NCBI RefSeq assembly: GCF_000189555.1
Contig: NC_017276.1
From: Saccharolobus islandicus REY15A
GTDB taxonomy: Archaea > Thermoproteota > Thermoprotei_A > Sulfolobales > Sulfolobaceae
Direction: 5' to 3' (one strand)
Length of the DNA stretch: 64,000 bases
Shown here: one piece after another, positions 1-64,000 of the stretch
Position numbering within the stretch: the stretch's first letter is position 1
Layout: each line of letters starts with the position of its first letter
Notes under the pieces: model-generated
Seen by the model: only the letters and a program-made list of their open reading frames with translations
Databases searched by the model: none
Told to the model about the DNA's origin: nothing
Translations under genes and position numbers: made by a program

Positions 1-1332
1 ATTGTATTAGTGAAGAATCCAAACTACTGGGCTAACAATTTATCTAACATACCAGTTGTAGCTCAACCTGGACATATATCAGTTATTGACATAAAATACG
101 GATTAAGCCACAACGCTAGAGTGGAAGATTTTGCAACGAATCAAGCTCAAATTTCATATGTTAGCTTACCATTCCTACAGCAGATGTACTCTGCATATCA
201 GTATAATAAATATGTAAGTTTCAATCAAATATTTTTGAATTTAGGTTATGAGGCAGCAGTATTCTATATCGCAATGAATACACAAATCTTCCCTACTAAC
301 ATTACTGCATTTAGACAAGCAATAGTTCACGCTATAAACTATACTGCAGAGTTAGATATATTCAAATTCCAAAATCAAACACTAGCAATAGAGTATTTAG
401 GTCCAATATCTCCAGTATTCCCACTGTATAATGAAGTTATGCAATTAGATAATTTACATCCCTACACCTATAACTTATCCTTAGCCTTACACTACTTGAA
501 TGAAGCTGGATACGAGGGACACTTCTATGTTGTGTTGCCTAATGGAACTACGATAGGTAATCCCAATGGTAAGCAATTAGGCACATTAACTATATATGCT
601 TTAGCACCTGTGAATGAGTTAGAGCAAGAGCAATTAACAATAGTTCAGGATAGTTTACAAAAGATAGGGATTTCGACATCAATACAATATGTCTTACCTT
701 CCGTAACAGACAACTGGATAACACCAAATGGTACACCAGCGCTAATAGATTTAGGGTGGTTCCCAGATTGGCCAGATCCGATTTTCCAGGAATTAATGGC
801 ACAAACTGATGTATTATATGGCGGAATATCTGGAGATTTAGCTTGGGTTAATATTTCAACATTACAGCAAATATATGAGAATTTACCATTCTTAACAAAC
901 CAGACACAACAAACTTTAGAGGTTGCTAAAGTATATCAAATATTGTATCAAGAAGCGCCATACGCTTGGTTACCAAACCCTGTAGTATATTACTTTGTCC
1001 AGCCTTATGTGAAAGGATTTGTATACAACCCATTTATAGGCTATTACTATAACTTAATGTACTATCAACCATATACTGTAACCATATCAACTTCAACTAG
1101 CATAACCTCTTCTTCAACTACAACTTCTTCACTTACTACTACAACAACTACAACAAGTACTGTAACTACTACAACAACTCAAGTAACTACTACTACTACA
1201 ACAACAACTACCTCATCTTCACCATCCACACTAATTTATGCAACAATAGGAATAGTAGTCGTGATAGTTATAATAGTAGTTGCGATAGTCCTCTTAAGAG
1301 GAAGAGGTAGAGGAGGAGGCCCAGGATTTTAA
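1..1332 (+). CDS. Oligo/dipeptide ABC transporter substrate-binding protein (family 5), 5' truncated by window edge
   Basis: Frame open from base 1; SBP5 motifs (FRQAIVHAINY, GWFPDWPDP); Ser/Thr linker and C-terminal TM anchor; precedes permeases and ATPases. Confidence 0.9.
   Translation: MVLVKNPNYWANNLSNIPVVAQPGHISVIDIKYGLSHNARVEDFATNQAQISYVSLPFLQQMYSAYQYNKYVSFNQIFLNLGYEAAVFYIAMNTQIFPTNITAFRQAIVHAINYTAELDIFKFQNQTLAIEYLGPISPVFPLYNEVMQLDNLHPYTYNLSLALHYLNEAGYEGHFYVVLPNGTTIGNPNGKQLGTLTIYALAPVNELEQEQLTIVQDSLQKIGISTSIQYVLPSVTDNWITPNGTPALIDLGWFPDWPDPIFQELMAQTDVLYGGISGDLAWVNISTLQQIYENLPFLTNQTQQTLEVAKVYQILYQEAPYAWLPNPVVYYFVQPYVKGFVYNPFIGYYYNLMYYQPYTVTISTSTSITSSSTTTSSLTTTTTTTSTVTTTTTQVTTTTTTTTTSSSPSTLIYATIGIVVVIVIIVVAIVLLRGRGRGGGPGF
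1075..1230 (+). repeat. Low-complexity ACW/TCW repeat encoding a Ser/Thr-rich linker
   Basis: TVTISTSTSITSSSTTTSSLTTTTTTTSTVTTTTTQVTTTTTTTTTSSSPST immediately before the TM helix. Confidence 0.9.
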
Positions 1333-1341
1333 AGTCATTCC

Positions 1342-1360
1342 TTTTTTCTTTTTTCCCTTT
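1342..1360 (+). terminator. T-rich archaeal terminator after the SBP gene
   Basis: TTTTTTCTTTTTTCCCTTT about 10 nt after the stop codon. Confidence 0.55.
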
Positions 1361-1422
1361 CCACGTTATTCTGTGAGAATAAATATATTAGTACCTTCAA
1401 ACTTTATTTAAATGGACATGGT

Positions 1423-2454
1423 ATGTCCATAAATACTGTCTTCTTTATTATAAGAAGGATCATTAATGCTTTCATTACCTTACTATTACTAATTATATTA
1501 GTTTTTATTATGATACATATCATAGCACCAAATCCTTTAGCCTTGGCAAGGCTATATACTGGACCACATGCAACTTATACAGAGTTAGAACAAGTAGCGA
1601 AACAATACGGACTAGATCAGCCTCTTTATATCCAAATAATTAACTACATAATTAATGTATTGCATGGAAATTTAGGTATAGATCCAACATATAAGGTACC
1701 AGTAGTAACGCTTATCGGTAAATATTTGCCAAGAACTCTAGAATTGGTAATACCAGCAACAATACTTTCCGTAGTTATTGGCTTATTCACTGGTGCTATA
1801 GCAGCATCAAACAGGAATAAACCACTGGATTATCTAGTCCGTGGCGTTTACTTAGTTACTTGGGCATCTCCGCCATTCTTAATCGCTGTTATATTGCAAT
1901 TAGTGATAGCGTATTATCTCAGATTATTACCTCCTACCGGTACTGTTAATCCCGTTCTTACTCCACCAAAGCCTATAACACCTTTTCCTTTGCTAAACGC
2001 AATGTTAGCAGGAGATTGGCCTTATTTTTCTAGTCTAGTTCACCATATGGTCTTACCAGTTATAGCAATAGCATTAGTCAGTTTTGGAATAGTGACCCGA
2101 ATAGCCAGAGCTTCAATGCTAGACTATATGGAGTCTGATTTCGCTAAACTTAGTCTTATGAAAGGGCTAAGTAGAAGAAAAGTGGTATATGGTGTGGTTC
2201 TAAGAAATGCTTCAATACCATTAGTAACCTTAATTGCGTTGCTTTTCGGATACTCGGTAGCGGGAGCAGTTGTAATTGAGGATATATTCCAATATCATGG
2301 AATGGGGTATTTCATTACTCAGGCTATAGAAAGTCTAGATTACACGTCAATTTTGGGAACAACAGTAATTGTAGGAATTGCTATAATTATAGCAAATCTA
2401 GTTGCAGATATACTTTATGGGGTTCTAGATCCAAGGGTGAGGATAGTTGAGTGA
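1423..2454 (+). CDS. dppB: Peptide ABC transporter permease (DppB/OppB)
   Basis: YGLDQPLYIQ, HMVLPVIAI, RIARASMLD and LYGVLDPRVR motifs. Confidence 0.92.
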   Translation: MSINTVFFIIRRIINAFITLLLLIILVFIMIHIIAPNPLALARLYTGPHATYTELEQVAKQYGLDQPLYIQIINYIINVLHGNLGIDPTYKVPVVTLIGKYLPRTLELVIPATILSVVIGLFTGAIAASNRNKPLDYLVRGVYLVTWASPPFLIAVILQLVIAYYLRLLPPTGTVNPVLTPPKPITPFPLLNAMLAGDWPYFSSLVHHMVLPVIAIALVSFGIVTRIARASMLDYMESDFAKLSLMKGLSRRKVVYGVVLRNASIPLVTLIALLFGYSVAGAVVIEDIFQYHGMGYFITQAIESLDYTSILGTTVIVGIAIIIANLVADILYGVLDPRVRIVE

Positions 2455-3343
2455 AAATTCTGGAATTAGGTTCATGCTAAAGGCTTTAATTAGAGATAAG
2501 GCTGGATTATTGGGCTTAATAATAGTAAGCCTATTTCTACTGTGGTCTTTAATACAAGGAATATTAGAGATATTGTCTAGTTATCTTAGGAAACAGTATT
2601 TAGGTTATATTCTCCTTCCTCATAATCCATTTCAATATAATTTGCAGTTAGCCTTCCATCCTCCTTCGTCCACCTTTCTTTTAGGTACTAATGCAGAAGG
2701 AGAGGATATTTTTTCAAGAATCTTATATGCACTACCCAGAGATGCATTCGTAGCCATAGTAGTAGTGTTTTCAGCAATAATCATAGGAGGAATACTAGGA
2801 ATACTTGCAGGCTATCTAGGTGGTATAATAGATGAAATCTTAATGAGAGTTACAGATGCCTTTCTATCCTTACCGGCATTAATATTAGTTATTGCAATAA
2901 CTGTGCCATTAAAAGCTACGTTCTTAGCTACCATATTAGGCTTGGCAATAGTATGGTGGCCAACCTATGCTAGATTTTATAGAGCCCAAACGTTAAGGAT
3001 AAAGAATATGGATTATATTTCTGCAGCTAAATTAAGTGGAGTCTCTCGAATATCATTGTTCTATAGATATATCTTTCTAAACTCCGTAGATCCAATATTA
3101 GCATATGCCGCGTTAGACTTCGGTAACGTAATATTAACTTACTCAACCTTAGCGTTCTTAGGAATAGGTATAACACCTCCAATCCCGGAGTTAGGAGAAA
3201 TGGCAGCAAACGGTGTTACTGGATTACCCCAATATTGGTGGTGGGCGCTATTTCCAGGGTTAACTATTCTAATTATTGTTATAGGGTTCGTGTTGCTAGG
3301 TGATAGATTGCAGGATGTGGTAGCTGGAAGAATAGCCTATTAG
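2447..3343 (+). CDS. dppC: Peptide ABC transporter permease (DppC/OppC)
   Basis: LLGTNAEGEDIFSRILY, LAFLGIG, WWWALFPG, LGDRLQD motifs. Confidence 0.92.
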   Translation: MSENSGIRFMLKALIRDKAGLLGLIIVSLFLLWSLIQGILEILSSYLRKQYLGYILLPHNPFQYNLQLAFHPPSSTFLLGTNAEGEDIFSRILYALPRDAFVAIVVVFSAIIIGGILGILAGYLGGIIDEILMRVTDAFLSLPALILVIAITVPLKATFLATILGLAIVWWPTYARFYRAQTLRIKNMDYISAAKLSGVSRISLFYRYIFLNSVDPILAYAALDFGNVILTYSTLAFLGIGITPPIPELGEMAANGVTGLPQYWWWALFPGLTILIIVIGFVLLGDRLQDVVAGRIAY

Positions 3344-4318
3344 GTGAGTAAAATGGTATTGCTTCAGATTAGAAACTTAAACGTTTATTATAATACAATA
3401 ATAAGTTGGATTAAAGTATTAAGTGATGTAAATCTTGATGTAGAAAAAGGGGAAATAGTAGGAGTTGTTGGAGAAAGCGGTTCTGGGAAATCCACATTAG
3501 GTCACGCAATCTCCAGAATCCTACCTCCGAATGCGAGAATTCAAGGCGATATCATAATAGATGGAGTTAATTTAGCTAAGTTAAAAGACAATGAATTGCA
3601 GAAATATAGAGGAACATGGGTTTTCATGATATTTCAAAATCCATTAAACAGCTTGAATCCAGTAAAGAAGGTAGGTCATCAGCTATTAGAAGCTGTTAAA
3701 ATAAGGTATCAAAGAGATGGAAAGAAAGTAGAAGAAGAAAGTTTAATGAAAGATGTTATTGAAGTTCTCAAAGATTTAAGACTTCCAGATCCTTATTCCA
3801 TTATTGATCGTTACCCTCATCAACTCTCAGGTGGACAGGTTCAAAGAATAGTTATTTCAATGGCTTTATTACTAAAGCCCAAATTGCTCATAGCTGATGA
3901 ACCAACATCTGCATTGGACGTTACAATACAAGCGCAAGTGGTTAATCTATTTAAACAATTAAATAAAGAAATAAATACAAGCATCATCTTTATAACCCAT
4001 GATATTTCCTTAGCTTACGTAGTTTCGGATAGAATAGTAGTAATGTATGCTGGAAGAATTATGGAGGATGGAAAAGTTGAAGAAGTCTTAAAATCGCCAA
4101 TGCACCCATATACACAAGGGTTAGTGGCAAGTATACCAACTGGAGATAAAAATCAAAAGTTAACTGCAATTCCAGGTAATCCTCCATCGTTTTTTGCATT
4201 ACCTACTGGATGTAAGTTTAGTAATAGATGCAGTAAAGTTTTTGATGTTTGTAGGAAGAAAGAGCCCAGTATTATTGAGAAAAATGGAAGAAAAATAAGG
4301 TGTTGGTTATATGAGTGA
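3344..4318 (+). CDS. dppD: Peptide ABC transporter ATPase (DppD); start may be ATG 3353
   Basis: Walker A GESGSGKS, LSGGQ, LIADEPT, HPYT..L, C-terminal Cys cluster. Confidence 0.93.
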   Translation: MSKMVLLQIRNLNVYYNTIISWIKVLSDVNLDVEKGEIVGVVGESGSGKSTLGHAISRILPPNARIQGDIIIDGVNLAKLKDNELQKYRGTWVFMIFQNPLNSLNPVKKVGHQLLEAVKIRYQRDGKKVEEESLMKDVIEVLKDLRLPDPYSIIDRYPHQLSGGQVQRIVISMALLLKPKLLIADEPTSALDVTIQAQVVNLFKQLNKEINTSIIFITHDISLAYVVSDRIVVMYAGRIMEDGKVEEVLKSPMHPYTQGLVASIPTGDKNQKLTAIPGNPPSFFALPTGCKFSNRCSKVFDVCRKKEPSIIEKNGRKIRCWLYE

Positions 4319-5282
4319 TAATGTACTTTACAAGGCAATCAATATAAGCAAATACTATCTTGCAAAGAAGATGGGAATACTGGAGTCATTAGCTAGAGAA
4401 CCCCCAATATATGTTAGGGCATTAGATAACGTATCCGTGGAGATAAGAAGAGGCGAAGTCTTAGGTATTGTGGGTGAAAGTGGTTCTGGTAAAACCACAT
4501 TAGGTAAAGTACTAGCTACACTAGAAAAACCCACTAGTGGAAACTTATTCTTTATGGGAATGGAGATAAATGATCATAACGTAAATCATGTTAGAAAACA
4601 TATACATATGGTTTTTCAAAATCCTATGACATCCATAAATCCAAGAATGAAAGTCAAGGATATAGTTAAAGAAGCTATGAAGGAGAAAAGGGAAGAAAGA
4701 ATCAAGAAGATGTTAGAGGAAGTTGGGCTAGATTATAATTACGTAAAAGATAAGTATCCTAGAGAGCTATCTGGAGGGCAAACACAGAGAGTCGCAATAG
4801 CTAGAGCGCTTGCAAAAGAGCCGGATTTTTTAATTCTAGATGAACCAACTTCGGCTTTAGATGCCTCAGTACAAGCGCAAATCCTTAATCTACTTGTAGA
4901 CCTACAAAAAGAAAGAAAACTCACATACCTCTTCATTACCCATAATATTGCAGTAGCTAGATACATCTCTGATAGAGTCATAATTATGTATGCTGGAAAA
5001 ATTGTGGAAGAAGGAAATACAAAAGAAGTTATTTCGGAACCAATGCATCCATATACTCAATCACTGCTTAGCTCAGTACCAGAATTGGGAAAGAAGGAGC
5101 TTAAACCACCTAGCGGGGAAGTGCCCAGCTTAATAAACCCACCTAGCGGATGCAGATTTAATCCTAGATGTCCTTTTGCTATGCCAATATGTAAGGAAAA
5201 GGAACCACCATTGGTGGAAATAAATGGAAGAAAAGTCGCTTGTTGGTTGTACGAAACCAACTGGAAGAAGGCTTCTAGTTGA
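4311..5282 (+). CDS. dppF: Peptide ABC transporter ATPase (DppF)
   Basis: GESGSGKT, LSGGQTQR, LDEPTS, PSGCRFNPRCP. Confidence 0.93.
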   Translation: MSDNVLYKAINISKYYLAKKMGILESLAREPPIYVRALDNVSVEIRRGEVLGIVGESGSGKTTLGKVLATLEKPTSGNLFFMGMEINDHNVNHVRKHIHMVFQNPMTSINPRMKVKDIVKEAMKEKREERIKKMLEEVGLDYNYVKDKYPRELSGGQTQRVAIARALAKEPDFLILDEPTSALDASVQAQILNLLVDLQKERKLTYLFITHNIAVARYISDRVIIMYAGKIVEEGNTKEVISEPMHPYTQSLLSSVPELGKKELKPPSGEVPSLINPPSGCRFNPRCPFAMPICKEKEPPLVEINGRKVACWLYETNWKKASS

Positions 5283-5631
5283 GGGAACTATTATACTTGT
5301 GATTTTTTCTTTATTCTTGGAGATAACTAGCATAATTAATTATCTTATTTTCGTTGGAATATGGTACGCTATATTATTTATTATAATTGCGTGGTTTAAG
5401 AGCCATACTTACTGTATCTCGGAAAAAGAGATAATAATAAAATCATTCTTAGGTAAAAAAGTAGTCAAAGCAGAAAATTTTAAAGAAACATTTATATCAC
5501 AGGGACCTATAGCGAAGAAATTAAATTGTGGCTCAATTTACATTATATTAAAAAACGGAAAGGCCACAATCTTATATGATATAAAAAACCCAGAAAAATT
5601 CCTTGAAAGAATTCAGAATTCCCGCCCTTAA
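5224..5631 (+). CDS. Membrane protein with a bacterial PH (bPH_2)-like domain
   Basis: Two TM helices then TYCISEKEIII..., ISQGPIAKKLNCGSIYI pattern. Confidence 0.65.
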   Translation: MEEKSLVGCTKPTGRRLLVEGTIILVIFSLFLEITSIINYLIFVGIWYAILFIIIAWFKSHTYCISEKEIIIKSFLGKKVVKAENFKETFISQGPIAKKLNCGSIYIILKNGKATILYDIKNPEKFLERIQNSRP

Positions 5632-5668
5632 AATCATCACGTTATCAGTGCCTAGCCATGACATCATT
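5613..5668 (-). ncRNA. Box C/D guide sRNA
   Basis: Minus strand: C ATGATGT, guide CATGGCTAGGCA, D' CTGA, C' GTGATGA, guide TTTTAAGGGCGGGAATT, D CTGA; about 56 nt. Confidence 0.75.
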
Positions 5669-6138
5669 TAAGATAATTTAGATATAACGTCTTTTATCTC
5701 ATCGTAGTTTGGTTCCTTTGTTGGATCTTCGGAAACCCACTTATACCTTATTATACCGTTTTTGTCAATTACGAATACTGATCTCTTAGCGAGTACATAT
5801 CCCTTTAGGATCGGCAATTCACCAGCTACACCATAGGCTTTTACAGCTTCCCTATTAAAATCACTAACAATAGTGAAATTTAACTTATTCTGCTCCTTAA
5901 ACGCCTTATTACTAAATGGCGGATCTACACTAACTCCTATAACTACTGCATTAACTTCGTTAAATTTAGCCATAGAGTCCCTAAAAGTACACATTTCTTT
6001 CGTACAAACTGAAGTAAACGCTGCTGGGTAAAATGCTAGGACTACTACTTTACCTTTGAAATCAGATGGTATTTTAACTTTTTTCAAATCTGTATCTACT
6101 AATTCTAATTCCGGAGCTTTCTGTCCTATTTCTACCAT
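5668..6138 (-). CDS. bcp: Peroxiredoxin, BCP/PrxQ type
   Basis: FYPAAFTSVCTKEMC peroxidatic/resolving CxxxxC motif. Confidence 0.93.
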   Translation of the reverse strand: MVEIGQKAPELELVDTDLKKVKIPSDFKGKVVVLAFYPAAFTSVCTKEMCTFRDSMAKFNEVNAVVIGVSVDPPFSNKAFKEQNKLNFTIVSDFNREAVKAYGVAGELPILKGYVLAKRSVFVIDKNGIIRYKWVSEDPTKEPNYDEIKDVISKLS

Positions 6139-6195
6139 ATAAAAGATTTAGCAATTAGAGATAAAAAGCTCAACACTAAAAGACTTTTAAAAAGT

Positions 6196-7089
6196 TTAAG
6201 TAGATATTCCAGGAACTGGTATAGAAAGATCAATCTCCCTAGAATCCCTTAGCATTTTTACATTAACTTCTGAACCAACCATCTCTTCCAGTATTGCTAG
6301 TAAATCTATAGGAGATTTAACTTCTTGGTTATTGACTTTTAATATAATGTCACCTCGTCTTATGCCATATTTATAGGCACTTCCATTTGGATCTATGTTC
6401 ATTACAAGTAAACCACTTTGTTTCCTTACTCCCAGATACGTCGCTAATGCTTTGTTTAACTTTATTACTCCAACTCCTATATAAGGTCTTATATATCTGC
6501 CAAACTTCATGACGTTTTTTACGAAGCTATCAATAAGTTTAGACGGTATTGCAAAACCTATATTCTGAGCTTCTCTTATCATGGCAGTAACAGTACCCAC
6601 GACCTCACCTTTGGTATTTATAAGAGGCCCTCCACTATTGCCAGGGTTAACGGCGGCATCTGTTTGAATCACATATATAGGAAGACCATTAGGTGTCATT
6701 ATAGCCCTTTCTTCACTGCTGATTATTCCCATGCTCACACTGTATAAACCCAAAGGATTTCCCACTGCTAATACTACCTCTCCAGTTTTGTATTCCTTAG
6801 CAAATTTCAAACTAGGCAAGTTTAGTGTAGTGCTCAACATTGCTAAATCATGATAGGGATTTATGGCAACTACTTGCGCTTCCTCTCTGAATCCATCTTC
6901 AGATATTACTACTATCTCTTCAGAATTTGATATAACGTGATAAGATGTTATTAGAACATTTTTCCCTATAGAGTAGCCGGATCCTATACCTTCAGCAACT
7001 TGAGGCATAAAAAACTGGTCTAGAGCAATCTGCTTCGTTATTATGGTGACCACTGATGGAGTTACTTTTTCTACTAAATCCTCATACAT
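6196..7089 (-). CDS. htrA: HtrA/DegP-like serine protease with one PDZ domain
   Basis: Triad TSYHV / HDLA / GNSGGPL; GIRRGDIILKVN PDZ; ATG 7089 has TATAAATA at about -24 to -30. Confidence 0.9.
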   Translation of the reverse strand: MYEDLVEKVTPSVVTIITKQIALDQFFMPQVAEGIGSGYSIGKNVLITSYHVISNSEEIVVISEDGFREEAQVVAINPYHDLAMLSTTLNLPSLKFAKEYKTGEVVLAVGNPLGLYSVSMGIISSEERAIMTPNGLPIYVIQTDAAVNPGNSGGPLINTKGEVVGTVTAMIREAQNIGFAIPSKLIDSFVKNVMKFGRYIRPYIGVGVIKLNKALATYLGVRKQSGLLVMNIDPNGSAYKYGIRRGDIILKVNNQEVKSPIDLLAILEEMVGSEVNVKMLRDSREIDLSIPVPGIST

Positions 7090-7284
7090 CGTATATGTTA
7101 AGCTTGGCAAGCTATTTATATTCTTTCACCTTACGAGAAAATAGAAAAAGATACTTAAAAATATATAAATTGTTGAAAAACTCACAGTAGTCTTCATTAC
7201 ATTCTTCTAAAGTCTGAAATACCACCAAGTGGAACGAAAATAAACTCAAAAATCCTTTTAAGGTATCTGATCGACATTGAACCT

Positions 7285-7785
7285 ATGAATAAGGGGATAA
7301 TAGGTATCGTAATAGTGTTATTAGTATTAGTTAGTGGAATATACTACGGTTACTATTACTTTACTACTGGAGTTGTAAATGTATACGTCCAAGATCCTCC
7401 AACCACTCAAGGATATAAAATATACTTAACCATCTCTTCCATTATGCTACATAAAGTTAATGCTAGTAATGACTCTTGGATAACAATTTCCAATAAGACA
7501 ATTACTATACTATTAACTTCTAATATGACATTTCTAGCCTCTTCTAGAATACCTTCTGGGGAATACAATGAGATATTTCTAGAGATATCTGCGGCTCAAG
7601 TTCAACTTGGAAATATCAATATCTCAGCGAAAATACCTAGCGGAGTATTTAAAATACATATTATAAACGGTATGGATCTAAAAGGAGGTTCTTCACAATC
7701 GCTACTGATAAGCTTTCCTCATATAACCTATACCAATGGACAAATAATAATAAGTCCTTCAATTACTGCTGAAGTTATTAGCTAA
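7285..7785 (+). CDS. Membrane-anchored DUF4382-like protein
   Basis: N-terminal TM, VYVQDPP, beta-rich body. Confidence 0.6.
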   Translation: MNKGIIGIVIVLLVLVSGIYYGYYYFTTGVVNVYVQDPPTTQGYKIYLTISSIMLHKVNASNDSWITISNKTITILLTSNMTFLASSRIPSGEYNEIFLEISAAQVQLGNINISAKIPSGVFKIHIINGMDLKGGSSQSLLISFPHITYTNGQIIISPSITAEVIS

Positions 7786-7840
7786 ATTACAATATCATAT
7801 GTAGATAGGTTAATATGCTTTAGATACGCAAATATACTTA

Positions 7841-8497
7841 ATGATGGATCTAGACTCAAAAGGTAAAGGAACACCTTTTATCTTTTACGCTGCTTACTAT
7901 CCTCCACTTTATTCTAAACTTAAAGCCAAAACTTTAAGGGAACTAGTTGAGGGTATCAAGAAAGCTGACAAGTATATGTTATTTTACCACGTTTTCCACC
8001 CAATTTTTAGTTCTCATCTTATACCAGAAGAGTATTCTAACGATTTCGCACACTGGATAGCTGAGAGTTTAGGAGATAAAGAATTAGCCGAATTGGTTTC
8101 TGACATACCTGGTGCTGAGCCTAGAACTATAGAAGATATTAGAAATGATTTGATAGAAATCCTGAAACCAAGAGTAGATGAGAGAAGGGGAATAGAGAAC
8201 TTTGTGTTTGTTTCATGTATGCCAATAGTATACAAGACAAATTACATTGCAAATACTCTTGCAGAGTTCTTAGATTTAATACAGACAATATCCGGTAGAG
8301 CATTGGTTTGGCATTTTGTAAGCAAAAGAGTACTTGGAATTTCAAAGAGAAATGATTTTTCAGAATGGCTAGATTCTAATTTTGGACTCTCAGAACTAGC
8401 TGAGACATTAAGCAAGATTGACCCACAAACCTATATTGATGAGGAAGTGCTTAGGAGAGACATAATTAGAGTATTAGAAAGGTGGTTGTTAAGATGA
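7841..8497 (+). CDS. DUF5752-like tandem two-domain protein, coupled to treT
   Basis: Internal repeat (A.TL.E...I....L..H...NDF..W...LG..ELAE); overlaps treT start. Confidence 0.7.
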   Translation: MMDLDSKGKGTPFIFYAAYYPPLYSKLKAKTLRELVEGIKKADKYMLFYHVFHPIFSSHLIPEEYSNDFAHWIAESLGDKELAELVSDIPGAEPRTIEDIRNDLIEILKPRVDERRGIENFVFVSCMPIVYKTNYIANTLAEFLDLIQTISGRALVWHFVSKRVLGISKRNDFSEWLDSNFGLSELAETLSKIDPQTYIDEEVLRRDIIRVLERWLLR

Positions 8498-9699
8498 TAG
8501 AGAAATACGTAGAATTTATAGGAGAGCATGAGCTCGATGCTATCTTTAAGATAGCTGAAAAGATCAAGGACCTATCAATACTTCACGTAAACTCCACTAA
8601 GGCAGGAGGAGGAGTAGCTGAGATATTAAATAGAATGTTGCCTTTAATGAAAGAATTAGGTCTCAATGTTGATTGGAAAGTAATAAAAGGGGATAGTGAA
8701 TTCTTTAATGTAACCAAATCCTTTCATAATTCGCTACAAAATGGAACTGGGAACATACCAGAGGAATACTTTAAAATTTACGATAAATGGCAAGAGATAA
8801 ACCTATCTGAAATTCCATTAGATTACGATATAATTTTTATACACGACCCTCAGCCTGCGGGGCTTATAAAATTCAAAAAAGGTAATAATAAGTGGATTTG
8901 GAGATGTCACATTGATATTTCAAATCCTTATCCATCAGTATGGAACTTCTTACAGAAGTATATTTCACAATATGATAGCATGATAATCTCAGTTCCCTCG
9001 TTTGGGAAAGATAATATCGGGATTCCGCAATTCATAGTTCCCCCATCAATAGACCCATTAAGTGTAAAGAATAGGGATATCGCTGAGACTACTGTATTCA
9101 GAATATTATATAAGTTTGGTATTAATCTTGAAAAACCATTAATAACCCAAGTATCGAGATTTGACTACGCTAAAGATCCTTTAGGCGTTATACAAGCTTA
9201 TAAGTTAGCCAAAAGGCATGTAGACATACAATTACTATACGTAGGAAGTCCAGCTACCGATGATCCAGAAGGTGAAAAGGTTTACAATGAAGTAGTTAAG
9301 GCTTCCGAGGACCATAAAGATATACATCTCCTAATGTTACCACCATACAGTGATTTAGAAATAAATGCATTTCAAACAGCATCTACGGTAGTTATGCAGA
9401 AGTCTATAAAAGAAGGTTTTGGTCTAACTGTAAGTGAGGCGATGTGGAAAAGAAAACCGGTAATAGGAGGAAATACTGGTGGAATTCCTTTACAAGTAAT
9501 AAATGGAATTACTGGTTTCCTAGTCAATAGCCCACAAGGAGCAGCACACTACATAATATACTTAATTAGAAATGAGGAGATAAGGAAGAGACTCGGTATT
9601 AACGCTAGGGAACACGTAAGGAGGAATTTCCTCATAACTAGAGAATTGAGGGACTATCTAATGACAATGGTCTATGTAGCTAACAGACACAACTCTTAA
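8482..9699 (+). CDS. treT: Trehalose glycosyltransferring synthase (GT-B)
   Basis: HVNSTKAGGGVAEIL, IHDPQP, RFDYAKDP, EGFGLTVSEAM. Confidence 0.9.
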   Translation: MVVKMIEKYVEFIGEHELDAIFKIAEKIKDLSILHVNSTKAGGGVAEILNRMLPLMKELGLNVDWKVIKGDSEFFNVTKSFHNSLQNGTGNIPEEYFKIYDKWQEINLSEIPLDYDIIFIHDPQPAGLIKFKKGNNKWIWRCHIDISNPYPSVWNFLQKYISQYDSMIISVPSFGKDNIGIPQFIVPPSIDPLSVKNRDIAETTVFRILYKFGINLEKPLITQVSRFDYAKDPLGVIQAYKLAKRHVDIQLLYVGSPATDDPEGEKVYNEVVKASEDHKDIHLLMLPPYSDLEINAFQTASTVVMQKSIKEGFGLTVSEAMWKRKPVIGGNTGGIPLQVINGITGFLVNSPQGAAHYIIYLIRNEEIRKRLGINAREHVRRNFLITRELRDYLMTMVYVANRHNS

Positions 9700-9799
9700 C
9701 TTTCTTCTCACTCTAATGAGTGAAATTTGTTTTCTCTATATAATGATATTATATGAAGGAGTTTAGAAACCTTATAAACCTCTATTCTTATTTTATATA

Positions 9800-10864
9800 G
9801 TGCCAAGATCTTCCGATGTTAGACTAACGCCGATTAGCGAAAGTCTTAGGGAAAGAGCAGAGGTCATTATGAGGATGTATGGAATAGAGGATGAGAAAGA
9901 TTTCTACTCTAACGCGCTTATGAGTGTCATGAATATGATGGAAAAGGATGAGTCTTTATTGGGAGTAGACCTCTGCTTTCTCGTCCCTTATATTCTGATT
10001 CACGAGAACTTCTCGTTTGTTCATTCTTCCTATATAGAGGATAAAGTTGATTTGCATTCCGATGACGAGATTACAAAATATCTAATTAAAAAATATTTTA
10101 ATTTCATAAATCCAATATATCTAAAACATCTTCTTGAGTATTTAATTCCATCCACATATACCCCGCTAGTAATTAGGAATGGGAATAATTTAGTCTATAA
10201 AATCAGTTTAAATAATATAAATAAAAAGTTACGAGAATACGTAGAGAATTTTCTACAGAATATTGTTGCAGTATTAGACATAGGAAAGATAAATAGCTCA
10301 AAAGACAATCTAGAAATAATTTCACCATATCGGACTCTTATAGATTTTGCAAACCAAAATCATCATCTAGTGAGGGTTGAAAGCAGTGTGATCAGTAAGA
10401 GAAATCAAATAATAGCTAAATTCAATCTCAAAAATGATATTAAATCCGATAAATTCGTAAACGATTGGTCCCTATATCAAATACTCACAATATATGATAC
10501 TTTGTTCAAAAATAATTTACTCTTATATAACATATTGGATAGACTAAATGATATTTACACCTTGTTCTTAGAGCTGAGAAAGACAGGCCATATTTTATAT
10601 CCTAATATAAAAGGAATCGAATATATTAATTATAGATTATTAGAGAAGGAAATAATCAACAAAAACCTTGACATTTTTGCCCTTCTTATGAGTCCTAAAA
10701 TTAGAGTAATAAAGATAAATAGCCAAGAGCTAATTATTGCCGGCTTAGATGATTTTGATCAGAACCTCTCTAATTTTATAAGATATACTTTAAATGAAAT
10801 AGAAATAGAAAAAGGTACTCATGGATACTTTAAAATAAGAACGAATGAGAGAATATTTTCATAA
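9800..10864 (+). CDS. Hypothetical protein, possible N-terminal ribbon-helix-helix domain
   Basis: 354-aa ORF with TTATAAA about 25 nt upstream; RHH-like start is inference. Confidence 0.6.
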   Translation: MPRSSDVRLTPISESLRERAEVIMRMYGIEDEKDFYSNALMSVMNMMEKDESLLGVDLCFLVPYILIHENFSFVHSSYIEDKVDLHSDDEITKYLIKKYFNFINPIYLKHLLEYLIPSTYTPLVIRNGNNLVYKISLNNINKKLREYVENFLQNIVAVLDIGKINSSKDNLEIISPYRTLIDFANQNHHLVRVESSVISKRNQIIAKFNLKNDIKSDKFVNDWSLYQILTIYDTLFKNNLLLYNILDRLNDIYTLFLELRKTGHILYPNIKGIEYINYRLLEKEIINKNLDIFALLMSPKIRVIKINSQELIIAGLDDFDQNLSNFIRYTLNEIEIEKGTHGYFKIRTNERIFS

Positions 10865-10909
10865 CTAATATGCAAAACCCATAATTACTTTATCCCACCA
10901 ATTAAACAT

Positions 10910-11491
10910 ATGGTGTTACAATCTCGACCTTGGAGGATTAGAAGCGATATTTGGGAGAAATTGGATGAGATTTGCATAAAACTAGATAATAAGAAATCAT
11001 ATAATTGTACAGATAAGATAATACAGAGCGCGTCTGAACTTATAATGGAAGATATCGATATAACTGATATTAGTATCAGAAATTCAATACTTGGAATTAA
11101 ATATCTCATTTCATCTAATGTGTTCTATAATCTTATCTCAAATATACAAGACGAAAAAATATACAAAGAAATAGCGAATTCGTTGTTGTCAACAATAACT
11201 AATAAAGTGCAAGAGACATTTTTACTGTATTTAGAGAATTTTGAAAATAATTGCAAAGAGAGGTCTATTTTAGAGAACGTTATAAGAGGACTAACGTATA
11301 TTCTAGGAGAGAACATAAAATTAGTTGCAGATGGAAAAACAAGATTTGAGATAATTAATGCATCAACTAACCCAAATATAATCAACTTCCTTCGCATAAT
11401 AACGGAAATTCTCGATGAGAACTTTCAAATAATTGAATTGGATCATAGTTGTAAAAATGATAGGATTTGCATAAAGCTAGATTTCTGTTAA
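10910..11491 (+). CDS. Hypothetical protein, possible RHH plus V4R-like domain
   Basis: 193-aa ORF co-oriented with the previous gene; RPWRIRSDIWEKLDE N-terminus. Confidence 0.55.
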   Translation: MVLQSRPWRIRSDIWEKLDEICIKLDNKKSYNCTDKIIQSASELIMEDIDITDISIRNSILGIKYLISSNVFYNLISNIQDEKIYKEIANSLLSTITNKVQETFLLYLENFENNCKERSILENVIRGLTYILGENIKLVADGKTRFEIINASTNPNIINFLRIITEILDENFQIIELDHSCKNDRICIKLDFC

Positions 11492-12750
11492 TCACCCATC
11501 AATTCCTTCACTTTGCTTAACACACTATCTTCACATTGTTCAGAGTAATATATGTAAATCTTATCTCTATCTATCTTTATAATAGTCGCGTTAGGATCTA
11601 GACCAATACCATTTAGCTCGACGTTATCACATTCACCCTTGTATCCACTTAATATATTACCAATACTTTCCTCTTTTCGTATAATCTCAGCTAGAGGCTG
11701 TTTTACTAAGTTAAATATCTGTCCTAAGCTATACTCAGCTTCTTTTAATTCTAAATGCTTTATAAGATAGTTCAACTCTATTATTACTTCGTCTATAATC
11801 TGATTGGAAATTCTTCTACATGTTGGAGAAGTTAAATTTAGAATATTTCTCAAATTATCAATGCTAAAAGGCTTTTCAACTTTATACTTCTTTACTAAAT
11901 GCATAGCAAGGACATAGTAAGTTGCGCCTTCTAATAATTCAACATTCTCTATTAATTTACTATCTCTTATTTCCAAGTTATTCATAACTATGTCTATAAT
12001 TTTCTCTTCGCTTAATAGCTTCTCTAGGTCTATTCTATTCAGAATATGAAGCATTACTAGAGGATAACAATTTTCTATACAAAAACCAAGTCTCCTAAAT
12101 TCAGCCCTTCCTACAGGCTGAGGTAAATTAGTTTGCTTTTCGGACTTCATTATCTTCATTTCTCTTAAGAAGTATTCAGATAGTTTAATACTATATATAT
12201 CCTTAAGCACATGACTAATTAATTGTATAGAATAGCCCTTTTTAGCTACTTTCGCATAGATATAGTCTTGAACTTGTTGTGTGAGAAGTGAATCAATTAT
12301 CGCTATTTCTAACGCCGCTAAAACTACTGTAGAAAAGGAAGAAGTAGAATGTGATACATCTAAAAGTATTAAACTAGGTAAGAAATTCTTTAGAACATCA
12401 TGTATTTTCAGATAAGAGAAGAATAGAGAAGTGCCAAAACTTACTGAGTCCTCAAAAGGTATTACTTCAACTGTGATATCGTCACCGAGTTTTAAGGTTT
12501 CTAAAATATTACTATCTAATTCATTATAATTATTGAATTTAATATCAAATCTTGTTTTTATCTCAGTTGGAACAAGAGTTAAAATTTTAACTTCATGTCT
12601 TTCTTCTTCTAGAAACTTCTTTTCAGCTAAAAAAGTATACTTAGAGCTAATTCCCACTGGTGAATTTGTCCAATTTGTAACTTCTATAGGTTTAATTTCA
12701 CTTTCTTCTTCCGATACCTCAGTTAATGGGGCAATTATTAGTATTTTCAC
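11488..12750 (-). CDS. Orphan Csx1/TM1812-like CARF protein with degenerate HEPN motif
   Basis: ITVEVIP, LLDVSHS (cf. DLTHG), NCYPLV (cf. NGFPLV), GLDPNATIIKI..IYIYY (cf. HSGFEYN..V....LYFFY). Confidence 0.65.
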   Translation of the reverse strand: MKILIIAPLTEVSEEESEIKPIEVTNWTNSPVGISSKYTFLAEKKFLEEERHEVKILTLVPTEIKTRFDIKFNNYNELDSNILETLKLGDDITVEVIPFEDSVSFGTSLFFSYLKIHDVLKNFLPSLILLDVSHSTSSFSTVVLAALEIAIIDSLLTQQVQDYIYAKVAKKGYSIQLISHVLKDIYSIKLSEYFLREMKIMKSEKQTNLPQPVGRAEFRRLGFCIENCYPLVMLHILNRIDLEKLLSEEKIIDIVMNNLEIRDSKLIENVELLEGATYYVLAMHLVKKYKVEKPFSIDNLRNILNLTSPTCRRISNQIIDEVIIELNYLIKHLELKEAEYSLGQIFNLVKQPLAEIIRKEESIGNILSGYKGECDNVELNGIGLDPNATIIKIDRDKIYIYYSEQCEDSVLSKVKELMGD

Positions 12751-12953
12751 GTATATAGATAACTAACAGAATTATTAAATTCTTCCTAAAATAAACGTAC
12801 AAATAAGTAAGATAATGGAATTCGTAATCATATCTAACTTCTTTGCCTTATTCTAAGATTAATTGCATCATTTAATCTTCATGAGCTTGAGAAGAATTTA
12901 TTTCGAATAACTTAGAATAGGCACAAATACTCCCATTTTACCATATTATACTT

Positions 12954-14444
12954 GTGATTAAAAGATTACTGAAAGTATTCTTTAAATTGACACCTAGAGT
13001 ACTAGCATATAGGGAGTTCAGAAATAGAATCCTAAAGGAAATTCCAATCGATAAAAAGGAGATAGCGGAAGAAGCTAAGAAATTTGTTGACACTTTAATT
13101 GAACTAGGCCCCACATTTATCAAGTTTGGACAAATTCTTTCAGTTAGACCTGATATCATGCCGGAAGCGTATATAAAGGAACTGGCCAGATTACAAGACG
13201 AAGTCCCACCTGCTCCATTTAACCAAGTAAGTAAAATTATTGAAGAGGAACTTGGCAATAGTATAAAAATTTTAAAAGAAATATCTTCAGCCTCTTTAGG
13301 TCAAGTTTATCTAGGGGAGTATGATGGGAAAATAGTTGCAATTAAGGTAAATAGGCCTAGAATAAAGGAGATTGTGAATGAAGATATTCAAGTAGTGAAG
13401 AAATTATTACCACTTCTTAGATTTGTATTTGATGAATCATTTACGGAAATAATAAAGGTGTTCTTAGAAGAATTTTCTAGAAGAATATTTGAAGAAATGG
13501 ACTATACTAAGGAAGCGTTATATTTAAATAAGATCAAGGAGGAGTTGTCAGATTATCCATCCTTAAGAATACCTTCAATAATAAAGGCTACTAAAAGAGT
13601 GTTAGTAATGGAGTATATTAAAGGGTATAAAGTTACAAGCGAAGAAGCAAAAAAGATAGTTGATAACAGAATATTAGCATATAGAGTATTTAGATTGTTC
13701 ATGTATATGTTACTAAATAAGGACTATTTTCATGCAGATCCTCACCCTGGTAATATAGCCGTAGACGAGCAAGGGAATTTAGTACTCTATGACTTTGGAA
13801 TGTCTGGGAAAATAGATGAAAAGACTAGAAACTTATTGATTAGGGCATATGTTGCAATGATTAGAATGGATGCCGATTCACTAGTAAGGGTGCTAGACGA
13901 GTTAGGGGCAATACAACCTTTCGCGGATAGGAGGGTATTAGCGAAGGGACTGAAGCTCTTCATGCAAGCAATGCAAGGAATAGAAGTTAGTGAACTAGAA
14001 CTGGAAGATTTTATGAAACTAGCCGATCAAGTATTCTTTAAGTTTCCGCTTAGAATGCCTTCTAAACTTGTTCTGCCTTTTAGAATGATTAACGTTTTAG
14101 ATGGAACATGTAGAGAAATAGACAAGGATTTTGACTTTGTTAAATCTTCGATAACTTTTTTAGAAGAAGAAGGGTATACAACAAAAGTTGTTATAGAACA
14201 AGTAAGAGAAATAGTAGATGGAATTTGGAATAGATTTAGGAGCTTTCTACTATCATATTCACAACAGCAAGAGTTAATAAACATACAAAGCGGTAGGAAA
14301 GGTAGCATAATAACTAATTATATTCCTCAAATGATATTAGTTATAACCATAATATTTTATGCTATAACAAAAGATATCATAATTACCCTCCTTATGGTCA
14401 TTCTAGCATTATCAATACCGCTTAGCGGAAGAAAAAATACATAA
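12954..14444 (+). CDS. ABC1/UbiB atypical kinase family protein
   Basis: LGPTFIKFGQILSVRPD, ASLGQVY, FHADPHPGNI, DFGM; C-terminal TMs. Confidence 0.92.
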   Translation: MIKRLLKVFFKLTPRVLAYREFRNRILKEIPIDKKEIAEEAKKFVDTLIELGPTFIKFGQILSVRPDIMPEAYIKELARLQDEVPPAPFNQVSKIIEEELGNSIKILKEISSASLGQVYLGEYDGKIVAIKVNRPRIKEIVNEDIQVVKKLLPLLRFVFDESFTEIIKVFLEEFSRRIFEEMDYTKEALYLNKIKEELSDYPSLRIPSIIKATKRVLVMEYIKGYKVTSEEAKKIVDNRILAYRVFRLFMYMLLNKDYFHADPHPGNIAVDEQGNLVLYDFGMSGKIDEKTRNLLIRAYVAMIRMDADSLVRVLDELGAIQPFADRRVLAKGLKLFMQAMQGIEVSELELEDFMKLADQVFFKFPLRMPSKLVLPFRMINVLDGTCREIDKDFDFVKSSITFLEEEGYTTKVVIEQVREIVDGIWNRFRSFLLSYSQQQELINIQSGRKGSIITNYIPQMILVITIIFYAITKDIIITLLMVILALSIPLSGRKNT

Positions 14445-14455
14445 CTTAAGGAAAA

Positions 14456-14830
14456 TTATTCTATTTTGATTGATACTGAACCATCTACGGGTATCCTTAT
14501 AGTCAATACTCCATTATCGTATTTCGCTGTAACTTGAGAATCTCTCTTAATCTTTACCGGTAAACGGATTACCTTATGTATCTTAAGAGGCCTCTGAGTA
14601 GTGTATTTAGTGCCGATATACTGTATTTCCCTTTCAGCGTTGATTATCAGCTCATTTTGTGCAGATAACCTTACACTTATCTTATCTTTATTAAAACCCG
14701 CTAAATCTGCTACTATTACTAACTCTCCCCCTTCTTCGTACATATCTATGGGTGGAAAAACTGATTCATAGAATTCTCTAGACAACTCATCTAACTTTTT
14801 ACCTATTTCTCTCATTATTACATTCATCAT
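14456..14830 (-). CDS. hsp20: Small heat-shock protein (Hsp20 family, about 14 kDa)
   Basis: PPIDMYE, ADLAGFNK, AKYDNGVLTIRIP; GGTGA SD 6 nt upstream. Confidence 0.93.
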   Translation of the reverse strand: MMNVIMREIGKKLDELSREFYESVFPPIDMYEEGGELVIVADLAGFNKDKISVRLSAQNELIINAEREIQYIGTKYTTQRPLKIHKVIRLPVKIKRDSQVTAKYDNGVLTIRIPVDGSVSIKIE

Positions 14831-14836
14831 AACTTA

Positions 14837-14905
14837 TCACCTTCTTATCCTCCATAGAGCTCTGAGCAATCTATATATTAGATACCATCTTAGAATTCTT
14901 CTCAT
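14837..14905 (-). CDS. Putative leaderless 22-aa Arg-rich small protein MRRILRWYLIYRLLRALWRIRR
   Basis: ATG sits 24-30 nt downstream of TTTATAT; its stop overlaps the hsp20 SD. Confidence 0.5.
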   Translation of the reverse strand: MRRILRWYLIYRLLRALWRIRR

Positions 14906-14928
14906 AAATATATCTTAGTGGGATTGCG

Positions 14929-14935
14929 ATATAAA
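14929..14935 (-). promoter_or_regulatory. TATA box of the small-ORF/hsp20 transcript
   Basis: TTTATAT at -30 to -24 from ATG 14905. Confidence 0.55.
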
Positions 14936-15069
14936 TTTACTTACATTTAGGCAAATCTGTCAAACTAAGTCATAATATTGTCATTGTATGATTTATATTT
15001 CTATAAGTTTTCGACATATAGTAATACCTTATTTAATATGCTTACTCTTTGTAAGGAAATATTCATTTA

Positions 15070-16384
15070 GTGAACTACCACGCCCTAACGGACGTGGCTT
15101 CCTGCTTCACAGCCGAGGCTTGCCAAAGGTAGAGGTCTCAGCTCCACAGGCACTAAGGGTCGTTCCGACCCCGATCTACTCAGAATATTAAGAGAAGCAT
15201 TATAATCACGATCTACAGTCCAACCGCAGGAAGGACAGACAAACACACGATCAGCCAAAGCCAAGTCCTTCTTAACGTAACCACACCTAGCACAAATCAT
15301 TGAAGTAAAAGCAGGATTAACAAAACGAATCTCCTTACCATACTTCCCAACTTGATACTCCATGATACTCCTAAGCTCATGAAAAGCAACATCGTGTAAC
15401 CTCATCCTCAGCCTTCTGAGAGACTTACCAACAATTTGCTTAACATGAATATCCTCCATTACGAGAACATCATAATGCTCAGCAAAATACTTCCCCAGTT
15501 TCATGTACATATCCATCCTCAGGTTCTTCAAGTGCTCATAAGCCCTTGCAAGCTTAATCTTCGCCTTAAACCAGTTGTGTGACAAGAACTTCTTCCTTGA
15601 AAGAGCTTTATGAAGCCTCTTCATCTTGTTGAGTGCCTTCTCGTAAGGCCTCATGTTTGGCACGTATTCCCCATCAGAGGTAGTGAGAAGTTTCTCTACA
15701 CCAACGTCCACAGCAACAACTTTGTTTGTCTTGGGGAGTTGAGGATACTCTTGATCCACAACGAAAGTGATGTACAATCTGCCTGAAGGTGCCAGCTTGA
15801 CTACTACCCTCTCCACTTTTTCCAGTTGGAAATCCCTATGAACAACGACGTTGAAGATACCTAGGTTTGAAAGCTGAAGCGTCATTACCTTCTTCTTGTT
15901 CTTCTTGCTTTTCGTCCTTATTTCTCTCACCTTCATGACTTTCCAACCTGACTGAGGGTAGACTAGTGAGTACCACTTGTGTGCTTTCTTTTCCTTGGGG
16001 AAGTGTGCTAACCCTTCGAAGAACCTCTGTCTAGCGTCGTAGAATCTGTCTGCGATCTGTTGTAGTGTTTGGGAATATAGATGTTGATATTGTTTATCCT
16101 GTTTTCTTAGATCGAGAGCTAGTTGTCTCAACTCCGTCTTAGTGAGTCCTTTTCCGTCTCTCTCATGAAAATAGATGTCTGCCCAACGTAGGGTGTTGTA
16201 CACTTCACACGCTAACCTCAATTGGGCTTTTAACGCCCTCAATGTTTGTTCGTCAGCGTAAGCTCTAAAGCGTAACCCTACGTCAGACATTAATAGAATA
16301 TTTGAAAAAGAATTATTTAAATATAAGGGGGCTATCCATCCCCTCCCTCACGGAAGGGGTCTTTCGCCCCCTTTGAACCCCTTG
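15070..16384 (-). mobile_element. tnpB-only IS200/IS605 (IS1341-type, ISC1316-like) element, 1315 bp
   Basis: CTTAA before the left end, LE hairpin AAAGGGGGCGAAAG...GCCCCCTT, right end ...GTAGTTCAC; ends match the element at 25679. Confidence 0.88.
15085..16290 (-). CDS. tnpB: TnpB RNA-guided endonuclease
   Basis: RuvC residues VAVDVG, VMED, DRDYNA; Zn finger CARCG...CPSCG. Confidence 0.95.
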
Positions 16385-16422
16385 TTAAGATAAACATTTA
16401 TCCTAATGACGATACTTTGAAC

Positions 16423-16476
16423 TCAGTTAGCATGGCTCGGGTTCATCACAAATCAAGCCGAGCCCTTCTCAGCATC
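16423..16476 (-). ncRNA. Box C/D-like sRNA with mutually complementary guides
   Basis: C ATGCTGA, GAAGGGCTCGGC, D' TTGA, C' GTGATGA, ACCCGAGCCATGCTAA, D CTGA; about 53 nt. Confidence 0.6.
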
Positions 16477-16669
16477 AGAGCAAAACTAACGTGAGTATTA
16501 CGAATGCTGTAGCTATTGCAACTAATGTAGAACCAATAATATATAAATCATTTCTAACTCGCGGAAAGAGATTAAAGTAAGCCAAGCCGACATAGGTAAC
16601 TCCAAATATAGCCATGACTAACGCTATAATCAAGAAGGAAATCTTAACAAATATTAGTGGTAAAATCAT
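16475..16669 (-). CDS. Small membrane protein with two TM helices
   Basis: 64 aa, two hydrophobic segments. Confidence 0.65.
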   Translation of the reverse strand: MILPLIFVKISFLIIALVMAIFGVTYVGLAYFNLFPRVRNDLYIIGSTLVAIATAFVILTLVLL

Positions 16670-16818
16670 TTATCATCACATTCTTTATTCTCAAGCGGAA
16701 TATATATGTCTTATGATAATGAAGATAATTAACAAATATTATGATTCTGATATATAGTACTACTGAAGAAAGTTCTGTTGGAAAAACACTTAAAAAGTTT
16801 TATATAAAGACAAAAAAT

Positions 16819-19701
16819 ATGGAATGGAGAGTAATTATCATAACAATTCTTTTAATTATATCTCTTATCCCATTAACCTCAGTATATCATAGCAACGCCA
16901 AACCCTTGCCATTATCTCCGTTAAATTCTAATGACCAGGGAATAACTTTCTACGATGAGCAAATATTCATGGCATTAAATGCGTATCCAGTTAGTACAAA
17001 TTTAATAGCTTATGTAAAAGTAATTTCGCAAACCAACGATTCTGGTTACGGTCCGGCATATTTGCTAAACGCAATAACCAACAATGACTGGTGGTATCAA
17101 ATTGGTGTAGCCTATAATTGGCCTTATACAAATGGTTCATTTGACCCAGGATTCCATATGATCTACATGGTTTGGAATAGCAGTGGGAATCCGGTAATTG
17201 GACCAGTTTTGCTTAGTTTTAACGGAAATGTGAATAATGGAGATGAGATAATGTTGGAAATTGAAATATCGAATGGTAATATAGTACTTTCTGCCTATGA
17301 TAATAGCACTGGTGCTAAAGCCGTTGCGACTTTTAACGCCAATGGTGCATCGAGTATCGTTACAGATCTTAACTTTTTACATGGCTACATAACTGGATTA
17401 ATGACGGAATGGTATCACCTTAGAGCATATTTCGGAGGTGAACTCGGAGTGGTGTATAGATTACAATATTTAACAACAAGCTTCACTTTAGGTATTAATG
17501 AAATGTATTTAACCTCCCCTCCGCAAAGTATAGCGTCTAATGAGGTAGCATACTCAGTCTCAAATAACTATACCTTTTATGATTTATCCTATGTAGGAGC
17601 ATATGCTACGTCAAATGGATATTACTTTATAACTGGCGATTTATACCCGATATTCTTAAACTATAAGGTTGTTGGAGGCAGTTTTAATATACCAATAAAC
17701 GTTACGTATTTTTACGACAGTTTTAAGGAGACTGCGAGATTACCTTCCTTGATTTTTGTAGATTCTAATTCTAATATAAGTTTACCATCTATGGTTTTAA
17801 ATGGATTAAGTAGGATTGTTAGTTTAAATTCTACGCCGATTCTGGCAAATAGAAGTGGCAATCTAACAGTATACTATCAACTTCAGTATTTTATTAATAT
17901 AAACGTCCCAGTAAACGCTAGTATTAATGGAATTTATACAACTCTAAGTAGTGGGTGGTATAACGCATCCATAAAAGTTGCAATCAGCCCATTTACATAT
18001 TATCCTAACAGTTCGAGAATAATGGTATTTTCATATCCAACGAGTCAGTTTACACTAAATCATCCTATTAATCTCACCATAACTTATATATTTCAGTACT
18101 ACGTGCACGTTAACTCATTAATCCCACTCTTTGGTTCAATAAATGGTACTAATAGTACGATTTTCTCAGGATGGTATAATCAGAATACGATTATACAAAT
18201 TTATAACATAACATTCTATCAGAGTAATGAAACTAGAGCGATAATTACTAAGATTTTACCCGCAAATAAAATCCTCGTAAACATGTCTTATACAATAACT
18301 GTAGATGAGTTAGTGCAATATTATATTGTTGTGAAATCGCAAATACCCATTTATGCCCTCATTAATGGAAGTAACAATACATTAACTAGTAACTGGTATA
18401 ATAGAGGGACAACTATTAGTGTAGAAAACATAACATATTATGGGCCAAATAAGGAATATAGAGACATAATAATTGCTATTTTACCTTCCAAAAATATTAC
18501 GGTTGAAAATCCAGTCACAATATCAATCATAACTGTAAAGCAGTATCCTCTAACTGTTTATTCCAAGATTCCAGTTTACGCATTAGTCAATGGTACTAAC
18601 GAGACTTTACAAAAATACTCTTGGTTCAATGCTGGAAGTAGAATACAGATAGAGAATATCACATACTACATAAATAGTTCTGCAAGACTTCTCATGGAAA
18701 AAGTTTTACCCTATTCAAACTTTATATTGCTGCAACCAATCAATGTAACTATAATTACACTACCTCAGTATTTCTTAAATATTAGTAGTAACTATCCCGT
18801 TTACATATTCTTCAACGGTAAAAATGCTACTCTAAGTAACGGATGGTATAATAACGGTACTGAAATTGAACTATATTCGACCTGGTATATCAATCAAACT
18901 GAAAGACAACACTTAGTTAGCATTAGTCTAAATGGAAAGTCGACTTCCGTTAGTGTTATAATAATTAATGAGCCAATCTCATTAAAACTACAATACGTGC
19001 TACAATATTATATAGACTTAATTTCCAATATACCAATTAAAGCCTTAATCAATTCAACCTTAATTACTTTTAGTCCAGGGTGGTATAATACCGGAACGCT
19101 TATTTCTTTCATAAACATGTCATATTACGTTTCCAACAATACGAGATATGTAATATTATCTATAGTACCATTTAACTTTACAGTAAATAGAAGCATAACT
19201 GTAAAGGTAACCACGATAAAGGAATACTTAGTTACTGTAAATACACCCGTATTGATTACAATAGCAAATAGAACCGTAAATACAAGCGAAATATGGGTAC
19301 CAGCTGGACAAACTATATTAATACCTAAGTACGTCAATATTAGTAATAATGTAAGGATATTTTATAACACTACTTCATACCTAATAAACGTAATCCAACC
19401 AACTAATATTAATGTTAAGCCAGTAAAGGAATATTTTGTAACTATAAATGGGAGTTCAGAATGGCTCCCAGCTGGAAGTGTGATAACGTTAACCCACTCT
19501 ATACCGATATACGAACAAGGCAAATGGATAGGCACTTATAACGTTACTAATGGTATGACAATAACTGTAAATGAGCCAATAACTGAGACTTTGGTAAAGA
19601 CCTTAAATGGGACTTTTGTAGGAAGTATCGTAATAGTAATTGCAATTATCATTGGAGGAATACTGCTCTTAACTATAAGGAGATCCAGACCAAAGTTCTA
19701 A
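16819..19701 (+). CDS. Large membrane-anchored surface glycoprotein with about 8 tandem repeats of roughly 60-78 aa
   Basis: Signal peptide from ATG 16819 (TTTATATA upstream), many NxS/T sequons, QYY..P..ING..GWYN repeats, C-terminal TM. Confidence 0.8.
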   Translation: MEWRVIIITILLIISLIPLTSVYHSNAKPLPLSPLNSNDQGITFYDEQIFMALNAYPVSTNLIAYVKVISQTNDSGYGPAYLLNAITNNDWWYQIGVAYNWPYTNGSFDPGFHMIYMVWNSSGNPVIGPVLLSFNGNVNNGDEIMLEIEISNGNIVLSAYDNSTGAKAVATFNANGASSIVTDLNFLHGYITGLMTEWYHLRAYFGGELGVVYRLQYLTTSFTLGINEMYLTSPPQSIASNEVAYSVSNNYTFYDLSYVGAYATSNGYYFITGDLYPIFLNYKVVGGSFNIPINVTYFYDSFKETARLPSLIFVDSNSNISLPSMVLNGLSRIVSLNSTPILANRSGNLTVYYQLQYFININVPVNASINGIYTTLSSGWYNASIKVAISPFTYYPNSSRIMVFSYPTSQFTLNHPINLTITYIFQYYVHVNSLIPLFGSINGTNSTIFSGWYNQNTIIQIYNITFYQSNETRAIITKILPANKILVNMSYTITVDELVQYYIVVKSQIPIYALINGSNNTLTSNWYNRGTTISVENITYYGPNKEYRDIIIAILPSKNITVENPVTISIITVKQYPLTVYSKIPVYALVNGTNETLQKYSWFNAGSRIQIENITYYINSSARLLMEKVLPYSNFILLQPINVTIITLPQYFLNISSNYPVYIFFNGKNATLSNGWYNNGTEIELYSTWYINQTERQHLVSISLNGKSTSVSVIIINEPISLKLQYVLQYYIDLISNIPIKALINSTLITFSPGWYNTGTLISFINMSYYVSNNTRYVILSIVPFNFTVNRSITVKVTTIKEYLVTVNTPVLITIANRTVNTSEIWVPAGQTILIPKYVNISNNVRIFYNTTSYLINVIQPTNINVKPVKEYFVTINGSSEWLPAGSVITLTHSIPIYEQGKWIGTYNVTNGMTITVNEPITETLVKTLNGTFVGSIVIVIAIIIGGILLLTIRRSRPKF

Positions 19702-19702
19702 G

Positions 19703-21064
19703 TTATTTAACTTTTTTGTATATTACTATATTTATTATAATTAATGAGATAATTGAGAAAATTAGAGAGTAATATACGTTAGCAAAGAATACCAATAAAG
19801 CGGCTACGCCTATAATTGAGTTTATTTCTATTTCCCTTATTAGTAGCGATAATGGATCCGCAATCCTTATTCCTTTTCCTTTAATAACATTATTATACGA
19901 TATGAAAAGACTAAGTTCCACACTAGCTATTAATGACGGTAACATAATCAGACTTAAATAAGCGTGATTAAAAAATGAAAAGATTAGAACATCTATCAGA
20001 TAGATTATCAAAATAATTAATAGTTTCGAAATATAAGAGCTTCTTAACCCTGATGGTAGGGATAGTAATAGTTGAATTCCAGAGGCTTCAAGTAATATTA
20101 GCATTATTGAGGATGTTGTTATCATAAAGATTGTATAAAAGATCGCATAAATGGGCACAAAAAACGAGAAAATGAATGCAAATACGGGTATGGTTAGTAA
20201 GAAACTAGCTTGAGGCACTCTAAGAAGACCCTTGATATCTTTATGAAGATATGTTATTAATGGAGACTGCAATTTTATACTATATTTTGTAGAATAATGA
20301 GAAGTAACCCTAAATGATAAGAATTTCAAGGCTTGATTATATGCAAAGACTATGGAAAGACCAGTGTAAAGCAGGGAGAGTAAAAGACCCTCAACATTTA
20401 AGAAACCAAAAGGAAAGATCAGTAAAATGTAGGGGGGAAGAATTAGGTATCTAAAGGTAAAACCGTAAGGTAGTATTATAAATATTATCCAAATTAGCGA
20501 TGTTCCTACCCTAAATAGCGCAGAAGTTATTCCTAATCTTATTCTTTTCCCCAGGAGTATTACCAACGCAAAGGAAAGTGAAAAGAAAAATACTATTTCA
20601 AGTTCAGCCATAAGGGCTTGTAAAACAGAAAGTGTTATTATATAAGTAGAAATAGGAGCAATTACTATCGATGCTAAAAAACCATAGTAAAAAAATTCAA
20701 ATATACCTCTTAATACAGCAATATTTATATCTCTCTCAGTAAGAGGAAGCGATAGTAAGAAAGTTTTTAGATCATAATTTGTTACGAAGAAAATTACATT
20801 CAATCCGGTAGTGAAAATATTGGCAAGTATAATTAAATCTAGAAATATAAAGGAAAAAGGAGCATCTTTATTTATTATAGAGATAGATGCCGAAACTACG
20901 GTTGCTATGGTGTATGCAATAATATTACTTATCTTGATTGTAACTGCATTTCTCTTGATTTTGCTAATCGCATCTGGCTTAGGTGATAAACCAAAAGACC
21001 TGCTTGTATACATTAAATAGATTATTTGCTTGTAAACCACATCATGAATCTTTACGTTACTCAT
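19703..21064 (-). CDS. ABC exporter permease
   Basis: Polytopic membrane protein overlapping an ABC ATPase gene. Confidence 0.75.
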   Translation of the reverse strand: MSNVKIHDVVYKQIIYLMYTSRSFGLSPKPDAISKIKRNAVTIKISNIIAYTIATVVSASISIINKDAPFSFIFLDLIILANIFTTGLNVIFFVTNYDLKTFLLSLPLTERDINIAVLRGIFEFFYYGFLASIVIAPISTYIITLSVLQALMAELEIVFFFSLSFALVILLGKRIRLGITSALFRVGTSLIWIIFIILPYGFTFRYLILPPYILLIFPFGFLNVEGLLLSLLYTGLSIVFAYNQALKFLSFRVTSHYSTKYSIKLQSPLITYLHKDIKGLLRVPQASFLLTIPVFAFIFSFFVPIYAIFYTIFMITTSSIMLILLEASGIQLLLSLPSGLRSSYISKLLIILIIYLIDVLIFSFFNHAYLSLIMLPSLIASVELSLFISYNNVIKGKGIRIADPLSLLIREIEINSIIGVAALLVFFANVYYSLIFSIISLIIINIVIYKKVK

Positions 21065-21789
21065 TCCAATCCCTTCAGTATATCCTTTATCTCCTCATCT
21101 AATCCAGTAACGGATAGGAAAACGTCTTCAAGAGATCTCCCAGCTTCTCTAATGTTATCTGAAGAAGCCTCCATTACCATTATTCCTCTATTCATTATAC
21201 CTATTCTATTACAGATTTTTTCTGCAACTTCCATTATATGCGTGGAAAACAATACTCCACCTCCATTCTTAACATGATTCTGAATTAGTTCCTTAAGGAC
21301 TTTAACCGATAGAACATCTAACGCGTTGAAAGGTTCATCAAGGATTAATAATTTAGGTTCATGAATTAAGGATAATAATATAGAAACTTTTTGTTTATTC
21401 CCCATAGATAAGGAGGCTATGGGTGTATTCATGAACATTTCTAAGGAAAATGCCCTAATTAACGCATTTATTCTGTTCAGATCTTTAATTCTTCTTAAAC
21501 TTGAGACGAAACTTATTATCTCAGCCGGTGTCATGTATTCATAAAGAGCTGGTTGTTCAGGAACATAACCAACGTAATTTTTCACAATTTTGTCCTTATT
21601 ACTAATTCCTAAGATTTCTATCCCACCCACAAAAGGTATCATATCCATTATGGCCTTCAACGTACTGCTTTTCCCAGCTCCATTAGGACCTAAAAGACAA
21701 TATACTTCTGAGTTTATAGAAAAACTTAGCGAATAAACTGCAACAAAAGAGCCATATTTCACTGTAAGGTTTCTAACATTTAAGAGCAT
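21061..21789 (-). CDS. ABC transporter ATPase (export type)
   Basis: GPNGAGKS, LSMGNKQK, ILDEPF, STH. Confidence 0.92.
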   Translation of the reverse strand: MLLNVRNLTVKYGSFVAVYSLSFSINSEVYCLLGPNGAGKSSTLKAIMDMIPFVGGIEILGISNKDKIVKNYVGYVPEQPALYEYMTPAEIISFVSSLRRIKDLNRINALIRAFSLEMFMNTPIASLSMGNKQKVSILLSLIHEPKLLILDEPFNALDVLSVKVLKELIQNHVKNGGGVLFSTHIMEVAEKICNRIGIMNRGIMVMEASSDNIREAGRSLEDVFLSVTGLDEEIKDILKGLE

Positions 21790-21835
21790 TATATAAATAC
21801 ACGTATCACACTATTATTAACCTTTAATCTTTAAG

Positions 21836-22546
21836 CTAGCTTTGATTCATGAATTTGGACAGCAACCTATTTACCTTTTCTTCTATTTTCTTTATTCTCC
21901 TCTCATTTGGATCATCATCCTCGTAAAATCCAAATAAGCCTCTCATTTTCATAAATATTACATCCCCAATTCTTTCTATCTTAGGCTCGTAGCCAATTCT
22001 AGTAATCCTATAAAGACCTTGGGCTTTTTCACTACCTATTGGTGCTACCATGATCCCGTTTTCCTTAAGTTGCTCGTATAACTTACAAGGTATAGTCGGC
22101 GCAGCAGCCCATATTACGATTCGGTCATAAGGAGCCTCTCTCTCATATCCTAAACTTCCATCCATCTTAATTAATTTAATTAGGGGGTATCTGATCAGAA
22201 GAACATTTTTAGCGTACTCAAACATCGTATCATCGATTTCGATAGATACAACATTATTCTCACCAACTACTTCAGCTATCAGTGCTGTGTAATAACCTAT
22301 ACCAGTACCTATCTCTAAAACCTTCTGATTTTCTTCTAAATTAAGAATATCAAGAATATATATGCCTAAACTTAGCGCCGTTGTCGTAATGTTAGGTGTC
22401 ACGTAAAAGGGTTTATCTATATAATTTGGGTCATATGCGTATTTCTTCAATAGTTGCGGCAAAAAGTCTTCTCTATTAACCTTGATAAATGCATTAGCCA
22501 ACTTTGAATTTTTTATAGATCTTAATAAGTCTTCTTTTGCACTCAT
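21836..22546 (-). CDS. pcm: Protein-L-isoaspartate O-methyltransferase
   Basis: VNREDF, VLEIGTGIGY, DGSLGY...APYDRI. Confidence 0.9.
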   Translation of the reverse strand: MSAKEDLLRSIKNSKLANAFIKVNREDFLPQLLKKYAYDPNYIDKPFYVTPNITTTALSLGIYILDILNLEENQKVLEIGTGIGYYTALIAEVVGENNVVSIEIDDTMFEYAKNVLLIRYPLIKLIKMDGSLGYEREAPYDRIVIWAAAPTIPCKLYEQLKENGIMVAPIGSEKAQGLYRITRIGYEPKIERIGDVIFMKMRGLFGFYEDDDPNERRIKKIEEKVNRLLSKFMNQS

Positions 22547-22846
22547 ACTTATTAACTATTTGAAGATATTTTTTAATAAATATGATGATAGACTCCCGAC
22601 CTAAAAGAAGATACTCCTACGGTTGCAAATTCAAGTCTATTAGAGGCGAAGCATGTAGTGCCTTCTCGATCCTACTTTGCGGATTTCTTCAGTTTTTATC
22701 AACACTAATCTAAAATTTACTTTTTAATCAACACTTAATTTTGAATTTAAGAAAAATTAACGAGTCCAATATCTAAGAAAGTTGAAGGATTCAACAAAGC
22801 ATCTCGACCTTGAAAATTTAAATAATAGGCATGTGCTATTTCCTTT

Positions 22847-23512
22847 ATGGTGGAAAATAGTGAAAAGTTATGGAATTCTATCCAAGATATTTACTCTTCA
22901 ATCCTTAAACACCCATTTATTCTTGAACTGGTTGAAGGAACTCTAAGTAGAAATAAATTCGAGTACTATATCATTCAAGATTATCTGTATTTGAGGGAGT
23001 TCTCTAAGGCCTTGGCTTTATTATCGGCAAAGGCTGAAGATGAGGAAAATGCTTTATTGTTTGCTATACACATACAAGATGCCATAAAGGTAGAAAAGGC
23101 CCTACATAAATTTTACATAAGTGAATTCAATTTGGATGTGGAAGATTATGAAATGAGTCCGACTAATCTAGCTTATACATCTTACTTACTTGCTGTGGCT
23201 TATTCCAGACCTTTTCATGAAGTAATATCTGCAGTATTACCTTGCTATTGGATATATATGGAAGTTGGAAAGGAATTGCTCAAAAAAGGATCTAGGGATA
23301 AATATTATCAAAAATGGATAGAAACTTATGGTGGAGAGGATTACGAAAGGGGAGTTAGGGCAGTATTGGGTATTGTGAATGGTCTGAAAGTTAGTGAAGA
23401 GGAATTTAATAAGATGAAGATTCATTTTAGAACTGCATCTATATACGAATATATGTTTTGGGACTCTGCGTATAGATTAGAGAGTTTTCCTTTCCTACAG
23501 AAAAAAAAATAA
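22847..23512 (+). CDS. tenA: TenA thiaminase II / aminopyrimidine aminohydrolase
   Basis: HPFILEL, YIIQDYLYL, catalytic LPCYWIY, EYMFWD. Confidence 0.9.
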   Translation: MVENSEKLWNSIQDIYSSILKHPFILELVEGTLSRNKFEYYIIQDYLYLREFSKALALLSAKAEDEENALLFAIHIQDAIKVEKALHKFYISEFNLDVEDYEMSPTNLAYTSYLLAVAYSRPFHEVISAVLPCYWIYMEVGKELLKKGSRDKYYQKWIETYGGEDYERGVRAVLGIVNGLKVSEEEFNKMKIHFRTASIYEYMFWDSAYRLESFPFLQKKK

Positions 23513-23536
23513 AGGAGTGTAACTAACTTACATTTT

Positions 23537-24691
23537 ATGGATAAACTGCTACTTCATGTAGGTCCTACTACTATCAAGGAGGATGTTTTAATAGCAGGGC
23601 TTGAAAACAACGTTGGTTTTACGTCTAAAGAATTTGTAGAGGCACTCTCATATTCGTTAAAAGGATTAAGATACGTAATGGGGGCAAGCAAGAGTTATCA
23701 GCCATTAATAATCCCCGGAGGCGGTACCTCCGCTATGGAAAGCATCACGTCATTACTCAAACCTAATGATAAAATACTAGTGGTTTCTAATGGTGTCTTT
23801 GGTGATAGGTGGGAGCAAATATTCAAGAGATATCCAGTTAATGTAAAGGTATTAAGACCTTCTCCCGGAGGTTACGTTAAACCAGAGGAGGTAGAGGAAG
23901 AGGTTAGAAAAGACAACTATAAGTTAATAACACTAACTCACGTAGAGACCAGTACTGGAGTTAGAGAACCCGTAAAAGATGTAATAAATAAGATTAGAAG
24001 ATATGTGGAATTGATAGCAGTAGATGGAGTATCAAGTGTTGGGGCTGAGGAAGTTAAAGCTGAAGAATGGAACGTTGACGTTTACTTGTCAGCCAGTCAA
24101 AAGGCGTTAGGTTCCTCAGCTGGTTTAGGCTTATTATTACTTTCTCCTAAGGCCGTATCAATATTAGATTCACAAGACTCAATTGCTGGATATTATTTGA
24201 ATTTAAAGAATTGGTTACCAGTTATGAGAGCGGTTGAAGAGGATAAAGCTGCATACTTTGCTACCCCACCAGTTCATGTAATTTTACAGTTAGCTGAAGC
24301 CTTTAGACTGATAGAGAAGGAAGGTATAGAAAATCGAATAAAAAGACACGAAACAGTAGCTAGTGCAATTAGAGCTGGTTTAAAAGCATTAGGATTAGAC
24401 ATAGTAGCTAGGAGACCAGAGTCCTATAGTAATACTGTAACTGGAGTACTTCTAAAGACTATTGAACCACAAAAGGTTCTCGCGGAGACTGTTAACGAGG
24501 GTGTAGAGTTTGCCCCAGGTGTTCATCCAGCATTTAAATATTTTAGAATAGGCCATATGGGCTGGGTTACCCCTAATGATGCGATAGTAGCAATAAGTGT
24601 TATTGAGAGAACCCTAAGGAGATTAGGTGAACCAATAAGGTTTGGTGAAGGGGTAAAGGCTGTAGAAGAAGTCTTGTCATCAGCCCGCTAA
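23537..24691 (+). CDS. Class V PLP aminotransferase (serine-pyruvate / alanine-glyoxylate type)
   Basis: [20 protein letters not shown] (PLP Lys), FRIGHMG. Confidence 0.9.
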
Positions 24692-24733
24692 AAGTATATC
24701 ATCAAATCTAAATCCCCGAAAATATCATCACTC
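24680..24733 (-). ncRNA. Box C/D guide sRNA
   Basis: C GTGATGA, TATTTTCGGGGATT, D' TAGA, C' TTGATGA, TATACTTTTAGCGGG, D CTGA. Confidence 0.8.
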
Positions 24734-24769
24734 TCAGTTTTTAAGATAATACCATATAATATTATAAAT

Positions 24770-25126
24770 ATGACTAATGCTAATAGTAAAGATGTTACAT
24801 TTAACGATATACTGCAATACGAGATTATCAAAAAGACTTACCAAAATATTATAACGAAGCTTAATTCTAGAAATTTAAAGTCATTAAAAGAGGGATTAAG
24901 AGAACTATTAAACTTCGTGAGAGATATAAAGAATAATATATTAGATAAAAGATTAAGAAGAATGATTCAATATCAGCAGAAATTGGCTAAAAGGCTGCTC
25001 TTGATCATAAATATAAGGTACGTAATATTCTTTATCTATAAAGTAGTAGTTAACACTTTAGTATCTAGACTTTACGAATCTATCAGAACGTTATTAGAGG
25101 AAGTAAGCAATGTTATCAGATATTAA
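24770..25126 (+). CDS. Hypothetical basic helical protein
   Basis: 118-aa ORF with an AT-rich promoter upstream. Confidence 0.6.
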   Translation: MTNANSKDVTFNDILQYEIIKKTYQNIITKLNSRNLKSLKEGLRELLNFVRDIKNNILDKRLRRMIQYQQKLAKRLLLIINIRYVIFFIYKVVVNTLVSRLYESIRTLLEEVSNVIRY

Positions 25127-25565
25127 GTAATGATTCCTTAAGACACTCTTCCACTATTTTAGCATCACTTTCAGGAATAGGCCTCTTGAGGTTTGCAGGG
25201 GCATTTCTAAGGTATTTAGCTATCTGCCCTTTATCTTCAATAAATCTTATCTTATCTAAAATTTTTTTCATATCACACTCTCCAATTACAACAGGTTCTA
25301 CTTTAACTCTATAAACGTATATTCCCTTATTCCTTACTGTCTCCTCTGGATATATTGGTGTCTGATCCTCATACCAGTTTGAAAGCACTTTTACTATACC
25401 TACAATCTTTCCCCCATATCTTTTAGCATAGTACTTACTAACGTATATAATAATGTAGTCGCCTTCTTTTATGTATTCCTCTAGATTTTCTTTGTAACCA
25501 TAGACTCCCTTATCTCTAATTATATCCCACATGTCCTCTTGTATTGGTACTAACCAGTAGGTCAC
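25116..25565 (-). CDS. EVE (PUA-like) domain protein; probable start GTG 25565
   Basis: TYWLVP..W, IKEGDYIIIYVS, IVGIVKVLS.WY.D..PIYP, YRVKVEP. Confidence 0.8.
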   Translation of the reverse strand: MTYWLVPIQEDMWDIIRDKGVYGYKENLEEYIKEGDYIIIYVSKYYAKRYGGKIVGIVKVLSNWYEDQTPIYPEETVRNKGIYVYRVKVEPVVIGECDMKKILDKIRFIEDKGQIAKYLRNAPANLKRPIPESDAKIVEECLKESLLNI

Positions 25566-25775
25566 AGAATGCAATAGTATTTTAAGAATATAAGATTTAC
25601 TAAACACTTGATAAAAAGCATTGCCTTATACAACAACTCCTATAATTACGTAATAATACCAAAATGGAGCACTTTTAACTTTACGGGGGTTAAGGGGGCG
25701 AAAGTCCCATTCCGTGAGGGATGGATAGCCCCCTTATAGAAACCTTTTTATAGTTATTAAAAAATAGATATAACT

Positions 25776-26183
25776 ATGCGGTACAGATTGGACAGAGGAT
25801 CCCATTCAGTTTACGCTCTTTATTACCACTATGTCCAAGTGGTGAAGTACCGCAGAAAGGTGTTCGATAATGAAGAGATTATAAACTTCCTAAAGGAACA
25901 AATTCAGGAAATAAGCAAAACATTCGAAGTTGAAGTCATAGACATAGGAGTAGACAAAGACCACTTCCACATGTTATTCAAAGCAAAACCAACCCTGAAT
26001 ATACCCAGATACGTGAACGCAATCAAGACCATCACGTCTAGAGAAATACAGAGAAAATTTCCACAAGTAAAGGAAAAACTGTGGAAAGGACACTTCTGGT
26101 CACCATCTTATTTCCTAGCAACGAGCGGACAAGTAACACTGGAGGTACTGAAAAAATATGTGGAGAGCCAAGGAGAAGAGTGA
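25776..26183 (+). CDS. tnpA: IS200/IS605 Y1 (HUH) transposase
   Basis: HSVYALYYH, KDHFHML (HUH), FWSPSYF, KKYVESQ (catalytic Tyr). Confidence 0.95.
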   Translation: MRYRLDRGSHSVYALYYHYVQVVKYRRKVFDNEEIINFLKEQIQEISKTFEVEVIDIGVDKDHFHMLFKAKPTLNIPRYVNAIKTITSREIQRKFPQVKEKLWKGHFWSPSYFLATSGQVTLEVLKKYVESQGEE

Positions 26184-27363
26184 TAAGACTCAACTCTCAT
26201 TCAAGTACAAGATTTACCCAACGAGAGAAGTGGAGGAGAAACTCATCAAAGTGATGCAAATTGAGGCTAAAGTATACAATGCCTTGCTAGACGTGGTGAA
26301 TAACGCGAGGAAAGAAGGGAAAAAGATAACACCTAAAGACACTCAAAACATGCTGAAAGAGTTGAAAATAGAAGGGAAGGATCTAGTTTACTCTAAAGCC
26401 CTTCAAATGGTTAACAACCAATTATGGTACAACATCAACTCTCTTCACGAACTGAAGAAGAAAGGGAAGAAAGTGGGGAAACTGAGGTACAAGAAGATCT
26501 TGAAGATCATCAATTATAATCAATCTGGTTTCAAGGTTGAGGGAGACAAGCTGATCCTCTCAAAGATAGGAGAAATAAGAGTTCTCTTTCACAGACCGTT
26601 AGAAGGCGAGGTAAAAGGAGTTATAATAAAGAAGAGTTCAACTGGTTGGTATGCTATCTTTCAAGTTGAGGTGGAAAAGAAGCCTCTTGAGAAAACTGGG
26701 AAAGTAGTTGGGATAGACTTAGGAGTGGAGAAACTAGTAACCACCTCTGACGGTGTAGTGGTAGAGAACCCCAAGGTTTTTGATAAGGTAGAGAGGAGGA
26801 TAAAGATTTTGCAACAATCATTATCAAGGAAAAAGAAGGGATCTAGAAACTACGAGAAGATTAGGAAACAACTAGCTAAGCTTCACGAGCATGTAAAGGA
26901 CTTGATGAGTGATTATATTCACAAGGTGACTTCGTGGTTAGTAGAACAGTATGGTGAGATCTATGTGGAAGATCTTGATGTGAAGAAGATGGTTGAGGAT
27001 GGTGAAAGTAAAGTTTTGAGAAAGCATATTCTTCATTCTGACTTTTCTAAGTTTGTGAGCTATCTCTCCTACAAGGCTGAAAGAGCTGGTAGGAGGGTAG
27101 TGAAAGTAGATCCGAGGAATACTTCTAAGACGTGTGCTAAATGTGGGTACGTTAAGAAGGATTTGACTTTGGCTGACCGTGTGTTTGTATGTCCCAAGTG
27201 TGGTTGGACTGTAGACCGTGACTATAATGCTTCTCTAAATATTCTTCATGCGGGGTCGGGACAGCCCTTAGAGCCTGTGGACAGGGGACCTCTGCTATAC
27301 ATACCCTTCTCTGAGGGTGTGTATAGTAAGTTTCCTGGAAGAAGCAGGAAATCTCCATCGTGA
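26158..27363 (+). CDS. tnpB: TnpB RNA-guided endonuclease
   Basis: GIDLG, YVEDL, CAKCG..CPKCG, DRDYNAS. Confidence 0.95.
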   Translation: MWRAKEKSDKTQLSFKYKIYPTREVEEKLIKVMQIEAKVYNALLDVVNNARKEGKKITPKDTQNMLKELKIEGKDLVYSKALQMVNNQLWYNINSLHELKKKGKKVGKLRYKKILKIINYNQSGFKVEGDKLILSKIGEIRVLFHRPLEGEVKGVIIKKSSTGWYAIFQVEVEKKPLEKTGKVVGIDLGVEKLVTTSDGVVVENPKVFDKVERRIKILQQSLSRKKKGSRNYEKIRKQLAKLHEHVKDLMSDYIHKVTSWLVEQYGEIYVEDLDVKKMVEDGESKVLRKHILHSDFSKFVSYLSYKAERAGRRVVKVDPRNTSKTCAKCGYVKKDLTLADRVFVCPKCGWTVDRDYNASLNILHAGSGQPLEPVDRGPLLYIPFSEGVYSKFPGRSRKSPS

Positions 27364-27586
27364 GGTGGAGATGCCACGTCCGTAAGGCGGGGTTGTTCAC
27401 GTAGAGTTTACAGATTTATACTTAGTGAACAAGGTTCAACTTGTCTCTTATATCGCAATCTCCTTATCAATCTTAGGTATCATCTTAAGCACTATAGCAA
27501 TTATTAAGTCACTAAGAGGACATTAATTTGGTTGGAAGGAAAAAGCTATAAACATAGAGAGTGATATCACATGTTGGTTAGAAATA

Positions 27587-27919
27587 ATGATAGGTTGTAA
27601 AGATACGTCTTGTGTTAAAGATACTCTGAATGGACTCCTTAACAAATATGGTGTTAGAAAAAATGTTACAGAAATAGCATTGGAAAATATAAATGAACTT
27701 GCAATTTATAGGAATAACAAAATATTAATTAACGTGTTGAAGTATGATGAAATAGTAAATGAAGTTTCAGGAGAAAGTGAAATAGTATCGGCATTTCTTA
27801 TTTTATCATCCTTATACTCCTTGGTTGGAATAAAAAGAATGGAGGAAATAGTTAAAAATGAGTACGGAAGAGAATCACCCATATATAAACTCTATGAGAT
27901 ATTATTTAAACAAAATTAG
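27587..27919 (+). CDS. Hypothetical protein
   Basis: 110-aa ORF with typical codon usage. Confidence 0.6.
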   Translation: MIGCKDTSCVKDTLNGLLNKYGVRKNVTEIALENINELAIYRNNKILINVLKYDEIVNEVSGESEIVSAFLILSSLYSLVGIKRMEEIVKNEYGRESPIYKLYEILFKQN

Positions 27920-27963
27920 ACAATTTGTAAAAGAAAATTATAGCCGAGAATTAGAGTTGAATA

Positions 27964-28005
27964 GTGAACTGCTCTCATAGAAGGAAACCTTCGCCCCCTT
28001 CACCA
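27964..28005 (-). mobile_element. 42-bp internally deleted IS605 scar (left end fused to right end)
   Basis: TTTAA|TGGTGAAGGGGGCGAAGGTTTCCTTCTATGAGAGCAGTTCAC; 22/30 match to the LE at 25692 plus the RE tip AGTTCAC. Confidence 0.65.
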
Positions 28006-28232
28006 TTAAACACTATTTAAGCTTCAATGGTAATAGATTGCTAAGATTAATTAATAAAGTTCTGTTAATTGATTTAATAACGTTAGAAGAATTTGTATGG
28101 AAATTAAAGAATATATTCTATTTTCTGCATCAATATATGTTTACACATATTTCTCATTAATTGGGTTTTGAGCAGAATGAAATAAAAACATATGTAGGCA
28201 TGGTTCTCCAGACATATATTTATTAAAAGTAG

Positions 28233-28916
28233 CTAAGAAGAGATAGCCTTCAATGCACTTGTGATAAAATCTTCAACAACTTTCTCAGGCTCTTTAGCCT
28301 TCATGACTGCACTTGCTGCACCTATTCCATGAGCTCCTAGCTTTAACGCTTTATAAACGTCCTCACCGGTTGTAATTCCAGCACCCGCTATTAAATAGAT
28401 CCCCTCAGACTTTCTTATCTCATTCACGGCTTTTGTTATTACCTCAGGTTTGGCTTTAGATACTGAGATACCGGTTCCTATCAATTCTGGAGGCTCTATC
28501 AAAATTGCATCAGGCCTTAGTAAACTAAAGGGATAGACTAACTCATATCTGTCAACGCATAGTATACTACTCAAACCTAATTTCCTAGTTCTTTTTAATA
28601 CATCATCTATTTCATCAGCCCTTAGACGTCTCTCACTGTGATTTATCAATGTCCCTTTAGCATCTGCATCTTTTATCATTTCTGGTAATACGGCTCCCGT
28701 ATAAGCGCCTAGAGGAACTGGATCTACATGTTCAGCATAAATTGGTAAATCTACCTCTTGGACCATTCTGTAGATCATAGTAGCTGGTACTGACAATATT
28801 ATTTCAACTGAATGCTCCTTACTTATTTTTTCTATCTTTTTACCTAAGTCAATTGCCTTATTACCAAAGGAGTTTTCGTAGGCCTTAAAGTTTATTACAA
28901 TAATAGGGGGTTTCAC
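28233..28916 (-). CDS. tpiA: Triosephosphate isomerase (archaeal type)
   Basis: [29 protein letters not shown]. Confidence 0.97.
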
Positions 28917-28943
28917 AATAAGAAGATAATAGGGGAAATAAAT

Positions 28944-29459
28944 ATGTATTGTGGAATCGATCTAGCAGTAAGAAGGAAGACTGCAGTGGGTATCCTCATA
29001 AACAACGAGATAAAAATCATTGAACTAACAATAAATGAGGAAATTATAGAAAGTTGTAATAGAGCAAAAGTTACCGCGATAGATTCACCTCTTTCTCATC
29101 ATAACGGTTTCAGAAACGTTGACAAGGAGTTGATAAAGAGAAAGCTGAAAGTATTACCACCATCCTTTATGAAAAAACTTGTAGAAAGAGCTATCCAATT
29201 GAAGGACAGATTAAATAATGTAATCGAGACTCATCCAACGTCTTCCATGAAGTTGATTGGTTTGAATTGGAGAGAATTGCATGAGATTAAGGATTACGTT
29301 GATGCTGCATTATGTGCCATGACTGCGATGGCTTACGATTTAGGGTATGCTGAGGAAATAAAGGCTGATGATGGTACGATTTACCTACTATCAACAAAAT
29401 TTCCTTATGAGATAAAAAGGAAAAATTACTTTGAGTTTTATCTTAAAGGACCTAAATGA
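28944..29459 (+). CDS. DUF429-like protein (predicted RNase H fold)
   Basis: [33 protein letters not shown]. Confidence 0.75.
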
Positions 29460-29634
29460 GGCAAGAGACAATTCAAGACTCCATTGCAAATTTAGTTTAG
29501 TTGATTAATTTCCTCTCTGCAAGAGTGGAACGTAGAAGTAGCCATGCCCGTTCAATAGGTTCGTGTAAAGCTTATAAGTAAAGAAAGAAAATAAGGATAT
29601 TAGAAGAAATTAATAAAATATCAGCTAATCTATT

Positions 29635-30003
29635 CTAGAATTGAAAGAAATGAGGTAAGGTAATCCCTATTAGCCCTAGAATAAATAGTATTATAATCGC
29701 AACTATTATTGCCAAAATTGCTATACCTAAAGCCTGTATCCAGCCGGTGTTAAATACCACCTTGTATACTCCTAGAAATGCTATAAATCCTATTATTACT
29801 CCAATTATTGGCGAAATGAGTGAGAATAACGCTGTGAAAATTGCATAAACTATTACTCCAATCAACGTCGCTAACATAGCCCTACCAAACGTGGTAGTTC
29901 GTGGTGCAACTACTTTTCCAGCTAACCATGTAGGTATGGAAATCACTATCCAAGCTATTATAAAAGCGATAATAGCACCTATCGAACCTAATATTGAAGG
30001 CAT
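29635..30003 (-). CDS. Small integral membrane protein
   Basis: Four hydrophobic segments. Confidence 0.75.
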   Translation of the reverse strand: MPSILGSIGAIIAFIIAWIVISIPTWLAGKVVAPRTTTFGRAMLATLIGVIVYAIFTALFSLISPIIGVIIGFIAFLGVYKVVFNTGWIQALGIAILAIIVAIIILFILGLIGITLPHFFQF

Positions 30004-30038
30004 CTGTATATATCTTAGGTAAAAAGTTTAAAAAAAGC

Positions 30039-31172
30039 TTATCTCTTGTCTATAGGAACATACTCTTGATGTTCTGGTCCAACATACAAAGCTCTTGGCC
30101 TAATTAGTCTGTGTTGCTCCTCTACGTATTCTATTATATGTGCTAACCAGCCTAAAGTTCTCGATAAAGCAAATAATGCGGTAAACATGTATACTGGAAA
30201 TCCTAAAGCGAAGAAGACTATTCCGGAATAGAAATCGGTATTAGGATAGATTTCCTTGCTAGAAAATTGCTTTATTCCTAACTCCTCAAGTTTTTGAGCT
30301 ATCTCGAAATATTTCTTAGCCTCACTATTTCTTTCAATCAGAGTTGAGGCTAGTTCTTTGAATATTTTTGCTCTAGGATCATAAGTCTTGTAAACCCTAT
30401 GACCAAATCCCATTAGTCTATTCTTTTGATTTATTATCTTATCATTAAACCACATTTCTACTCTATTTGGATCTCCTATCTCAACGAATTGTTTAAAAGC
30501 CTCTTCAGCTGCTCCACCATGTAACGGACCTTTTAACGCTGCTAATGCTGCAGTAAGAGAGGAATACATATCTGATAAAGTAGATGCAGCTACAAGTGCT
30601 GCAGTTGTCGATGCTGGTACCTCATGGTCTGTATAGAGTATTAGAGCCTTATCCATTGCGTTAATTTCCTCTGCAGTGGGTTCCCTAGCTAAACTAGCTA
30701 GCAGAAAGCTTTTAGCAAAACTATCTGAAGGTTCTGGTATTCTTGGTTTGTTACCCTCCTTTCTCCTATATACATTTGATACTAGAGTAGCCATTTTAGC
30801 AATGATACTAATTGCTTTTTCCTTATCATTCTCCTTCCATTTGAAGTTCTTATCGATAGAAGCCAGCGCTGCTGTTCCCACTTCTAAAAGACCTATAGCA
30901 TCAGCATCTCTAGGCATCAGGTATATTGAATCTAATACTTCTTGAGGTACCTCGTACTCCTCATTAAGTTTCTCCCTTAAATCGTTTAACTCTTTCTTCG
31001 TAGGTAACTTTCCATAGAGCATTAAATAGATAGTCTCTTCATAAGTGCCGTAATTAACTAGGTCTTCAATATTATACCCCCTATACCTCAATATTCCCTT
31101 TTCTCCATCTATAAATGTTAAATTCGTAACCTTTATAATAACATTCTCCAAACCTTTACTTACAACACTCAT
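30039..31172 (-). CDS. gltA: Citrate synthase (possibly also 2-methylcitrate synthase)
   Basis: SKGLENV, LRYRGY, DHEVPAST, GPLHGGA, MGFGHRVY, YPNTDFY. Confidence 0.96.
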   Translation of the reverse strand: MSVVSKGLENVIIKVTNLTFIDGEKGILRYRGYNIEDLVNYGTYEETIYLMLYGKLPTKKELNDLREKLNEEYEVPQEVLDSIYLMPRDADAIGLLEVGTAALASIDKNFKWKENDKEKAISIIAKMATLVSNVYRRKEGNKPRIPEPSDSFAKSFLLASLAREPTAEEINAMDKALILYTDHEVPASTTAALVAASTLSDMYSSLTAALAALKGPLHGGAAEEAFKQFVEIGDPNRVEMWFNDKIINQKNRLMGFGHRVYKTYDPRAKIFKELASTLIERNSEAKKYFEIAQKLEELGIKQFSSKEIYPNTDFYSGIVFFALGFPVYMFTALFALSRTLGWLAHIIEYVEEQHRLIRPRALYVGPEHQEYVPIDKR

Positions 31173-31600
31173 TAGTCAGTACCCCCTTCCCAACTTAACT
31201 CAGACCTAACTAAAAAATCTAGAACATGTTTCTCATTAACTATATCCTTTATGGATACAACACCAACAAGCTTACCTTCTTCATCCACTACAACTAAATG
31301 CCTTATATTGTTTTTAACCATTTTCTCTGCTATTTCTCCAATAGGAGAATTAGGCTTAACTGTTATTAATTTCCCAAAAGTTCCTAGGTTCTCTATATTG
31401 TCATTTAAATTCTTTCCACACGCTACAGCACGTAACACGTCCCTCTCCGTAAATATTCCGACTGGATAGCCTTTTTCGTCAACAATTACTACAGATCCTA
31501 TATTATTTTGATACATAATCTTACAAGCCTCAATAGCTTTAGTACCTACCTTAACAACCACAGGGGATCTCTTAATTAAGCTTCTAGAAGTTACTGCCAT
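31172..31600 (-). CDS. Tandem CBS-domain protein
   Basis: NIGSVVIVD..PVGIFTERD and IRHLVVVD..LVGVVSIKD. Confidence 0.92.
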   Translation of the reverse strand: MAVTSRSLIKRSPVVVKVGTKAIEACKIMYQNNIGSVVIVDEKGYPVGIFTERDVLRAVACGKNLNDNIENLGTFGKLITVKPNSPIGEIAEKMVKNNIRHLVVVDEEGKLVGVVSIKDIVNEKHVLDFLVRSELSWEGGTD

Positions 31601-31624
31601 AATTTAAATTTCGAATATAAAAAT

Positions 31625-32482
31625 TTAAAGCTTTCTAACGAGTTTTATACTACCTAATTCCTTATCTAATCTCTCATAGAAGAAGTAATCAATTATCTCA
31701 TACTGTTGCTGCCTAGTAATCATCTTATCTAATAAATTAACTTGCGTTCCCTCTTTCAATAGTACTTCCAAGGCATCTTTCATTGCCTTGGCCGCTACTC
31801 TAAATATAGTAACGGGGAATATTACGTATTTATAACCCATCTCCCTAAACTCTTGTGCTTTAATATAAGGAGTTTTACCAAACTCAGTCATATTAGCCAG
31901 TAACGGAGCTTTTACCTCTTTAGCGAACTTGGCGAACTCCTCCTTACTAGTGAGAGCCTCAGGAAATATTATATCAGCACCTGCCTCTAAATAAATCTTG
32001 GCCCTTTCTATTGCATCGTCTAACCCTATTACACCGCGAGAATCGACTCTTGCAATTATTAAGGCATCTCTTCTAGCCTTTAATGCCGCCTTTATCTTCT
32101 GAACCATTTCTAAAGGCTCTACAACCTCTTTACCCTCTAAATGGCCGCACTTCTTTGGCATTCTCTGATCCTCTATTTGAATAGCGTCAGCACCGGCTTT
32201 TTCTAAAACCCTTACCGTTCTATAGACATTTATTGCCTCACCAAACCCAGTATCTGAATCAACTATTATCGGAATATCAGCAACTTCCTTTATCCTTCTT
32301 ATCATCTCAGCAACCTCATCTAATGTTATTAAACCTATATCTGGTAGACCATAAGATGAGGTAAGAGCTGCACCCGATAAATACACTGCCTTAAAACCTA
32401 CCTTTTTTGCCAGAATTGCAGTAAATGGATTAAATACTCCCGGTACTATTAAGAAGTCAGATTCCTTTAATACTTGAGACAA
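31625..32482 (-). CDS. prpB: 2-methylisocitrate lyase
   Basis: YLSGAA, VDSDTGFG, IEDQ..PKKCGH, LANMTEFGKTP. Confidence 0.92.
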   Translation of the reverse strand: MSQVLKESDFLIVPGVFNPFTAILAKKVGFKAVYLSGAALTSSYGLPDIGLITLDEVAEMIRRIKEVADIPIIVDSDTGFGEAINVYRTVRVLEKAGADAIQIEDQRMPKKCGHLEGKEVVEPLEMVQKIKAALKARRDALIIARVDSRGVIGLDDAIERAKIYLEAGADIIFPEALTSKEEFAKFAKEVKAPLLANMTEFGKTPYIKAQEFREMGYKYVIFPVTIFRVAAKAMKDALEVLLKEGTQVNLLDKMITRQQQYEIIDYFFYERLDKELGSIKLVRKL

Positions 32483-33764
32483 TTTCCTTCACCTTTAATT
32501 CTTCCATATTCCACAAAATATTTAACTCTTCCTTCCTACCTTTTAACCTTAAGTACTTCTCCTCAACTTCTTCATCAGTCATTGGATTATTATAATAACC
32601 TCTTGGATTCCTAACCTCAACCATCTCTCTACCCTTACTGGTATAAACTGTTACTTTAACGGGTAACTCCTTAGGATATATACTAGTATATTTCTCGTCT
32701 TCAATAACAGTAATCTTCTTCATCAAACTCCTTATTTTTTCATTAAATATCATTTCTTGATCATAGGCGTCGAGCCAGAAATCCTTCTTAATTAGGGTAT
32801 ATGCCAGAATATAAGGCAAGCTGTGATCTGCAGTCTCCTTATTAGTGGGATTCCATTTCTCTTCATCAGCTATTATCGTCTTGGCTGCCTCATAGGTTTC
32901 AACTTCAATCTTAACAATATCATCAACGTTAACGTTCAAACTCTTTCCAGCCTCAACAACCGCTTCAGCGTGATACTCCACTGGATATTTCTTTAGACTA
33001 GTCCTAAGTACACCATCAGCCTCTAGGTGATTAAACACCGAAGAGTCAAAATCTTTAGCTACAACATTAATGAAACCTAATCTACCTGAAAAAGGCTTTG
33101 AAGGACCAGTCATACCAAATTTCGCCAAAAGTGCTGAGAAAGCCGCTTTCCTTGAAGCATCAGCTGCCGCACCAGCTTTCCACATCGATAACTCCCCAGA
33201 CCTAGTCTCCCTAAGTGCAATGTTTGGCACTATTGTTAACGAAATAGCGTTAATAGTAGATTTCTCGTCTAATTTCAACATTTTAGCTAAACCTGCAGCT
33301 GCTCCTACTTGAAGAAAAGTTACGTGATCAAAACCTTTCTTTCTCAATGATGTTGCATCACATAGTTTTATCCCAACTTCATAGCCTATAGCAATTGCTT
33401 CTATTATATCCCTCCCTTTAAGATCGAATAGTGAGCCTAAGGACAAGAAAGCGCCTATCATATCACTGGGATGAAGAGGCTCTTTTGAAAGGTAAGTATC
33501 ATTGAAGTCTAGATATCTAATCAAAAAAGTGTTGTAGAATGCTGCGAAGTCTGGAGTCGCATTTCCTCCGAAAAGTAGGGGAACAGAACCCTGGAAATAC
33601 ATTACCACGTTTTTGTTAACTAAATGAGGTGGGGAATATAATGCTCCACGGGCCACTGCTATTGCATCAATTATCCTCCTTTTTGCCTCATGTATAATCT
33701 TTTCACTTAACTTTTGATAATTGACTGAATTTATAAATTCAGCAATCTTTTCAGCTATTTCCAT
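32457..33764 (-). CDS. prpD: 2-methylcitrate dehydratase (MmgE/PrpD)
   Basis: RYLDFNDT, HPSD, ETRSGELSMWKA, KKYPVEYH. Confidence 0.92.
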   Translation of the reverse strand: MEIAEKIAEFINSVNYQKLSEKIIHEAKRRIIDAIAVARGALYSPPHLVNKNVVMYFQGSVPLLFGGNATPDFAAFYNTFLIRYLDFNDTYLSKEPLHPSDMIGAFLSLGSLFDLKGRDIIEAIAIGYEVGIKLCDATSLRKKGFDHVTFLQVGAAAGLAKMLKLDEKSTINAISLTIVPNIALRETRSGELSMWKAGAAADASRKAAFSALLAKFGMTGPSKPFSGRLGFINVVAKDFDSSVFNHLEADGVLRTSLKKYPVEYHAEAVVEAGKSLNVNVDDIVKIEVETYEAAKTIIADEEKWNPTNKETADHSLPYILAYTLIKKDFWLDAYDQEMIFNEKIRSLMKKITVIEDEKYTSIYPKELPVKVTVYTSKGREMVEVRNPRGYYNNPMTDEEVEEKYLRLKGRKEELNILWNMEELKVKEIVSSIKGI

Positions 33765-33861
33765 AATAGAGTAAAGTTAAATGGAGTATAAAAGTCGAAC
33801 TATAATGAACATTGAAAAAAGCTTAATATACTTTAGAATGCATATTTATACTTGTGATAAT

Positions 33862-34788
33862 ATGGTAAAAATAGCTTTTATAGGAGTAGGAAAAATAGGC
33901 CAGACAATAGCTTATTCTGTAATTTTTGACGGTTTAGCAAGTGAAGTTATATTATACGATATTATTCCAGAATTACCAGAAAAGTTCGAACACGAGTTAA
34001 GACATGCAATGGCTACTAGAGGTCTTTCCACTGAAGTAATAGGTACTAACTCTCTTGATGATGTAGCCAATGCCGATATCATACTTATTATGGCGGGTAA
34101 GCCAAGGAAACCAGGGATGAGCAGAAGGGATCTATTTGTTGATAATGCAAAAATACAAATAGATCTTGCAAAACAGCTTCCTCCTAAAAATCCAGGGGCA
34201 TTATACATAATGGTAGCAAATCCCGTTGACATGATGGCGTCAATATTCATGAGATTCTCTAAACAATTCACAATAAGCACTGGAGACACGGTAGAGACAA
34301 TGAGAATGAGATCATATATAAGTAAGAAACTCAAAGTCCCAGTGACTAAGGTAACCGGGTATGTAGCGGGAGAGCATGGAGAAGACGCAGTAGTTTTGTG
34401 GAGTACGGTTAAAGTTAACGGGAAACCCTTTGAGGAAATAGCTAAAGGATTAACCAAAGAGGAGGTCGAAAATTACGTTAAGTCAATACCTGGGGAGATA
34501 ATAAGAGTGATGGGGGGAACAACGTGGGGACCTGCAACTATAATAAAGGACATAGTTAGATCAGTAGTCTTAAATGAAGGAAGAGTAATGAGCATAGCGA
34601 CTCCTAGAACTTATCAAGGCGAAATAATACATATAAGTGTTCCAACAGTTGTAGGAGCTGAAATAGGACCAAGTTTAGAGGGCGTATTACCAGAGAGTGA
34701 CAGGGAGAGGTTAAATAAATCTGTTGAGGACTTTTACAAAGTTTATAAAGAGAATTTAGATCATCTACTACAAGTAATTAAACAATGA
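33862..34788 (+). CDS. mdh: Malate dehydrogenase (LDH-like); true start ATG 33862
   Basis: [26 protein letters not shown]. Confidence 0.93.
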
Positions 34789-34881
34789 TTTCTTCATCTC
34801 GCAGATGCAGATTTAACTTTATCCCCGTCAATAGATGTCACCCTTACCATAAGCTTTTTTATTCTCTTAATCTTTACATTA

Positions 34882-36051
34882 TTGATGAAAGTAGTTATCT
34901 TAGGTGCTGATGGTTATTTAGGATGGTCACTAGCATTACGATTGGCTAAGAGAGGACATGAAGTTATTGGAGTAGATAACTTATACACAAGAAATGCCGT
35001 AAGGGAAGTAGGGTCAGATTCTGCGTTTCCATTACCAGATCCAGAGGAAAGGATAGTAGCAGCAAGGAAACTACTTGATGTTAATATAACCTTTCATAGA
35101 GTTGATGTGAAGGATTTTGATAAATTACATGAGATTATTCAAACACATAAACCAGATGCCATAGTACATTTCGCCGAACAAAGATCAGCTCCCTACTCGA
35201 TGATTGATGTGAACCACGCTAATTACACCTTCATAAACAATCTTACTAGTACGATAAACCTCATCTATTCAATCATTAAAGTTGATCCAAGTATACATAT
35301 TTTAAAGATGGGAACGATGGGAGAGTACGGAACACCAAATTATGATATACTAGAGTCACCATTCGTAGAAGTCGAAATAAACGGCAAAAAGGATAAGATT
35401 CCATTTCCCAAATGGGCTAGCAGTTGGTATCATTGGAGTAAAGTTTACGATAGCTATAATTTGTTATGGGCGAATAAAGTATGGAATTTAACTATTACCG
35501 ATATTATGCAAGGTCCAGTATATGGTACGAGAACTGAAGAGATTATAGATGAGAAGTTAAGGACGAGATTCGATTTTGATGAAGTTTGGGGAACGGTTGT
35601 TAATAGGTATTGTGTTGAAGCAGTATTGGGTCTTCCGTTAACACCTTATGGAAAAGGAGGTCAAACTAGAGGATTTATCTCACTTGAGGATAGCATGCAA
35701 GCGTTAACTATTCTACTTGAACATCCTCCTAATCAAGGAGAGTATAGAGTAGTTAACCAAATTCATGAAGTATATAGTGTTAGTCAAATAGCCGAAATGG
35801 TTAAAGAAGTTTCTGAGTCCATGGGATTGAGGGTTACTATACAAAATGTAAAGAATCCTAGAGTAGAAAAAGAGGAGCACTATTATAAAGTTGAAACTAG
35901 AATATTACCATCATTGGGATTCAGTCCTAAAAAGAATATGAAGGAAGAAATAAAAAACATAATAGAGGACTTAATTCCTTACAAGAATAGGCTAGAATCG
36001 TTTAAACATGTAATACTGCCTAAAACCGATTGGAGAAGAGGAAGAACATGA
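34882..36051 (+). CDS. sqdB: UDP-sulfoquinovose synthase
   Basis: GADGYLGW, HFAEQRSAPYSM, KMGTMGEYG, YHWSKVYD, PLTPYGKGGQTRG. Confidence 0.93.
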   Translation: MMKVVILGADGYLGWSLALRLAKRGHEVIGVDNLYTRNAVREVGSDSAFPLPDPEERIVAARKLLDVNITFHRVDVKDFDKLHEIIQTHKPDAIVHFAEQRSAPYSMIDVNHANYTFINNLTSTINLIYSIIKVDPSIHILKMGTMGEYGTPNYDILESPFVEVEINGKKDKIPFPKWASSWYHWSKVYDSYNLLWANKVWNLTITDIMQGPVYGTRTEEIIDEKLRTRFDFDEVWGTVVNRYCVEAVLGLPLTPYGKGGQTRGFISLEDSMQALTILLEHPPNQGEYRVVNQIHEVYSVSQIAEMVKEVSESMGLRVTIQNVKNPRVEKEEHYYKVETRILPSLGFSPKKNMKEEIKNIIEDLIPYKNRLESFKHVILPKTDWRRGRT

Positions 36052-36163
36052 ATTACTCTTAACTATAAAACTGTCGTATTAAAGTAATATTCAAACTAGA
36101 TTCGTAGTAGATGTATCTCGATTTTTTGGAAAAATCTATTTAAACCCTCATAAGAAAATAAGT

Positions 36164-36712
36164 ATGTTGGAAAATAGTCTAAAAAAGAAATTAGGCTATT
36201 TCATAAATTATAGTGATATAGAATATGAAGTCCTTTCCCAATATTATATGTTAGAGTTGAGAATGCCCAGCAATGGAAAATTAGGTCAATTTCTGCATGA
36301 ATATTTGCAAGAATATCTAATAAATGGTATTAACAGAATTAATGAGAAATATCTTCCATTTTACTATAATTTGAATAAAGCTCTAGAGCTTCTTTCAGGG
36401 ATAGTTGATGAGAGGAAATTATACTATTGTGATAAGAAAATAGAGAAAATAGGAAAAGTTAAATTAATTGGTCAAGCTGATATTTGCTCTGACGACTTAG
36501 TGATAGAAATAAAAAGTAAACCAGAACTTAAAAAGGTCGACTTAATGCAAGCACTTATATACACTTATTTGTACGAGAGAGATGTAATACTTTTTATGTA
36601 TGGAATATATACCGGGGAATATACTATAATAAGACTACCTTTTAGTGAAAGAAATATAAACTCCTTATTCGAAGGTCTCAAAAAGATAAGTGAAAGAGAA
36701 GAAATATTGTGA
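36164..36712 (+). CDS. Stand-alone PD-(D/E)XK nuclease, Cas4/AddB-like
   Basis: GQFLHE, LIGQAD, VIEIKS, QALIY motifs. Confidence 0.7.
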   Translation: MLENSLKKKLGYFINYSDIEYEVLSQYYMLELRMPSNGKLGQFLHEYLQEYLINGINRINEKYLPFYYNLNKALELLSGIVDERKLYYCDKKIEKIGKVKLIGQADICSDDLVIEIKSKPELKKVDLMQALIYTYLYERDVILFMYGIYTGEYTIIRLPFSERNINSLFEGLKKISEREEIL

Positions 36713-36770
36713 AAACTTTTAAAACAGTATTGTAAGAAAAGGATATAAAACATAAATGAGATAGGTAATT

Positions 36771-37538
36771 ATGGACTCAATAGATAAGGGAATATTAAAG
36801 ATACTTCTAAAAGATGCTAGAACACCACAGAGAAGAATTGCAATGCTGCTAGGCATATCTCCACCAGCAGTAAGTTACAGAATGGAGAAGTTGTTTGGGG
36901 ATATAATCAAAAGATTTACAATTTACGTTAATCCAAATTTCCTAGGCAGATATCATGGTTATGTAGCCTTTAACAATTTATACGATTGGGATGGAGATTA
37001 CATAGCCAAAATCGAGTGTCTAGAAGAGACTAACGTTTATGAAATTGACTCCAAGAGTAGAGTTGAACTTGATGAAAAAATACGAAAAATGAGCGAGAAG
37101 TTGGGAGAACCAAAAATGATATATATACCAAATCAGATGCCTTATAGCCCCTCTAAGTTTGACTTGAAAGTAGTAAGCATACTTAAAGAGAAACCCCTAA
37201 TAAAACCAATTGAACTTGCAGAAGAATTAGGAGTGTCGTCTAAAACGATCAGAAGACATCTAAGATATTTGTATAGCAAAAAATTTATCAGATTGATCCC
37301 TATTATAGATTTAAATAAGGCTGAAATATCTATATTTGCAGTATTTACATCAAGACTAGAAGAGGGGAAAAAATTCTTTGCAAAGTACGCTTTCACTGAA
37401 ATAGAGGATGACAAGGCTGGAATATTTGTAAATGTAGTCGATAGTATGGATGAAGCTAGAGACCTTGCATTAAAGTTTAAGAGAGAATATGACAAAGATG
37501 CAGAAATAATGATAACAACAAAATATGAATTTTTATAA
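36771..37538 (+). CDS. Lrp/AsnC-like regulator with two HTH domains
   Basis: DSIDKGILKIL..DAR..IA..LGIS and DLKVVSIL...ELAEELGVSSKTIRRHL. Confidence 0.85.
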   Translation: MDSIDKGILKILLKDARTPQRRIAMLLGISPPAVSYRMEKLFGDIIKRFTIYVNPNFLGRYHGYVAFNNLYDWDGDYIAKIECLEETNVYEIDSKSRVELDEKIRKMSEKLGEPKMIYIPNQMPYSPSKFDLKVVSILKEKPLIKPIELAEELGVSSKTIRRHLRYLYSKKFIRLIPIIDLNKAEISIFAVFTSRLEEGKKFFAKYAFTEIEDDKAGIFVNVVDSMDEARDLALKFKREYDKDAEIMITTKYEFL

Positions 37539-37543
37539 AATTG

Positions 37544-37742
37544 TATTTGTTATAGTATCTTGTCTTCTTTCTCTGTCTACTCTTCAATGCCTTAAACTCC
37601 CTAATTCTAGCCAACGATTCTTTCACATCACTAACTCCCCTTAACATCTCAGCCAAACCCCTCTCACCAATATAGTTCAACCAAGCCACAATATGCCCTT
37701 CCTCAAGATGCCATTCAACACAAGCTGGATCTTCTTTTCCTA
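37544..37742 (-). repeat. 199-bp direct repeat copy 1 (orphan 3' fragment of the 38816..39100 gene)
   Basis: Identical by eye to 38817..39015; lacks the 5' end and the stop codon. Confidence 0.92.
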
Positions 37743-37923
37743 ATTATTACAAAAGGTAATGATAGATCAACTTGATGCGTTTAGGCTTATTTTCTACTCA
37801 GAAAACTGAAGCAAAGGTATATAGTACAGAGACACCTTTATTAGGAAAAAGTTAGATTTTAAATTTAAATTGGTACTGTAAGACATTTTATACGGATAAA
37901 GTTATATCTTTATTTTACTGAAA

Positions 37924-38310
37924 TCATTCTATAGGTATAAATTCAACATCATAATCTTTTGCCGTTCTTTCTGCAAACTCGTGATCCGATGTGACAACTG
38001 TTCCCCCAATCATCTCTGCTGTAGCGACGAGAAAAGAATCCCCTAGAGATAGATTATATTTTAATCTTATTTTTGAAGCTATTTCCGCAAGCGTCTTATC
38101 AATTTCCACAAGGTTAATGAAGGTCAAGAGATAGTTCAACTTGACACCCGAAGCCTTAAAGCCAAATTTCCTTGCATAATGATATGCGAATTCTGAAAGA
38201 TTTACGGCGTTAATGAACTTCTCGTCATTATTTAATAGATACTTCTTGACATTAGGCGAACCGGAGAAGAATTGAAATATAATATTAGCATCAAGGATGT
38301 ACTTTCGCAC
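37924..38310 (-). CDS. vapC: VapC PIN-domain toxin
   Basis: ILDANII, NLSEF, SLGDSFLVATA, VTSDHEF. Confidence 0.92.
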   Translation of the reverse strand: MRKYILDANIIFQFFSGSPNVKKYLLNNDEKFINAVNLSEFAYHYARKFGFKASGVKLNYLLTFINLVEIDKTLAEIASKIRLKYNLSLGDSFLVATAEMIGGTVVTSDHEFAERTAKDYDVEFIPIE

Positions 38311-38530
38311 GTTCAGTTTCCCTTTCTTTAATATGTTCCTTAGCTAGCTCTTCCAAACCTTTTCCTCTATCTCTTCCAAATAATTCCTCTGGTGACTTCT
38401 TTGGTAATATGTGAATCCCATATTCATCACTGTAAATGATCACTTCATCCCCCTCTTTAATGTTAAACTTTTCCCTTATTTCCTTTGGGATAACCACTAT
38501 TCCCTTTTTGTGTACCTTTGTGACCATCAT
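38291..38530 (-). CDS. vapB: AbrB/SpoVT-type VapB antitoxin
   Basis: KVHKKGIVVIPKEIREKFNIKEGDEV. Confidence 0.92.
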   Translation of the reverse strand: MMVTKVHKKGIVVIPKEIREKFNIKEGDEVIIYSDEYGIHILPKKSPEELFGRDRGKGLEELAKEHIKERETERAKVHP

Positions 38531-38537
38531 AAATAAT

Positions 38538-38567
38538 AGTTTAACTCAATAGCTATAAAGTTTAACT
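38538..38567. promoter_or_regulatory. Two AGTT-N-AACT palindromes flanking the vapB TATA box (putative operator)
   Basis: AGTTTAACT at 38538-38546 and 38559-38567, 21 bp apart. Confidence 0.55.
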
Positions 38568-38815
38568 TCTTAATATTAGAGCGGAGAATCCCATAACCCA
38601 TATTTTACAATCAATTTTAGATGTAATTTAAGGATAATCTCCAATTAATAATCTTTTTCTTTTCTAGTCTTAATTCCTTACCATTGAAAGTTTAGCCTTT
38701 TTAAGGTAAAGATGAATGCTTAAGATTTTTAGATTTTAATTCAAGTTTTTCATTATGGCCCTGAGGCCATATCCAAGTAAAAAAGCTGGACGTTCCACTA
38801 ACCGTGGAAAATGGA

Positions 38816-39100
38816 CTATTTGTTATAGTATCTTGTCTTCTTTCTCTGTCTACTCTTCAATGCCTTAAACTCCCTAATTCTAGCCAACGATTCTTTCACA
38901 TCACTAACTCCCCTTAACATCTCAGCCAAACCCCTCTCACCAATATAGTTCAACCAAGCCACAATATGCCCTTCCTCAAGATGCCATTCAACACAAGCTG
39001 GATCTTCTTTTCCTAGTCTCTCGATTTCCTTCTCCAACTCATTCACATCATGAGCTATTCCTACTGTTCTGTTATATGACTTAAAATAGAATGGTTCCAT
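38816..39100 (-). CDS. Small single-domain DUF5752-like protein
   Basis: PFYF..G.A..V.EL...I...V.WH...GH...WL; TTATAAA about 26-32 nt upstream. Confidence 0.7.
   Translation of the reverse strand: MEPFYFKSYNRTVGIAHDVNELEKEIERLGKEDPACVEWHLEEGHIVAWLNYIGERGLAEMLRGVSDVKESLARIREFKALKSRQRKKTRYYNK
38817..39015 (-). repeat. 199-bp direct repeat copy 2
   Basis: Offset of 1273 bp from copy 1. Confidence 0.92.
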
Positions 39101-39327
39101 GTAGCATAGATTCTCTCAGAAAGAGTTTATAAGGACTTTTGCGTAATACCAAAGAGATTATATGAAGGGCTAGAGGTGGTTTTAAAACAAGGGAAAACTT
39201 CATTCTACTAGCCAGAGCCGTTGCCAACAGTTTCCGATAAACCACGAAATTTATGCACTTTATACGTAAAGATTTCTTAGAAATCTTACCACCAGATGTG
39301 GATGGATTTTCCAGAATGATAAGATTT

Positions 39328-39480
39328 CATAAGATGTGCGGATTTACTTATCTGACAGATGAGTAGGGTTATCCCGCTAGATAGATGGAGAAGGGTGAAT
39401 GGGTTTTCCCGTGACTTCGGTGAAGCCCAAGGGCTGAGAGTTGGATATGAGTTCATGAAAATTTAATGAAGCCCAAACCC
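39328..39480 (+). pseudogene. Probable 3' remnant of an IS605-family tnpB (omegaRNA/right-end region)
   Basis: Broken frame KMCG...VIPL...NGFSRDFGEAQGLRVGYEFMKI then ATGAAGCCCAAACCCC, resembling recalled Sulfolobales OrfB tails. Confidence 0.5.
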
Positions 39481-39679
39481 CATACTTAGAAAATACCTAA
39501 ACGTCTTTTAGAGTTCTCCTCATTTGGCTAACTCTATTATAATTCGATAAAGACCTCTATCATTAATTGGGATCGTAATAGAGAATCTTCGTTAATTTAA
39601 GTAACTTTTAAGGACTTAGTGGATTCTTTCTCCTTAGAACTTGGGATTTACTTTTGAAGAAAATATTATAGGAAACATA

Positions 39680-41200
39680 TTAAATAATTCTTATATTTGA
39701 CTTTCCTTCTCCATATTCTATACCTTCTGACCATTTCTTGAAAATCTCTCCATTTCCTTTTATAACCACGTTGTGTCCAGGGTTTTCACTTGGTGTAATT
39801 GTAAACTCCATAAGTCTTCCCTCTCGATTAATAACCAGTGCTAATGTAACTTGGCATTCTAAATTTAAATTATTGGAAGAGACTCCATTTATTCCAATTA
39901 TCTCGTCACCCTGAATAATTCCTGCTTTATCTGCCGGTGAATCATCCTCAACAAAAGTTACCTTCTTGTTATCTAACATTAAACCGCAATACGGAGAACC
40001 TTTATCTACGAAACTCAGTTCAAAATATCTTGACAGCCTATTAAATATTGGTGGATCTCTTGAAAATACTAATTCGTCTAAATTTCTAACTCCTAATCTC
40101 TCTGCTATATCCCTGACATTATCATACGTATATTCCCCTAACTTGTATAATTCTCTAAAGAAATCATAAATTGAGTTACCGTTTTCAATCATCTCTAGAT
40201 CCATTATAAGACCAACAATGAGACCAAGCTGATAATAGGAAATGCCTACGTTTAAGAAATTATTATCACGCCGGTAATACTTTATCCATGTAGTATAGGA
40301 AGATTCTGCTAGGCTCATTCTCTTTGTCCCGGGAAAGGTAAGCCACGCTAACGTATTTGCAATGTAATTCAGAGTCTCCTCAACTTTTACTACTCTTGTT
40401 CTTAAAGGTACTATTACTGCAATATACTCTGTAAGACCCTCTGCAACCCACAGCAATTCAGTATAAGTTTCGTCTTCGTAATTAATCCTTAAATCTTTAG
40501 GCTTAATCTTCTTCACATTATACCTGTGAAAATACTCATGAATAAACAAGCGGATAAGATCTTTGTAATTCCACGAGACTACAATGGAAGAAGATCTCTC
40601 ATGTTCAATTCCGCCGAAATCTGTATCAGATCTCCTAAAGAAGAATATATATTCATCTGTAGAGGAATTAGAGAAGATCTTCTGATCTATTTCAAATATA
40701 CATTTTCCTAGTGATTCTATAAACGATTTGTCAAGTTCATCAATAGTAGAAATTTTATGCTTTTTAGCAATCTCAATCAGCTTTAATTTAGGTGAAGCTT
40801 GAATCGGTGAATCCGCAAATTCATTATAGTTATCGGCACAAAACCAATCTTCGACCTTTTTTAGCGTAGTATGGATAGGCCACGTGGTGTTAATTTTTAC
40901 ACAATATTCCTCTTCAATTGTCTGAAACGGAAATACTGATGGGGGATTAATGAATAAATAGTCACTAGTTGAGATCGCTTCTCTCTGATCTTTACTAAGC
41001 GCTTGAATCAAATATCTGAACTTATCTTTAACGAAGAATCTATTCTTCCCTATTCTAATTCCTTCCATTTCTACGATATATCTCTCAGTATCTCTAATAA
41101 CGTAAGAACCAGGTACCCATGTTGGAAAAATGATTATACCCTCTTTCCCTTCCCCAAAAACCTCAATATACTTATTCCGAGAATTTATATAAAATTTCAT
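39680..41200 (-). CDS. M61 family aminopeptidase with PDZ domain
   Basis: PTWVPGSY, GGIEH, HEYFH, WVAEGLTEY, SPADKAGI. Confidence 0.92.
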   Translation of the reverse strand: MKFYINSRNKYIEVFGEGKEGIIIFPTWVPGSYVIRDTERYIVEMEGIRIGKNRFFVKDKFRYLIQALSKDQREAISTSDYLFINPPSVFPFQTIEEEYCVKINTTWPIHTTLKKVEDWFCADNYNEFADSPIQASPKLKLIEIAKKHKISTIDELDKSFIESLGKCIFEIDQKIFSNSSTDEYIFFFRRSDTDFGGIEHERSSSIVVSWNYKDLIRLFIHEYFHRYNVKKIKPKDLRINYEDETYTELLWVAEGLTEYIAVIVPLRTRVVKVEETLNYIANTLAWLTFPGTKRMSLAESSYTTWIKYYRRDNNFLNVGISYYQLGLIVGLIMDLEMIENGNSIYDFFRELYKLGEYTYDNVRDIAERLGVRNLDELVFSRDPPIFNRLSRYFELSFVDKGSPYCGLMLDNKKVTFVEDDSPADKAGIIQGDEIIGINGVSSNNLNLECQVTLALVINREGRLMEFTITPSENPGHNVVIKGNGEIFKKWSEGIEYGEGKSNIRII

Positions 41201-41234
41201 TTTAGAAAGCAAGTAGAAAAGTTAATAAAAAATT

Positions 41235-41564
<330 letters not shown>

Positions 41565-41741
41565 CTATTCTACCGAATCATTAATTAAAATAATCCCTAA
41601 AGAGTTCGGGAATCTTTTTCCATCTTTGCTTATTAATATTATATATTCCTTTATTAAGGTAACTAACCCATTATAGTATATAATGAGGCAAATTAGGCTA
41701 GCCAAAATATTTAAATCTGAGGAAAATAAGAGTACAGTTAG

Positions 41742-42137
41742 ATGAATCTCAGAGAGAAAATTCTTGCTTATTTATATCAGAATAGGGACTCCACTTTGGA
41801 AGAAATAGTGGAGGGACTTAAGGAAGATAAATATGAAATTGATGCGACGTTGAAGTATTTAGAACGAGAGGGATTAGTTATAAAGAGAAGTAAAGGCATT
41901 ATATTTAAAAAGACTGTTTATGATCTTACTGCATCCGGTTTAGAGGAGGCGAAGAAGATTTACGAATCTTTACAAGAAAAATCGAGACAATTACAAGAAT
42001 TACTTACAAGTGGTAATGTTGATCCTTCTCAGTTACCTCAAGAGTACATTGATGTTCTTCCATTATTAATCACTTTGTCACTTTTAGATATGATGTTATT
42101 AGAAGATCTGATGCTATTTGACACATTTGGATATTAA
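41742..42137 (+). CDS. Winged-helix DNA-binding protein
   Basis: ILAYL..TLEEI..L..LEREGLV..YDLTASG. Confidence 0.75.
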   Translation: MNLREKILAYLYQNRDSTLEEIVEGLKEDKYEIDATLKYLEREGLVIKRSKGIIFKKTVYDLTASGLEEAKKIYESLQEKSRQLQELLTSGNVDPSQLPQEYIDVLPLLITLSLLDMMLLEDLMLFDTFGY

Positions 42138-42172
42138 ACGCTTAAATCCGATAGTGTGCATATAGAAGTTAT

Positions 42173-42772
42173 GTGAGACTTAAGATTACTAGTATTGAAG
42201 ATTTATTTATCCCACTACTTCAAGAATACTCATACTTATGTAATGGGATAATAACTGACATGAAATGCAAAGGTATGGAAATTTATAGAGATCCGGATTT
42301 TATCGCTTTTACAGTGAATGACGTACTAAGTTCCATGAGTTTACAGGGCTTAATTAAGATGAAAACTAGAGGAAGGAAAAGGGAAAGGTGGTTAAGATAT
42401 ATTTCAAAATATAAAATGGAATTAGAACCTAAAGAGTTCTCAACAGTACTGAGATTAGGAGCATTATTAACTATTTACGTTGATGGATATGAGATAGAAG
42501 GGAATCAAGGAGATGTAGTAGTTAAGGAGTTCAGAGTCAGCGGAACTGGTAGCAATACAGACCATATTAGAAAAATGTTACTCGAACTCTCCCCTAGGCT
42601 AATAGTCATTCAGAATAAGAATAATATTTGGTACGTGGTTACGGGATATAAGGTAGCATTTGTAGATTCACAATTAAAGAAAATAGAAAAATCATTTGTA
42701 AACTCAGATAGAATGGAATGTAGTGAAATACAAGAGGAGTATAACACCAGAATATGTCTTAATCCTTCTTAA
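42173..42772 (+). CDS. Hypothetical protein
   Basis: 199-aa ORF with typical composition. Confidence 0.7.
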   Translation: MRLKITSIEDLFIPLLQEYSYLCNGIITDMKCKGMEIYRDPDFIAFTVNDVLSSMSLQGLIKMKTRGRKRERWLRYISKYKMELEPKEFSTVLRLGALLTIYVDGYEIEGNQGDVVVKEFRVSGTGSNTDHIRKMLLELSPRLIVIQNKNNIWYVVTGYKVAFVDSQLKKIEKSFVNSDRMECSEIQEEYNTRICLNPS

Positions 42773-42826
42773 TCAGAAAGTGAGTTCATTTCACATCGTC
42801 AACACTCGGCAAACTCATCATCACTT
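42773..42826 (-). ncRNA. Box C/D guide sRNA, one guide complementary to 23S rRNA
   Basis: C GTGATGA, TGAGTTTGCCGAGTG, D' TTGA, C' GATGTGA, AATGAACTCACTTT, D CTGA; TATTTAAG at about -26 to -33. Confidence 0.75.
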
Positions 42827-43213
42827 AATTCATAGAGAAATGGATAAAAAACTTAAATATAATAAATGGAAGATTATGCTTCCCTTTGTGGTAATACTGA
42901 ATAGTTATACGTTATCTTTTAACTCCTAAAATTTAATCTGAAAGTTAGGGAATAAAGATGCTTTTTTGCGTAATAGAGAAATCCTCCTATTTGTAGACAT
43001 AAAAGCAGGAGGAAGACGTTACAGATTAGAAATAAATAAATTTAAAGTATTTATAAATATGTCCGAATAATTATAAAAATTTCTAGGCAAAGAAAGTTAC
43101 TAAACACATTAGAAGACATTAATATGTTCATAGGTCGTAAACTTCCTCTGAGTGAGATTAATCAATATCTTGAGGAAAGCTCTATATCCTCAAATACAAT
43201 AAATTATAGTTGA

Positions 43214-43945
<732 letters not shown>

Positions 43946-43960
43946 TGTTCAGTTGTATAT

Positions 43961-44791
43961 ATGATGGCTAAAAGGAAAAAATCGCAACAAAATGAGAATA
44001 AATTGATTTACATACCTTTTGTTGTGTTAGCTGTGATAATTATAATCTTAGTAGCAGTGCCATACCTTGGCCATCCTTCCTCGTCTTCACCAATTACAGC
44101 CAATGCTAATACTCCTCTCTTTAACTTATATAAGGTAAGTAATACCAATTACGCTTCTAACAATTCAGTCGAAATTTACTTCATAAGTTGGTATGGTTGT
44201 CCAAACGGTGCTACGACGTCATGGCCCTTATATTTAGCACTTTCAAAATATGGAAATCTAAGCATAGTCACACATTATTCAGTAAACGAGCGAGAATTTG
44301 GAGGGGAAATCCCAGCTTTACTATTCCTAAACTATACGCCATTTCCAAACTCTCGAGTATACTTTCACCCAATTTACATTTATGGCCAATATTTAAATCA
44401 GACAACAAATGGTACACCAATAAATACTGATGATGTAACGTTTGGACTGAAAGAGTTAAAAAGTGAGTTACCAAGTTGGGCATATAATCTAGTAGTATAT
44501 TATGAAGTAAATCAGACATACACGAAACTTAATAATATAGCCCCAGCATATTTTGGAAGCCATCCCCACATAATCACAGTATTGATTATAACTGGGCCTG
44601 GAGGCACTTGGGTTGATTTGGGGTATCCTAATTCAATCTCTCCAACCGTATTAGCAGCATTAAATTCTACATTATTATACAATATGATACTAAACAAAGT
44701 TACGCCTTCTGGACAGTACTTACAGGCTTACAATGAAATTCTAAATGCTTCAAGCGAAATAACAAATGCTATAAACGAGGCTTTAGCCTAA
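43961..44791 (+). CDS. DUF929-like membrane-anchored protein
   Basis: N-terminal TM, ISWYGCPNGATTSWPLY, HPHI. Confidence 0.75.
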   Translation: MMAKRKKSQQNENKLIYIPFVVLAVIIIILVAVPYLGHPSSSSPITANANTPLFNLYKVSNTNYASNNSVEIYFISWYGCPNGATTSWPLYLALSKYGNLSIVTHYSVNEREFGGEIPALLFLNYTPFPNSRVYFHPIYIYGQYLNQTTNGTPINTDDVTFGLKELKSELPSWAYNLVVYYEVNQTYTKLNNIAPAYFGSHPHIITVLIITGPGGTWVDLGYPNSISPTVLAALNSTLLYNMILNKVTPSGQYLQAYNEILNASSEITNAINEALA

Positions 44792-44794
44792 AAA

Positions 44795-45787
44795 TCATTT
44801 TGCTATAAATACTTTTGAGAAGTTACCCTCTTTTTGTACTTTTAGCAGTCTTAAAGAGGATGGACATTCGCTACATTTATCAATTTGGGGGAGCTTCTTA
44901 TTGCCTAATAGAATAATTTTATTGAACATGTGGGAATATCTAGTCAGTATGAAGTCGAAATACTGTTTATTAAGTATAACTGGTAATGCTTCAATCTCAT
45001 GAAACACTGAACTAGTAAATAACTTAGAGTTCTTCCAAGCTGAAACTATGTTGCTATTATCATCGAAGACCTTATCCTTACCCCATACAAAAATTGGGAC
45101 CAATAATACATCACCGCCTTCTATATCGTTTACTCTTTTGTTTTTACCATATTCTTCTAAAAAGTCAAGTATAACATTCATATAATATCTTCCCAATTTC
45201 TCATCATACATCTTATCCTTATCATATTGTTCATGGAATAACTCATTAAGCCAAATATAGGCATCAACTATTTCATTTCTTCTCCCTATTATTGGGTCGT
45301 AAAACTTAAACTCAGTAAAAGACGAAAGTGATGGGGACGCAACAATAACGCTCCCTTTAATTTCATCCTTAACCTCATTTAAACCATCTTTGAAATAGTT
45401 ATAAGGAATTAAGGGATCTACTGCAATACCGGGAGTGTAACCTTCTTCAGTCCCAGGGATTGAATATTGAATAAATCTGTAAATATCAAAAAACTTTGCC
45501 TCTGGATACCATTCCTTAAATTTTGCCAAACCATCTTCCTTTCTTTCATTAATCTCCTCCATTATTTTTTTAAATGCCTCAATGGTATCCTTATACTCTC
45601 CATCTAGATAGCCATAGGGAATGAAAATAGGCTCTCCCCATTTAGGATCCGCATACCTAAAACCATAACCTCTTATAATATCTGGGAGATAAGAATCTAG
45701 TATAGTCTTTATTGCTAACTTCATTGTTGGATGTAAGTGATCTATATGATGTATTACCTTGACTTTCCTACCAAATAAGCTAGGCAC
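44795..45787 (-). CDS. Hypothetical protein
   Basis: 330-aa ORF; no family recognised. Confidence 0.75.
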   Translation of the reverse strand: MPSLFGRKVKVIHHIDHLHPTMKLAIKTILDSYLPDIIRGYGFRYADPKWGEPIFIPYGYLDGEYKDTIEAFKKIMEEINERKEDGLAKFKEWYPEAKFFDIYRFIQYSIPGTEEGYTPGIAVDPLIPYNYFKDGLNEVKDEIKGSVIVASPSLSSFTEFKFYDPIIGRRNEIVDAYIWLNELFHEQYDKDKMYDEKLGRYYMNVILDFLEEYGKNKRVNDIEGGDVLLVPIFVWGKDKVFDDNSNIVSAWKNSKLFTSSVFHEIEALPVILNKQYFDFILTRYSHMFNKIILLGNKKLPQIDKCSECPSSLRLLKVQKEGNFSKVFIAK

Positions 45788-45826
45788 GTCTTATAATGGA
45801 AGTAATAAAATTTAAAGCCTTTCATA

Positions 45827-46894
45827 TTAAATGCTGCCATTTAGAAATCTTGACGCTAAATATCCTAAAGCATGAGTACCTAAAGCTGCCAACAGCGCTA
45901 AAGAAGCCATTTGAGCACCTTTCCTAAAGGGGTTTATTCCACTTAATATCCCTATGATAGAACCAACTATAAATGTAGATAATCCTGCTACCACATAAGA
46001 CGTTATCACGCCAGTGAGTCCAGATAATCCAACTAAATATGGCAAAATGGGTATTATAGCTCCAGTAATGTATGATAAACCTGTGATTAAGGCACTCTTA
46101 ACCGGATTTTCTTTAACCTCCGGGTATAGAATATCTTCAGCAACGTTAACTAAACTTGACGAAACCTTCTTGGCTAGATTTAGATTTACTCCAAGTTCTG
46201 TGAAGAAATTGACTAGCCTTAATTGAACTGAGTGCTGGTCAACATTCTTTTCCAACTCCAATCTCTTTCTTTCTTGGATCTTTACATCTTTTTCTGACTT
46301 AGTAGATAGGTATGCACCTATTGCCATTGAAAGCGTTCCAGATACTCCAACTATTAATCCTCCCACGGCAACAAATAGTGGTGAAGATATGGCCCCAGAT
46401 AATCCCGATACTGCAGCTAAAACCTCTACTAGACCATCACTTATACCATACACAAAATCACCTACGCTCTTGGCTTCAACATTCCCTAAAACTTTTTCGT
46501 GTACTGCCTCATCTACCATAATATCCTTTAATCTTTGTTTCTCCTCAGATGAGAAGATCTCCATTTCGGACAATTTTCTATACTTCTCTATGTCATCTTC
46601 TTCACTGCTCTCTAAAACTTTAATAGTAATATCTAAACCTAAAATTTTTCGCAACAAAGTGTAAAAGTTTACTCTGATTCTATTTAATGTTGTTAATTTT
46701 CCTTTAACTCTAAGTCCTCTCTTCTCTGCGACCTCTCTCCAAAATTCCGAATGTTTCTTCTCCATCTCTGCTAACTTAAAGAGTGTCTTCTTCAACTCTG
46801 GATCTCTTTCTGCTTCTGCTAACTTACTGTAAACCTCATGGTCAAATAGCTCTTCTTCGTAACTCCTAAGTATAATATTCTCCAACTTTCCCAC
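45827..46894 (-). CDS. VIT1/CCC1 metal transporter with N-terminal ferritin/rubrerythrin-like domain
   Basis: E..D..Y, EKKH, DEAVHE di-iron ligands; DFVYGISDGLVE, GTLSMAIGAYLS. Confidence 0.88.
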   Translation of the reverse strand: MGKLENIILRSYEEELFDHEVYSKLAEAERDPELKKTLFKLAEMEKKHSEFWREVAEKRGLRVKGKLTTLNRIRVNFYTLLRKILGLDITIKVLESSEEDDIEKYRKLSEMEIFSSEEKQRLKDIMVDEAVHEKVLGNVEAKSVGDFVYGISDGLVEVLAAVSGLSGAISSPLFVAVGGLIVGVSGTLSMAIGAYLSTKSEKDVKIQERKRLELEKNVDQHSVQLRLVNFFTELGVNLNLAKKVSSSLVNVAEDILYPEVKENPVKSALITGLSYITGAIIPILPYLVGLSGLTGVITSYVVAGLSTFIVGSIIGILSGINPFRKGAQMASLALLAALGTHALGYLASRFLNGSI

Positions 46895-47010
46895 TCTTTA
46901 TAATATTCTATAACAGAGTAGAATTTAAGATTAACTTATAGTTATTATGAATTAATAGCTACTTCAATTAAGAAGGGAAATTTTTAGCTCCAAAAAGGAG
47001 AATATAAAAC

Positions 47011-47292
47011 ATGGACATATTTGAAAAGGCGAAAAAGCTGAAAAGTTTAGGAGATGAATATGAAAATTTCCTTAATAGTCTACTTAACGACCTATTTAAG
47101 TTAATACCGGACTGTCTAGCATTGAACTTAGATGACTCCTTATTGCCAATATACGCAGTTTCCGGACTAAAGACAAAAGGATTGCTAGCATTTCCATATA
47201 AGTGCAGAGGGAGAGTTGGATATGTGGTAATTGGTGAGGATGGAATACTGTACTTTGAGGATACAGAAGGAAATGTTATTGAACTTAAATAA
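47011..47292 (+). CDS. Hypothetical protein
   Basis: 93-aa ORF with AGGAG upstream. Confidence 0.65.
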   Translation: MDIFEKAKKLKSLGDEYENFLNSLLNDLFKLIPDCLALNLDDSLLPIYAVSGLKTKGLLAFPYKCRGRVGYVVIGEDGILYFEDTEGNVIELK

Positions 47293-47328
47293 AAATTAAT
47301 AAAGTATAGAGTGAGAAGTTAATCCGCA

Positions 47329-47877
47329 TTGAAAAATTTCACTCTAAGCAAGGCAGTATTTTTATTTCCATTTTTATTATGGTGGGTTCCAATTATAGGG
47401 CCATTTTTCACTGGGTTACTACTAAGTTATCATTTCAAAACAAATTATAGGCTTTCAATAATCTCTTCTATAGCATATTCAGTTTTTCTATCTGCAATAA
47501 CAACATATGTATTTTATGTAGTGAGGATTACTATTTTGGGATATCCATTTTATTATTTTGTGTTGGCATTCAATGTAATTGGAAGTATAACATGTATAGC
47601 AACGGCATATATGTCAAGCCGGCACGGTACATTCGCAAGAATGATGAGAAATACCATAGAATTAGAATTTACAGTAAATGATATGAATGAAATAGACGAA
47701 ATACTATCACAATATCTTGACGTAAGTCTTTGTAGCAAGCCAAATATTAGGTTCATATCAGAGGATCAAATTGAGATTAAACGATCGTGCAATAATTTAC
47801 AAATAAATTACGAAGTAATAAAAATGGGTAGGGCCCTAAGAGTTAAGGCTAAATTTGAAAACCTCAGAAATTATTAA
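47329..47877 (+). CDS. Hypothetical membrane protein
   Basis: [14 protein letters not shown] hairpin and a soluble C-terminus. Confidence 0.65.
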
Positions 47878-48547
47878 ATATTTTCTCAAATGTTCTATCT
47901 AATAACAGTCTAACCTTATCACTAGGTTTCTTACCAAAAACATCTTCAAATACTAAATCTGACAACGTTAGCCTTCTATTCCATCCCTTCTCCTCCAGTT
48001 CTGGTATTTTAGGGAACTCCCTTACATATCCTAAGGTTAAATAACCTACCAGCTCTATCTCCTTGGGAATTTTTAATATCTCCTTGACTTTTTCCTTATT
48101 GAAAAACGATACAAATCCAACACCTATTCCCTCTTCAGTAGCAGCTAACCACAAATTGCCTATTGCCAATATAGTACTATACAGTGATGTCTCTGGCATA
48201 GTTGACCTACCTAAAATATTAGGGCCAAATCGATTAGGATCGTAGGTTACTGCTATATTAACGGGAGAATCTAATATGGCTTCTACCTTTATCTTAGAAA
48301 ATATTGCTTTGCGCTCTTCATCTAAAACGTTCTCAAATCTCTTCCTTTCTTCCTCTACTAACTGCTTAATCTTCTTCCTAATTTCCATGTTTTTAATTAT
48401 AATGAAATTCCAAGGCTGTGAATAGCCAACTGAAGGAGCTAGATGAGCTGCAGAAAGGATTCTGGCTAAAACCTCATCAGGGATAGGGTCTGGTTTATAA
48501 TAACTTCTTATATCCCTCCTTTTTCGTATTGCTTCATATACATTCAT
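47864..48547 (-). CDS. bluB: 5,6-dimethylbenzimidazole synthase / BluB nitroreductase
   Basis: [43 protein letters not shown]. Confidence 0.85.
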
Positions 48548-48552
48548 ACTTA

Positions 48553-48567
48553 TGGATAGACTATCCA
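48553..48567. promoter_or_regulatory. Perfect 7-1-7 palindrome between the bluB TATA box and start codon
   Basis: TGGATAG-A-CTATCCA; TATATATA at 48570-48577. Confidence 0.55.
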
Positions 48568-48612
48568 GATATATATACTTACTTGCTGAGTGATGGTGTC
48601 TAGATATCTATC

Positions 48613-49842
48613 TCAGAGTCTGCTTAGAAGTTCAGTTATAGCCTCGATATAGGAGGGATGTGGAGCTACGTAATCCTTAATCTCACTAACCTTAATATTA
48701 TACCTAATTAAGAATGAAATTAAAGATATCACTTCTTCAGCATCCTTCATAAAAGCTTGAGCTCCCACAATCTTATCGTCTTTAACGCAAATCTTAAGGA
48801 ATCCATCAGTCTCTTTTTCAGTAATCGCACGACCTATTTTGGCTAAATTAATTTTAGCACACTTTCCTTCCATGTTTCCTACATAAGCTATTGTAGGATG
48901 AGTATATACGACTTTAGGTATACCTTGTTTATTAAATACTTTCTTCCCACCCATAACGTTAATTGCAGCTACTTTCCCTGCGTACATTGCTTCATGAGCA
49001 GTGTGAGTACCAATTATATCACCGGCTGCAAAAACGTTACTTATACTGGTTCTTAAGTATTCATCAACAGTTACAAAGGGATTGTGATTAACCTCCTCAA
49101 AACCTTGGATTGATGGTTTTCTACCAAAAGTCATGTATACAACATCTGCAGTTAACCTCTCCCCGTTATCTAATACTACCTCTCTTTCTTTCATCTCCTT
49201 AACTGAACGATTCAAATACAATTTCACACCTATCTTTGAGAAGTAGTTGGTTATAGCATTACTAACCTCCTTATCCAGATATGGCAATAGTGAAGACTGT
49301 TTATCAATTAGAACTACTTCCTTTCCAAGTTTTCTTAGCATCCATCCAAATTCAACACCTCCCACATCTCCTCCAACGATAACAACGCTCTGGAAATCCT
49401 TATCTAGATAAGGCAAATCCTCTGAATATATTATACCCTTAACTACTTCTCTATAAGTACCTGTAGCTAAAACAATATAATCTGCTTGAAGAGTCTCGTT
49501 ATTAACGTTTAACTGCCCAGATCTAAGGGACGCAACCCCATAAATAACTTCTACTCCATTATCTTCCAGCATGTATTTGACTCCCTTGGATAACCTAAAT
49601 GACGCCTCTTGGCCTAATTTTCTCAACTCTCCCAAATCAAAAACTATACTTTTACCTAACTTTTCGAGCTCAGAAGCCAGATGTATGGGATGCAACATAG
49701 CCTTAGATGGAATACAGCCGTATAGTACACATGTTCCTCCCAGTCTTTCCTCTTTTTCCACTAATATTACCTTGTTATTTTTAGCTAATTCTAATGAGGC
49801 ATATATTCCGGCGGGACCCGAACCTATAACCGCAACCTTCAT
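48613..49842 (-). CDS. Dihydrolipoamide dehydrogenase-like flavoprotein disulfide reductase
   Basis: GSGPAG, GGTCVLYGCIPSK redox disulfide, AAGD, HPSYIE. Confidence 0.85.
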   Translation of the reverse strand: MKVAVIGSGPAGIYASLELAKNNKVILVEKEERLGGTCVLYGCIPSKAMLHPIHLASELEKLGKSIVFDLGELRKLGQEASFRLSKGVKYMLEDNGVEVIYGVASLRSGQLNVNNETLQADYIVLATGTYREVVKGIIYSEDLPYLDKDFQSVVIVGGDVGGVEFGWMLRKLGKEVVLIDKQSSLLPYLDKEVSNAITNYFSKIGVKLYLNRSVKEMKEREVVLDNGERLTADVVYMTFGRKPSIQGFEEVNHNPFVTVDEYLRTSISNVFAAGDIIGTHTAHEAMYAGKVAAINVMGGKKVFNKQGIPKVVYTHPTIAYVGNMEGKCAKINLAKIGRAITEKETDGFLKICVKDDKIVGAQAFMKDAEEVISLISFLIRYNIKVSEIKDYVAPHPSYIEAITELLSRL

Positions 49843-49876
49843 AAGAAAAATAATTGACTTGGCATTTAAAAGCAAA

Positions 49877-51094
49877 TCACTGTTCTAGACTTATCTTATA
49901 TGTCTCTGGTCCAGCGACAAGTCCAATTATGGCTATAATAAAGCCAATGACTGCTATAGTCGTAGCTGCGTTAAATGGGTTCATAAAAGTCGAAAGAATT
50001 GAAACGTAAATTGGTGCGAAGCCCGCTATTATATACGCTCCATTGTATGCAGTACCAACTCCTAAAGCTCTTGTAAACGTCTTAAATCTCTCTGATAGAA
50101 ATGCAGGAGTTATAGAGGAGGGCAAATTTATCAGAAAACCAAAAAGTAATACAAGATATAATAAGTTAATGTTGTGTATTTGAATAAAGTAGTAAAAAGT
50201 AAATGAGCCTATTGCAGCAATTATCGAACCTATTATACCCATCATTCTTCTCCCTATATAATCTGAGAGTAATCCTGCAATTATCATCGATAGTATTCCT
50301 ATTAGATTCATATAGAGAACTAGGGGACCATAGTATGAGGGAGGCAACTTCATAACTTGGCCAAATAGTGTAGGTACTAATTGAGGTCCAGCATATATTG
50401 CTAACCAGAAGCCTACCATGACTAGAAAAGGTTGCGGAAGTTCTCTTAAACCTTTTAAGGGGTTTGCAGAATGCTTCACCTTGAGCCAAATACTTGGCTC
50501 TGTCATCTTAAATCTGATTAATACTGCTAACACTGCTGGTATTACTCCAATTGCGAAAATCAGTCTCCAATAAAATGATATGAACTCCGCTCCAGTAACA
50601 GAAGCTAGATAAGTGAACAAGGAGTCTACTCCAACAAAACCCACCAGTACTCCAGATTGCATTATACCAGAAAATATACCTCTATAATTGTTTAGGCTTT
50701 CCATAACTATGGTAAAACTTCCAGCGACGTCTCCACCAATAAAAATGCCTTGTACAAATCTGAGCATCGAGATTGTAATAGCTGCCAAGATTCCTATTTG
50801 AGCATAAGTAGGTAATATAGAAGTTAGGCCTATAGATAAAGAGTAGCCTAAGACTGTAATTAACAAGCTAACTCTTCTACCATATTTATCTCCAATATAA
50901 CCAAATACAAAACCACCTAAAGGTCTTGAGATTACGGTAAATACTATGGGCAAAACTGCACCTAATAAACCTATTCCAGGATAAAATAATTTACCTAATA
51001 TAGTTGACGTAATAACGACAGCGCCTAAATCGTAACCATCCATTATCCACGAAATGTAACCCCCAACTACATTACTCCAATTTTCAGCTTTCAT
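49877..51094 (-). CDS. MFS transporter
   Basis: MDGYD, GDKYGRR, SDYIGRR; about 12 TMs. Confidence 0.92.
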
Positions 51095-51286
51095 GGACTC
51101 TAACTCTTAAATTTATACTAAAAAATTATCTCCTAAAAATACAAACAGCTAAACATAAACAGTATTTCAAGAAAGATTTTTATTGAATCCAACTGTTATG
51201 TTTGAAAACAGTTTAATATGCACCACTAATGTCTTCTAAAAAAGCCTAAGAATAAACTATGTCATTATTAAGTTTTTAAAGAGGAC

Positions 51287-51664
51287 TTAATATCTAGCTT
51301 TTACTTTCTCTCCATTGTATACGAAGATTAAGTTCTTTTTTAAGCCGATGATTTTCCTATCCGTAATTACAACTAATGGGAACCTCTTCAGATCTCTCTC
51401 TAATCTTATCACACTGGTAACCCTTAACCTATTGGATTTAACTTCTGAAAGTCTTTTCAGCACCTTATAGGTTTCCAATAGATCCTCCACAGTATAGAAT
51501 GTTAAAACTAAATTCCCATCTAATTCCACTATACTGTCATCATCTATAATGAAAACTACTTCTAAAGCACCAAATGTCTCAAAAAGCTTCTTAACTGAGC
51601 TCTCTAGTTGAGAAATACTCATATTGGAATTTAGATCTATGGCTATTAGAGGTTCCATAGTCAC
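51287..51664 (-). CDS. Conserved Sulfolobales hypothetical protein
   Basis: 125-aa ORF, alpha/beta pattern. Confidence 0.7.
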   Translation of the reverse strand: MTMEPLIAIDLNSNMSISQLESSVKKLFETFGALEVVFIIDDDSIVELDGNLVLTFYTVEDLLETYKVLKRLSEVKSNRLRVTSVIRLERDLKRFPLVVITDRKIIGLKKNLIFVYNGEKVKARY

Positions 51665-51793
51665 ACACTTTTAACTATACTTATAAACTTTTTGCCTAAT
51701 CACCCTAACGATCTTTTATTAATTTTAGTCAAAAAAAGTCCTAAATATTTTAGATGTCAGGATTTATATTGAGGTTAAACTAAATAATTTATT

Positions 51794-52546
51794 ATGACAC
51801 TAACTAAGGAACAACTGTTGAATAGGGCAATAGAAGTAATAGATAAGGCTAATAATGAGGGAATAACTCTAAGAGTAATTGGAGGTGCAGCAATAGCACT
51901 AATAGCCAAAAAAGGATCAGAGTTATATCCACGAGTATACAAGGATATAGACTATTTTGGACTTTCATCTCAAAGTAGTAAGATATCTAAATTCTTAGAA
52001 GGCATAGGATTAATCCCAAATAAGAGATTCAACGCTCTGCACGGACATACTAGATTGATGTTCTTTGACCCTATAATAAACTCAACGGTTGATGTCTTTT
52101 TAGACGAGTTCATAATGTGTCACAAACTTGTATTAAAAGATAGATTAAGAATAATGAAATACACCATCCCAACTTCAGACTTATTTCTAACAAAAATGCA
52201 GATAATACAACTTACTGAAAATGACGAAAAGGATATAGCTGCACTACTTTATGACGTTGAATTAGGAGAGAGGGATGACGAGAAGACTATGGACTATAAC
52301 TATATTGCGAAAATCCTATCTGAAGACTGGGGGTTTTATAAGACTTATACAATAAATCATGAGAAAATATTAAAATTCTTAATAAATGATAAAAATAGAG
52401 AAATAATTGAACCTAAACTATTAAAATTAAGAGAAATAATTGAGAAACATCCTAAGAGCATTAAGTGGAAAATGAGGGCAAAAATTGGGGAAAAAGTAAA
52501 GTGGTATGAAGAACCGGAAGAAGTAAATACTAACTTCACTCAATAA
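51794..52546 (+). CDS. Putative nucleotidyltransferase-fold protein
   Basis: VIGGAAI...KDIDY (hG[GS]..DxD) and a later VDVF acidic residue. Confidence 0.65.
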   Translation: MTLTKEQLLNRAIEVIDKANNEGITLRVIGGAAIALIAKKGSELYPRVYKDIDYFGLSSQSSKISKFLEGIGLIPNKRFNALHGHTRLMFFDPIINSTVDVFLDEFIMCHKLVLKDRLRIMKYTIPTSDLFLTKMQIIQLTENDEKDIAALLYDVELGERDDEKTMDYNYIAKILSEDWGFYKTYTINHEKILKFLINDKNREIIEPKLLKLREIIEKHPKSIKWKMRAKIGEKVKWYEEPEEVNTNFTQ

Positions 52547-52554
52547 TAATTATT

Positions 52555-52574
52555 AATAAACTAGCGAGTTTATT
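52555..52574. promoter_or_regulatory. 8-4-8 palindrome upstream of the glnA-like gene
   Basis: AATAAACT-AGCG-AGTTTATT at -29 to -10 of ATG 52584. Confidence 0.45.
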
Positions 52575-52583
52575 TTATTATTA

Positions 52584-53873
52584 ATGAATGTAGAGAAAGA
52601 GCTTAGAGAAAAGGGTGTAGAAATTTTAAGGTTCACTTGGGTTGGGTTAGATGGATATATTAGATCAAAGGGAGCGTATATTGACCACATAGATGGATTA
52701 TTAAAAACGGGCATAGGCTTAACAATGGCAATGATGAGCTTTACCCCAATGAATTATATAAGTCCCTATGGGACATTTGGACCACAAGATGAAGATGTAT
52801 TCCTTACTCCAGACCTTAGCACACTCTCAATTTTTCCACCATCAGCCATGGTATTATGTAATTTGTATAAGCAAGGAAATCCGTGGAATTATGATCCTAG
52901 AAGTACGCTAATTAAAACAATAGAAAAGGTGAAAGAAAGATACGATTTCGACTTCAAATCAGCCTTCGAAATAGAGTTCTACTTAACAAAGGATAGAAAA
53001 CCATTTGATGAGGCTAGGTGTTTCGATCCTTCTGCATTTTATACTAATCAAATCGTTCCGGAAATTGCCAAAACAGTAAGGCAAATTAACATAGAACCAA
53101 TAAGGATAATAAAGGAATATGGACCAGGACAGTACGAATTTGACATAATGCACAAAGATACGTTGAGAAGTGCCGATGAAGTTATTATATTTAAGGAAGT
53201 CGCTAGACAAGTAGCGAGTAAACATGGTGTTGAGGCAAATTTCATGCCAAAGCCTTTTAATAAAATGGCTGGATCTGGACTACATTTGAACATTAGCGTA
53301 TGGAAAGATAATCGGAATTTGTTCTATAACCAGAACGATAAGTATGGACTTAGTAACTTAGCTTATAACTTCATAGCTGGTTTATTAGAACATGCTAAAG
53401 CGTTAACTGCAATAGCCGCACCCACTATTAACTCCTATAAGAGACTAGTTCCAGGCTCTTGGGCACCAACTAAAATAGCCTACGGATATAACAATAAGTC
53501 TGCAATGATAAGAATACCAACACCATATCCCGGAATGTCACAATTAGATAGGAGAATAGAATATAGAGTTTCCGATCCCTCAACAAATCCATATCTTCTC
53601 TTAACAGCAGTAATAGAGGCAGGGTTGGATGGAATAGAAAAAGGATTGAAGCCTCCAGAAGCTTTAAATGAAAATGCATATAATAGAAAAGATATTGAGG
53701 ACATACCAAGAAGTCTCAGAGAAGCACTAAATGAACTAAGAAAAGATACCAGATTAGTGGAAAAAATTGGTAAAGAAATTATCGATGAATTCATAAAGGT
53801 CAAGTTAGCTGAGGTAGAGGAATATGAAAGCCTAGTAACAGATTGGGAATATGAGGTGTATAGGCGATTATAA
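52584..53873 (+). CDS. Glutamine synthetase family (GSI-like gamma-glutamyl ligase)
   Basis: EIEFY, EYGPGQYE, FMPKP..AGSGLH, SYKRL, IRIP, RIEYR. Confidence 0.92.
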   Translation: MNVEKELREKGVEILRFTWVGLDGYIRSKGAYIDHIDGLLKTGIGLTMAMMSFTPMNYISPYGTFGPQDEDVFLTPDLSTLSIFPPSAMVLCNLYKQGNPWNYDPRSTLIKTIEKVKERYDFDFKSAFEIEFYLTKDRKPFDEARCFDPSAFYTNQIVPEIAKTVRQINIEPIRIIKEYGPGQYEFDIMHKDTLRSADEVIIFKEVARQVASKHGVEANFMPKPFNKMAGSGLHLNISVWKDNRNLFYNQNDKYGLSNLAYNFIAGLLEHAKALTAIAAPTINSYKRLVPGSWAPTKIAYGYNNKSAMIRIPTPYPGMSQLDRRIEYRVSDPSTNPYLLLTAVIEAGLDGIEKGLKPPEALNENAYNRKDIEDIPRSLREALNELRKDTRLVEKIGKEIIDEFIKVKLAEVEEYESLVTDWEYEVYRRL

Positions 53874-54928
53874 TAGATTCTCATGCCCATTGGTTCTCTG
53901 CTAAGATAATGAGTGAGAAGGAATTTATAATAGCTTCAGCTGAATCTTGGCTTGAAAACGAAATAAGTGCAGATACATTTACAATGAATCAATTGAGGCC
54001 ATTCTATCTATATCTAAGGAATGAACTTAGAAGATTATTAGGTGACAATTTCATAGAAGAAAGAAATAAGTTAATCAAAGACGATCCAGTAAAGTACATG
54101 CAATTCCTATTTAATGACACTGGAATAGAGGGATTTGTAATAGATACTGGATTTGGAAATAAGGAGATGGAAATACCAGCAAAACTAAAGTTACTATTTA
54201 GAATAGAGAGCATTATTAATGATAGTATTTTCCAAATGCCTTTCGATAAGGCCTTAGAGTACTTTGAGGAAACCTTAAGGGGAAAAATAAGAAAAGAAGG
54301 GTATACTGGTTTTAAGAGTATAATAGCATATAGAACTGGATTAAAAGTGAACTGTGACATAGAACAAGCTAGAAGAGATTTTTACAGTAATGAGACAGAT
54401 TGGTTTGGCAAAGTTGTAAAGGGTTTTAGAGATTATCTACTTTGCGAAACCTTAAGAATAGCTAAAGAGTTAAAAGTTCCCGTACAAATTCACACCGGGG
54501 CTGGAGATAGAGATATTAAGCTAGAACTATCAAGACCTTCATACCTAACTAATGTTGTTAGAAAGTATGAAGGAAAGGTAATTTTCGTGCACGCTGGTTA
54601 TCCTTATCATAGGGAGACATCTTGGATGTCCTACCTCTATCCCTCAGTTTACTTAGACACCTCACAAGTAATACCATTTGCACCTTTAGCAGCTTATACT
54701 ATACTAAACGAGATTTTTGAGGTAGCCCCATTAAATAAGGTGATGCACGGTTCTGATGCGTTTCACATTCCAGAAATAGCTTGGCTTGCAGCTAAGTTAG
54801 CTAAAAAAGCTATACATAAAACTACAGAAATGATGATTGAAAAAAATATATTAGATGAAAAAGATGCTAAAGAACTGGTTGAGAGGTTCTTATACTATAA
54901 TTCTAAGGAAATGTATGGGTTTGACTAG
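53867..54928 (+). CDS. Amidohydrolase family protein; true 5' end is upstream of ATG 53909
   Basis: In-frame IIDSHAHW at 53870-53893; VQIHTG, VHAGYP, HGSDAF. Confidence 0.85.
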   Translation: MIIDSHAHWFSAKIMSEKEFIIASAESWLENEISADTFTMNQLRPFYLYLRNELRRLLGDNFIEERNKLIKDDPVKYMQFLFNDTGIEGFVIDTGFGNKEMEIPAKLKLLFRIESIINDSIFQMPFDKALEYFEETLRGKIRKEGYTGFKSIIAYRTGLKVNCDIEQARRDFYSNETDWFGKVVKGFRDYLLCETLRIAKELKVPVQIHTGAGDRDIKLELSRPSYLTNVVRKYEGKVIFVHAGYPYHRETSWMSYLYPSVYLDTSQVIPFAPLAAYTILNEIFEVAPLNKVMHGSDAFHIPEIAWLAAKLAKKAIHKTTEMMIEKNILDEKDAKELVERFLYYNSKEMYGFD

Positions 54929-56722
54929 AAACATACCATCTACATTAGGAGGATCACTATTGTTAATTGGAATGAATTGGATTTTTTGATAAACATAATA
55001 CCCAATAAAGTTAGTAGTGGAATTCTGTAAACCTTGGGCCGAGAATATCTCCTTATAACCAGCTCCATTAAGCAGTATATAATTAACTAAGCTCTTAGTA
55101 GTTAAAGCGTTATTTGAAATTATCGAGACAAGTACTGCACCACCATAACGATTTATAACTTCTATAATACCACTAAACCCACCAACCGTAGTAACGTTTT
55201 CAGTAGTCTTAATAGTCAAATTTTGGTTGTCAAATATGTTAGTATAATAATAGTATAGTCCTAGGTTTAAAGTGCCATTTTGAGCATATGATAAGTTATA
55301 AGGTACAACGTGAGGATTAGATATAGGGGAGGCAAATACGGAGAATTGCATAGATATAGGGTAATATACGTTGTAATATAGTGTGGAGTTATAAAGTGAG
55401 CCCTTCTCAATTGCATATTCCATGAAGTTCTCCCCTAAATATGCCTTTTCGTATAGTTGATTGAATGTTTGATAAGCGTAAAATCTTCCTTCTTGAACAA
55501 CATCACAGTATTCAAACCCGTTCTTGAACTGTAAAACTGCAGAGTAGTTAAGTATATACGATCCTCCTTCTTGATAATATTCCCCGACTAGACCAGGATT
55601 GAAAATTGGTGAAGAATCCATAAATCTACTATAAGCCGTTAGCAATTTAGCTGAAATTAGTGGATTTGACCCATTAACCCATAACATTAATACTCCAGCT
55701 ATATCCCAATCATAAGCTGCAGTACCAGTTAATTGTAAAGCTGTTTCTAGGTTAGTTACCGTAACTGCTATAGCATTATTTGGCGAACTTATTGCCAATA
55801 GTGGTGTTAGGTCTATAATATAAGGACTATGGAAAGATAAGGTATTTATTGATGTTAATGGCTTCCACCAGAACAAATCTATACCACCAGTGTATATTGT
55901 CTGATAAGGGTTAACAATGCCAACTAGCTTATTATCGTAAAACACTTGAATCTCCCTAGTCGCAGGCTCATTGGCGTACCAGAACTCATCCAGCCCTCCA
56001 CCCTCTTCATATAATAGTAAGGTCATTCTATAAGTACCATGGGGTATTGTTAAATTTTGTGATATGTAATCGTTCAATGGATTCAATATTACGTAAGAGT
56101 AATTGTACTTATTTAGGAATAATGGTATAAAGTAATTAGGTAACCCTTTAGGCGGAGTACCGGGATATAAGTAAAGTGTTACATTCATCTTATATATTCC
56201 AGTTATACCAATCTTAGCATCATAGAAGTTCTCTAAGACTAATTGGAAAGTAACATTACCACTTAATAGGTTTTCAAACATCGTAAGATCAGTCTCTGCT
56301 GTTGAATTTAGAAACTCTTGAGTTGAGCCCCAGAATATTGGAACATCGTTTGCGAATATGTAAACTGGCCTATCATATTGAGCTCCATTAGACTCGTTTA
56401 TGCTAACGTTTAAAATCAACATGCTATAATTACCCTTCGGTATATTCACATGGACGATATAAGGAGTTAAACCACTATTGTTAAAAACAGCATTATTAGC
56501 TATTCTTACCACTACTGGAGTAACGTTGGGAGGATGAATCTGATAAGCTTCGAAGGAATAATATGTAGGGTCATACTGTATTTTTCCGCTGTTTAAGACA
56601 GAAACATTCCCTAATACTAGTGGACGTGAGATACTGGAGACAGTCTGTGAGCTGCCTATAGGCACCATAATAATTCCAGCTAAAATTGAAAATAATAGAA
56701 TGAAGGCGATACTCTTCCTCAT
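54890..56722 (-). CDS. Peptide:N-glycanase A family protein, secreted
   Basis: Signal peptide; QYDRP, FWGSTQE, DEFWY, GGIDLFWWKP. Confidence 0.85.
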   Translation of the reverse strand: MRKSIAFILLFSILAGIIMVPIGSSQTVSSISRPLVLGNVSVLNSGKIQYDPTYYSFEAYQIHPPNVTPVVVRIANNAVFNNSGLTPYIVHVNIPKGNYSMLILNVSINESNGAQYDRPVYIFANDVPIFWGSTQEFLNSTAETDLTMFENLLSGNVTFQLVLENFYDAKIGITGIYKMNVTLYLYPGTPPKGLPNYFIPLFLNKYNYSYVILNPLNDYISQNLTIPHGTYRMTLLLYEEGGGLDEFWYANEPATREIQVFYDNKLVGIVNPYQTIYTGGIDLFWWKPLTSINTLSFHSPYIIDLTPLLAISSPNNAIAVTVTNLETALQLTGTAAYDWDIAGVLMLWVNGSNPLISAKLLTAYSRFMDSSPIFNPGLVGEYYQEGGSYILNYSAVLQFKNGFEYCDVVQEGRFYAYQTFNQLYEKAYLGENFMEYAIEKGSLYNSTLYYNVYYPISMQFSVFASPISNPHVVPYNLSYAQNGTLNLGLYYYYTNIFDNQNLTIKTTENVTTVGGFSGIIEVINRYGGAVLVSIISNNALTTKSLVNYILLNGAGYKEIFSAQGLQNSTTNFIGYYVYQKIQFIPINNSDPPNVDGMFLVKPIHFLRIIV

Positions 56723-56728
56723 TCTTTA

Positions 56729-59700
56729 TCACCTCCTTCTCATTAATACTAACAATAGAATAATAGCTATTATTGCTATTATTAAGGAAATTATTGCTAC
56801 TACAGTTAATAAATTCACTGATCCTTGTAGTGTTATAATACGACCTTGTACAGTTACGAGATGATAATTATTTAAAATGTAAAATGTCAAGTTGTACGGT
56901 AATCCATCAGATACGCTTACCGTGAATACGTATTGGCCATCAGAAAATTGAGAAGCATTAAACGGTATACTTAGACTTATTGAGGAAGGTGAAGATGAAA
57001 TTACACTATAACTTACTGGCTTATTGTTCATTGAAACTCCTAGAAGTCTTAGGTATTCCCCAGTTATGTTAACAATTATTAATTCTTTAGATACAGTAAC
57101 ATTAGTTGTTGATAAGTAAATTATCTTAGGTGCAGGTATTACAGACAAGTCAGTTACGTTATATATACTAATACCACTTATGCCAATTACTGAATTTGGT
57201 TGTAGAAACGCGTATTTTGAGTTTTGTATTACCGATGAGACTATGGTCACATTGGAATCATTAGCAATTACAGCAATATTATTCCCTCCTACTTTAGATC
57301 CTATAATTGAGACTGAAGAATTCTCTAACACTAACTGGTTAATACTCGATGACGTTATCATCACATTAGAGTTCTTAACAGTTATCGTATTAGCTATAAC
57401 GTTATCTAAAATAATGTTTATTCCCTCAACCGTAATATTATTTGCCTTAACATTAGATAATATATATGTTGTAGAGTTGATTTTTGATAATAGGGGTGAA
57501 TCTAGAGATTTACTGCTTAATATAATATTATTGATGAAAGTATAAGGCATAACATTAACGAAGCTAAAGGAAGCTGGAGTAGAATATAAATTATAACCAT
57601 TCCAGGAAACACCAGAAACTATAACATTCCAAGGACCAGCTAAGGAATATACAGAGGACCCTTGGAATATGGAGCCGTAAAATATGGATGGAACCTTATA
57701 AATACCAACCCATTCTCCCAAAGTAGAATTATACTGTAGTGGTATTCCAGCTTGGAATCCTATGATTAACTGTTCATAATTAAGGGAAGTCGGTAATACT
57801 GTTGCAGTGAACATCCCATACTTAACTGGAGTACCATTAGGATAAGTTATGTTAGCGTAAATCTTCAGAACCTCACCCTCATAGACTACACTATTCACCT
57901 TTACATTTAATCTCAAGTTAGCTGGGGAAACGTAAAACGATGTGACGAAGTTGGCCTTAACTAATCCAGTAGAAGTATTACTCACAGATTGTATTACAAC
58001 ATTATAGAATCCAGGAGAGGCATCGAAAGGTATTGTGAAGTTAGCGTAATAGAGGAAGAAGAGCAAGTAAACGCCGAATTGTATTATATCTGGAGCTGGA
58101 GTAAGTTTAACTTGCCCTATAAGGTTACCATTCTGATTATAAATGTATGCAGTGACGTTAGACGTAAATATGCCAGTAAGTTCTGGCGTAAGTACTTCGT
58201 CAATTATAGTTATGTTTTGTCCAGGAGAAGCAGCTGGAAATCCATCATTTATTGGAGTTAAAATTGCGCCAAAATTATACTCACCAAAATATACATAAGA
58301 GAAAGCGCTACCGTATGAATCGTTTATTATTAATAAATAAGTGCCTTGTGGTAATGGAGGAAGTAGGGCGTAACTACCCTCATATAACCCTGGAGCCATC
58401 ATCAATAAGGGTATAGAAGCCAATAGCTTACCGCTATTACTAACTAAATATGCCGTAACGCTTTGATTAACGACTGGAGTACCATTAGGATAGTATATCC
58501 AAGCCTCAATGCCAAATGGTGAGTTATATGGAATAGGAAAGTTAAAGGGATAAGGAATGGGAGATACAATATTGATTGATTCACCAATATCAACTTCTGC
58601 AGTTCCAACTCCAGTAAACTGACCAGAACTACCGTTAACTACTATTTCCCAGATATTTGGCGGATCATTAGGAGTTATAGTATAATTACCAACCCAATAA
58701 GTACCGTTAAAGGATAAGGGGACTGTTGCCAAATATCCCTCGCTAGTGTATATATAAGCATTAAAACTACCTTGACTAACAATTGTGTTGTTGGGATAAG
58801 TTACGTACGCAGTTATTGTAAAAGTAGAACGATAGAAATACCAAGGTTGAAAAACTCCAAGCTCAAAAGTACTTACAGATATTGCTAAACTCTTGGATAG
58901 TAAATGCTTTATGATAATTCCTAATATACCAGCATTAGGACTTCCTAAACCAGTAACTAGATTGTAAGAGGAATTAGCATAATAATAACCATTATACCCT
59001 AAACTTATTGGATGGAAGGCCTCATGATACAAAGTAGTATTTTGGTAAATTTCATAAAGTATTGGATTTACCAAACCTAATGGATGGCCAACAATTCCAT
59101 CTATATCAGCAATAATTCCAGCCCACAATGGAGCAGAAAGACTAGTTCCACCAATTACCCCCTCTTGACCTAAAGCATAAATTACAAACCCAGTAAATGG
59201 ATTAGCGTCTGCCGCAACATCTGGAATAGCCCTATAATTCGAATGAGTAACATAACGCTGATACCAAGGAGCTGGAAACAACTGACTATATCCACCCCCA
59301 GAACTCACACCACCTTGAATAACACCAAAATACAATGGATTAACACTCCATGCAATCTCAGCACCATAATTCCCTGTAGCATTATAAGTTGAAATGTAAC
59401 CGCTAGTAATATTAGCAAATAGGGAAGTACCACCTACAGCTGTAACGAAAGGAGATGATGCAGGATAATTCGCTGAGCCGTAAACGGTTGGTAAATCATT
59501 ATAAGCACCTAAATCTCCAGATGACGCTAAAAACGTAATACCCTCAGCCGAACCTAGCTCAAAGTAATAATCATAATAGGGGTAGTTAGGAAATGCTATA
59601 CCATTGAATACGGCATAGAAACCTGAAGCACCAAATAGTATCCCGGGAAGACCCCAGCTCATGGAAACTACTTGTGCTAAATCCTCGCTTACAACAATAT

Positions 59701-60655
59701 CAATTGCTGAAAATAATCCTTCTAAGGTTGCTGATGGCGCAACAACTAATAAAATATTGGAATATGGAGCAGCTGTATGAGCTGCCTCAACATCTAACGC
59801 AACTTCTTCGAACCAACCAGTAAAGAACCCATTTTCTGGATTATAAGGACCAACTGGTAATACGGTTAAGTTTATTGATGGTAAACCGAACTTCGCGTCA
59901 AACAGATTTACATCTTGATATATCTCTGGGTCGCCATAGGCATCTATTATTGCAATTGTAACCTTTTTATCGGCAGTTGAATTTAGCAGTGGAGTTATAT
60001 TGTAAACACCTTGGATAACTTTAGGAGTATACCAAGTTGCTGAGAATTGGAAAGTATAGACAAATGAGGAATAAACTTGTTTACTAGGTATTAAATTCCC
60101 ATTTTCCAATTTACCTAACTGAATTAAAGGTAACGATACGTTGGTAAAGTTTGTTAAACCACCTATTAGTACGTTATCAAGAACAGACGGTATTTTAACG
60201 TTACCACCAGGCTTGTAATATATCTGACCACTAGCCGATTTGGCTACTACAAAATCAGTCCCAAAAACTGATGAAACAAGGGAAACTGGTGCTTCAGCCA
60301 TGACTTCGAAGGGACTCCTATATACTATTGTGAAACCCTTACTCTCAAGGTACTCTATAGTCTCGTTAACCTTCTCTTGATTACTAAACATCGAGATAAG
60401 CTGAGTGTTACTTAGTGGCTTAATTTGATGGTTAGCTACTTCTTGTGCTACTAGATAAAGCTCATTAAGATTCTTTGGGGGGATGAAAAAGGAAAGAATA
60501 ATGTTAGTATTTGTGGGTAGAGATGAGATAATGTTAGACTGAGGATAGCTAGGGTTTATAAAGGTTGTGGAATAGGCTAAAGATAGTAAGGGGAATAAAG
60601 TGGATATCGATAAAAAAGTAGATATAACTATAACTTGTATTATTCTACTTTCCAT
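56729..60655 (-). CDS. S53 (sedolisin-like) serine protease with prodomain and C-terminal TM
   Basis: EEVALDVE (Glu/Asp), SMSWG, SSGDLG, PDVAA, GGTSLSAP (Ser). Confidence 0.92.
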   Translation of the reverse strand: MESRIIQVIVISTFLSISTLFPLLSLAYSTTFINPSYPQSNIISSLPTNTNIILSFFIPPKNLNELYLVAQEVANHQIKPLSNTQLISMFSNQEKVNETIEYLESKGFTIVYRSPFEVMAEAPVSLVSSVFGTDFVVAKSASGQIYYKPGGNVKIPSVLDNVLIGGLTNFTNVSLPLIQLGKLENGNLIPSKQVYSSFVYTFQFSATWYTPKVIQGVYNITPLLNSTADKKVTIAIIDAYGDPEIYQDVNLFDAKFGLPSINLTVLPVGPYNPENGFFTGWFEEVALDVEAAHTAAPYSNILLVVAPSATLEGLFSAIDIVVSEDLAQVVSMSWGLPGILFGASGFYAVFNGIAFPNYPYYDYYFELGSAEGITFLASSGDLGAYNDLPTVYGSANYPASSPFVTAVGGTSLFANITSGYISTYNATGNYGAEIAWSVNPLYFGVIQGGVSSGGGYSQLFPAPWYQRYVTHSNYRAIPDVAADANPFTGFVIYALGQEGVIGGTSLSAPLWAGIIADIDGIVGHPLGLVNPILYEIYQNTTLYHEAFHPISLGYNGYYYANSSYNLVTGLGSPNAGILGIIIKHLLSKSLAISVSTFELGVFQPWYFYRSTFTITAYVTYPNNTIVSQGSFNAYIYTSEGYLATVPLSFNGTYWVGNYTITPNDPPNIWEIVVNGSSGQFTGVGTAEVDIGESINIVSPIPYPFNFPIPYNSPFGIEAWIYYPNGTPVVNQSVTAYLVSNSGKLLASIPLLMMAPGLYEGSYALLPPLPQGTYLLIINDSYGSAFSYVYFGEYNFGAILTPINDGFPAASPGQNITIIDEVLTPELTGIFTSNVTAYIYNQNGNLIGQVKLTPAPDIIQFGVYLLFFLYYANFTIPFDASPGFYNVVIQSVSNTSTGLVKANFVTSFYVSPANLRLNVKVNSVVYEGEVLKIYANITYPNGTPVKYGMFTATVLPTSLNYEQLIIGFQAGIPLQYNSTLGEWVGIYKVPSIFYGSIFQGSSVYSLAGPWNVIVSGVSWNGYNLYSTPASFSFVNVMPYTFINNIILSSKSLDSPLLSKINSTTYILSNVKANNITVEGINIILDNVIANTITVKNSNVMITSSSINQLVLENSSVSIIGSKVGGNNIAVIANDSNVTIVSSVIQNSKYAFLQPNSVIGISGISIYNVTDLSVIPAPKIIYLSTTNVTVSKELIIVNITGEYLRLLGVSMNNKPVSYSVISSSPSSISLSIPFNASQFSDGQYVFTVSVSDGLPYNLTFYILNNYHLVTVQGRIITLQGSVNLLTVVAIISLIIAIIAIILLLVLMRRR

Positions 60656-60795
60656 ATAATTAATAAACTTTCACACGTATAAAAAGATTACTTTAAAATC
60701 AAATCATCACAAGATTCTTTCATAAAAAAGAGATTATCCTATTAAGTGAAAAATAAAAATAAAAACTTCTCACTTTATATTTAAATCTTATTCAT

Positions 60796-60996
<201 letters not shown>

Positions 60997-61279
60997 TCAA
61001 GTTATTCTTGAAGGTTTCACATAAATAAGCTTTACGCTATTAACAAGAGTACGACTTAAAGGAAATCCTTAGCGCAAACTAAAGTTATTACCTTAGCCCA
61101 TAATAAAAATAAAGATGCCTAGAAGGGCAAAAACACATTGCGTCAACATAATATATTTACTTATTGTTTTATACTGATATCATTTATATTACCTATAATT
61201 AAAACATTAAGTTATAAGAAAAACATTACGTGTCATTTTGTAGAAAAAAATATAAGTCATAAGAAAAACACTTTAGCTA

Positions 61280-61582
61280 GTGAAAACTATGACAATGGCT
61301 GAAGCACTAAACAAGATCATGAAAAACAGAACAACCACTTTAAAACTATCCTATTACCCCTTCCTGCTGGCAGTAAAGGATAACGTACCAGAACTAGACA
61401 TAATGCTAAAAAGAAAAAGAGAACTAAACTATTACCTAGACAAATTGTATAGTGAAAGCAAAAAATACTTATTAAAATACGCTAAGGATAAATACTATTG
61501 CGTATGCGGAAGAACATTCCCGTCAGCATATGACTTTTACACTCACGTTTTCAGAGAGCATAAATTAAGTATAAGGAATTAA
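61280..61582 (+). CDS. Hypothetical protein with a C-terminal C2H2-like zinc finger
   Basis: [22 protein letters not shown]. Confidence 0.6.
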
Positions 61583-63078
61583 TCTGGTGGTATCTCCTTA
61601 TACACTAACCTTAAATCTATACCACTCTTCTTCCTATAATAGTATGATGATACAAAAGTAATAACGCCTAATCCTATTAAGCTAACTATATAGGCTATTC
61701 CCGGCCAGTAAGGTGCACCGTTATCAGATATAACACCGAAGTAAGGATTAGTAAAGGCCTCGTATCCCATAAAACCCAAAAACACAATAGAAAGTAAAGC
61801 TGATATTAGCATACCCAAATTTCCCTCACTTAAAGCCTGCCTAATACCAGCTATTGAGACTAAAACTAAGTAGGCAATAGCCAAAGGAGTATAACTGTAT
61901 AAGGCCTCGTATCCGTTAGGACTTATTATTGGTACTGCTAAGAACACTAAAGTTACCGCAAAGTCTAGGAGATGAGCATAAGCTGGAGAGCCTTGCCTAT
62001 TTAACCTTGAAAACACCTCTGGGAATAACCTATCAAAGGAGAATGCAAATACGTACCTAGCGAAAACAACAACACCGAAAGCCATGACAAAAAACTCCCA
62101 AGCTATCAAACTAATCCCTATAAACCACTCTAAAGCGTAGCTATGAGATAAAGCAATAGCTACAGTCCAGAAGTTATAAGTACTTGATAAATATAAAGAG
62201 TAATTAAACCCATATCCTGCATCAATATCCATTAGCAGGAATGGGACAGTTATAAAGATAAGCGTTAACAAACTACCTAAAATTAAATTGTATCTTATCC
62301 CGCTCGTATTCTTTATCTCAGAAGCGACAGCTGGCCCTGCATATAACCAAATGTAAGCAAATGATGCAAAGTAAGGAATCATATAAAACGTTGAAGACAA
62401 ACTAAATGTTGGTCCCTTATAGGGTTGAACAGTTAAATTAAAGTCCTTTAGAAAAGGCTGAATTGCAGTATGAAAATCTGAAACGTTAAGTGCTAATACA
62501 AGAATTGCAACTAGAGTACCTAAAAGCGAAAGCATCCCTAGTGCTGACGTTAAAGTATAACCCCATCTTGGTCTGAGGATGTTAATAAGAATTATTATCA
62601 GAAATGCAAGCGCTGCTAAACTATAGGCTAGAATAGCATTACTAGTTGTAAACACATTATTAGCTAGATTAACCAGATAGGGCTGGGAATTCAAAGTACC
62701 AATAATTAACAATACAATATTTATTGCTGAAACAGAAAAGAATGCTGATAGTGCAAAAAACGGAGGCATATTAAAAGCTAATGCAACACCCATTATAGCA
62801 CCTAAAGGACCATTAAGCTTTCTAGATAGCCAAATATAATCACCTCCAGTCCTAGGAATTCTAGAAATAAAGTAAGTATAAAGAAATACAAGGGGTAAAG
62901 TGAATAGGAAAGTGAGCAATGAAGCTATCCATAATACCGCACCCTTGACTATGTAAGGACTTATCCCGATAAAAATTGCTAACCCAGCACCCATATTAGC
63001 TACATTTAACATTGTTGCATCCAGCAAAGAGACGTTTTTGGTAAGACCAGAAGTTTCCCTAACAAACAGCTTAGCCAT
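61579..63078 (-). CDS. APC-family amino acid permease
   Basis: [35 protein letters not shown]. Confidence 0.92.
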
Positions 63079-63082
63079 AATC

Positions 63083-64000
63083 TCAATTATGATGAAATAT
63101 TTTTAAAGTTATCTTACGAAAATATGTTCGGGCGTATAGTAGAGATATAAATAAAATTACAGTGATTAAGAGAGTAATTAAATTGATCATTATTGAAAAA
63201 GAGATAACATTATTATCATTATAGGGATACCCAAAAGCCCTACCCAATTGTGGATAAGGATAAGAGGAAATGTTATTGCCATTAAGTTCATTTTGTATAG
63301 AAATGTTATAAGGGATAAACATTACACCTATTAGATATGATAGAGAATTTCCAATAAAGAACAGTTTTACGCTATTAGAGACAGAAATATTACCTAAATA
63401 CGAAAATACAATAGAAATATTTGGAGAGGAAGTTGAAACAGAAAGCGAATAAGAACCATTAGTAACACCGAAAACACCTCCTCCAGGTAAAGAGACATAA
63501 ACTAGCACAACCTTGTAAAATCCTGGTTTCACTCCTAAATTAAGAAATGACGTATTACTAACAGAAATAAATGAAATGCTTGGGAATTCTGACAAAATTT
63601 CCTCATCATATACATTTACGTTTATTGTATCTGTGAAATTATTAGGATATGGTAAGTGCTTAACGTTTAGTTTAACCGGTAAGATACCTTGTTTATATGC
63701 AGACATTGCTAGAAGTTCAGCATATGTCACATTTCCAAAATAACCACCTATATACTTTGGAGGAATATCAAACATGAGATAAGAGGGGACAACGTTAAGT
63801 GAACTATTAGTATTAGGAATCTTTGGATATTCAAAATTTATGAAAATTGGGGAATTAATATTATACGTAAAGTCGTTGTTTTTGTATACTAAAAAGTAAG
63901 AGTCGTTATAAACTAGAGTGAAGACGTTTTTGTGAGAGTTAATTATGCTCAAGGTGTAATTATCATTAACAGTAGTAACAACGTATTGTATACCATACTC
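63083..64000 (-). CDS. Surface protein with C-terminal TM, 5' truncated by window edge
   Basis: Frame stays open to base 64000; many sequons; C-terminal TM. Confidence 0.75.

Follow-up and report, generated by a model that had tools for sequence, protein, structure and literature searches.

A conserved, predicted leaderless small ORF with a candidate translational link to the small heat-shock gene hsp14 in Sulfolobaceae

In Saccharolobus islandicus REY15A and its relatives among the Sulfolobaceae, the small heat-shock gene hsp14 appears to be the second member of a two-gene operon, in which it would be preceded by an unannotated and probably leaderless micro-gene (20-26 codons across the family). 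The reading that we favor, and to which we assign a probability of roughly 60%, is that this micro-gene, hereafter termed the sORF, is translationally coupled to hsp14 and constitutes a candidate basis for the post-transcriptional control of HSP14. This interpretation was derived computationally, from the layout of the locus in a single genome and from its conservation among orthologous regions.

The locus was analyzed within a stretch of 64,000 nucleotides from contig NC_017276.1 (the window), which has a G+C content of ~34%. The downstream cistron, hsp14 (14456..14830, minus strand), encodes a small heat-shock protein of 124 aa that matches the Pfam HSP20 family (E=2.6e-9). Its best relative is found in Sulfolobus sp. 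E5-1-F (90% identity), its orthologues carry the name 'archaeal heat shock protein Hsp14', and a convergent ABC1 kinase gene is located just 3' of hsp14 in all Sulfolobales loci examined for synteny. The sORF has 22 codons and, together with its stop codon, occupies positions 14837..14905 on the minus strand; its assignment relies on its translation, on the retention of the frame in orthologues, and on the periodicity and pN/pS values described below. The encoded peptide, MRRILRWYLIYRLLRALWRIRR, has eight arginines (all AGA or AGG), two tryptophans and no acidic residues. No Shine-Dalgarno (SD) sequence precedes the ATG (14903..14905, minus strand), which is also the predicted site of leaderless transcription start, as judged from its spacing to the TATA box. 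An in-frame TAA lies four codons 5' of this ATG, which is therefore the first possible start. Further upstream, the sequence contains a putative promoter, P1 (14929..14942, minus strand), in which the TATA box TTTATAT (14935-14929; -30..-24 relative to the A of the sORF ATG) stands behind an A-rich, BRE-like AAGTAAA. At its other end the sORF runs into the SD of hsp14, AAGGTGA (14837..14843, minus strand), whose last three bases (14839-14837) are the sORF stop TGA. A spacer of 6 nt, TAAGTT (14831..14836, minus strand), leads from this stop to the hsp14 ATG and holds a second in-frame stop, TAA. The two genes are co-directional and leave no room between them for a promoter or a terminator. All of the elements listed in the preliminary description of this locus, namely the 22-aa sORF, TTTATAT at -30..-24, the eight AGA/AGG arginines, the two tryptophans, the lack of acidic residues and the TGA within AAGGTGA, are present on the minus strand.

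The window contains 339 ATG-initiated ORFs of 18-40 codons, and the sORF is the only one of them that is both free of acidic residues and terminated within an SD; TTTATA at -33..-22 occurs in only two of the 339. Orthologous DNA was collected as the regions upstream of syntenic hsp14 genes, from contigs encoding relatives of the protein and from a metagenome scan. A single-protein scan of genome contigs yielded three Sulfolobales loci, and the remaining orthologues came from other searches. Altogether, the same frame, with a length of 20-26 codons, was found upstream of syntenic hsp14 in 20 Sulfolobaceae sequences, which fall into 14 clusters at 80% nucleotide identity; all 20 frames are open and all start with ATG. 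Its carriers include, in addition to the window, Sulfolobus spp. E5-1-F and A20, S. tengchongensis, Saccharolobus caldissimus, Saccharolobus MAGs, S. acidocaldarius, Sulfolobus sp. S-194, Ca. Aramenus and several metagenome lineages. It occurs both in L049, a metagenome strain 99.5% identical to the window, and in several metagenome lineages in which the identity of Hsp14 to that of the window drops to 48-61%. In S. acidocaldarius the sORF, upstream of Saci_1665, encodes MRRLIRWYMFYRLLVALLRRRRGRR and overlaps the hsp14 start in an ATGA. Because the frame is conserved across orthologues, we dismissed the possibility of a chance ORF.

The pattern of substitutions within the frame is that expected of a coding sequence. 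The probability that the frame is open by chance, obtained from composition-matched shuffles using one member per cluster, ranges from 0.04 to 0.32 per sequence, and the product over the 14 clusters is ~1e-14, a figure that is illustrative since the lineages are not fully independent. In a frame-blind MAFFT alignment, indels occur in multiples of three only, and column entropies at codon positions 1, 2 and 3 equal 0.71, 0.33 and 1.06, respectively, compared with 1.25 in the 45 nt upstream. For the 20 sequences the corresponding values are 0.87, 0.65 and 1.30, with the third position more variable than the second (Wilcoxon P=5e-4) and the first (P=2e-5). The Nei-Gojobori pN/pS is 0.31 for the sORF frame, and the two alternative frames, which serve as controls of the same phylogeny and composition, give 0.81 and 1.72; with pS at 0.73 in frame, synonymous sites are near saturation. 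The preliminary description had named conservation of the frame in related species as a check on the sORF, and the frame proved to be kept in these 20 sequences and 14 clusters with coding-type selection. The sORF is very probably a real, selected coding frame.

How well the peptide is conserved relative to Hsp14 depends on the evolutionary distance. For close-to-intermediate pairs, the identities of peptide and Hsp14 are almost equal (0.91/0.90, 0.77/0.75, 0.68/0.60 and 0.64/0.60), while at the largest divergences the peptide falls below Hsp14, as in the comparisons of the window with L054 (0.36 vs 0.56) and of L045 with L054 (0.35 vs 0.77). Averaged over 190 pairs, identity is 0.53 for the peptide vs 0.63 for Hsp14. 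A profile of the peptide finds one matching ORF per locus, each directly 5' of hsp14, and no other within the 64-kb window.

The orthologous peptides conform to the consensus M-R-R-[IL]-[IL]-R-W-Y-[LMIV]-[ILF]-Y-[RK]-[LI]-[LI]-x-x-[LIF]-x-(basic tail). Positions 3, 6 and 12 are basic in 20 of 20 peptides and position 15 in 12 of 20, with hydrophobic or aromatic residues standing in pairs between the basic ones. Aromatic residues are located at positions 7, 8 and 11, of which W7, Y8 and Y11 are nearly invariant, with aliphatic residues between them. Lysine replaces arginine at most positions in several lineages, for instance in MKIGKVAKWYLMWKLLLFFIKRRKR. The residues at the C-terminus are the least conserved part of the peptide, and the distance from Y11 to the last residue varies from 10 to 14 residues among orthologues. 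Part of the basic C-terminal tail comes from reading the purine-rich SD as AGR and AAR codons, so not all of the conservation of the peptide is driven by the peptide itself. Conservation of residue classes spans the whole peptide and not a few positions, and on the evidence of the alignments the peptide sequence is under purifying selection along its full length.

The physical character of the peptide differs from that proposed at the outset, when it was described as amphipathic. The alpha-helical hydrophobic moment (100 degrees) of the window peptide is 0.14 vs a shuffle mean of 0.33 (P(shuffle>=obs)=0.86). Only two of the 20 orthologues, L053 and L056, exceed their shuffle mean, and the other 18 do not; no value is significantly raised (lowest P 0.185), and we no longer use this term. 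A single-pass membrane helix was likewise rejected: uncharged runs reach no more than 5-7 residues in any of the 20 peptides, compared with the ~15-20 that such a helix needs. The period-3 spacing of basic residues recalls an (R-h-h)n, 'S4-like' arrangement; its 120-degree moment is suggestive but falls short of significance in single peptides (median P 0.2), and we keep it as a lead only.

First cistrons in Sulfolobales are usually leaderless, and downstream cistrons use an SD. The arrangement around the sORF agrees with this habit throughout the family. In 20 of 20 orthologues an A/T-rich, TATA-like box, itself preceded by an A-rich BRE-like stretch, occurs at -31..-23 relative to the sORF ATG, and the distance from TATA box to ATG always stays within 21-24 nt. 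Given this spacing, transcription is predicted to start at or next to the AUG, and we infer that the sORF is a leaderless first cistron of the Sulfolobales type. The earlier proposal of an unannotated micropeptide gene heading the sHSP transcript is thus borne out at the level of sequence: the promoter has a geometry of the leaderless type, the second cistron is led by an SD, and this layout is conserved in Sulfolobaceae.

The junction between the two genes is retained in every orthologue, in several versions. In 14 of 20 orthologues the sORF terminates on the TGA of a GGTGA SD; in four its stop and the hsp start share bases, as ATGA or GTGA, and the remaining two have a TAG located 2 nt before the ATG. 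As a result, the distance from the sORF stop to the hsp14 start lies between -7 and +8 nt in 20 of 20 orthologues, with +6 nt in the window. Coupling by termination and reinitiation needs an overlap or a very short distance, and distances of -8..+10 nt are taken to predict it (Huber et al., PMC10666635). In Haloferax, 40-60% of the coupling is lost at 13-14 nt and none is left at ~22 nt, coupling being abolished beyond ~20 nt (PMC10666635). By this measure, functional translational coupling between the sORF and hsp14 is more probable than not, and of the functions put forward in the preliminary description its alternative of translational coupling is the one that the geometry best supports. 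Since hsp14 has an SD of its own, part of its initiation could be independent of the sORF and coupling may be partial.

A close parallel is offered by the gene pairs of archaea and bacteria that are coupled by termination-reinitiation (TeRe; Huber et al. 2019, PMC6728339; 2023, PMC10666635), in which, as in the sORF-hsp14 pair, only a few nucleotides or an overlap separate the upstream stop from the downstream start. The present pair differs in that the upstream partner is an unannotated ORF of 20-26 codons, apparently leaderless, whose stop usually is the UGA within a GGUGA SD. Moreover, coupling in the TeRe pairs was measured, in Haloferax and E. coli, whereas for the sORF-hsp14 pair of the Sulfolobales it is predicted from sequence geometry.

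We propose the following course of events. Transcription from the conserved TATA box would begin at or next to the sORF AUG, and ribosomes would initiate without an SD on this 5'-terminal AUG and synthesize a short basic and aromatic peptide. Termination would then take place on the UGA that forms the last three bases of the hsp14 GGUGA SD or, in other species, on a stop codon overlapping the hsp14 start. The terminating ribosome would be parked on the hsp14 initiation region, from which reinitiation 6-9 nt downstream could follow; a ribosome in transit through the end of the sORF would also cover the hsp14 SD. Under such a scheme the output of Hsp14 would be tied to translation of the sORF and not to the mRNA level alone, and the sORF would then be a likely site of the reported post-transcriptional control of HSP14.

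That control has been reported for S. acidocaldarius. To our knowledge, no heat-shock transcription factor has been described in Sulfolobales, and the sORF bears on how the heat-shock response of this order is regulated. According to Baes et al. (PMC10653856), whose study of this response is the most detailed, hsp14 mRNA is unchanged upon heat shock of S. acidocaldarius and the HSP14 protein rises, from which post-transcriptional control was deduced; the same study describes a search of UTRs in which an upstream ORF was not considered. The preliminary description had the micropeptide co-induced with the sHSP. This is not supported, given the flat hsp14 mRNA level in S. acidocaldarius (PMC10653856), and because the mRNA stays constant there while the protein rises, a translational role of the sORF is of more interest than its co-induction. 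We suggest tentatively, at somewhat less than even odds, that the sORF is the basis of the HSP14 heat response. It is in any case a specific and genetically tractable candidate for the post-transcriptional control of HSP14. The locus also offers a natural case in which to study leaderless initiation followed by termination-reinitiation in Crenarchaeota.

Most probably the peptide, too, is no mere spacer and has a function as a product synthesized in a fixed proportion with Hsp14; this view is favored by the conservation of residue classes over its full length together with the variable distance of 10-14 residues between the aromatic residues and the stop. A stronger version holds that a trans-acting free micropeptide is the point of the locus, coupling being incidental co-expression, and that the peptide may act as a stoichiometric partner or client-like ligand of Hsp14 or bind to nucleic acids or membrane surfaces. 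The conserved residue classes along the whole peptide again speak for such a role, and subunits of heteromeric complexes are overrepresented among tightly coupled gene pairs (PMC10666635). The variable distance from Y11 to the end also fits a free peptide better than a device that depends on tunnel geometry. In addition, compositionally similar sORFs that are detached from hsp14 were seen in three Sulfolobales-like loci. These are Metallosphaera yellowstonensis (L047), L058 and L003, where hsp14 seemingly has its own TATA box and the candidate ORF is located 31-84 nt upstream of it. However, the detached candidates score no better than shuffles: their profile scores of 3.8, -0.1 and -5.0 bits, respectively, are within the range of composition-matched shuffles, and we did not count them as members of the family. 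Nor does any homologue, domain or solved structure point to a function of the peptide, which is not amphipathic and cannot span a membrane. The stop/SD overlap, moreover, is strictly retained in all 20 orthologues, which shows that the cis arrangement itself is selected. We consider this stronger version rather unlikely; it is compatible with the sORF-hsp14 coupling that we favor and does not exclude it.

The opposite emphasis would place the entire function in cis. Here the nascent chain, rich in Arg, Trp and Tyr and never leaving the exit tunnel, would hold the ribosome at the UGA, over the SD and AUG of hsp14, at normal temperature, and heat would speed its release, raising reinitiation at an unchanged mRNA level. 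Such a 'thermometer' would account for amino-acid selection on a peptide that at termination still fits wholly into the tunnel, and for a stop codon that sits on the downstream initiation site in every orthologue; furthermore, no RNA structure is available for sensing. A post-transcriptional rise of HSP14 on heat shock, as reported by Baes et al. (PMC10653856), is also consistent with it. Should this reading be true, the sORF would stand as the first leader of the arrest or 'nascent-peptide thermometer' type known from Archaea, and the reported post-transcriptional induction of HSP14 would have its mechanism.

The sORF also has similarities to the bacterial leader systems TnaC-tnaA, SecM-secA and MifM-yidC2. 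In each, a short ORF preceding the controlled gene is conserved in amino-acid sequence and not at the RNA level only, and brings its ribosome next to the RBS of that gene; both the arrest peptides and the sORF peptide are rich in aromatic and basic residues. In favor of an arrest-type role, the arrest peptides TnaC, SecM and MifM depend on aromatic and basic residues located 10-17 residues from the peptidyl-transferase center. Against it, known arrest peptides need a fixed spacing, whereas the spacing from the aromatic residues to the stop varies by four residues among sORF orthologues, and the residues nearest to the catalytic center are the least conserved. TnaC, SecM and MifM carry arrest motifs at a fixed spacing and usually an mRNA hairpin or Rho site that is remodeled by the stalled ribosome, whereas the sORF has no conserved RNA structure, a variable spacing from motif to stop and a predicted leaderless archaeal mRNA, and sequence homology to them is not detectable. 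We know of no arrest peptides in archaea, and we regard an arrest-type leader as improbable here.

Far less of the evidence is compatible with a non-coding region, in which promoter elements or a 5'-UTR, an internal TATA box, a protein-binding site or an RNA thermometer would be conserved and the ORF would be a by-product. One argument for it comes from the I-Y-R codons ATA TAT AGA, which, in the window and several relatives, look like a TATA box placed ~45 nt ahead of the hsp14 ATG. In individual species this string could give rise to an hsp14-only transcript with a leader of ~15-18 nt. As a general cause of the conservation, an internal hsp14 promoter was rejected, since the string is lost in many orthologues: it reads ATG TAT in L049, ATC TAT in L034, ATC TAC in L002 and L060, ATA TGG in L055-L057, ATG TGG in L054 and ATA TTC in L053. 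The class of aliphatic, aromatic and basic residues is kept wherever the string is broken, which indicates a constraint on the peptide and not on an internal TATA box. A second argument is that TGGTA recalls the Phr site (PMC9133787). We rejected a Phr-like site, because this TGGTA is located 19 nt downstream of the predicted transcription start, has the wrong spacing to a partner and coincides with Trp-Tyr codons.

RNA thermometers are common in the mRNAs of bacterial sHSPs, and the ROSE and fourU thermometers of ibpA and hsp17 share with the proposed element at the sORF locus a post-transcriptional role and a position toward the 5' end of an sHSP mRNA, centered on the SD. These thermometers are defined by a hairpin that occludes the SD, whereas the sORF locus is protein-coding and has neither such a hairpin nor an Rfam match. 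The fold of the leader as a single sequence is no better than that of shuffles (z=+1.27), RNAalifold of 14 diverse orthologues returned 0 base pairs, and Rfam gave no match at the locus or across the window; on these three results an RNA thermometer or riboswitch was rejected. Third-position variability, indels of whole codons and a pN/pS that is specific to the frame are not expected of a promoter or UTR, nor is a frame that stays open in 14 clusters (P ~1e-14). The non-coding reading is largely refuted and must be rated very improbable.

Finally, an arginine-sensing leader, similar to attenuation systems or to the fungal arginine attenuator peptide, had been raised in the preliminary description and has next to no chance of being correct: eight of 22 codons specify arginine and a uORF of ~22-25 codons resembles the arginine attenuator peptide in length, but the use of AGA/AGG throughout carries no weight because AGR is the genome norm (91.8% of the arginine codons in long ORFs of the window), lysine replaces arginine in several lineages, RNAalifold shows no alternative hairpins, part of the arginine run is the purine-rich SD read as codons, and the downstream gene encodes a chaperone and is unrelated to the arginine pathway.

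The peptide family has been invisible to gene callers, yet in close-to-intermediate pairs its conservation roughly equals that of Hsp14. None of ten exact peptide sequences occurs among ~15 billion collected proteins, and a profile of the 20 peptides has no match at E<=1e-3 among 1.84 billion representative proteins. Pfam and NCBIfam contain no match at E<=10, including Ribosomal_L41, and no PDB chain, including those of archaeal ribosome structures, was found by sequence or profile at E<=10. An identity with eL41 or another known tiny ribosomal peptide was rejected on this basis. eL41 (~25 aa) shares with the sORF peptide the length of 20-26 aa and a very high content of arginine and lysine; the sORF peptide differs in that about half of its residues are hydrophobic or aromatic and in having no Pfam, NCBIfam or PDB match. 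The literature that we searched on hsp14 regulation, uORFs, small proteins and ribosome profiling in Sulfolobales holds no description of the sORF, its coverage being incomplete and this result an absence of evidence only. What appears to be new is a conserved upstream small ORF with predicted coupling to hsp14, which would be both leaderless and archaeal, whose stop is the UGA of an SD and whose peptide family is absent from databases.

Small ORFs and uORFs in Haloferax volcanii (Gelsinger et al. 2020, PMC7261190) are likewise unannotated and occur in an archaeon in which leaderless initiation is the norm. They were found by ribosome profiling and mostly have not been shown to be conserved (PMC7261190), whereas what defines the sORF is sequence evidence, namely its deep conservation across Sulfolobaceae and its constant association with a single chaperone gene.

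The distribution of the sORF also has limits. Among the more distant Hsp14 homologues outside Sulfolobales, the loci examined have no sORF. Within the order, the arrangement does not seem indispensable for Hsp14, because the Metallosphaera-like hsp14 seemingly has its own promoter and no demonstrable sORF homologue. A further observation concerns the surroundings of the locus in S. islandicus REY15A, where an IS end is located at position 15070, as placed by comparison with the empty-site contig L049.

Start codons of hsp14, the small heat-shock protein gene directly downstream of the predicted leaderless sORF, are not always AUG among the loci compared. Annotated or apparent non-AUG starts include TTG in loci L035 and L039, GTG in L048, L050 and L051, and ATC (as annotated) in L046, and in all these cases the start lies immediately 3' of the sORF stop codon. 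Ribosomes that reinitiate would accept such starts more readily than those initiating de novo.

A detached arrangement was found in Metallosphaera-like loci and in one Sulfolobaceae MAG. Here Trp/Arg-rich ORFs of 20-24 codons occur at ~1354-1416 in L047 (MKWWRILWFLLRLGRLLRRR), ~1104-1169 in L058 (MGKFFWLRLLWWILRRRWKRR) and ~2858-2932 in L003 (MRRLAWIYLLYRLYRLFAKVLHKG), each with its own TATA-like box and separated from the downstream hsp14 by 31-84 nt. Both L047 and L003 also have a separate GTTTTTATTTT box for hsp14 after the ORF. Homology of these three ORFs to the sORF family, i.e. the peptides encoded upstream of syntenic hsp14 in Sulfolobaceae, was not demonstrable.

The window and L049, a metagenome contig from a near-identical strain, show only 9 differences in the 1,811 nt compared. 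One of them, at position 14876 (minus-strand A in the window, G in L049), changes the sORF codon ATA to ATG, a non-synonymous but conservative replacement (I10M). The two differences in hsp14 are both silent. A TnpB-only IS200/IS605-type element of 1,320 bp (15070-16389, minus strand) contains a tnpB ORF at 15085-16290 on the same strand, with the Pfam domains OrfB_IS605 and Cas12f1-like_TNB. The element is missing from L049; since both flanks are otherwise 98.4-99.5% identical to the window, L049 represents the empty site. Judged from this sequence comparison, the element is a recent, strain-polymorphic insertion. Between its end and the downstream TATA box of the sORF lie 134 nt, and transcription of the element or of its omega-RNA could conceivably run on into the promoter that serves the sORF and hsp14.

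A conserved element of ~59 nt (16421-16479, minus strand) carries motifs resembling C/D boxes, together with a 7-bp GC hairpin, and begins at the stop codon of a gene for a 64-aa membrane protein (16475-16669). By sequence comparison it is kept in Sulfolobus sp. E5-1-F, S. tengchongensis and L049. All 12 sub-threshold Rfam matches belong to archaeal or eukaryotic C/D-box families, nine covering the full model length; the top one, sR2, reached 17.5 bits (E=0.04), where the gathering score is 42. The element probably represents a C/D-box sRNA whose guide is absent from Rfam.

The hsp14 gene (14456-14830, minus strand) converges with an ABC1/UbiB-type atypical kinase gene (12954-14444, plus strand). 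Their stop codons are only 11 nt apart in the window, thus leaving almost no space for separate terminators, and this convergent synteny is present in every Sulfolobales locus examined.

Follow-up and report, generated by a model that had tools for sequence, protein, structure and literature searches.

In Saccharolobus islandicus REY15A, a vapBC toxin-antitoxin (TA) operon lies between two perfect direct repeats of 199 nt, both matching the 3' part of a 94-aa gene. An old, fixed insertion-duplication, with its two copies kept alike by gene conversion, is the best explanation of our data, and we assign it a probability of about 80%. The locus is not a new mobile element; it provides a clean example from nature of an archaeal repeat pair undergoing gene conversion without deletion.

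Organization of the vapBC locus

The following features were recognized in the window, i.e. the whole stretch of 64,000 nt (64 kb) that was analysed:

36771-37538, plus strand: Lrp/AsnC-type regulator gene (255 aa, two HTH domains, Lrp/AsnC-type N-terminus), convergent
37477-37689, minus strand: 70-aa read-through open reading frame (ORF) with a GTG start, inside copy 2 and antisense into the Lrp-like gene
37544-37742, minus strand: repeat copy 2 (R2), a fragment of the 94-aa gene truncated at its 5' end
37743-37923, minus strand: non-coding cassette tail of 181 nt, from the vapC stop to the truncated copy
37924-38310, minus strand: vapC toxin gene, 128 aa, PIN domain (PF01850, E=6.5e-21, residues 4-114)
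38291-38530, minus strand: vapB antitoxin gene, 79 aa, AbrB/MazE-type (PF04014, E=5e-17; TIGR01439, E=6e-17)
38553-38560, minus strand: TATA-like box CTTTATAG, ~23-30 nt upstream of the vapB ATG
38755-38770, minus strand: second hairpin, ATGGCC-TCAG-GGCCAT on the gene strand, S. islandicus-specific
38779-38809, minus strand: hairpin TTCCAC-GGTTA-GTGGAA followed by a T6 run (gene strand), at the start of the spacer just past the stop of the 94-aa gene
38816-39100, minus strand: intact 94-aa gene from the ORF list, encoding a Sulfolobaceae-specific conserved protein
38817-39015, minus strand: repeat copy 1 (R1), the 3' two-thirds of the intact 94-aa gene (gene positions 86-284)

The two repeats, 37544-37742 and 38817-39015, are 100% identical over 199 nt and start 1273 nt apart. 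They were the sole direct repeat of at least 45 nt when the whole window was searched, and this uniqueness excludes chance. Within the gene, R1 starts at codon 29 and takes in the first two bases of the TAG stop. The 1074-nt spacer (37743-38816) contains vapB and vapC and no other genes. The earlier note had described a vapBC cassette between 199-bp direct repeats of a gene 3' end, in which inserted DNA duplicates that end while the gene stays whole; both descriptions proved correct, with an identity of 100% and an intact TA pair. The 94-aa gene, vapB, vapC and the truncated copy are all on the minus strand, and the order given in that note reads right to left in window coordinates.

R2 ends 5 nt from the stop codon of the convergent Lrp-like gene, at the very site where the 3' end of the 94-aa gene sits in species devoid of the insertion; the Lrp-like gene anchors this ancestral empty site. 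The base following copy 2 gives TAC instead of a stop codon; if the gene originally ended in copy 2, a change of one base at the boundary is required. The 70-aa ORF is annotated as a gene in some genomes. It has no upstream in-frame start or promoter and two stop codons precede copy 2; judged on these sequence features, it is probably not a real gene.

No match to the 94-aa protein was found in Pfam, NCBIfam or PHROG, and sequence-profile and fold searches against the PDB gave nothing significant. Its 42 homologues are all from Sulfolobaceae, plus plasmids pKEF9 and pAH1, on which no vapBC pair is adjacent to the gene; no relative of the family was found on viral contigs. The AF2 model (pLDDT 90.5) predicts a beta-hairpin, a helical bundle and a basic C-terminal helix.

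The cassette genes are co-oriented, with vapB upstream and overlapping vapC by 20 nt. Residues D7, E40, D91 and D109 of VapC are invariant in an alignment with homologues down to 40% identity. With its PIN toxin, acidic residues and upstream overlapping antitoxin, the pair has the features of a type II VapBC system, and TA activity is predicted. The TATA-like box is the putative promoter of a vapBC transcript that is probably leaderless. Homology to Metallosphaera vapBC loci begins 38 nt upstream of vapB and thus covers this box; the promoter-plus-vapBC module is present in that genus too, in another genomic context.

Both hairpins announced in the earlier note are present (38755-38770 and 38793-38809). 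They are weak, with a fold z-score of -2.0, and no conservation beyond S. islandicus was found among the occupied species, i.e. those carrying the insertion. The T-run and the first ~50 nt of the spacer are kept in all four occupied species, whereas the hairpin is not. Archaeal transcription termination at oligo-T is established, and the T-run region is likely the transcription stop of the 94-aa gene. At the other end of the cassette, the 181-nt tail is homologous up to the junction in S. islandicus, S. solfataricus and S. shibatae; it shows 5.5% variable sites within S. islandicus and closes with an in-frame TAA TAA right before the truncated copy. Rfam gave no matches at gathering thresholds. 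A scan for bacterial-type terminators, of little relevance for an archaeon, found none.

Distribution and age of the insertion

The S. islandicus genomes that were examined come from Kamchatka, North America and Iceland and all have the same layout; two JGI metagenome contigs also carry the occupied allele. In S. solfataricus the second copy is again 199 nt long with identical boundaries (gene positions 86-284), and in S. shibatae and Sulfolobus sp. E5-1-F the same copy 2 is found minus ~93 nt internally, with homologous flanks. The insertion junctions are the same in these four species. An independent or rearranged duplication in E5-1-F, based on a 15-nt match, was rejected by multi-species alignment: this motif is the diverged 3' tail of copy 2 past the ~93-nt deletion common to E5-1-F and S. 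shibatae. A single origin of this deletion is uncertain.

An empty site, with neither cassette nor second copy, was found in S. tengchongensis, Sulfolobus sp. A20 and a Saccharolobus MAG. In these three the gene is directly convergent with the Lrp-like gene, at a distance of 16-37 nt. A tblastn search for a remnant of osmC, the gene upstream in S. tengchongensis, found nothing. Scanning genome contigs with the Lrp-like protein gave one useful locus (L013), and the other species were reached via exact-protein look-ups.

The occupied species group together as one clade, with a support of 100/100, in a maximum-likelihood tree built from the neighbouring genes; the branching order inside this clade has moderate support only, and few relatives of S. 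shibatae and E5-1-F were sampled. The insertion is shown to be old, fixed and of single origin, because its junctions are common to the four-species clade and the site is empty outside it. The cassette itself is 86.9% identical between S. islandicus and S. solfataricus (~13% diverged). The qualification 'recent' in the earlier note is contradicted by this well-supported clade with common junctions and by the divergence of the cassette. The same note had set against its own reading an arrangement fixed in all relatives with diverged repeats. The first part of this is what was found, but the repeats are undiverged, being homogenised by gene conversion; for this reason their perfect identity can be misread as youth.

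The possible source of the insertion was also searched for. As previously stated from the sequence, integrases and transposases are absent; none was found within ~6 kb on either side of the locus. A tRNA scan of the 64-kb window revealed no tRNA gene, which rules out tRNA-targeted integration. No donor with the gene segment and vapBC together was detected in plasmid, phage and viral collections or among the Metallosphaera vapBC relatives. The cassette DNA had no match among plasmids and phages, nor the longer spacer DNA of S. solfataricus among plasmids. The nearest vapBC relatives, from Metallosphaera, are without the 94-aa gene.

Exchange between the repeats and competing readings

Comparison of the repeats between and within genomes revealed a pattern of coupled change. 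The S. islandicus repeat departs from that of S. solfataricus at 22-25 of its 199 positions, whereas the two copies within either genome do not differ at all. Among S. islandicus strains, G131A (Kamchatka) and A167G (North America) each occur in both copies, and copy-specific SNPs are confined to repeat positions 180, 194 and 196, beside the 3' edge of homology. In three of four S. shibatae genomes an 80-nt block matches the strain's own gene without a difference, while the 19-nt tail past the deletion has diverged from that gene in this species and in E5-1-F. Variable sites amount to 1.5% in the truncated copy versus 5.5% in the adjoining non-coding DNA; flanks and cassette diverge by 3-6% within S. 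islandicus and by 13% between species. Copy 2 follows copy 1 exactly in its synonymous as well as its non-synonymous changes. Likeness within genomes, lineage SNPs in both copies and weaker homogenisation at the borders, all expected of concerted evolution, are thus found together. As far as sequence comparison can tell, the copies are shown to stay identical through concerted evolution by gene conversion and not through youth or mobility.

The following history may be proposed. In the common ancestor of the four occupied species, ~1 kb of DNA with the vapBC operon would have entered the 3' part of the 94-aa gene, which then lay tail-to-tail with the Lrp-like regulator gene. This insertion would have duplicated 199 nt, the upstream copy completing the functional gene and the downstream copy being left truncated beside the regulator gene. 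The simplest mechanism may be a single-crossover (Campbell-type) integration of circular DNA bearing the 199-nt segment; insertion at a staggered break with a long target duplication would be expected to give the same structure, and no trace of the insertion mechanism is left at the locus. Recurrent non-reciprocal homologous recombination since then would have either erased each new mutation or copied it to the other repeat, and the products of crossover or deletion (the empty site) have become fixed in no sampled lineage. Pop-out may have failed to prevail because it is rare relative to conversions in these archaea, because loss of a live vapBC is counter-selected, or both.

According to the earlier note, the locus might be a recent, recombinase-free mini-island or a TA switch, excisable or amplifiable, cycling between an integrated form and a 1273-bp circle via the repeats. 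Homology of ~199 nt is enough for recombination in Sulfolobales, a length that favours such cycling, as do the perfection and direct orientation of the repeats. Recombination between them would indeed leave the gene intact, as claimed, the product being exactly the empty-site arrangement of the outgroups. However, the insertion is common to four species with a cassette that has diverged by 13%, no empty-site allele was found in any genome examined from the occupied clade (four species), and a search of the JGI metagenome contigs with previously validated junction patterns recovered no empty-site, circle or tandem junction. Furthermore, internal deletions erode vapBC where it has been inactivated, in S. 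shibatae and E5-1-F, and both repeat copies remain; dead cassettes are thus shown to decay in place, with no pop-out. These observations do not bear out an excisable or amplifiable switch and make the whole reading very improbable. The chance that the repeat is an assembly artefact is negligible: a 199-nt exact repeat exceeds many short reads, but the same structure, with strain-specific SNPs and indels, recurs in more than 20 independently assembled genomes from four species, which rules out the artefact that the earlier note had named as a possible refutation.

Two further explanations concern the persistence of the structure. It is unlikely, albeit conceivable, that copy 2 is under selection for a function of its own, as the 70-aa ORF or as a 3' UTR of the Lrp-like gene antisense to the 94-aa mRNA. 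One possibility for the latter is an Lrp-like transcript with 199 nt perfectly antisense, preserving in trans a tail-to-tail overlap that predates the insertion. In favour of such a function, copy 2 begins 5 nt past the Lrp-like stop, no T run of at least 5 follows this stop inside copy 2, and the ancestral layout had 16-37 nt between the two genes. Copy 2 is also much less variable than the neighbouring non-coding DNA, and no occupied species, even without vapBC, retains less than 80 nt of it. On the other hand, gene conversion is sufficient to account for the conservation, copy 2 changes exactly in step with copy 1 at synonymous and non-synonymous sites alike, ~93 nt have been lost in S. shibatae and E5-1-F, and the 70-aa ORF, preceded by two stop codons, lacks an upstream start or promoter. 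That copy 2 acts as a 199-nt trans-acting antisense RNA from the 3' UTR of the Lrp-like gene, with conversion keeping the match to the 94-aa mRNA, seems quite unlikely; if true, it would constitute a self-updating antisense pair, regulator and target remaining matched as the gene evolves. A tentative explanation, somewhat doubtful as it stands, is that TA addiction retains the structure, cells that delete a live vapBC being killed or slowed by surviving VapC so that non-deleting outcomes are inherited. This is in line with the intact vapBC, with PIN acidic residues kept, in most S. islandicus genomes and in S. solfataricus, and with the erosion of the cassette where vapBC is inactivated. Nevertheless, vapBC is dead or absent in S. 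shibatae and E5-1-F and its loss has still not proceeded through the repeats; likewise, S. islandicus M.14.25 and some M.16 strains have a frameshift in vapC and retain the full structure. Addiction is compatible with the data and not required by them; it complements the insertion-duplication maintained by gene conversion and does not exclude it.

Significance and comparison with known systems

The insertion-duplication with conversion serves as a caution for genome scans, as perfect direct repeats around a cargo are no proof of recent or mobile insertion: the repeats have existed at least since four Saccharolobus/Sulfolobus species split. A repeat of 199 nt (80 nt in one lineage), with its partner ~1 kb away, has been homogenised through ~12% divergence and the deletion has never been fixed. 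The locus therefore puts bounds on how non-crossover conversion compares in frequency with crossover or deletion in Saccharolobus. It offers a tractable system, in strains whose genetics are well developed, for measuring how fast, in which direction and over what minimal homology conversion proceeds, and for asking whether a chromosomal vapBC guards itself against pop-out.

Several known systems share part of these features. Integrative elements such as e14 and phage 21, at icd of E. coli, and archaeal integrase-bearing elements, at tRNA genes, insert in a gene 3' end and supply a replacement end. As in these elements, the cargo of the locus is bordered by an intact gene and, at its opposite end, by a displaced partial 3' copy, with direct repeats made of the 3' end of the target gene. 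In contrast, it has no integrase, its repeat greatly exceeds typical att sites in length, the clade shows no presence/absence polymorphism, and its repeats do not diverge independently but are homogenised.

Campbell-type single-crossover 'pop-in' is used in Sulfolobus genetics for plasmid integration and segregation. It likewise places the target segment as direct repeats around the insert, with one complete and one truncated gene copy; here, the flanking repeats together represent one contiguous target segment and the outgroups show the empty-site layout. The locus differs as a natural event that has lasted across speciation without the expected 'pop-out', and no circular donor is known.

VapBC pairs consisting of a PIN toxin and an AbrB/MazE-type antitoxin are abundant in Sulfolobales. 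The present pair resembles them in domains, gene order, the 20-nt overlap, PIN acidic residues and a compact promoter-plus-operon module. The vapBC loci of LAL14/1 have degenerate IS copies on their flanks, with one exception (PMC3718332), whereas the locus described here is free of IS remnants, its flanks being a duplicated part of the neighbouring gene.

As for the repeats themselves, bacterial tufA/tufB and rRNA operons undergo concerted evolution by gene conversion. The same holds for duplicated sequences in the human Y-chromosome palindromes (PMC3723533). The present repeats share with all of these the identity of copies within a genome while orthologues differ, the occurrence of lineage substitutions in both copies and a weaker homogenisation at the edges. 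They differ in that one partner is a short, non-functional gene fragment, and in being direct repeats ~1 kb apart around a TA pair in a hyperthermophilic archaeon.

Layout and neighbourhood of the vapBC locus

The vapBC cassette is flanked by a 199-nt direct repeat (37544-37742 and 38817-39015) whose copies are 100% identical at a spacing of 1273 nt, and no other direct repeat of at least 45 nt was found in the 64-kb window. This confirmed the earlier note, which had described the same layout of identical repeats around vapBC beside an intact 94-aa gene. The 94-aa gene, vapB, vapC and copy 2 all lie on the minus strand:

39100 to 38816, minus strand: intact 94-aa ORF, gene positions 86-284 of which are repeat copy 1
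between copies 1 and 2: spacer of 1074 nt containing vapB and vapC
38553-38560, minus strand: TATA-like box CTTTATAG, 23-30 nt 5' of the vapB ATG
38530 to 38291, minus strand: vapB, AbrB/MazE (PF04014, E=5e-17)
38310 to 37924, minus strand: vapC, PIN (PF01850, E=6.5e-21)
37742 to 37544, minus strand: copy 2, 5 nt from the stop codon of the convergent regulator gene
37477-37689, minus strand: 70-aa ORF with an internal GTG start, reading copy 2 and annotated as a gene in some genomes
36771-37538, plus strand: Lrp/AsnC-type regulator gene (255 aa), convergent with the unit

vapB and vapC overlap by 20 nt, and the acidic PIN residues of VapC (D7, E40, D91, D109) are invariant across homologues. 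Since an in-frame TAA TAA stands just before copy 2, this fragment is readable only from the internal GTG. No tRNA gene or Rfam family was detected in the window. The earlier note was right that no recombinase is present: neither integrase nor transposase lies within about 6 kb of the unit. The two hairpins already noticed after the 94-aa gene were also present (38793-38809 and 38755-38770); their fold marginally beats shuffles (z = -2.0) and neither is conserved beyond S. islandicus. A T-run separating the two hairpins is kept in all insertion-bearing species and is likely to be the terminator of the 94-aa gene.

The 94-aa protein is highly conserved, has homologues in Sulfolobaceae only and matches no family in Pfam, NCBIfam or PHROG. 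AlphaFold modelled it confidently from 29 homologues (pLDDT 90.5), as a beta-hairpin and a helical bundle with a long, basic helix at the C-terminus; PDB searches by sequence and by fold gave nothing significant. This basic tail hints at possible nucleic-acid binding.

On the regulator side, a 182-aa protein (36164-36712, plus strand) encoded 5' of the Lrp-like gene gave a weak Cas4-like match (TIGR00372, E=0.0026), and the Lrp-like protein a weak Csa3/cas_HTH match (TIGR01884, E=1.6e-6), both below cut-off; synteny of the two genes held in all species examined. On the other side, a 579-nt ORF-free stretch of raised GC content (39101-39679, up to 41%) separates the 94-aa gene from an M61 peptidase gene. 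The matching region hosts IS elements in S. solfataricus and Sulfolobus sp. E5-1-F and an osmC gene in S. tengchongensis; no osmC remnant or Rfam match was found there in the window.

Distribution of the insertion and identity of its repeats

Loci of S. islandicus were retrieved by exact-protein look-ups from Kamchatka (M.14.25, M.16.4 and several other M.16.x strains), North America (L.S.2.15, L.D.8.5, Y.G.57.14, Y.N.15.51) and Iceland (REY15A, LAL14/1), together with two JGI hot-spring metagenome contigs, and all displayed the order gene, cassette, fragment and regulator with identical junctions. A 199-nt second copy with matching boundaries (gene positions 86-284) was found in S. solfataricus. 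In S. shibatae and E5-1-F, the second copy has lost about 93 nt internally, leaving an 80-nt block (gene positions 94-173) and a 19-nt tail, and its flanks align to those of S. islandicus and S. solfataricus. Empty sites, with neither cassette nor second copy, were observed in S. tengchongensis, Sulfolobus sp. A20 and a Saccharolobus MAG, where gaps of 37, 16 and 28 nt, respectively, separate gene and regulator. In a maximum-likelihood tree of two neighbouring genes, the four occupied species formed one clade (100/100) with the three empty-site taxa outside, so that one insertion on the stem of the occupied clade would be the simplest history. The proposal of a recent insertion is therefore refuted, the insertion being common to this clade and the cassette 86.9% identical between S. 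islandicus and S. solfataricus.

Copies evolving independently since the clade ancestor would be expected to differ at least as much as the species do. The repeats of S. islandicus and S. solfataricus differ at 22-25 of 199 positions, whereas copies 1 and 2 inside one genome of either species show 0 differences. Lineage-specific changes are found in both copies (G131A in Kamchatka, A167G in North America), and copy-specific SNPs (positions 180 and 196 in copy 1, 194 in copy 2) all lie within 20 nt of the 3' homology border. Within S. islandicus, 1.5% of copy 2 sites are variable, as in coding DNA, versus 5.5% in the adjoining non-coding spacer. Three of four S. shibatae genomes have an 80-nt block that matches the gene of the respective strain exactly; the 19-nt tail past the deletion has diverged from that gene. 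Such a pattern, with homogenisation weaker at the homology borders, is classical for concerted evolution through gene conversion. These data show upkeep of the repeats by gene conversion; their perfect identity is a steady state and no mark of youth. Fixation with diverged repeats, which the earlier note had set against its own reading, was thus borne out in its first half: the arrangement is fixed in the whole clade, and the divergence is not seen.

The S. solfataricus repeat (locus L019, 4086-4270, gene positions 86-270) displayed 11 AT-to-GC against one GC-to-AT changes, with GC3 up to 71% at gene positions 174-255 in a genome of about 35% GC; the unduplicated 5' part of the gene was without such bias (three against two). 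GC-biased gene conversion is possible in this repeat, on small numbers and for a pattern absent from S. islandicus.

Fate and mobility of the cassette

Most S. islandicus genomes, as well as S. solfataricus, have an intact vapBC. M.14.25 and some M.16 strains (comparison loci L001, L003, L032) carry a frameshift in vapC, both genes are pseudogenes in several S. shibatae genomes, the pair is almost deleted in S. shibatae B12, and it is absent from one S. shibatae strain and E5-1-F. Both repeat copies are kept in all of these states, which indicates that cassettes are lost by internal decay and deletion rather than through recombination of one repeat with the other. Pop-out is thus not the main route of loss, even where nothing should select against it; the pattern also fits retention of a live vapBC, through benefit or addiction, with erosion of a dead one.

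The frameshift is a 1-nt insertion matching window position ~38074 and yields ORFs of 85 and 48 aa; other M.16 strains (L033, L034) have an intact vapC without it. In LAL14/1 (L008, 6545-6770; window ~38553-38560), a MITE-like element of 210 bp sits exactly in the TATA-like box, so that the vapBC promoter is probably disrupted; the element has terminal inverted repeats (GAGTGTGGACAACAATTT... and ...AAAATTGTTGACCGCACTC) and has duplicated 8 bp of its target (ATAGCTAT). A 20-nt insertion in the spacer 5' of vapB, a partial repeat of neighbouring sequence (AAGAAAAAGATTATTAATT), is specific to Y.N.15.51 (L007, ~6439-6458; window ~38647-38666).

The excisable switch envisaged earlier is unsupported, as is any mobility of the locus. 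No occupied-clade genome examined contained an empty site, and neither the empty-site junction nor that of a circle or tandem array, each sought with a specific pattern validated in silico, occurred in any retrieved locus. Both were also absent from JGI metagenome contigs, two of which hold the occupied allele, a weak negative because assemblers break at 199-nt repeats. The closest vapBC relatives outside the clade were from Metallosphaera (VapC identity 69-74%), in an unrelated context, without flanking repeats and with homology confined to promoter and operon (about 640 nt). The search yielded no donor, the cassette DNA matched no entry in plasmid and phage collections, and viral contigs held no relative of the 94-aa family. 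Homologues of the 94-aa protein (~72% identity, no adjoining vapBC) are carried by two plasmids of Sulfolobales, conjugative plasmid pKEF9 (L017, NC_006422.1 28451-28750) and plasmid pAH1 (L018, NC_011299.1 26809-27099), about 2-3 kb from plrA and an integrase gene.

Origin and maintenance of the structure

Single-crossover integration of a circle bearing the 199-nt segment and cargo would produce exactly the observed structure, and such 'pop-in' intermediates are familiar from Sulfolobus genetics. Insertion at a staggered break, with duplication of a long target, would be indistinguishable from this, and the origin has to be inferred because homogenisation erased the differences between donor and host copies. 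Two non-exclusive reasons may explain why deletion does not prevail. Homologous recombination in Sulfolobales would be strongly biased to short non-crossover tracts, which it reportedly favours in S. acidocaldarius, and cells losing a live toxin-antitoxin pair may be counter-selected.

The vapBC insertion-duplication at this locus is ancient and fixed, with flanking repeats that undergo concerted evolution. It is a new instance of processes already known. In a hyperthermophilic archaeon, it offers a natural read-out of how conversion compares with deletion, and it cautions that repeat identity is unsafe for dating insertions.
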